From the NCBI RefSeq assembly GCF_041248615.1, contig NZ_CP158426.1: a stretch of 64,000 nucleotides of DNA; one strand, 5' to 3'. The notes below the pieces were generated by a model that saw nothing but the letters and a program-made list of their open reading frames with translations, searched no databases and was not told where the DNA came from. Both the position numbers and the translations under genes were made by a program. This document shows positions 1 through 64,000 of this stretch, piece by piece; the first letter of the stretch is position 1; each line of letters opens with the position of its first letter. The DNA comes from Escherichia coli. Lineage in GTDB: Bacteria > Pseudomonadota > Gammaproteobacteria > Enterobacterales > Enterobacteriaceae.

Positions 1-17442: not shown

Positions 17443-18189
17443 ATGGCTGATTGGGTAACAGGCAAAGTCACTAAAGTGCAGAACTGGACCGACGCCCTGT
17501 TTAGTCTCACCGTTCACGCCCCCGTGCTTCCGTTTACCGCCGGGCAATTCACCAAGCTTGGCCTTGAAATTGACGGCGAACGCGTCCAGCGCGCCTACTC
17601 CTATGTTAACTCGCCCGATAATCCCGATCTGGAGTTTTACCTGGTCACCGTCCCCGATGGCAAATTAAGCCCACGACTGGCGGCACTGAAACCGGGCGAT
17701 GAAGTGCAGGTGGTTAGCGAAGCAGCTGGCTTCTTTGTTCTGGATGAAGTACCAGATTGCGAAACGCTATGGATGCTGGCAACCGGTACAGCGATTGGCC
17801 CTTATTTATCGATTCTACAACTAGGCAAAGATTTAGATCGCTTCAAAAATCTGGTCCTGGTGCACGCAGCACGTTATGCCGCCGACTTAAGCTATTTGCC
17901 ACTGATGCAAGAACTGGAAAAACGCTACGAAGGAAAACTGCGCATTCAGACGGTGGTCAGTCGGGAAACGGCAGCGGGTTCGCTCACCGGACGGATACCG
18001 GCGTTAATTGAAAGTGGTGAACTGGAAAGCGCGGTTGGCCTGCCGATAAATAAAGAAACCAGCCATGTGATGCTGTGCGGCAATCCACAGATGGTGCGCG
18101 ATACGCAACAGTTGCTGAAAGAGACCCGGCAGATGACGAAACATTTACGTCGCCGACCGGGTCACATGACAGCGGAGCATTACTGGTAA
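17443..18189 (+). CDS. fpr: Ferredoxin/flavodoxin-NADP+ reductase
   Basis: 248 aa, MADWVTGKVTKVQNWTDALFSLTVHAPVLPFTAGQF... Confidence 0.95.
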   Translation: MADWVTGKVTKVQNWTDALFSLTVHAPVLPFTAGQFTKLGLEIDGERVQRAYSYVNSPDNPDLEFYLVTVPDGKLSPRLAALKPGDEVQVVSEAAGFFVLDEVPDCETLWMLATGTAIGPYLSILQLGKDLDRFKNLVLVHAARYAADLSYLPLMQELEKRYEGKLRIQTVVSRETAAGSLTGRIPALIESGELESAVGLPINKETSHVMLCGNPQMVRDTQQLLKETRQMTKHLRRRPGHMTAEHYW

Positions 18190-18193
18190 GCGG

Positions 18194-18622
18194 TTACTTA
18201 TCGATAAACGGCACGATGAGCAAATCCGCACTCAACTTATTGATCATCCCGCGATATGCCGGCATCAAACGGTTGATAAATGAGTGGTGATGACCACAGA
18301 CAAGGAGGTCGCACTGCTCTTTTTGCATAATTTCCAGCAGTGTTTCCGGCATTTCTCCGCGTTCAATACGCAGTTTTGTCTTCGGCCATTGAATATTTTT
18401 CGTCAGTTTATACAGCTTGTTATCCGACTTATTCTTCAACAATTGAAGAATATCTTCTGTTGCAGGGAAGTAGATACCCGGATACAACTCGCTTAAGCCA
18501 TCATCAATATGAATTAACGTCAGGTGAGCGTCATTATGTCTGGCGAGCTCCAGGGCTTTATTCACCAGTAAGGCATCTTCTTCATTCCCGGAAATTGCCA
18601 CGCCAATGTGTTTATAAGCCAT
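18194..18622 (-). CDS. uspD: Universal stress protein D
   Basis: 142 aa, [41 protein letters not shown]... (UspA fold). Confidence 0.93.
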
Positions 18623-18648
18623 GTTTAACTCCTTCTAAAGCAACTCCA

Positions 18649-18948
18649 TCAAGCTAACGAACGCAGTGATAACTCAAAAATAATCATCTCGGCCTGGCAT
18701 GAGAAGGTGAAGGCCGCATCAAGCTCAACTTGCCCCTCCAGATCCTTAATCTTATAGGCCACGCTGGCCCCTTCATCTGCAGAGGATGCAGCGGCGGCAA
18801 GCTCTTTCAGTTTGGTCATAAAGGACTCTGCTTCTTCGCGGGTGGCAAAAAAGCGCGAAAACTTACTGGTACAGTTGTCGTTATCAATCACCGTACCGAT
18901 ATCAATCGCACATCCTTTAGTACTGCATTTATCTACGACATCTTTCAT
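18649..18948 (-). CDS. yiiS: Conserved protein YiiS (UPF0381/DUF406)
   Basis: 99 aa, [30 protein letters not shown]...; position between uspD and yiiR matches K-12. Confidence 0.88.
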
Positions 18949-19159
18949 AGGGCACCTCTGTATATTCGCCTCTCTGTCGATTACGACTTAAGAATAATGC
19001 GCCGTTAAGGGAAGAACAAACAAGTAATGATCTTATGGATTACCATTTTTTTTGATATTGCTTAAGGTGAAGAGTTCAGAAGGATTTTCCGGGCATTGTC
19101 ATTTGCATCGAGGAAATAACAATCCCGGAAAAAAATAGCAGTAAGAGATATATTAAAGG

Positions 19160-19600
19160 TTAATTACTTGATTTATTGTCGGCTTTATACTTCACATCCT
19201 GGGTATCTTTACCATATTTATTTTCGCCTTGTGTGCCAACAAACGCACCAAGATCGATAAGCATCATCACCAGAATCAACGTCGGGACAAAACGCCCCAC
19301 CGCCCATTGCCAGACACCCGGTAAAATCGCCCAGTTACCCGCCAGCAGCATCCACGCCACAATCATCAGAAATGCCCATGCGCCGGAACGCCCGCGATCA
19401 TGCAAGCGCTTAACGGTTACTGCCGCTGTTGGCCAGAGCAAGCACACAAGGCAAAACGCCGCGGTCTGAATATCGAGTAAATTTTTACCCGCCAGTGAGA
19501 AAAGCACCAGCATGCCTGCGAACCACAGGCCTATCCAAATCCAGAAATCACGGCGTCCAATACGCCCTTTAAATGAGAATAACCATTGCTGTATGGTCAT
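19160..19600 (-). CDS. yiiR: Inner-membrane protein YiiR (DUF805)
   Basis: 146 aa, hydrophobic, MTIQQWLFSFKGRIGRRDFWIWIGLWFAGMLVLF... Confidence 0.88.
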   Translation of the reverse strand: MTIQQWLFSFKGRIGRRDFWIWIGLWFAGMLVLFSLAGKNLLDIQTAAFCLVCLLWPTAAVTVKRLHDRGRSGAWAFLMIVAWMLLAGNWAILPGVWQWAVGRFVPTLILVMMLIDLGAFVGTQGENKYGKDTQDVKYKADNKSSN

Positions 19601-19700
19601 GTAAGTTCCTTGATGGTTGTCTTTTCCAGGATTCTACCCTTTTGACAAGGGCGACAGATATCGTTTTAATCGGAGCCAGTCATAACAAAAGGTACTGTCA

Positions 19701-20300
19701 ATGAAGCCAGGGTGTACGCTGTTTTTTCTCTTATGTTCTGCATTAACCGTTACAACAACGGCGCATGCACAAACACCAGATACGGCAACGACCGCGCCTT
19801 ATCTGCTGGCTGGAGCCCCTACTTTCGATCTCTCCATCAGCCAGTTTCGAGAAGACTTTAACAGCCAGAATCCCAGCCTGCCACTGAACGAATTTCGTGC
19901 CATCGACAGCAGTCCCGACAAAGCCAATCTCACTCGTGCTGCCAGTAAAATTAATGAGAACTTGTATGCTTCTACAGCGCTGGAGCGCGGTACCTTAAAA
20001 ATCAAAAGCATTCAAATGACCTGGCTACCCATCCAGGGGCCAGAGCAAAAAGCCGCGAAAGCGAAAGCTCAGGAATACATGGCAGCGGTGATCCGCACAC
20101 TCACCCCATTAATGACCAAAACACAAAGCCAGAAAAAACTGCAGTCGCTACTAACGGCGGGGAAAAACAAACGTTATTACACCGAGACAGAAGGTGCACT
20201 GCGTTATGTTGTCGCGGACAACGGCGAAAAGGGGCTGACCTTCGCTGTTGAACCGATTAAGCTGGCGCTATCTGAATCGCTTGAAGGTTTGAATAAATGA
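19701..20300 (+). CDS. yiiQ: Periplasmic protein YiiQ (DUF1454) with signal peptide
   Basis: 199 aa; N-terminal signal peptide MKPGCTLFFLLCSALTVTTTAHA. Confidence 0.88.
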   Translation: MKPGCTLFFLLCSALTVTTTAHAQTPDTATTAPYLLAGAPTFDLSISQFREDFNSQNPSLPLNEFRAIDSSPDKANLTRAASKINENLYASTALERGTLKIKSIQMTWLPIQGPEQKAAKAKAQEYMAAVIRTLTPLMTKTQSQKKLQSLLTAGKNKRYYTETEGALRYVVADNGEKGLTFAVEPIKLALSESLEGLNK

Positions 20301-20407
20301 CAAAAAGCAAAGCCTTTGTGCCGATGAATCTCTATACTGTTTCACAGACCTGCTGCCCTGCGGGGCGGCCATCTTCCTTTATTCGCTTATAAGCGTGGAG
20401 AATTAAA

Positions 20408-21175
20408 ATGCGACATCCTTTAGTGATGGGTAACTGGAAACTGAACGGCAGCCGCCACATGGTTCACGAGCTGGTTTCTAACCTGCGTAAAGAGCTGGCA
20501 GGTGTTGCTGGCTGTGCGGTTGCAATCGCACCACCGGAAATGTACATCGATATGGCGAAGCGTGAAGCTGAAGGCAGCCACATCATGCTGGGTGCGCAAA
20601 ACGTGGACCTGAACCTGTCCGGCGCATTCACCGGTGAAACCTCTGCTGCTATGCTGAAAGACATCGGCGCACAGTACATCATCATCGGCCACTCTGAACG
20701 TCGTACTTACCACAAAGAGTCTGACGAACTGATCGCGAAAAAATTCGCGGTGCTGAAAGAGCAGGGTCTGACTCCGGTTCTGTGCATCGGTGAAACCGAA
20801 GCTGAAAACGAAGCGGGCAAAACTGAAGAAGTTTGCGCACGTCAGATCGACGCGGTACTGAAAACTCAGGGTGCTGCAGCATTCGAAGGTGCGGTAATCG
20901 CTTACGAACCCGTATGGGCAATCGGTACTGGCAAATCTGCAACTCCGGCGCAGGCACAGGCTGTTCACAAATTCATCCGTGACCACATCGCTAAAGTTGA
21001 CGCTAACATCGCTGAACAAGTGATCATCCAGTACGGCGGCTCTGTAAACGCGTCTAACGCTGCAGAACTGTTTGCTCAGCCAGACATCGACGGCGCGCTG
21101 GTTGGCGGTGCTTCTCTGAAAGCTGACGCTTTCGCAGTGATCGTTAAAGCTGCAGAAGCGGCTAAACAGGCTTAA
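20408..21175 (+). CDS. tpiA: Triosephosphate isomerase
   Basis: 255 aa, [27 protein letters not shown]..., active-site IGHSERR and [11 protein letters not shown]. Confidence 0.97.
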
Positions 21176-21184
21176 GTCTGACAG

Positions 21185-21215
21185 GTGCCGGATTTCATAT
21201 CCGGCACTTACTTTC
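21185..21215 (+). terminator. Terminator hairpin after tpiA
   Basis: GTGCCGGATTTCATATCCGGCAC perfect hairpin followed by a T-rich stretch (ttactttcc). Confidence 0.6.
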
Positions 21216-21229
21216 CTTAACTCCTCGCC

Positions 21230-21985
21230 TTAACGCAAAATCTCACACTGATGATCCTGGATTTCCTCGGCTGAAGCACGGTTCAGCGTCAGTAAATTTC
21301 GTTGTGTCGCCAGCAATACAAATGAGTTATCACTCTGCCGTACCATTGCCAGCCCGTAGCTTCCCATATGTTCCCGCGCCTCAGGCACTTCTTCTGCAAG
21401 CATCATAAATGGGCTGCGTTGTACCAGTTCGCTTTCCGTTACCCGACGCGCCAGGTATTCATGCCCGCGCAAACCACCTGGCAGTGGCAACCAGCGGCTG
21501 CTGATGTTCGCCAGATTTTTATCCAGTTGTTCGCGCACATCAGGACGAATACAAGAGATATGAATATGAAAATGGTTTTGCGTACGCCCGGTGCGGGAGT
21601 TGATCGCCAAAGAAACCGCGCGATCGGGAACCGACTGACCGTATTTTTTGCTCATAAAATCACGCGCCTGCCAGGCCAACCAAAAGAAGTTCGGCGTTGA
21701 AGGATCGGTCAACAAAGGACTTTCAGTACCGTTAATACGATACGTTGGCATCAACAGATATTGCAGTGGGCCATTAAGATCTTTTAAAACCACGTATCCG
21801 GCATTGGGTTTGACTTCCGCACATGGCGAAGGATTTTGATTTTGCTGCTGATTGGGCAAACATTCCTCAAGGACAATCTTACGTAATGTATCCGACTCTT
21901 CACCGGTTAATTTCCAGTAACCAATACCGGCAGCCACAACGGCGATAACTATCATCACCAAAAAAAGAAGACCCGCTTTTTTCAT
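21230..21985 (-). CDS. cdh: CDP-diacylglycerol pyrophosphatase
   Basis: ORF 21230..22177 overlaps sbp; start set at the ATG (21985) giving [26 protein letters not shown]... (251 aa). Confidence 0.9.
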
Positions 21986-22040
21986 CTTTTTTTCCCTGTA
22001 CCTCAAAGAGATGCAAGGGTAACGCAAAATCGTGACAAAT

Positions 22041-22069
22041 AAAAAACCCGGTCGCGAGAAACCACCGGG
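22041..22069 (-). terminator. Rho-independent terminator downstream of sbp
   Basis: Minus strand reads CCCGGTGGTTTCTCGCGACCGGG hairpin then TTTTTT. Confidence 0.75.
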
Positions 22070-22091
22070 TTTGATAATTATCCTGGAGAAA

Positions 22092-23081
22092 TCAGCGTTT
22101 GCTGATCTGATCGAACGTACCGCCGTTAGCAAAATGCTCTTTTTGCGCTTTCGTCCAGCCGCCGAACTCTTCATCAATGGTGAATAACTTCAGCTTTGGA
22201 AACGCATTTTCGTACTTTTTCGCCACCTCAGCATCGCGCGGACGGTAGTAGTTTTTCTCGGCAATTTCCTGACCTTCTGGCGAGTAGAGATATTTCAGAT
22301 AGGCTTCCGCCACCTCTTTGGTGCCTTTTTTCTCGACCACTTTATCGACCACCGACACGGTTGGCTCTGCGAGGATAGACTCACTCGGCGTAACGATTTC
22401 GAATTTATCTTTCCCCAGTTCATTCGCTGCCAGCAGAGCTTCGTTTTCCCAGGCGATCAGTACATCGCCAATTCCGCGCTCGACAAAAGTGTTAGTGGAG
22501 CCGCGCGCGCCAGAATCCAGAACTTCGACGTTTTTATACAGTGCCCGAACAAAATCCTGTGCTTTTGCCTGATCGTTGTTGTTGTGATGCAGCGCGTAGC
22601 CCCAGGCTGCCAGGTAGTTCCAGCGCGCGCCACCAGAGCTTTTCGGATTAGGCGTGATCACCGAAACACCCGGTTTAATCAGATCGTTCCAGTCATGGAT
22701 CTGCTTCGGATTGCCCTTACGCACCAGGAAAACAATGGTGGAAGTGTACGGTGCGGAGTTATCCGGCAGACGTTTGATCCACTCTTTATCAATCCGCCCG
22801 CGTTCCGCAATCGCGTCCACGTCATAGGCCAGAGCCAGCGTGACAACATCAGCTTCAATACCGTTGATTACCGACGTCGCTTGTTTGCCTGAACCACCGT
22901 GGGACTGACGGATCACCACGTTATCGCCAGTTTGCTGTTTCCAGTGGGCGCTGAATGCCTTGTTGTACTGTTCGTACAATTCGCGCGTTGGATCATATGA
23001 AACGTTAAGAAGCTGAATATCCTTTGCCATAACGCTGGTTGCCGCCAGCAAAAATGTTAACCCTACGCCCCACTTGTTCAT
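22092..23081 (-). CDS. sbp: Periplasmic sulfate-binding protein
   Basis: 329 aa with signal peptide [19 protein letters not shown]. Confidence 0.95.
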
Positions 23082-23193
23082 CGCCAGACTCTCTTATGTT
23101 GTGTTGTGATGAGCAAAGCGTGCCAGAAGGTTAACCAAACATTAAAGAATAAAAAAAGATTGGCTATAACTTGCGGGTATATGTTGGGGGATT

Positions 23194-23215
23194 AAAAAGG
23201 CGGAAGAAATCCGCC
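23194..23215 (-). terminator. Rho-independent terminator (pfkA transcript end)
   Basis: Minus strand: GGCGGATTTCTTCCGCC hairpin followed by TTTTT. Confidence 0.65.
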
Positions 23216-23246
23216 TCATATTGCTGACAAAGTGCGCTTTGTCCAT

Positions 23247-23345
23247 GCCGGATGCGGCGCGAACGCCTTATCCGGCCTACAAAAGTTTGCAAATTCAATA
23301 AATTGCAGAATTCATGTAGGCCTGATAAGCGAAGCGCATCCGGCA
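23247..23345. repeat. BIME: two inverted REP (palindromic unit) elements
   Basis: GCCGGATGCGGCGCGAACGCCTTATCCGGCCTAC and inverted copy GTAGGCCTGATAAGCGAAGCGCATCCGGCA, canonical E. coli REP sequences. Confidence 0.9.
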
Positions 23346-23400
23346 TTTTTGCTTCTGTCATCGGTTTCAGGCTAAAGGAATCTGCCTTTTTCCGAAATCA

Positions 23401-24363
23401 TTAATACAGTTTTTTCGCGCAGTCCAGCCAGTCGCCTTTGAACGGACGCTTCATGTTTTCGATAGCGTCGATGATGTCGTGGTGAACCAGCTGTTCGTTC
23501 TGGATACCTACGCAACGACCGCCGTAACCTGCCAGCAGCAGATCGATAGCGTAAGCGCCCATACGGGAAGCCAGAATACGGTCGTAAGGCACCGGAGAAC
23601 CACCGCGCTGGATGTGGCCCAGCACAGTTGCGCGGGTTTCACGACCGGTTTCTTTCTCGATGAAATGCGCCAGTTCGTCAACATCACACATATGTTCGGT
23701 AATCGCCACGATCGCGTGTTTTTTACCTTTCGCGATACCCGCTTTGATTTCGTTTACCAGGTCTTCACGGCTGAATTCAACTTCCGGAACTACAACGAAT
23801 TCACAGCCACCGGCAATGGCCGCAGCCAGGGTCAGATCGCCACAATAACGACCCATCACTTCCACCACGGAAATACGCTGGTGAGAAGAAGAGGTGTCAC
23901 GCAGACGGTCGATCGCTTCTACAACGGTGCTCAGCGCAGTGAAGAAACCGATAGTGTAGTCAGTGCCTTTGATGTCGTTGTCGATAGTGCCAGGCAGACC
24001 GATGCACGGGAAGCCCATTTCGGTCAGACGCATTGCACCCATGTAGGAACCGTCACCGCCGATAACCACCAGCGCGTCGATACCACGTTTTTTCAGGTTT
24101 TCGATAGCCACGGCGCGGATGTTCTCGTCGCGGAATTCCGGGAAACGCGCAGAACCGAGGAACGTACCGCCACGGTTGATCATGTCAGAAACGCTGTAAC
24201 GGTCTAGCTGTACCATACGGTCTTCATACAGACCCAGATAGCCGTCATAAATGCCCATTACTTCCAGACCTTCTGTCAGCGCAGAACGAACAACCCCGCG
24301 AATTGCGGCGTTCATGCCTGGCGCATCACCGCCGCTTGTCAACACACCGATTTTCTTAATCAT
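23401..24363 (-). CDS. pfkA: ATP-dependent 6-phosphofructokinase I
   Basis: ORF 23401..24459; ATG at 24363 gives [29 protein letters not shown]... (320 aa). Confidence 0.96.
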
Positions 24364-24543
24364 GACTACCTCTGAACTTTGGAATGCAAAATGAAATCTG
24401 TTGCCGGAAGTCTTCTTGCACATCGAAGTGATCCAACGAATGTGCAAATAGTATAACAATCACTTCCTGCTGAATTGATTCAGGTCAGGCCAAATGGCGG
24501 TATTTTATACACAAAATGCGGGTCTGGCTCTCTTTTATACTGA

Positions 24544-25446
24544 TTATGAAAGCATAGACCGTTTACCCTCCCTGGGTACGACGGAACAGGGGTCCTGATG
24601 GATAATCACATCCGATCCCGGAAAACGCCGTAAAATAGCCTGCTCTACCTGATCCGCCACCATATGTGCCTGAACCAAAGGCAGAGAGTCTTCCATTTCC
24701 AAATGAATCTGAATAAAGCGGGTCGGCCCTGACTGCCGCGTGCGAAGATCGTGAGCGCCGCTAACACCCGGCCAGGAAGTCACGATATCAATAATTTCTT
24801 GCCGTTCTTCATCAGGCAATGCGCGATCCAGTAATGACTGTACCGCCTCATATCCCATGCGTAACGCGCTATATAAAATATAGATGCCGATTCCCAATGC
24901 AAACAGAGCATCGGCGCGATGCCAGCCGTACCAGGACAACCCCAGCGCCAGCAGAATTGCGCCGTTCATCATAACATCAGACTGGTAATGTAGCATATCA
25001 GCCCGCACCGCCTGGCTTTGCGTCCGGCGCACCACCCACCGCTGAAACGAGACAAGGATAATCGTACAAATTAGCGCCACAATTGTCACGATTACCCCGA
25101 CGCCTGGATCTGTCATCGGTGTTGGAGATATCAGATGTTGAATACCCGTCAAAAAGAGGAATAGTGCCGAACCGGAGATAAACATACTTTGCGCCAGCGC
25201 CGCGAGGGACTCAGCTTTACCGTGACCAAACGAGTGATTATCGTCGGCAGGTTGCAGGGAATATCGCACCACCAGTAAATTCGTCAACGACGCGCCGATA
25301 TCCACCAGCGAATCCACCAGCGCGGCGAGAATACTCACCGACCCGGTATACCACCATGCAAAAATTTTAATCAGCAATAGCAGTGAAGCCATCGCCGTTG
25401 CAGCAATCGCCGCCCGACTGACCAGCCGTCCATAAGATTGATTCAT
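24544..25446 (-). CDS. fieF: Cation-diffusion-facilitator metal efflux pump FieF (YiiP)
   Basis: Start at the ATG giving [49 protein letters not shown]... (300 aa). Confidence 0.94.
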
Positions 25447-25526
25447 AAATACTCCCGCTATCAACTGACGCTAGTATAACGGAAGCAAATCATCTGCAAT
25501 GCATTAAGCAGCAGGCAAATTGAGGA

Positions 25527-25590
25527 TAAAAAAACCCCCACATCATGTGGGGGAAGACAGGGATGGTGTCTATGGCAAGGAAAACAGGGT
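25527..25590 (-). ncRNA. cpxQ: CpxQ-like sRNA from the cpxP 3' UTR, including terminator hairpin
   Basis: ~65-nt 3' UTR between the cpxP stop (25594-25596) and the hairpin CCCCCACATCATGTGGGGG + T-run (25527-25552). Assigned from the K-12 precedent that CpxQ is processed from this 3' UTR; boundaries approximate. Confidence 0.5.
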
Positions 25591-25593
25591 TTA

Positions 25594-26094
25594 CTACTGG
25601 GAACGTGAGTTGCTACTACTCAATAGCTTCAACGATGAACTTTTTTGCCATTGCGTCACGTCACGCAACTGCTCCATTCGTTGTTGATGTTTCTCATTTA
25701 AAACCGCTTGCTGCTCCGGCGTTAACAGGCGATACATTTGGTTGCGGACTTTTGCCATCTCAACCTGACGAGCAATTTGCTCATTCGCCATTTTTTCTGC
25801 CTGTGCGCGCACAGCGTTTTCATCAAAATTTTCTGCGGTGACAAGGCGATGCATTGTCTCCAGTTCGCTAACATTAACAGGAGGCTGTTCGTGCCGGGCC
25901 TGTTGCATAAGATCTCGCATCTGCTGACGCTGATGTTCGGTTAAACTTATGCCGTCGAACATATGGCTCTGCGTACTGCGCTGCGTAAGTTCTTCACCCG
26001 GATGCCAGTTATCGCCTGAACCGACTTCAGCAGCGTGGCTTAATGAACTGACTGCCAGCGTTGAGGCCATGACGGCAGCGGTAACTATGCGCAT
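25594..26094 (-). CDS. cpxP: Periplasmic Cpx stress adaptor CpxP
   Basis: 166 aa, [39 protein letters not shown]... with LTxxQ motifs. Confidence 0.94.
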
Positions 26095-26173
26095 CATTTG
26101 CTCCCAAAATCTTTCTGTCGCGATTCAACGATAGAGAGTTTACGATTCAGGCTGCAAACATGCGTCAGGGGGT

Positions 26174-26188
26174 GTAAAACAACGTAAA
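26174..26188. promoter_or_regulatory. CpxR-P binding box in the divergent cpxP/cpxRA control region
   Basis: GTAAA-acaac-GTAAA, an exact match to the CpxR consensus GTAAA-N5-GTAAA, between cpxP (26094) and cpxR (26244). Confidence 0.8.
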
Positions 26189-26243
26189 GTCATGGATTAG
26201 CGACGTCTGATGACGTAATTTCTGCCTCGGAGGTATTTAAACA

Positions 26244-26942
26244 ATGAATAAAATCCTGTTAGTTGATGATGACCGAGAGCTGACTTCCCTATTAAAGGAG
26301 CTGCTCGAGATGGAAGGCTTCAACGTGATTGTTGCCCACGATGGGGAACAGGCGCTTGATCTTCTGGACGACAGCATTGATTTACTTTTGCTTGATGTAA
26401 TGATGCCGAAGAAAAATGGTATCGACACATTAAAAGCACTTCGCCAGACACACCAGACGCCTGTCATTATGTTGACGGCGCGCGGCAGTGAACTTGATCG
26501 CGTTCTCGGCCTTGAGCTGGGCGCAGATGACTATCTCCCGAAACCGTTTAATGATCGTGAGCTGGTGGCACGTATTCGCGCGATCCTGCGCCGTTCGCAC
26601 TGGAGTGAGCAACAGCAAAATAACGACAACGGTTCACCGACACTGGAAGTTGATGCCTTAGTGCTGAATCCAGGCCGTCAGGAAGCCAGCTTCGACGGGC
26701 AAACGCTGGAGTTAACCGGCACTGAGTTTACCCTGCTCTATTTGCTGGCACAGCATCTGGGTCAGGTGGTTTCCCGTGAGCATTTAAGCCAGGAAGTGCT
26801 GGGCAAACGCCTGACGCCTTTCGACCGCGCTATCGATATGCACATTTCCAACCTGCGTCGTAAACTGCCGGATCGTAAAGATGGTCACCCGTGGTTTAAA
26901 ACCTTGCGTGGTCGCGGCTATCTGATGGTTTCTGCTTCATGA
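26244..26942 (+). CDS. cpxR: Two-component response regulator CpxR (OmpR family)
   Basis: 232 aa, MNKILLVDDDRELTSLLKELLEMEGFNVIVAHDGEQALDLL... Confidence 0.96.
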   Translation: MNKILLVDDDRELTSLLKELLEMEGFNVIVAHDGEQALDLLDDSIDLLLLDVMMPKKNGIDTLKALRQTHQTPVIMLTARGSELDRVLGLELGADDYLPKPFNDRELVARIRAILRRSHWSEQQQNNDNGSPTLEVDALVLNPGRQEASFDGQTLELTGTEFTLLYLLAQHLGQVVSREHLSQEVLGKRLTPFDRAIDMHISNLRRKLPDRKDGHPWFKTLRGRGYLMVSAS

Positions 26943-28312
26943 TAGGCAGCTTAACCGCGCGCATCTTCGCCATCTTCTGGCTGACGCTGGCGCTGGTGTT
27001 GATGTTAGTTTTGATGTTACCCAAGCTCGATTCACGCCAGATGACCGAGCTTCTGGATAGCGAACAGCGTCAGGGGCTGATGATTGAGCAGCATGTTGAA
27101 GCGGAGCTGGCGAACGATCCGCCCAACGATTTAATGTGGTGGCGGCGTCTGTTCCGGGCGATTGATAAGTGGGCACCGCCAGGACAGCGTTTGTTATTGG
27201 TGACCACCGAAGGCCGCGTGATCGGCGCTGAACGCAGCGAAATGCAGATCATTCGTAACTTTATTGGTCAGGCCGATAACGCCGATCATCCGCAGAAGAA
27301 AAAGTATGGCCGCGTGGAACTGGTCGGTCCGTTCTCAGTGCGTGATGGCGAAGATAATTACCAACTTTATCTGATTCGTCCGGCCAGCAGTTCTCAATCC
27401 GATTTCATTAACTTACTGTTTGACCGCCCGCTATTACTGCTGATTGTCACCATGCTGGTCAGTACGCCGCTGCTGTTGTGGTTGGCCTGGAGTCTGGCAA
27501 AACCGGCGCGTAAGCTGAAAAACGCGGCCGATGAAGTTGCCCAGGGAAACTTACGCCAGCACCCGGAACTGGAAGCGGGGCCACAGGAATTCCTTGCCGC
27601 AGGTGCCAGTTTTAACCAGATGGTCACCGCGCTGGAGCGTATGATGACCTCTCAGCAGCGTCTGCTTTCTGATATCTCTCACGAGCTGCGCACGCCGCTG
27701 ACGCGTCTGCAACTGGGTACGGCGTTACTGCGCCGTCGTAGCGGTGAAAGCAAGGAACTGGAGCGTATTGAAACCGAAGCGCAACGTCTGGACAGCATGA
27801 TTAACGACCTGTTGGTGATGTCACGTAATCAGCAAAAAAACGCGCTGGTTAGCGAGACCATCAAAGCCAATCAGTTGTGGAGTGAAGTGCTGGATAACGC
27901 GGCGTTCGAAGCCGAGCAAATGGGCAAGTCGTTGACAGTTAACTTCCCGCCTGGGCCGTGGCCGCTGTACGGCAACCCGAACGCCCTGGAGAGTGCGCTG
28001 GAAAACATTGTTCGTAATGCCCTGCGTTATTCCCATACGAAGATTGAAGTGGGCTTTGCGGTAGATAAAGACGGTATCACCATTACGGTGGACGACGATG
28101 GTCCTGGCGTTAGCCCGGAAGATCGCGAACAGATTTTCCGTCCGTTCTATCGTACCGATGAAGCACGCGATCGTGAATCTGGCGGTACAGGTTTGGGGCT
28201 GGCAATTGTTGAAACCGCCATTCAGCAGCATCGTGGCTGGGTTAAAGCGGAAGACAGCCCGCTGGGCGGTTTACGGCTGGTGATTTGGTTGCCGCTGTAT
28301 AAGCGGAGTTAA
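26939..28312 (+). CDS. cpxA: Envelope-stress sensor histidine kinase CpxA
   Basis: 457 aa; H-box LSDISHELRTPLTRL, HAMP and ATPase motifs; ATGA overlap with cpxR. Confidence 0.96.
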   Translation: MIGSLTARIFAIFWLTLALVLMLVLMLPKLDSRQMTELLDSEQRQGLMIEQHVEAELANDPPNDLMWWRRLFRAIDKWAPPGQRLLLVTTEGRVIGAERSEMQIIRNFIGQADNADHPQKKKYGRVELVGPFSVRDGEDNYQLYLIRPASSSQSDFINLLFDRPLLLLIVTMLVSTPLLLWLAWSLAKPARKLKNAADEVAQGNLRQHPELEAGPQEFLAAGASFNQMVTALERMMTSQQRLLSDISHELRTPLTRLQLGTALLRRRSGESKELERIETEAQRLDSMINDLLVMSRNQQKNALVSETIKANQLWSEVLDNAAFEAEQMGKSLTVNFPPGPWPLYGNPNALESALENIVRNALRYSHTKIEVGFAVDKDGITITVDDDGPGVSPEDREQIFRPFYRTDEARDRESGGTGLGLAIVETAIQQHRGWVKAEDSPLGGLRLVIWLPLYKRS

Positions 28313-28319
28313 ACTCGGC

Positions 28320-28520
28320 GCAGTGCCGTCCCCTTCGGGGTGAAGGCAACAGGTCAGCACTGTGCGAACTGATACCCTCACCACGGCCCTCTCCCTGAAA
28401 GGGCGAGGGGAAAAACGTAGCCCTGTTCAGCAACGGAGCTGAGCACCGCTCCGGACAGTCCCCTCGCCCCTCTGGGGAGAGGGTTAGGGTGAGGGGAAAA
28501 ATTCAGCACAATGCAAACGG
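28320..28520. repeat. Structured GC-rich extragenic repeat region (inverted pair of ~36-bp units)
   Basis: CCCTCACCACGGCCCTCTCCCTGAAAGGGCGAGGGG (28375-28410) and its inverted partner CCCCTCGCCCCTCTGGGGAGAGGGTTAGGGTGAGGG (28461-28496), plus a CCCCTTCGGGG hairpin at 28330. Resembles E. coli extragenic repeat families; family not confirmed. Confidence 0.6.
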
Positions 28521-28566
28521 CACTGCTCTCACCGGAAACCATGCCAGATTTCGTATTAAGGCAGAC

Positions 28567-29241
28567 TTATTTTCCCCACAACCGGCGGGAAAAATCTTCG
28601 ATCTTGCCGCTCAGTCGGCGCTTTTGCATCGTCCGCGTCCAGCTTTTCGATAACCCGGCGGCGGAGAGTAAACGGTGATACTGCTCGTCATCAAACGGCA
28701 TATGCCATGCGATGGCGGCAGCCTCCTGCACGGTCACATCGCTGACACGGGAAACCAACTCCAGCGGCGCATCAGCAGATACCAACCCTGGCGCTATCAC
28801 GCTATACAACCACCCCACTTTACCTGTGTTTTGCATCAACTGCGCTATATCGCTGATATCAAAATGGTAATTGAGTTTATAGCAAGGTGAGCGTGGCTGG
28901 CTGACCTGAATTAATGCCTCTCCCCAGCGGAAAATATCGCCAATATAAACATTACTTTCCGTCAGACCGTCGGTTGAGAGATTTTCGCCAAACGCAGGCG
29001 CAACAAACAACTCCGCCTGTTCCGGAAATTCCCGCGCCCAGTAGAGATAGTGCTCACGAGGATAATGACACAGCGCTCTGTCTGGCCCGCCGTGAACCTT
29101 TTTCTCCGCCTGCTCGTCACCTTCCAGCCCCAGCTCCGTCAGCATCAACTCACCATCAACCTGGATTTTGGCAATTGCGCTGGGTTTGCCTTCGGGATAA
29201 GCCTGAATCTTGCCTGTGTATACATCAACCGGATATCGCAT
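28567..29241 (-). CDS. yiiM: MOSC-domain protein YiiM
   Basis: Start at the ATG giving MRYPVDVYTGKIQAYPEGKPSAIAKIQVDGEL... (224 aa). Confidence 0.9.
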   Translation of the reverse strand: MRYPVDVYTGKIQAYPEGKPSAIAKIQVDGELMLTELGLEGDEQAEKKVHGGPDRALCHYPREHYLYWAREFPEQAELFVAPAFGENLSTDGLTESNVYIGDIFRWGEALIQVSQPRSPCYKLNYHFDISDIAQLMQNTGKVGWLYSVIAPGLVSADAPLELVSRVSDVTVQEAAAIAWHMPFDDEQYHRLLSAAGLSKSWTRTMQKRRLSGKIEDFSRRLWGK

Positions 29242-29390
29242 CTGTTCCCTCTCCACGAGAAATTTCCCCATTAGACCATATTTATTTTATGTCAGGCGTG
29301 CTGTTTTCGCGGTATGTATCCAGGCAGTAGCTCAAATAGAAAACCGGACGAACGTTAGTTCATCCGGCTGTGGGGATTAAGGAAGCAGGT

Positions 29391-30374
29391 TTATTTTACC
29401 GTGCTTAAAATTTCGATTTTCGCCACTCTGGCTTTGACTTTACGTGACCAGATAGAGGTAAGAATTGGCACCAGAATCGAAGTCACAATGACCGCCGTCG
29501 CAACCAGCGAAGTTGCTGCCGGAGCCATCGGTTTAAACGCAGGCACCATTTCAGCAATCAGCACAGGTGTCGCTACCGCGGCCCCTGCGGAACTGGAAGC
29601 GGCAATTCCGGCAGTGCCATCGCCACCGCCAATCAATTTATCAGCGATAATCAACGGAATACCGGTCACGATAATTACTGCCACACCCAACAGGATCCCC
29701 AGCAAACCTGTCTGGGCAATTACAGTCAAATCAATGGTATTGCCCAGTGCGAAGGCAAAGAACGGAATCAGCGTTTGCACCGCTTTGCTGAAAAATTCTC
29801 GCAATTCAGGATCAAGATTCCCCAGGGCAAAGCCCACCAGGAACGGTAATACTGCGCCGACGAAAACATGCGGTTCAAACGAGGCAATCCCGGCAGTGCC
29901 CAGAATAATCATCGTCATGAGCGGCCCGGACTCCAATGACATCAACACAAATGCCCCAGCTTCTTCTTTTGTGCCGTACTGCTGCATGATGGAAGCGTAA
30001 AGTCCGCCGTTGGTCATATCCATCGCCGCCACCAGCGCCAGCGTTGAAAGTCCGGCAAAGAATCCAACTTCAACACCATGTTCCGGAATAATGCGCGAGG
30101 CAATTGCCGCAACCACCCACGCGACGGCAATTTTTGTTACCACCAGCGTACCGGATTTACGCAATACCGTTCCCGTCGCGCTTAATTTTATTGACGCCCC
30201 CATGCAAAAAAACCACACCGCCAGAATGGGCACCGTACCGGTAATCATCCCGTTGGTGAATGATCCAAAATATTTCCCCGCCCCCGGCGAGAAGGTGTGG
30301 CACAGTGCGCCAAGGAATAGCGGGACGAGCATCATCCCCCCCGGGATTTTCTCAATCGAGCGTTTTATCTGCAT
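29391..30374 (-). CDS. kdgT: 2-keto-3-deoxygluconate permease
   Basis: Start at the ATG giving [31 protein letters not shown]... (327 aa), polytopic membrane protein. Confidence 0.93.
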
Positions 30375-30550
30375 TTCCATCACCTGTCGGCATATTTTTA
30401 AGGGCTGATGCGTAATTCCTCAATGGAGCATCAGTGTTGATGGAAACGAAGATAGACATTCATTTAATCAATAAAAGTGATCAAAACCACATCAATTGAA
30501 ACACTGTTTTATTTTTATCGGATCATTGTTTTTATTTTGAAATTGATCAC

Positions 30551-30586
30551 AAAAAAACCACCGCCGTTGGCGATGGTTCATTTTTT
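30551..30586 (-). terminator. Rho-independent terminator downstream of sodA
   Basis: CCACCGCCGTTGGCGATGG hairpin flanked by an A-run and a T-run. Confidence 0.7.
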
Positions 30587-30633
30587 AAGCTGATATGCGG
30601 CGTAAACGCCTCATTGCAGCAGGCGGCAAATGA

Positions 30634-31254
30634 TTATTTTTTCGCCGCGAAACGTGCCGCTGCTTCGTCCCAGTTCACCACGTTCCAGAACTCTTTGATG
30701 TAGTCCGGACGGCGGTTCTGGAATTTCAGGTAGTAAGCATGTTCCCACACATCCAGGCCCAGAATCGGGAAGCCGGAAGCGCCAGAAATAGCTTCACCCA
30801 TCAGCGGGGAGTCCTGGTTAGCAGTAGAAACCACCGCCAGTTTATCGCCTTTCAGCACCAGCCATGCCCAGCCGGAACCAAAGCGGGAAGCTGCCGCTTT
30901 CTCAAATTCTGCTTTGAAGTTATCAACGGAGCCGAAGTCACGTTCGATAGCCGCTTTCAGGTCACCCTGTAAGGTGGTGCCTTTTTTCAGACCTTTCCAG
31001 AACAGGCTGTGGTTAGCGTGACCGCCAGCGTTGTTGCGCAGTACGGTTTTCTTGTCTGCTGGCAGCTGGTCCAGTTTGGTGATCAGCTCTTCAACCGGCA
31101 GGTTGGCAAATTCTGGCAGGCTTTCCAGCGCCGCGTTGGCGTTGTTGACGTAGGTCTGATGGTGTTTGGTGTGGTGGATTTCCATGGTCTGCTTATCGAA
31201 GTGCGGTTCCAGGGCATCGTAAGCATACGGCAGGGATGGCAGGGTATAGCTCAT
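30634..31254 (-). CDS. sodA: Manganese superoxide dismutase
   Basis: Start at the ATG giving [36 protein letters not shown]... (206 aa). Confidence 0.97.
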
Positions 31255-31538
31255 ATTCATCTCCAGTATTGTCGGGCGGCCGATTGTTAATGCCGCGTAA
31301 GCAGTTGGTTCATTATAGTTAATTAAATGATATTGAAAATGATTATCAATGCCGTACTTTTCGTAAGGGTATGGTTTTGCAGGAAAATGCCCGAGATGTG
31401 AAGCAAATCACCCACTTAATGCCGTGATTGCCAGTAAATCGACAACGGCGGCAACAGGCGAAAGGTTAATCGACAGCACGATTTTTACACTCATCTCGTC
31501 GGAGATGTGACGCGACGAAAAATGATGAGGATAAGAAG

Positions 31539-32573
31539 ATGAGTAACGCGATTACGATGGGGATATTTTGGCATTTGATCGGCGCGGCCAGTGCAGCCTG
31601 TTTTTACGCTCCGTTCAAAAAAGTAAAAAAATGGTCATGGGAAACCATGTGGTCAGTTGGTGGGATTGTTTCGTGGATTATTCTGCCGTGGGCCATCAGC
31701 GCCCTGTTACTACCGAATTTCTGGGCGTATTACAGCTCGTTTAGTCTCTCTACGCTGCTGCCTGTTTTTCTGTTCGGCGCAATGTGGGGGATTGGTAATA
31801 TCAACTACGGCCTGACCATGCGTTATCTCGGCATGTCGATGGGGATTGGTATCGCCATTGGTATCACGTTGATTGTTGGTACGCTGATGACGCCAATTAT
31901 CAACGGCAATTTCGATGTGTTGATCAATACCGAAGGTGGACGCATGACATTGCTCGGCGTTCTGGTGGCGCTGATTGGTGTAGGGATTGTGACTCGCGCC
32001 GGGCAGTTGAAAGAGCGCAAGATGGGCATTAAAGCCGAAGAGTTCAACCTGAAAAAAGGGCTGGTGCTGGCGGTGATGTGCGGCATTTTCTCTGCCGGGA
32101 TGTCCTTTGCGATGAACGCCGCAAAACCGATGCATGAAGCCGCTGCCGCACTGGGCGTCGATCCACTGTATGTCGCTCTGCCAAGCTATGTTGTCATCAT
32201 GGGAGGCGGCGCGATCATCAACCTCGGTTTCTGCTTCATTCGTCTGGCAAAAGTGAAGGATTTGTCGCTAAAAGCCGACTTCTCGCTGGCAAAACCGCTG
32301 ATCATTCACAATGTGTTACTCTCAGCACTGGGCGGGTTGATGTGGTATCTGCAATTCTTTTTCTATGCCTGGGGCCACGCCCGCATTCCGGCGCAGTATG
32401 ACTACATCAGTTGGATGCTGCATATGAGCTTCTATGTATTGTGCGGCGGTATCGTCGGGTTGGTGCTGAAAGAGTGGAACAATGCAGGTCGCCGTCCGGT
32501 AACGGTGTTGAGCCTCGGTTGTGTAGTGATTATTGTCGCCGCTAACATCGTCGGCATCGGCATGGCGAATTAA
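31539..32573 (+). CDS. rhaT: L-rhamnose-proton symporter
   Basis: 344 aa, [29 protein letters not shown]... Confidence 0.95.
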
Positions 32574-33418
32574 TCTTTCTGCGAATTGAGATGACGCCAC
32601 TGGCTGGGCGTCATCCCGGTTTCCCGGGTAAACACCACCGAAAAATAGTTACTATCTTCAAAGCCACATTCGGTTGAAATATCACTGATTAACAGGCGGC
32701 TATGCTGGAGAAGATATTGCGCATGACATACTCTGACCTGCCGCAGATATTGATTGATGGTCATGCCAGTCTGCTGGCGAAATTGCTGACGCAAAACGCG
32801 CTCACTGCACGATGCCTCATCACAAAATTCATCCAGCGCAAAGGGACTTTTCAGGCTGGCCGCCAGCCGGGTAATCAGCTTATCCAGCAACGTTTCGCTG
32901 TATGTTGGCGGCAACGAATCACTGGTGTAACGATGGCGATTCAGCAACATCACCAACTGCCCGAACAGCAACTCAGCCATTTCGTTAGCAAACGGCACAT
33001 GCTGACTACTTTCATGCTCAAGCTGACCGATAATCTGCCGCGCCTGTGCCATCCCCACGCTACCTAAGCGCCAGTGTGGTTGCCCTGCGCTGGCACTAAA
33101 TCCCGGAATCGCCCCCTGCCAGTCAAGATTCAGCTTCAGCCGCTCCGGGCAATAAATAATATTCTGCAAAACCAGATCGTTAACGGAAGCGTAGGAGTGT
33201 TTATCGTCAGCATGAATGTAAAAGAGATCGCCACGGGTAATGCGATAAGGGCGATCGTTGAGTACATGCAGACCATTACCGCGCCAGACAATTACCAGCT
33301 CACAAAAATCATGTGTATGTTCGGCAAAGACATCTTGCGGATAACGATCAGCCACAGCGACTGCCTGCTGGTCGCTGGCAAAAAAATCATCTTTGAGAAG
33401 TTTTAACTGATGCGCCAC
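32570..33418 (-). CDS. rhaR: AraC-family activator RhaR
   Basis: ORF 32570..33529; start set at the GTG giving (M)[30 protein letters not shown]... (282 aa). An upstream ATG at 33508 would give a longer form. C-terminal AraC HTH. Confidence 0.85.
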
Positions 33419-33491
33419 CGTGGCTACCTCGGCCAGAGAACGAAGTTGATTATTCGCAATATGGCGTACAAATACGTTGAGTAGATTCGCG

Positions 33492-34328
33492 TTATTGCAG
33501 AAAGCCATCCCGTCCCTGACGAATATCACGCGGTGACCAGTTAAACTCTCGGCGAAAAAGCGTCGAAAAGTGGTTACTGTCGCTAAATCCGCAGCGATAG
33601 GCGATGTCAGTAACGCTGGCTTCGCTGTGGCGTAGTAGATGTCGGGCTTTCATCAGTCGCAGGCGGTTCAGGTAACGCTGAGGCGTCAGTCCCGTTTGCT
33701 GCTTAAGCTGCCGATGTAGCGTACGCAGCGAAAGAGAAAATAGATCCGCCACGGCATCCCAATTCACCTCATCGGCAAAATGGTCCTCCAGCCAGGCCAG
33801 AAGCAAGTTGAGACGTGATGCGCTGTTTTCCAGGTTCTCCTGCAAACTGCTTTTACGCAGCAAGAGCAATAATTGCATAAACAAGATCTCGCGACTGGCG
33901 GTCGAGGGTAAATCATTTTCCCCTTCCTGCTGTTCCATCTGTGCAACCAGCTGTCGCACCTGCTGCAACACGCTGTGGTTAACGCGCCAGTGAGACGGAT
34001 ACTGCCCATCCTGCTCTTGTGGCAGCAACTGATTCAGCCCGGCGAGAAACTGAAATCGATCCGGCGAGCGATACAGCACATTGGTCAGACACAGATTATC
34101 GGTATGTTCATACAGATGCCGATCATGATCGCGGACGAAACAGACCGTCCCACCGGCGATGGTATAGGGCTGCCCATTAAACACATGAATACCCGTGCCA
34201 TGTTCGACAATCACAATTTCATGAAAATCATGATGATGTTCAGGAAAATCCGCCTGCGGGAGCCGGGGTTCTATCGCCACGGACGCGTTACCAGACGGAA
34301 AAAAATCCACACTATGTAATACGGTCAT
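33492..34328 (-). CDS. rhaS: AraC-family activator RhaS
   Basis: 278 aa, [44 protein letters not shown]... Confidence 0.95.
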
Positions 34329-37341
<3,013 letters not shown>

Positions 37342-37347
37342 ACACTG

Positions 37348-37380
37348 CCGGATGCGGCGCGAGCGCCTTATTCGGCCTAC
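37348..37380. repeat. REP (palindromic unit) element between rhaA and rhaD
   Basis: GCCGGATGCGGCGCGAGCGCCTTATTCGGCCTAC. Confidence 0.85.
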
Positions 37381-37423
37381 GGGTCGTGCATCCGACAACA
37401 CCGAATTTACAGGAACACAGAAC

Positions 37424-38254
37424 ATGCAAAACATTACCCAGTCCTGGTTTGTCCAGGGAATGATCAAAGCCACCACCGATGCCTGGCTGAAAGGCTGGGA
37501 CGAGCGCAACGGCGGCAACCTGACGCTGCGCCTGGATGACGCCGATATCGCGCTTTATCACGACAACTTCCACCCACAACCGCGCTATATTCCGCTCAGC
37601 CAACCCATGCCTTTACTGGCAAATACGCCGTTTATTGTCACCGGCTCCGGCAAATTCTTCCGTAACGTCCAGCTCGATCCTGCAGCTAACTTAGGCGTCG
37701 TAAAAGTCGACAGCGATGGCGCGGGCTACCATATTCTCTGGGGGTTAACCAACGAAGCCGTCCCCACTTCCGAACTTCCGGCTCACTTCCTTTCCCACTG
37801 CGAGCGCATTAAAGCCACCAACGGTAAAGATCGCGTGATCATGCACTGCCATGCCACCAACCTGATCGCCCTTACCTACGTACTGGAAAACGACACCGCG
37901 GTCTTCACTCGCCAGCTTTGGGAAGGCAGCACCGAGTGTCTGGTAGTGTTCCCGGATGGCGTCGGCATTTTGCCGTGGATGGTGCCCGGCACGGACGAAA
38001 TCGGCCAGGCGACCGCACAGGAAATGCAAAAACATTCGCTGGTGTTGTGGCCCTTCCACGGCGTCTTCGGCAGCGGTCCGACACTGGATGAAACATTCGG
38101 TTTAATCGACACCGCAGAAAAATCAGCACAAGTATTAGTGAAGGTTTATTCGATGGGCGGCATGAAACAGACCATCAGTCGTGAAGAGCTGATAGCGCTC
38201 GGCCAGCGTTTCGGCGTTACACCACTCGCCAGTGCGCTGGCGCTGGCGCTGTAA
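37424..38254 (+). CDS. rhaD: Rhamnulose-1-phosphate aldolase
   Basis: ORF 37334..38254 runs through the REP; ATG at 37424 gives [32 protein letters not shown]... (~274-276 aa). Confidence 0.95.
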
Positions 38255-38263
38255 GGAGCAAAC

Positions 38264-38578
38264 ATGATCCGCAAAGCCTTTGTCATGCAGGTTAACCCCG
38301 ACGCCCACGAAGAGTATCAGCGTCGGCATAATCCAATCTGGCCGGAACTGGAAGCAGTGTTGAAATCTCACGGTGCGCATAACTACACCATTTACCTCGA
38401 CAAAGCGCGTAATCTGCTGTTTGCCACGGTAGAGATTGAATCTGAAGAACGGTGGAATGCGGTAGCCAGTACTGATGTTTGCCAACGTTGGTGGAAATAT
38501 ATGACCGACGTTATGCCAGCTAACCCGGATAACAGCCCAGTCAGTAGCGAGCTGCAAGAAGTGTTTTACCTGCCTTAA
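38264..38578 (+). CDS. rhaM: L-rhamnose mutarotase
   Basis: 104 aa, [41 protein letters not shown]... Confidence 0.95.
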
Positions 38579-38618
38579 TGAGTTGCGGTGCCGGAAAATA
38601 TCCAGCACCGCGACTTCA

Positions 38619-40013
38619 TCAGAAGAAGTATTTAAAGCGAACGCGTGCGCCGTAACGGTCATCAGTATCATCACCGTGTTTTTTATCACCGTCGCTATCC
38701 AGAATGGAGTAATACGTCCCGAGGTAAATATTAAAGTTCTCCATATCCATCACATTAGCGAACTGATAAGACGCATGAATGGTGTGAATGGTGTACGTCC
38801 CTTCATCATCAATCCAGCAGTCGTTATCACAAACTACACCGCTGAATTCATCAATCTTATTGTGCGCGTAGATATAACCCAGCTCGAAACGTTTCCACAG
38901 CGCGTTAATCCCGGCAGTGAAATCTTTCTCATTATTAGCATCTAAATAGGCGGTATTAAGATTAACCACGACACCATTTTCCGGATCCGTTTTCAGGCCA
39001 TTCCAGGTCATGCTCATACCATAGCCGGTACGATCGGACTGATCGACAAAATTACCCTTGCTATCGGTATAACCATAAGCATTATTTACCACGTTCGCTT
39101 CCATCGCTGCGGAAACGGTGAATTCTTCCGTCGGCGACCAGGCAATTACCGGACGCAGATAAGCAACATTTTTCTGCTGCTCCATATCGCGTCCATGATA
39201 ATTACCGTCATTATATAAAGATGTTCCGTCTTCAAGTAACGTGTTTAATTCAAAATACCAGTTATCAAGTTGTTTGCTGACGAGGAAATTACCGCCAGCG
39301 TTAGAGCGCCCGCGGCCCTCTTTCATCATATAGATATAACCGCTGCCATCGTCATAAAGATCGTTCGCAGTATTACCGGAATGTTCAACAAAGGTATCCT
39401 GATTCAGCGGGAACATATCATAGGCTTCGAAACGACCGACTTTGACCTTCCAGTCATTCTCTTTGCCAAAGAAGAATACCGCATCATCGATATTTACTGA
39501 ACCGTGCATGTCCCCCAGCGGTTGTGCGGAGAACCCGGCGAAATAACCATTATCCAGTTTTCGCATACCATCAAAACCTAACAGAATACGACCATTGAGA
39601 TTCCACTGTTCATTAGTGGGATCGCTATTCACATCAGCGTTGGTCATTGCCAGCAAGCCATGATTACTTTCCGCATCCATATTAAATTCTACGTCGCCGT
39701 AGATTTTTAAATCGCCATAACCTGAGAGCAAAAGATTAGGTGAGGTGGCATTTTTCTTTGCAGATTCCGCCGTTGCCTGTCCATTTACCGGCGTATTGCC
39801 CTGAGCGGCCTTAATTTCGCGGATCTCAGCGGCTTGTTGTGTCTGCAACTGTTTAACCTGGCTCTCTGCTTTTGCCGCCCGCATTTCTGCCGCTTCCAGG
39901 CGTTCTTCCAGCAATGCCATGCGTTGTTCCAGCGTTAAATGCTGTGTTTTTGCCATACCGGTACTACATGCCAATAATAAACCGATGGCTAAAGATAATG
40001 TCGATTTTTTCAT
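38619..40013 (-). CDS. Putative outer-membrane beta-barrel porin with N-terminal coiled coil (carbohydrate-porin-like); occupies the position of frvABXR in K-12
   Basis: 464 aa; signal peptide MKKSTLSLAIGLLLACSTGMA, then a heptad coiled coil (LEQRMALLEERLEAAEMRAAKAESQVKQLQTQQ), an aromatic-rich region with alternating hydrophobic pattern, and a C-terminal ...RVRFKYFF ending in Phe, the OMP beta-barrel signature. Preceded by a 350-bp AT-rich region. Confidence 0.7.
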   Translation of the reverse strand: MKKSTLSLAIGLLLACSTGMAKTQHLTLEQRMALLEERLEAAEMRAAKAESQVKQLQTQQAAEIREIKAAQGNTPVNGQATAESAKKNATSPNLLLSGYGDLKIYGDVEFNMDAESNHGLLAMTNADVNSDPTNEQWNLNGRILLGFDGMRKLDNGYFAGFSAQPLGDMHGSVNIDDAVFFFGKENDWKVKVGRFEAYDMFPLNQDTFVEHSGNTANDLYDDGSGYIYMMKEGRGRSNAGGNFLVSKQLDNWYFELNTLLEDGTSLYNDGNYHGRDMEQQKNVAYLRPVIAWSPTEEFTVSAAMEANVVNNAYGYTDSKGNFVDQSDRTGYGMSMTWNGLKTDPENGVVVNLNTAYLDANNEKDFTAGINALWKRFELGYIYAHNKIDEFSGVVCDNDCWIDDEGTYTIHTIHASYQFANVMDMENFNIYLGTYYSILDSDGDKKHGDDTDDRYGARVRFKYFF

Positions 40014-40366
40014 TATTTACGTTCCCTGAAATAAAGGAGGCCCTACGCTTTCCAAAAGGAATACGTATATAGAGAAATATAAAGTGTGCACTTTCGAATT
40101 TTTAATCCAACTTCAGCAGGCCGATGGATAGTATCCCGCCGCATAATATGAGTAAATCCGCTGATTTCCTGGAACGTGAGGAATATAACAATAGTGCCGT
40201 TTTTAACCAAATATCGTAAAAAATATTAGATATAATTCACGCTGACTCATAAGCCACAAATATAAATAACGCTTAAACAAATTATCTGAGACATTTAAAC
40301 ATTCACAACATCATTAAATAATGATACTTTATTCACAAAATTTATCCTTCACTCTGCTTTATATTG

Positions 40367-41095
40367 TCACGACTTCGTGACATATCCGCGCTCATCACAA
40401 ACCCGCCCCGCGATTACAATTGACTGAAATATTTCATCGACCATTTCGTTGTACTCGCGTAACGCTCGCGGAAATGAGTCGTCGACCATCCAGCTTGTGT
40501 TTGCATCCTGAAGTTGCTCTTTATCCCAGTCAGAGTACGGAACTTTATCTCTGACGCGGCGAACATATTTTTTAGCCTCGAGTTGATACTGGTCTGCCGA
40601 ATTAATGAACGAGAAATTCATACCGCCTTTATCCGCTTCTTTGGCCTGCGCCACCAGCGTTTCCAGTTCAGAGACTTTCTTCATTGCCGCATCAACATCA
40701 AACTTCTCTTGCGATATCAGGTTATTAATTTGTTTCGCTGAAATCATGACTGCCAGAGAATAGTAGTGGAATGTTTTCCCTTCTCTTTCTTCAATATTTT
40801 TCAGTTCCGCAAGCTGACGCTTATCATTAATTTCCTGGATCGCCGCATGATAAGATTCGGCTACAGGTTCAAAGGCGTCCAGATTTTTTAAGAATGTCTG
40901 GTGCAGCGTTTTCCCTTTCGCAAACGCATCGTCTTTATAATTTTCCTGGGTGTAATATTTATCCATTTCGTTAATGGTATTACCCAACGCCACGGCAGCA
41001 TCAATATAACTCACCGCCACGCCATCAATAGGTTGCAGCGCAGGCGTTAACGCTACTACACGCGTTTTGTTTATAAATAAAATAATAAAATTCAC
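40367..41095 (-). CDS. yiiG: YiiG-like protein (assigned by synteny downstream of fdhD); possibly shortened relative to K-12
   Basis: 242-aa ORF starting 49 bp after the fdhD stop with no signal peptide or lipobox at this N-terminus. Identity rests on position only; the K-12 protein is remembered as longer. Confidence 0.5.
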   Translation of the reverse strand: MNFIILFINKTRVVALTPALQPIDGVAVSYIDAAVALGNTINEMDKYYTQENYKDDAFAKGKTLHQTFLKNLDAFEPVAESYHAAIQEINDKRQLAELKNIEEREGKTFHYYSLAVMISAKQINNLISQEKFDVDAAMKKVSELETLVAQAKEADKGGMNFSFINSADQYQLEAKKYVRRVRDKVPYSDWDKEQLQDANTSWMVDDSFPRALREYNEMVDEIFQSIVIAGRVCDERGYVTKS

Positions 41096-41101
41096 GAAAT
41101 G

Positions 41102-41140
41102 AATAAGTCCTGCAATTTAATATATATCGCAGGACTTATT
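41102..41140 (-). terminator. Hairpin/terminator immediately downstream of fdhD
   Basis: AATAAGTCCTGC-(15 nt)-GCAGGACTTATT inverted repeat followed on the minus strand by a T-rich tract. Confidence 0.55.
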
Positions 41141-41144
41141 TTAA

Positions 41145-41978
41145 TTAATTGCTCAAACGCTGTGGATGAGTATAAACCGTTGCCCGACCCGGTTTACAAA
41201 AGCCCACCAGCGTCAAATTACAGCGTTCAGCCACTTCTACAGCAAGTGTGGTCGCGGCAGACACCGCAAACAAAATCTCTACGCCACACATCGCCGACTT
41301 TTGCACCATTTCATAGCTGGCACGGCTGGAAACCAGCACCGCACCTTGCTGCCAGCTTTCCCCTTCTTGTGACCGGCGGCCTAACAGTTTGTCCAGCGCC
41401 ACATGGCGACCCACGTCTTCATGCCCGCCGACCAGTTCGCCAGATGGCAACATCCATGCAGCGGCGTGAGTACAACCGGTCAGTTGCCCCACTGGCTGGA
41501 AATCATTAAGATGACGTAATGCATCATCCAGTTTGTTGAGATCAAACGTCTGGGTGAACGGCAGCGGCTGCACCGGTTTTCCGATATCATTAAGTTGCTC
41601 CACGCCGCACACGCCGCAGCCTGTACGCCCGGCCAGCGCCCGGCGACGTTCCTTCAACCCCATAAAGCGGCGGCTGGAAAGCTCAATTTGAACTTCAAGA
41701 CCATTACAGGAAGGAACGACATCCATGCCGAAGATATCGCGCGGACTTTCTATTATCCCCTCGGAAAGCGAAAAACCGAGCGCAAAGTACTCAAGGTCTT
41801 TGGGCGACGCCATCATCACCACATGCGAAATGCCGTTGTAGACCAGCGCAACGGGAACTTCTTCCGCGACCTCATCTAACCGTGGGTGTTGTAAATCATC
41901 ACGCCGCCATAACTCAATTTGACGAACACCTGTGATATTTGTCACATTTTCGATTTCTTTTTGCTGTGTTTTTTTCAC
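41145..41978 (-). CDS. fdhD: Formate dehydrogenase accessory sulfurtransferase FdhD
   Basis: 277 aa, (GTG start) [37 protein letters not shown]... with GCGVCG motif. Confidence 0.94.
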
Positions 41979-42171
41979 TTTCTCTTAACCAGATAAGAAC
42001 ACACACACCAACATTATGGTATTCTGTTACAAACCCTTCCTGGATGGAGGGAAATTGAGCCAATTCTGGACCTTTGCGGCCCCTTCCGCAAAGAAAAATA
42101 ACTCCCACTCCCTGCACACGCAGCAAGCGAATGTAAATGGGACGTGACAATGTCGAAACAAGGAGCAATCC

Positions 42172-45100
42172 ATGCAGGTCAGCAGAAGGCAGTTCTTTAA
42201 GATCTGCGCTGGCGGTATGGCAGGCACCACGGCAGCGGCACTGGGTTTTGCACCCAGCGTAGCACTCGCGGAAACCCGGCAGTATAAACTGCTGCGCACC
42301 CGCGAAACCCGTAATACCTGCACCTATTGTTCCGTAGGCTGTGGGCTGTTGATGTACAGCCTCGGTGACGGAGCAAAAAACGCCAAAGCATCTATCTTCC
42401 ATATCGAAGGCGATCCGGATCACCCGGTCAACCGCGGTGCACTTTGTCCGAAAGGCGCTGGCCTGGTGGATTTCATCCACTCCGAAAGCCGTCTGAAGTT
42501 TCCGGAATACCGTGCGCCAGGTTCTGATAAATGGCAGCAAATCAGTTGGGAAGAGGCGTTTGATCGCATCGCCAAACTGATGAAAGAAGACCGCGATGCT
42601 AACTACATTGCGCAAAACGCCGAAGGCGTGACTGTTAACCGCTGGCTCTCCACCGGGATGCTGTGTGCTTCCGCGTCGAGTAACGAAACCGGCTATTTAA
42701 CGCAAAAATTCTCCCGCGCGCTGGGTATGCTCGCGGTCGACAACCAGGCGCGTGTCTGACACGGACCAACGGTAGCAAGTCTTGCTCCAACATTTGGTCG
42801 CGGTGCGATGACCAACCACTGGGTCGACATCAAGAACGCCAACCTCGTCGTGGTGATGGGCGGTAACGCCGCTGAAGCTCACCCGGTCGGGTTCCGCTGG
42901 GCGATGGAAGCCAAAATTCACAACGGCGCGAAGCTGATTGTGATCGATCCTCGCTTTACGCGTACGGCGGCGGTGGCTGACTACTATGCCCCTATTCGTT
43001 CCGGTACTGACATTGCTTTCCTGTCAGGCGTATTGCTGTACCTGCTGAACAATGAAAAATTCAACCGCGAATACACCGAAGCCTATACCAACGCCAGCCT
43101 TATCGTGCGTGAGGATTACGGCTTTGAAGATGGCCTGTTCACCGGCTACGACGCGGAAAAACGCAAGTACGATAAATCCTCCTGGACTTACGAACTGGAC
43201 GAAAACGGCTTCGCCAAACGCGATACCACGCTGCAACATCCGCGCTGCGTGTGGAACTTGCTGAAACAGCACGTTTCCCGCTACACGCCAGATGTGGTTG
43301 AAAACATCTGTGGTACGCCAAAAGACGCGTTCCTGAAAGTCTGCGAATACATCGCCGAAACCAGTGCTCACGATAAAACTGCCTCGTTCCTGTATGCCCT
43401 CGGCTGGACGCAACACTCTGTTGGTGCGCAAAACATTCGTACGATGGCGATGATCCAGCTGCTGCTCGGCAATATGGGGATGGCAGGCGGCGGCGTTAAC
43501 GCCCTGCGCGGTCACTCCAATATTCAGGGGCTGACGGACCTGGGGCTGCTGTCGCAGAGCCTGCCGGGTTACATGACGTTGCCGAGCGAGAAGCAGACCG
43601 ATCTGCAAACCTACCTTACAGCCAACACGCCAAAACCGCTGCTGGAAGGTCAGGTAAACTACTGGGGCAACTACCCGAAATTCTTCGTCTCCATGATGAA
43701 GGCCTTCTTTGGTGATAAAGCGACGGCGGAAAATAGCTGGGGCTTTGACTGGTTGCCGAAGTGGGATAAAGGCTACGACGTCCTGCAATACTTCGAGATG
43801 ATGAAAGAAGGCAAGGTCAATGGCTATATCTGCCAGGGCTTTAACCCTGTTGCCTCATTCCCGAACAAAAACAAAGTGATCGGTTGTCTGTCGAAACTGA
43901 AGTTCCTCGTCACCATCGACCCGCTGAACACTGAAACCTCTAACTTCTGGCAGAACCACGGTGAGCTGAACGAAGTTGACTCGTCGAAGATCCAGACCGA
44001 AGTGTTCCGTCTGCCATCGACCTGCTTCGCGGAAGAGAACGGTTCTATCGTTAACTCCGGTCGCTGGTTGCAGTGGCACTGGAAAGGTGCGGACGCCCCG
44101 GGGATTGCGCTGACTGATGGCGAGATCCTCTCCGGTATCTTCCTGCGCTTGCGCAAGATGTATGCCGAACAGGGTGGCGCGAACCCGGACCAGGTGCTGA
44201 ACATGACCTGGAACTACGCCATCCCGCATGAGCCGAAGTCGGAAGAAGTGGCGATGGAGAGCAACGGTAAGGCGCTGGCCGATATTACCGATCCGGCAAC
44301 CGGGGCGGTTATCGTCAAGAAAGGCCAACAACTTAGCTCGTTCGCCCAACTGCGCGATGACGGTACCACCTCCTGTGGCTGCTGGATTTTCGCCGGTAGC
44401 TGGACGCCAGAGGGCAACCAGATGGCACGCCGTGATAACGCCGATCCGTCTGGCCTCGGTAACACGCTGGGCTGGGCATGGGCATGGCCGCTTAACCGCC
44501 GCATTCTGTATAACCGCGCCTCCGCAGATCCGCAGGGTAACCCGTGGGATCCGAAGCGTCAGTTGCTGAAATGGGACGGCACCAAATGGACCGGCTGGGA
44601 TATTCCGGACTACAGCGCAGCACCTCCGGGCAGTGGCGTCGGGCCGTTTATCATGCAGCAGGAAGGCATGGGACGTCTGTTTGCCCTTGATAAGATGGCG
44701 GAAGGTCCGTTCCCGGAACACTACGAGCCGTTTGAAACGCCGCTGGGAACTAACCCGCTGCATCCAAACGTTATCTCGAACCCGGCTGCGCGTATCTTTA
44801 AAGACGACGCCGAAGCGTTGGGTAAAGCCGATAAGTTCCCGTATGTCGGAACCACCTATCGTCTGACCGAGCACTTCCACTACTGGACCAAACACGCGCT
44901 GTTGAACGCGATTTTGCAACCAGAGCAGTTTGTGGAAATCGGGGAGTCGCTGGCGAATAAACTTGGCATTGCCCAGGGCGATACCGTGAAAGTCTCCTCC
45001 AACCGTGGCTATATCAAAGCCAAAGCGGTGGTGACCAAACGTATTCGCACGCTGAAAGCGAACGGCAAAGATATCGATACCATCGGTATTCCGATTCACT

Positions 45101-45222
45101 GGGGCTATGAAGGCGTAGCTAAAAAAGGCTTTATTGCCAATACGTTAACGCCATTCGTTGGTGATGCGAACACGCAGACGCCGGAGTTTAAGTCCTTCCT
45201 TGTGAATGTGGAAAAGGTGTAA
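42172..45222 (+). CDS. fdoG: Formate dehydrogenase-O major subunit; selenocysteine encoded by in-frame TGA at 42757-42759
   Basis: Track ORFs 42172..42759 and 42808..45222 are in the same frame and joined by one TGA (..NQARV-U-HGPTVASLAPTFGRGAMTNHW..). Tat signal RRQFFK at the N-terminus; 1016 codons in total. Confidence 0.95.
42760..42800 (+). promoter_or_regulatory. SECIS stem-loop directing selenocysteine insertion at the fdoG UGA
   Basis: Immediately 3' of the TGA: cacGGACCAAcggtaGCAAGtCTTGCtccaacatTTGGTCgc with nested complementary arms. Boundaries approximate. Confidence 0.7.
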
Positions 45223-45234
45223 CGGAGACGACAT

Positions 45235-46137
45235 ATGGCTTATCAATCTCAAGATATCATTCGTCGTTCCGCGACTAACGGTCTGACCCCCGCGCCTCAG
45301 GCGCGGGACTTCCAGGAAGAAGTGGCGAAACTTATCGACGTCACCACCTGTATCGGCTGTAAAGCCTGTCAGGTGGCGTGTTCAGAGTGGAACGACATTC
45401 GCGATACCGTCGGCAATAACATTGGGGTGTACGACAACCCCAATGATTTAAGCGCCAAATCGTGGACGGTAATGCGCTTCTCGGAAGTGGAGCAGAACGA
45501 CAAACTGGAATGGCTGATCCGCAAAGACGGCTGTATGCACTGTTCCGATCCAGGCTGCCTGAAAGCGTGCCCGGCGGAAGGTGCAATTATTCAGTATGCC
45601 AACGGTATCGTCGACTTCCAGTCCGAGCAGTGCATTGGCTGCGGTTATTGCATTGCGGGCTGTCCGTTCGACATTCCGCGCCTCAACCCGGAAGACAACC
45701 GCGTCTACAAATGTACGCTGTGCGTTGACCGCGTGGTGGTTGGGCAAGAACCAGCCTGCGTGAAGACCTGCCCAACGGGCGCGATTCACTTCGGTACGAA
45801 AGAGTCGATGAAAACGCTGGCGAGCGAGCGCGTTGCTGAGCTGAAAACCCGCGGTTACGACAATGCGGGTCTGTACGATCCGGCAGGCGTTGGTGGTACA
45901 CACGTCATGTACGTGCTGCACCATGCTGACAAGCCAAATCTGTATCATGGCTTGCCGGAGAACCCGGAAATCAGCGAAACCGTGAAATTCTGGAAAGGCA
46001 TCTGGAAACCGCTCGCAGCCGTTGGCTTTGCGGCTACCTTCGCAGCCAGTATCTTCCACTACGTGGGTGTCGGTCCGAACCGTGCGGATGAGGAAGAGAA
46101 TAATCTGCACGAAGAGAAAGACGAGGAGCGCAAATGA
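45235..46137 (+). CDS. fdoH: Formate dehydrogenase-O iron-sulfur subunit
   Basis: 300 aa with four CxxCxxCxxxCP ferredoxin motifs and a C-terminal TM anchor. Confidence 0.95.
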
Positions 46138-46769
46138 AACGACGTGACACCATCGTGCGCTACACCGCGCCGGAACGTATCAACCACTGGATCACCGCCT
46201 TCTGCTTCATCCTGGCGGCGGTGAGCGGGCTTGGCTTTTTGTTCCCGTCCTTCAACTGGTTGATGCAAATCATGGGCACACCGCAGCTGGCGCGAATTCT
46301 GCACCCGTTTGTCGGCGTGGTTATGTTTGCCTCGTTCATCATCATGTTTTTCCGTTACTGGCATCACAACCTAATCAATCGGGATGATATCTTTTGGGCG
46401 AAGAATATTCGTAAGATCGTCGTCAACGAGGAAGTAGGTGACACCGGGCGTTATAACTTCGGTCAGAAATGCGTTTTCTGGGCGGCGATTATTTTCCTGG
46501 TTCTGCTGCTGGTGAGCGGCGTGATTATCTGGCGTCCTTATTTTGCGCCTGCTTTCTCAATCCCGGTGATCCGATTCGCGTTAATGCTGCATTCATTTGC
46601 CGCAGTGGCGTTAATTGTGGTTATCATGGTGCATATCTACGCCGCCCTTTGGGTGAAAGGCACGATTACCGCCATGGTGGAAGGATGGGTTACCAGCGCC
46701 TGGGCGAAGAAACATCACCCGCGCTGGTACCGTGAGGTCCGCAAGACAACGGAAAAGAAAGCTGAATGA
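46134..46769 (+). CDS. fdoI: Formate dehydrogenase-O cytochrome b556 subunit
   Basis: 211 aa, four TM helices, [33 protein letters not shown]... Confidence 0.95.
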
Positions 46770-47695
46770 GTATTCGCATAATCCCGCAAGATGAGCTGGG
46801 TTCGAGCGAGAAACGTACGGCGGATATGATTCCGCCGTTATTGTTCCCTCGGCTCAAGAATTTATACAACCGCCGCGCCGAGCGTCTGCGCGAGCTGGCA
46901 GAAAATAATCCGCTGGGTGATTACCTGCGCTTTGCTGCGCTTATCGCCCACGCCCAGGAAGTGGTGCTGTACGACCATCCGCTGGAGATGGATCTGACTG
47001 CACGCATTAAAGAAGCCAGCGCACAGGGCAAGCCCCCGCTGGATATTCACGTTCTGCCGCGTGATAAGCACTGGCAAAAGCTGCTGATGGCGCTAATTGC
47101 TGAGCTGAAACCTGAAATGAGCGGCCCGGCGCTGGCAGTGATTGAGAATCTGGAGAAGGCATCGACTCAGGAGCTGGAAGATATGGCCAGCGCACTGTTT
47201 GCCTCTGATTTCTCATCCGTCAGTAGCGATAAAGCGCCGTTTATCTGGGCTGCACTGTCGCTCTACTGGGCGCAGATGGCCAATCTGATCCCTGGCAAAG
47301 CCCGCGCTGAATACGGCGAACAACGTCAATATTGCCCGGTATGTGGCTCTATGCCTGTTTCCAGCATGGTGCAAATTGGCACCACTCAGGGTCTGCGTTA
47401 CCTGCACTGCAACCTGTGTGAAACCGAATGGCACGTAGTGCGCGTAAAATGCAGCAACTGCGAGCAGAGCGGCAAACTGCATTACTGGTCGCTGGATGAC
47501 GAACAGGCCGCGATTAAAGCCGAAAGCTGCGATGACTGCGGCACTTACCTGAAGATTCTTTATCAGGAAAAAGAACCGAAAGTTGAAGCCGTGGCAGATG
47601 ACCTCGCCTCTCTGGTACTGGACGCGCGAATGGAGCAAGAAGGCTATGCTCGTAGTTCCATCAACCCGTTCCTGTTTCCGGGTGAAGGGGAGTAA
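46766..47695 (+). CDS. fdhE: Formate dehydrogenase formation protein FdhE
   Basis: 309 aa with paired CxxC motifs ([27 protein letters not shown]). Confidence 0.95.
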
Positions 47696-47876
47696 TCTCT
47701 GACGTTTTCCGGGTGGCGCAGGTCGCCCGGATTACAGTTCATAGGGTGTGACGACACCATCTCTCTTATTCCGCGTTACCACCTCAAGCTATGCTGCCAG
47801 TGCCTGTTTTGCCTCAATTTTCACACTGAACAAATCGATAACAATATCGATATCAAATAGCCAAATCTTTTTGCCA

Positions 47877-48095
47877 TTACCATTCCTCGCGCAGCTTACG
47901 CTGGTATTCGACACCATCTTCCTCACTCCCTTGCCAGATGCCAAAAGCACTGGCTCTTGCTGTTTGCGATTGATTTACCAGGTATTGATCTACCGCTTCC
48001 CGTAATAGCTCCGCACGAGGAAGATTATGCTGCACCTCGAGATCATCAAGTTGCTTAAACAACTCATTCGATAAATTGAGTAAAATTCTGCCCAT
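47877..48095 (-). CDS. yiiF: Ribbon-helix-helix (CopG/antitoxin-like) small protein YiiF
   Basis: 72 aa from the ATG at 48095: [42 protein letters not shown]...; RHH pattern. Confidence 0.75.
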
Positions 48096-48337
48096 ATCTA
48101 TACCTGCCAGAGAGTTCATAAATATCTCGCCCATATCATTTTTGAATCTATGGAGAGAAAAGTACCCTTGTCGAATCTTTAAAGAAAGCGTATTTACGCA
48201 TCACTTTTTATTTTTGCGAGGCGTTTTCCAGATATGATGTAACAGTTGCAGTTATTATAAGTTCAAGTAAAACAGCCTTGTATTAATACCAGAATAAGGG
48301 CATCTGTTTTTTTATATTCAAGAATGAAAAATTTTTG

Positions 48338-48556
48338 TCATTCCTTATGCTCCTTACACTGATCATCAACACCAACTACCTCCCCCTTTTGCCTGCCTCC
48401 CTTTGCTTTACGCACCGGGAATTGCTGACGTTCCAGATATTGCTCTACCGCTTCGCGTAAAATTGCAGATCGTGAAACCTTACGCCAGCCCCTAAGCTTG
48501 TTCAGCCGTTTAATTGCCTCTTCTGATAAATGAAGAAAAACCGTATTCATCGCCAT
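48338..48556 (-). CDS. yiiE: Ribbon-helix-helix (CopG/antitoxin-like) small protein YiiE, paralog of YiiF
   Basis: 72 aa from the ATG at 48556: MAMNTVFLHLSEEAIKRLNKLRGWRKVSRSAILREAVEQYLERQ... Confidence 0.75.
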   Translation of the reverse strand: MAMNTVFLHLSEEAIKRLNKLRGWRKVSRSAILREAVEQYLERQQFPVRKAKGGRQKGEVVGVDDQCKEHKE

Positions 48557-48974
48557 TACCACCACCTTACATATATTACTCATTAATGTATGTGCGAAAA
48601 TTACGCCGAAAAATCATTTAAAAAAAGCGGATTTTTGCATGTCGTTTTGTTTTTGCGAGACGGCATCCAAAGATAATGTAACAGTTGCAGTTATTTCAAT
48701 TGTTACTCAAAAATGGTTTAGTAATAACCCAGGATGGTTTATTACTTTTAATTAAGCGGGGACACATCTACAGAAAAGAAACAACAAATAATAAGAATGA
48801 ATTATGGGTGCTATAAATATTTTATATTCAAGAATATTTTTTTGATTGGGTGTTCATTTGCTTCATCAGGATGGTGTACCCGAAAAAGTCAGCAGCTTTA
48901 CCGCACCAGGGTTTAAGGTGAAATCTACCATTCATAACTGACCGGTCAGTGCCGCACCAACCGGTCTTTAATTG

Positions 48975-49253
48975 TTAGTAGTAGTAAATTTGTGGATAAC
49001 AGTCCGGGAACCAGACGATTCCTTCTGGATCATCCCCCTGCATTACCCGATGACATTGGCGTCGATCATCTGCGCGACGGCGAAGCGTAGTATAGAGCCG
49101 CTTCCATTCATGATCGCCCGGTGTACTGTAGTTTACCCAACAATCCATTGAAGGGTGACGCCATTTACCTGTAAGTGTTGGGATCCCTGAATGATTATGT
49201 GGCTTCGCTTTACCATTACGATCCCTATCTTTACGCGTATTAAGCGTGGACAT
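48975..49253 (-). CDS. Hypothetical small basic His/Cys-containing protein (92 aa)
   Basis: ATG at 49253 preceded by CAGGAGACTAAAA (SD 8 nt upstream). MSTLNTRKDRDRNGKAKPHNHSGIPTLTGKWRHPSMDCWVNY...; no family recognised. Confidence 0.45.
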   Translation of the reverse strand: MSTLNTRKDRDRNGKAKPHNHSGIPTLTGKWRHPSMDCWVNYSTPGDHEWKRLYTTLRRRADDRRQCHRVMQGDDPEGIVWFPDCYPQIYYY

Positions 49254-49314
49254 TTTTAGTCTCCTGTTAAGAGTTCTAAAAATGTGCTTCCTTAAAATAG
49301 TTCATCATTTTCCC

Positions 49315-49527
49315 TTAATTCGCATAGCGTGCTTTTGCACGAATTTCCGATACGCGGGGACCATCATGATAGCGTCGATGCCCACACATCCAACAAGAAC
49401 AAATACAGGGAGTACGAAAGCAAATACCTGATGCTTTTTTGCTTCCATCGCCTGCAGTGCGATAACGGCAGCGGATTTTTTTTAATCGCGCCATATGATG
49501 GCGACGTTCAGCACGATTACGGGTCAT
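49315..49527 (-). CDS. Hypothetical small basic Cys-rich protein (70 aa)
   Basis: ATG at 49527 preceded by TCAGGAGTTTTACT (SD supplied by the R1 repeat hairpin). MTRNRAERRHHMARLKKIRCRYRTAGDGSKKASGICFRTPCICSCWMCGH...; no family recognised. Confidence 0.45.
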   Translation of the reverse strand: MTRNRAERRHHMARLKKIRCRYRTAGDGSKKASGICFRTPCICSCWMCGHRRYHDGPRVSEIRAKARYAN

Positions 49528-49532
49528 AGTAA

Positions 49533-49636
49533 AACTCCTGAGCAGGCGGCACTATGCCGCTTTCATAGGAGTTCTGAATGCTGGTGCTTTCTGTATGGCA
49601 TAACCATGCCTCTAACGGTTAAGTGCCTGCAGCACA
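49533..49636. repeat. ~104-bp repeat R1 (nested hairpin), direct copy of R2
   Basis: AACTCCTGAGCAGGCGGCACTATGCCGCTTTCATAGGAGTT... with outer stem AACTCCT/AGGAGTT and inner GCGGCA/TGCCGC; overlaps the 3' end of the antitoxin gene; ~85% identical to 51350..51453. Confidence 0.8.
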
Positions 49637-49902
49637 TGTTGCGGATCATTGGCAATCGCTCGCAGCAAAGCCTTTGCAGGCCCAGTCGGTGAACGTCGCC
49701 CCTGCTCCCAGTTACGCAACGTGTCTACGCTTACGGAAATAAGTTCGGCAAATTTAGATTGTGACAACCCTGAAGCGCGGCGTATTTCTTTGATTTTCAT
49801 AGCATCAACTTCAAAAGTCCGTGAAGGGTGTCGCGTTCCTTCAATAATTTCATTCATCTGGGCCATGCTGTGAGTCAACCGCTCAAAAAGTGCCTTATCC
49901 AT
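49612..49902 (-). CDS. HTH-XRE antitoxin (HigA-like), second gene of a toxin-first TA operon
   Basis: 96 aa; SD GAGGTGG upstream; start abuts the toxin stop. HTH segment IKEIRRASGLSQSKFAELISVSVDTLRNWEQGRRSPTGPAKALL. Confidence 0.8.
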   Translation of the reverse strand: MDKALFERLTHSMAQMNEIIEGTRHPSRTFEVDAMKIKEIRRASGLSQSKFAELISVSVDTLRNWEQGRRSPTGPAKALLRAIANDPQHVLQALNR

Positions 49903-50214
49903 TTACCACCTCGTATTTAACAACCGGAGCATTGCTTTTTCCTGGGGAGACAGATCATCTTTAATACCCTTACGATAAATAAGCAGTAATCTGATCTCAT
50001 AATGTTTAACCTGATGAAAGTAAATAACCCTGACACCAGCACGTTTCCCCTTTCCTCCTGACACCCATCGAACCTTTCTTAACCCACCAGTTTCAGGTAT
50101 TACCTCACCATAGTCAGGATTCAAGGCCAGGAAAAACTGAAAACGACTGAATTCATCGTCGGTCAGCAGTTTTTGAACATCTTCAGTAAAAATTTCCGTT
50201 TCGATGAAGAGCAT
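49903..50214 (-). CDS. RelE/ParE-superfamily toxin (HigB-like)
   Basis: 103 aa, MLFIETEIFTEDVQKLLTDDEFSRFQFFLALNPDYGEVIPETGGLRKVRWVSGGKGKRAGVRVIYFH...; resembles HigB-type toxins as recalled from memory. TATAAT sits immediately upstream of the ATG. Confidence 0.75.
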   Translation of the reverse strand: MLFIETEIFTEDVQKLLTDDEFSRFQFFLALNPDYGEVIPETGGLRKVRWVSGGKGKRAGVRVIYFHQVKHYEIRLLLIYRKGIKDDLSPQEKAMLRLLNTRW

Positions 50215-50430
50215 AATTATACGCCATTGGCTTAGAGTAACAATCCTTTTTGTACGTCATTGACGTACCCTTGAAACCACTAGCTTACTGATAGTGCTCC
50301 AGCAAAACCACGTCTCTGCCGGGTTTGTCTTTACATTTGCGAGGCGCTTTCCAGATTTTTCACGCCCGTGAATTTCCCTGTATCCATCCAGCAAAAACGG
50401 GTGTATAAAACTGTACATTCATACAGCAAA

Positions 50431-51351
50431 ATGAGTTCTACTATGGCACTGGAAAAAGGAATTGCAGAGTTAGTCGAAGAGTTTATCGCTGCGGGTCGCC
50501 CCTCATCGCGTCAACAAAGTATTGCGCAGCGCAGGGAGGGCTATATCGCCAGCGCTGTCCTTGCGGGTGAGACAGAAACGCGGGTAGATATTCAGACTAT
50601 CGAACTTGAAGGGATGATCTTACGAATAGTGTCACCGCTGAATGCCCCGACATTACTCCCGACGATAATTTATTACTACGGTGGCTGTTTTGTTAGCGGC
50701 GGGTTCGCAACTCACGACAACCAGCTGCGCCAGTTAGCCTATTACGGGCAATGTCGGGTTATTGCCGTCCAGTATCGGCTGGCACCGGAACAGACTTTCC
50801 CCGCCGCCCATGATGATGCGCAACGAGGTGCAGAATTAGTCTGGCAACACGCCGAACGACTCGGCGTTGATAAACAACGGATAACTCTTGCCGGTGACAG
50901 TGCGGGCGGACATCTGGCGCTGGTAACTGCTTTGCGATTAAAGCGTGCTGGCGAGTGGCAACCGGCACAACTCATCTTAATTTATCCCATGCTTGATGCG
51001 ACTGCGCATTTCGAAAGCTACATACGCAATGGTCACGATTACATCATCACACGCGACACTTTACTGAGCGGCTTTGAGATGTATCTGCCAGGCATTGAAC
51101 GCAGGCATCCTGAAGCCAGCCCTCTTTGGCGCGATGATTTCAATGGCTTGCCACCTGTACATATCATTACCGCTGAATACGACCCACTTTGCGATGAAGG
51201 TGAAGCGTTGTATCACCGCATGACAGGGCAAGGAGTGCAATGCACCTGCCAACGCTACCTTGGCGTTATCCACGGATTTTTTCAGTTAGGTGGTATCAGT
51301 GAGGCTGCGCGATCGGCGCTGCGGGATGTGGCCTGGAGAGCGGGAAGGTAA
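50431..51351 (+). CDS. Alpha/beta-hydrolase-fold esterase/lipase (HSL/Aes-like)
   Basis: Oxyanion-hole region YYYGGCFVSGG, nucleophile elbow GDSAGG, downstream catalytic Asp/His candidates. Start ambiguous: GTG 50368, ATG 50431 or ATG 50443, none with a clear SD. Confidence 0.7.
   Translation: MSSTMALEKGIAELVEEFIAAGRPSSRQQSIAQRREGYIASAVLAGETETRVDIQTIELEGMILRIVSPLNAPTLLPTIIYYYGGCFVSGGFATHDNQLRQLAYYGQCRVIAVQYRLAPEQTFPAAHDDAQRGAELVWQHAERLGVDKQRITLAGDSAGGHLALVTALRLKRAGEWQPAQLILIYPMLDATAHFESYIRNGHDYIITRDTLLSGFEMYLPGIERRHPEASPLWRDDFNGLPPVHIITAEYDPLCDEGEALYHRMTGQGVQCTCQRYLGVIHGFFQLGGISEAARSALRDVAWRAGR

Positions 51352-64000: not shown

Follow-up and report, generated by a model that had tools for sequence, protein, structure and literature searches.

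Family IV (HSL-type) esterases of known structure, among them Est8 (4YPV), LAE6 (5JD4), PestE (2YH2/3ZWQ) and EST2 (1EVQ), combine an alpha/beta-hydrolase fold-3 domain with an N-terminal helical cap, and carry a GDSAG nucleophile elbow, a DPLxDE acid motif, an HGF histidine motif and the canonical HGGG oxyanion motif. In this last motif, it is the backbone amides of the later residues, and not the His side chain, that make up the oxyanion hole (PMC8767022). In E. coli, the acetyl esterase Aes/YbaC (4KRX) belongs to the same superfamily. [quoted passage not shown] The searchable marker literature uses TspE4.C2 as a presence/absence tag. In the SOS system, the operators of classical genes lie on the core promoter. 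To our knowledge, no esterase or alpha/beta hydrolase figures in the described LexA regulon of E. coli K-12.

We examined an esterase gene located in a window of 64,000 nucleotides of E. coli DNA (the whole stretch analyzed). We consider it probable that this is an ancestral family IV esterase gene of the fdhE-fabY interval, that it starts at ATG 50443, that it is the TspE4.C2 gene, that it would be repressed by LexA and induced in the SOS response, and that it is weakened in E. coli yet still under selection. The data show the fold and its residues, the identity of the marker, its synteny and distribution, the conservation of the operator and the action of selection, whereas enzyme activity, binding by LexA, inducibility and the effects of H79Y are inferred.

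The coding sequence occupies positions 50443–51351 on the plus strand (302 aa and a stop codon) and is annotated in RefSeq as the alpha/beta hydrolase WP_001306651.1. At least 999 contigs encode the identical 302-aa protein. A first-pass annotation, made from the sequence alone, had reported a plus-strand open reading frame without a good Shine-Dalgarno sequence at any of three candidate starts, and both observations hold: the frame is uninterrupted and ends at 51351, and the anti-SD duplex energies of the three starts are +0.4, +0.9 and −2.2 kcal/mol, as compared to −3.5 to −11.3 kcal/mol for most neighboring genes, with dtd (−1.9 kcal/mol) and a relE-like gene (−1.5 kcal/mol) equally weak. 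It was likewise right in calling this the sole plus-strand gene of the island, as no other is annotated from yiiF to fabY. The start it had placed at 50431 needs to be moved. Because the orthologs all open with MALEKGI, the N-terminus at the equivalent of 50443 in 120 homologues and in every orthologous locus, comparative evidence places the true start at ATG 50443, 12 nt 3' of 50431. The ATG at 50431 was rejected as a start since its conservation fails even inside E. coli (it reads ATA in strain L012, which is positive for the phylogroup marker), and GTG 50368 was rejected as lying 5' of the predicted −10 hexamer and LexA box. The ambiguity of the start arises from a point change specific to E. 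coli: the Shine-Dalgarno sequence at 50430–50434 (plus strand) typically reads AAGGA or AAGGG in other genera and is eroded to AATGA or AATAA in E. coli, and the change from AAGGA to AATGA creates the non-conserved in-frame ATG at 50431.

The gene is the TspE4.C2 marker, as the published primers, all four of them, map inside its reading frame (50480–50658, plus strand). Two primers match exactly, at 50480–50499 and 50639–50658, while those at 50612–50631 and 50507–50526 have one and two mismatches, respectively. The 2013 quadruplex amplicon (50480–50631; zero and one mismatches for its primer pair) and the 2000 triplex amplicon (50507–50658; zero and two) both come to 152 bp, equal to the published size. 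The searchable marker literature mentions neither the start codon of TspE4.C2 nor its YGGC motif, its synteny in other genera or its LexA box. For a marker scored in very many E. coli typing studies, the gene model is now fixed.

Fold and residues place the encoded protein in family IV, as the first-pass annotation had proposed in naming an HSL-family esterase with a GDSAGG nucleophile motif. The protein matches Pfam Abhydrolase_3 (PF07859; E = 5e-68) and has 126 relatives in the PDB, the best being Est8 (4ypv; 9e-50). Its AF2 model (pLDDT 96.9) comprises an alpha/beta-hydrolase fold-3 domain and an N-terminal cap with helices at 5–16 and 27–41, and Foldseek aligned it to LAE6, Est8, PestE and EST2 with TM scores of 0.92–0.94 (0.91–0.94 for the PDB entries listed above), even though identity to these enzymes is only 33–37%. 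The nucleophile elbow, G151-D-S153-A-G-G156 (50893–50910, plus strand), conforms to the family IV GxSxG pattern; Ser153 is kept in 138 of 139 aligned sequences, and G151 and G155 are invariant. Asp247 (51181–51183, plus strand), in a DPLCDE motif, and His277 (51271–51273, plus strand), in an IHGFF motif, both occupy invariant alignment columns. All three residues of a predicted Ser153-Asp247-His277 triad thus align with conserved family columns. By homology, we regard the protein as a cytoplasmic family IV (HSL-type, GDSAG subfamily) carboxylesterase, which would hydrolyze carboxylic esters via Ser153, His277 and Asp247, with the backbone amides of Gly81 and Cys82 holding the oxyanion.

A closer assignment was not supported by the curated models. 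The first-pass suggestion of an Aes-type enzyme does not survive comparison with Aes, which resembles the esterase in superfamily and size (E = 5.6e-29): the protein scores 139 bits against the 389-bit cutoff of the Aes equivalog (NF007547), is encoded at a different locus and falls in a distinct paralogous clade, which rules out an Aes ortholog. The top curated models were a LipP1-family HSL (NF058653; 235 bits) and the chloramphenicol hydrolase EstDL136 (NF033149; 6AAE/6IEY; 162 bits), and these scores fall so far below the respective cutoffs of 350 and 500 that transfer of function from either LipP1 or EstDL136 would be unjustified.

The oxyanion motif departs from the family pattern. The motif noted in the first-pass annotation is indeed present, at codons Y79-G80-G81-C82 (50677–50688, plus strand), and keeps the Gly-Gly core, but it reads YGGC and not the canonical HGGG. 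Of the 139 aligned homologues, 138 have His at position 79, and Tyr is seen in E. coli only. The whole enterobacterial clade has Cys at position 82, so that the motif reads HGGC in other enterobacterial orthologs and HGGG in more distant homologues. The Tyr that replaces the conserved His79 may impair the E. coli enzyme or change its properties.

Upstream of the gene, cross-genus conservation points to a −10 hexamer, TATAAA, at 50404–50409 (plus strand). In the aligned upstream regions, TATAA is invariant in nine sequences of eight lineages, and TATAA(A/C) is conserved 34 nt 5' of the ATG, where a predicted LexA box abuts it. A consensus promoter and terminator scan called neither feature for the esterase; the promoter was missed because its −35 hexamer is weak in E. 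coli (3/6). The predicted LexA (SOS) box, AACTGTACATTCATACAGCA, lies at 50409–50428 and overlaps the end of the predicted −10 hexamer and the transcription start expected near 50416, which would be an arrangement like that of the classical SOS genes. It is identical to the sulA operator, TACTGTACATCCATACAGTA, at 17 of 20 positions. A PWM derived from 18 E. coli LexA sites (PMC3009722 Table 4), which themselves score 13.2–28.2 bits, gave the box 20.2 bits, comparable to the lexA, ruvA, cho and yebG sites. It leads the second-best site in the window (10.8 bits) by 9 bits, and shuffled sequences gave at most 13.8 bits.

The box is conserved along with the gene. It was the top PWM site, at an identical offset, in seven of seven independently fetched orthologous loci, and the same arrangement was found in 50 species representatives from about 15 genera at 14.1–23.1 bits (median 19.4), scores that are partly ascertained since the scan demanded CTG-N10-CAG. 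CTG and CAG are invariant between genera while the flanks diverge, and the inner positions keep the TA-rich LexA pattern in the 50 species. All E. coli alleles examined have the box intact; a 53%-identical outgroup was found to be without it. As this conserved candidate operator overlaps the predicted −10 hexamer, the most likely regulation would be repression of the esterase promoter by LexA and its induction by DNA damage, and we predict that the esterase is SOS-inducible. Literature searches combining LexA or SOS with the esterase, fdhE or TspE4.C2, searches of SOS-regulon comparisons and searches for the operator sequence itself returned nothing relevant, and the searchable literature held no expression, LexA-binding or enzyme data for the gene. 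The conserved predicted LexA box on the putative esterase promoter is a new observation, previously unrecognized.

We found the esterase gene in 2639 of 5426 complete E. coli genomes. Disruption of the frame in related strains, which the first-pass annotation had suggested looking for, was not seen: at least 80% of the CDS is present in 2636 of the 2639 carriers, and sampled annotations of carriers contain no pseudogene flags (one truncated copy, H105, was disregarded as a chimeric assembly). The same fdhE-fabY slot holds the gene in Citrobacter, Enterobacter, Salmonella salamae, Leclercia, Lelliottia and one further enterobacterial lineage, and in Superficieibacter it adjoins fabY on a stretch read without fdhE. 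Synonymous divergence from other genera is saturated and above that of the flanking genes, a level that gives no discrimination between vertical and horizontal descent. Synteny and distribution argue that the esterase belonged ancestrally to the fdhE-fabY interval in Enterobacteriaceae, and that the E. coli lineages without it lost it by deletion or replacement. Deletion scars are visible in O157, K-12 and E. whittamii. The K-12 locus is of the O157 type with a further deletion of ~2 kb, and in E. whittamii the promoter survives together with about 10 codons of the N-terminus and the final ~19 of the gene.

The surroundings of the gene are the variable part of the locus. Divergent from the esterase lies a relE-like toxin gene (49903–50214, minus strand), which has a weak Pfam RelE match, is assigned by RefSeq to the RelE/ParE family in other strains, and occupies the equivalent place in Citrobacter and Salmonella salamae. 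Next to it is nadS, an HTH antitoxin-like gene (49612–49902, minus strand; NCBIfam NadS, 60.4 bits, the cutoff being 60). The two repeats of ~104 bp between which the first-pass annotation had placed the esterase both exist, but the ~1.7 kb that they enclose takes in nadS and the relE-like gene as well as the esterase. They are 99 nt long with 89% identity, or ~105 nt allowing one gap. Copy 1 (49533–49631) consists of the last 19 nt of nadS and its 3' flank with a long hairpin, and copy 2 (51350–51448) starts inside the esterase stop codon and carries a degenerate remnant of a nadS 3' end. An Rfam scan of 47600–53800 gave no credible match, so the repeat corresponds to no known RNA. Where the module is missing in O157:H7, one repeat copy remains, with a nadS 3' remnant and mixed diagnostic positions. 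The event may have been a deletion joining the two copies; alternatively, the junction may have formed at the AACTCC.GA.CAGG microhomology. An ancestral gene, repeatedly lost with a repeat-bracketed TA-plus-esterase module, would explain the presence/absence polymorphism.

In E. coli, three features of the gene are weakened by comparison with its orthologs, namely the Shine-Dalgarno sequence (AAGGA to AATGA), the −35 hexamer and the oxyanion His (now Tyr), and the first two of these suggest low expression. Despite this, purifying selection still acts on the gene within the species. Its within-E. coli dN/dS is 0.15–0.22, and counts of non-synonymous to synonymous codon changes between phylogroup alleles range from 4:8 to 9:11 (p < 0.005 vs. 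neutrality). Within-species omega is lower for fdhE and fabY, at 0–0.04.

These weakened features could also be read as decay, with Shine-Dalgarno loss, a poor −35 and the His-to-Tyr change leaving little or no functional enzyme and a frame that persists by inertia or hitch-hiking. The restriction of H79Y to E. coli among the 139 homologues, the absence of the gene from 51% of complete genomes, its independent deletion in O157/K-12 types and in E. whittamii, and an omega above that of the flanking genes all fit such a history. On the other side, the frame is full-length in nearly every carrier and non-synonymous changes between phylogroup alleles are significantly under-represented; none of the E. 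coli alleles examined has lost the triad, GDSAGG or the LexA box, and the residue replaced at position 79 is one whose side chain does not form the oxyanion hole. We consider decay unlikely. Somewhat more weight, if still with doubt, can be given to the possibility that the palindrome is not a working LexA operator and instead serves another regulator, or is a conserved part of the promoter or 5' UTR, which would leave the esterase outside the SOS response. CTGT-N8-ACAG alone is expected by chance ~0.8 times per 64 kb, the searchable literature offered no experimental support for LexA control, and a second conserved upstream element indicates that other regulators probably act at the locus. 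Against this stand the score of the full 20-mer, which differs from the sulA operator at 3 of 20 positions, the LexA-like inner positions, and the fact that each orthologous locus has its highest-scoring PWM site at one fixed offset; we also know of no other enterobacterial regulator with a CTGT-N8-ACAG site.

The first-pass annotation had instead viewed the esterase as captured inside an island and had raised a link with the neighboring phosphatase-like gene. As horizontally acquired cargo, the two would act jointly on lipids, the esterase on acyl chains and its neighbor on head groups. They are adjacent in the present strain, direct repeats flank the module, and the neighbor carries CKSAKDRT, the catalytic motif of inositol polyphosphate 4-phosphatases. 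This 604-aa protein had no Pfam, NCBIfam or PDB sequence match and no tblastn match to plasmid-borne ipgD, and its AF2 model (pLDDT 38.6) was unusable. Distribution already largely refutes joint cargo, which we regard as extremely improbable. Both genes occur together in only 320 of 5426 genomes, with the esterase alone in ~2300; 764 genomes, like O157, lack the esterase CDS and match only in the repeat and flank; and O157:H7 has only the neighbor, which most esterase-positive strains are without. The neighbor is confined to E. coli and Shigella, while the esterase is syntenic in genera without it. The two genes are convergent, and their GC contents are 53% (esterase, like its core neighbors fdhE and fabY) and 39%. 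Neither capture in an island nor a functional link is consistent with these patterns.

Returning to the ancestral, LexA-repressed esterase, we give roughly even chances to the broader proposition that Enterobacteriaceae share an unrecognized family IV esterase of the SOS regulon, deleted in K-12 and present as a Tyr variant in E. coli. The absence of the gene from K-12 would explain why it was overlooked in the SOS regulon. An SOS-inducible esterase missing from the K-12 model may then be present in half of E. coli and in many species of Klebsiella, Enterobacter and Citrobacter. If so, the enzyme could be a damage-induced detoxifying or remodeling hydrolase, for instance acting on an ester-containing genotoxin or antibiotic, and the TspE4.C2 marker would track the presence or absence of an SOS function. 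If the SOS hypothesis is wrong, the gene would be another uncharacterized family IV esterase.

The second conserved element upstream of the gene, TTTGCGAG-N4-CTTTCCAGA (50336–50356), precedes the ATG by ~105 nt. Read on the minus strand as CTGGAAAG-N4-CTCGCAAA, it has TGG at −24 and GC at −12 at canonical spacing. A sigma-54 reading was set aside; the only literature match for yiiE was in an RpoS SELEX table. The element is present in nine of nine aligned sequences, with one mismatch in an Enterobacter sequence (L009), and most of the 50 species have it too, either in its strict form or as a variant. Paralogous copies are located 5' of yiiF and yiiE.

The ORF at 50443-51351 (plus strand), named 'alpha/beta hydrolase' in RefSeq (WP_001306651.1), is real and unbroken in the window sequence. 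It lies between fdoGHI-fdhE on one side and fabY(yiiD)-dtd-yihY on the other, and the surrounding 6.1 kb (47700-53800) matches E. coli isolate 362 (NZ_OW967178.1) with 100% identity. The first-pass annotation had described the product as an esterase of the HSL family, Aes type. HSL-family membership is borne out by a match to Pfam Abhydrolase_3 (5e-68), by 126 PDB relatives led by metagenomic and archaeal family IV esterases such as Est8 (4ypv; 9e-50), and by an AlphaFold model (139 sequences; pLDDT 96.9) that superposes on LAE6, Est8, PestE and EST2 with TM 0.91-0.94. The best NCBIfam models all scored below cutoff (LipP1-type HSL, 235/350 bits; chloramphenicol hydrolase, 162 against 500; Aes, 139 against 389), and the protein is therefore no Aes ortholog. 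The reported GDSAGG nucleophile motif was recovered as G151-D-S-A-G-G156; S153 is shared by 138 of the 139 aligned sequences and D247 and H277 are invariant, so that the catalytic triad, whose absence would have spoken against an esterase, is complete in the alignment. The enzyme itself is an uncharacterised representative of a well-known family.

The gene is already familiar as the TspE4.C2 marker of Clermont phylotyping. We tested all four Clermont primers (2000 and 2013 pairs) against the esterase sequence: TspE4C2.2b (50480-50499) and TspE4C2.1 (50639-50658) match exactly, TspE4C2.1b (50612-50631) has one mismatch and TspE4C2.2 (50507-50526) has two. Either pair yields a 152-bp amplicon on the window, the published product size (PMC5322314 Table 1). 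The CDS was found in 2639 of 5426 complete E. coli genomes, always in single copy and at 95% identity or more, and the exact 302-aa product on at least 999 contigs. Disruption in related strains, suggested earlier as a reason to doubt the gene, was not the pattern found, as at least 80% of the CDS is covered in 2636 of the 2639 carriers; the one truncated example inspected was a chimeric assembly.

Two features of this esterase are out of the ordinary, a conserved predicted SOS operator and an E. coli-specific Tyr79. Upstream of the gene, TATAA(A/C) is followed after one base by CTGT-N8-ACAG, of which CTG and CAG are invariant in eight lineages against a background of diverging flanking DNA. 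Under a LexA PWM built from the 18 E. coli sites tabulated in PMC3009722, the candidate site AACTGTACATTCATACAGCA (50409-50428) scored 20.2 bits, compared with 13.2-28.2 for known sites, 10.8 for the second-best site in the 64-kb window and peaks of 7.8-13.8 in ten shuffles. Of its 20 positions, all but 3 agree with the sulA operator. Seven non-E. coli loci were fetched independently of the LexA motif, and in every one the top PWM site fell at the same offset (17.4-21.7 bits); the PWM found no such site at a 53%-identical homologue from an unrelated context. When 100,044 species-representative genomes were scanned by pattern, the -10/box/ATGGCNCTNGAA arrangement turned up in 50 species (14.1-23.1 bits, median 19.4), spread over Citrobacter, Enterobacter, Klebsiella, Raoultella, Kosakonia, Lelliottia, Leclercia, Phytobacter, Superficieibacter, Trabulsiella, Franconibacter and Entomohabitans, as well as Salmonella diarizonae and Escherichia whittamii; because the scan demanded CTG-N10-CAG, its independent evidence lies in the inner and flanking positions only. 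The first base of the predicted box is also the last of the -10, and the box spans the expected transcription start; an operator so placed has the usual geometry of repression. From these sequence comparisons we infer that LexA would bind the box and that the esterase would be inducible. The searchable literature contained no report of a LexA box at this gene; K-12 lacks the esterase, so LexA regulon studies in that strain could not have seen it.

The translation start had been placed at 50431 and called ambiguous. Candidate starts are GTG 50368, ATG 50431 and ATG 50443, with anti-SD pairing of +0.4, +0.9 and -2.2 kcal/mol, respectively, in agreement with the earlier remark that none has a good SD. 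Most neighbouring genes range from -3.5 to -11.3 kcal/mol, with dtd (-1.9) and the relE-like gene (-1.5) equally weak. Ortholog comparison identifies ATG 50443 as the true start, the proposed one being 12 nt too far upstream: ATG 50443 is invariant in upstream DNA aligned from eight lineages, and MALEKGI or a close variant forms the N-terminus in nearly all 120 close homologues. The predicted esterase promoter lies downstream of GTG 50368, and the triplet at 50431 is ATA in E. coli strain 2013C-3277. Most other genera carry an AAGGA-type SD about 6-9 nt upstream of the start, where the aligned E. coli site reads AATGA; a single G-to-T change thus destroyed the SD and created the in-frame ATG 50431. 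The apparent ambiguity reflects lineage-specific SD erosion.

The reported oxyanion-hole motif is present, but in noncanonical form, as Y79-G-G-C82 instead of HGGG. Cys82 is common to all enterobacterial orthologs (HGGC). Tyr79 is restricted to E. coli, with His at this position in 138/139 aligned homologues, 114/120 close matches and 45/45 species representatives with a readable ORF. A search for the pattern YYYGGCF hit 19 of the 20 sampled E. coli alleles. In E53, the oxyanion hole is built from the backbone amides of G90 and G91, the two final residues of H88-G-G-G91 (PMC8767022), and these positions matter to differing extents in LipN and LipW (PMC10099132). Since the hole depends on those two amides, H79Y, which alters a defining residue, need not abolish catalysis.

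The esterase had also been described as captured inside an island. Orthologous loci, fetched by esterase protein identity, identify it as a resident of this locus instead. With fdhE on one side and a convergently oriented fabY on the other, the gene is found in Enterobacter hormaechei, Citrobacter farmeri, Salmonella enterica subsp. salamae, Leclercia, Lelliottia aquatilis and one further enterobacterium; in a Superficieibacter-type contig it adjoins fabY, the stretch read not including fdhE. Its neighbours vary: a relE-like/nadS pair in Citrobacter and Salmonella, as in E. coli, an RHH-PIN pair in Lelliottia and comparison locus L006, HigB and an HTH gene in Superficieibacter, and no such neighbour in Enterobacter. 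Its GC content (53%) is close to that of fdhE (54.5%) and fabY (55%), compared with 39-49% for other island genes. The shared slot, varying neighbours and core-like GC thus mark the esterase as the constant feature of a slot that gathers toxin-antitoxin and other genes. Values of dS against other genera are saturated, and vertical descent is therefore unprovable from divergence.

Within E. coli, the slot takes several forms. Type (i) reads R-nadS-relE-est-fabY, where R is a repeat and the 64-nt est-fabY spacer holds a hairpin set between A and T runs. In strains without the phosphatase-like 604-aa gene (locus L011, 3910-3972), this hairpin is GAAAAGGTTTTCAGATTGAAAACCTTTTC and looks like a bidirectional terminator for the convergent esterase and fabY. 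The window belongs to type (ii) (320 genomes), with a second repeat copy and the 604-aa gene between est and fabY; these replace the spacer hairpin, leaving the esterase there without a canonical intrinsic terminator. Type (iii), that of O157:H7, is R-604 gene-fabY, with one repeat copy and neither the toxin-antitoxin pair nor the esterase; 764 genomes match the repeat and flank only, without the esterase CDS, in this pattern. Of the 604-aa gene, type (iv), that of K-12, keeps no more than the first ~65 nt, a 5' remnant from which we conclude that it derived from the O157-like type by a ~2 kb deletion. In K-12-type strains, the upstream region and these ~65 nt persist as an annotated pseudogene (window 53270-53748; L018 1682-2156).

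The two repeats (49533-49631 and 51350-51448; 99 nt, 89% identical) said to flank the esterase are real, but what they enclose is a 1.7-kb unit made up of nadS, the relE-like gene and the esterase. They occur at no more than two places per genome and are thus locus-specific rather than dispersed. Copy 1 comprises the nadS 3' end and downstream hairpin, and copy 2 starts within the esterase stop codon. Either the O157 type arose by recombination between the copies, or the window's type arose by joining at a 12/14 microhomology (AACTCC.GA.CAGG) between the native est 3' flank and the left end of the repeat. The single O157 repeat bears degenerate last nadS codons, evidence that this lineage formerly possessed the module. 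Escherichia whittamii (L052, 3173-3400) retains the esterase promoter, LexA box, and first ~10 and last ~19 codons around an internal deletion, an independent loss within the genus. Given both remnants, TspE4.C2 absence reflects loss.

Such repeated loss, together with the E. coli-specific weakenings (the SD, a 3/6 -35 and H79Y), could indicate that the E. coli copy is decaying. However, alleles of different locus types differ at 4-9 non-synonymous and 8-13 synonymous codons (omega 0.15-0.22, p<0.005 versus neutrality), and essentially all carriers have a full-length ORF. We consider a functional but down-tuned or altered esterase the likelier reading.

A functional link between the esterase and the phosphatase-like neighbour had been raised. 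The 604-aa gene (51520-53334, minus strand; ORF listed as 51520..53364) probably starts at ATG 53334, with an AAGGAGG SD. O157 and related strains carry it but not the esterase, most esterase carriers lack it, and the two genes are convergent; nothing favours joint function. It is an AT-rich orphan (39% GC), seen only in E. coli, Shigella and a single metagenomic sequence (73% identical). The protein had no match in Pfam, NCBIfam or PDB, and its AF2 model was unusable (pLDDT 38.6). A SopB/IpgD-like phosphoinositide phosphatase is one possible identity. RefSeq divides the continuous ORF into an N-terminal pseudogene and a 304-aa 'transposase', a label without domain support in Pfam or NCBIfam. 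The octapeptide CKSAKDRT in the protein is also the catalytic CX5R motif of the mammalian inositol polyphosphate 4-phosphatases INPP4A/B (PMC3248162).

The element TTTGCGAG-N4-CTTTCCAGA (50336-50356), some 105 nt before the esterase ATG, is kept across many enterobacterial genera (strictly in 23/50 species, with close variants in many others). Paralogous copies (48213-48233 and 48652-48672) stand upstream of yiiF and yiiE, K-12 included. Its minus-strand reading, CTGGAAAG-N4-CTCGCAAA, resembles a sigma-54 -24/-12 promoter directed away from the esterase. The paralogous CopG/RHH genes yiiF (47877-48119) and yiiE (48338-48556), both on the minus strand, have upstream regions 81% identical over 79 nt (48178-48256 and 48617-48695). 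A VapC toxin follows yiiF in some strains (match H35), and DUF6708, a ClbS/DfsB-family gene and IS elements occupy the same interval in others; the gap between fdhE and fabY is a hotspot where toxin-antitoxin and accessory genes accumulate. Two small minus-strand ORFs of 92 aa (48975-49253) and 70 aa (49315-49527), annotated as hypothetical proteins, had no Pfam or NCBIfam match, and the region of the former shows only ~76-78% identity in the O157 and K-12 types.
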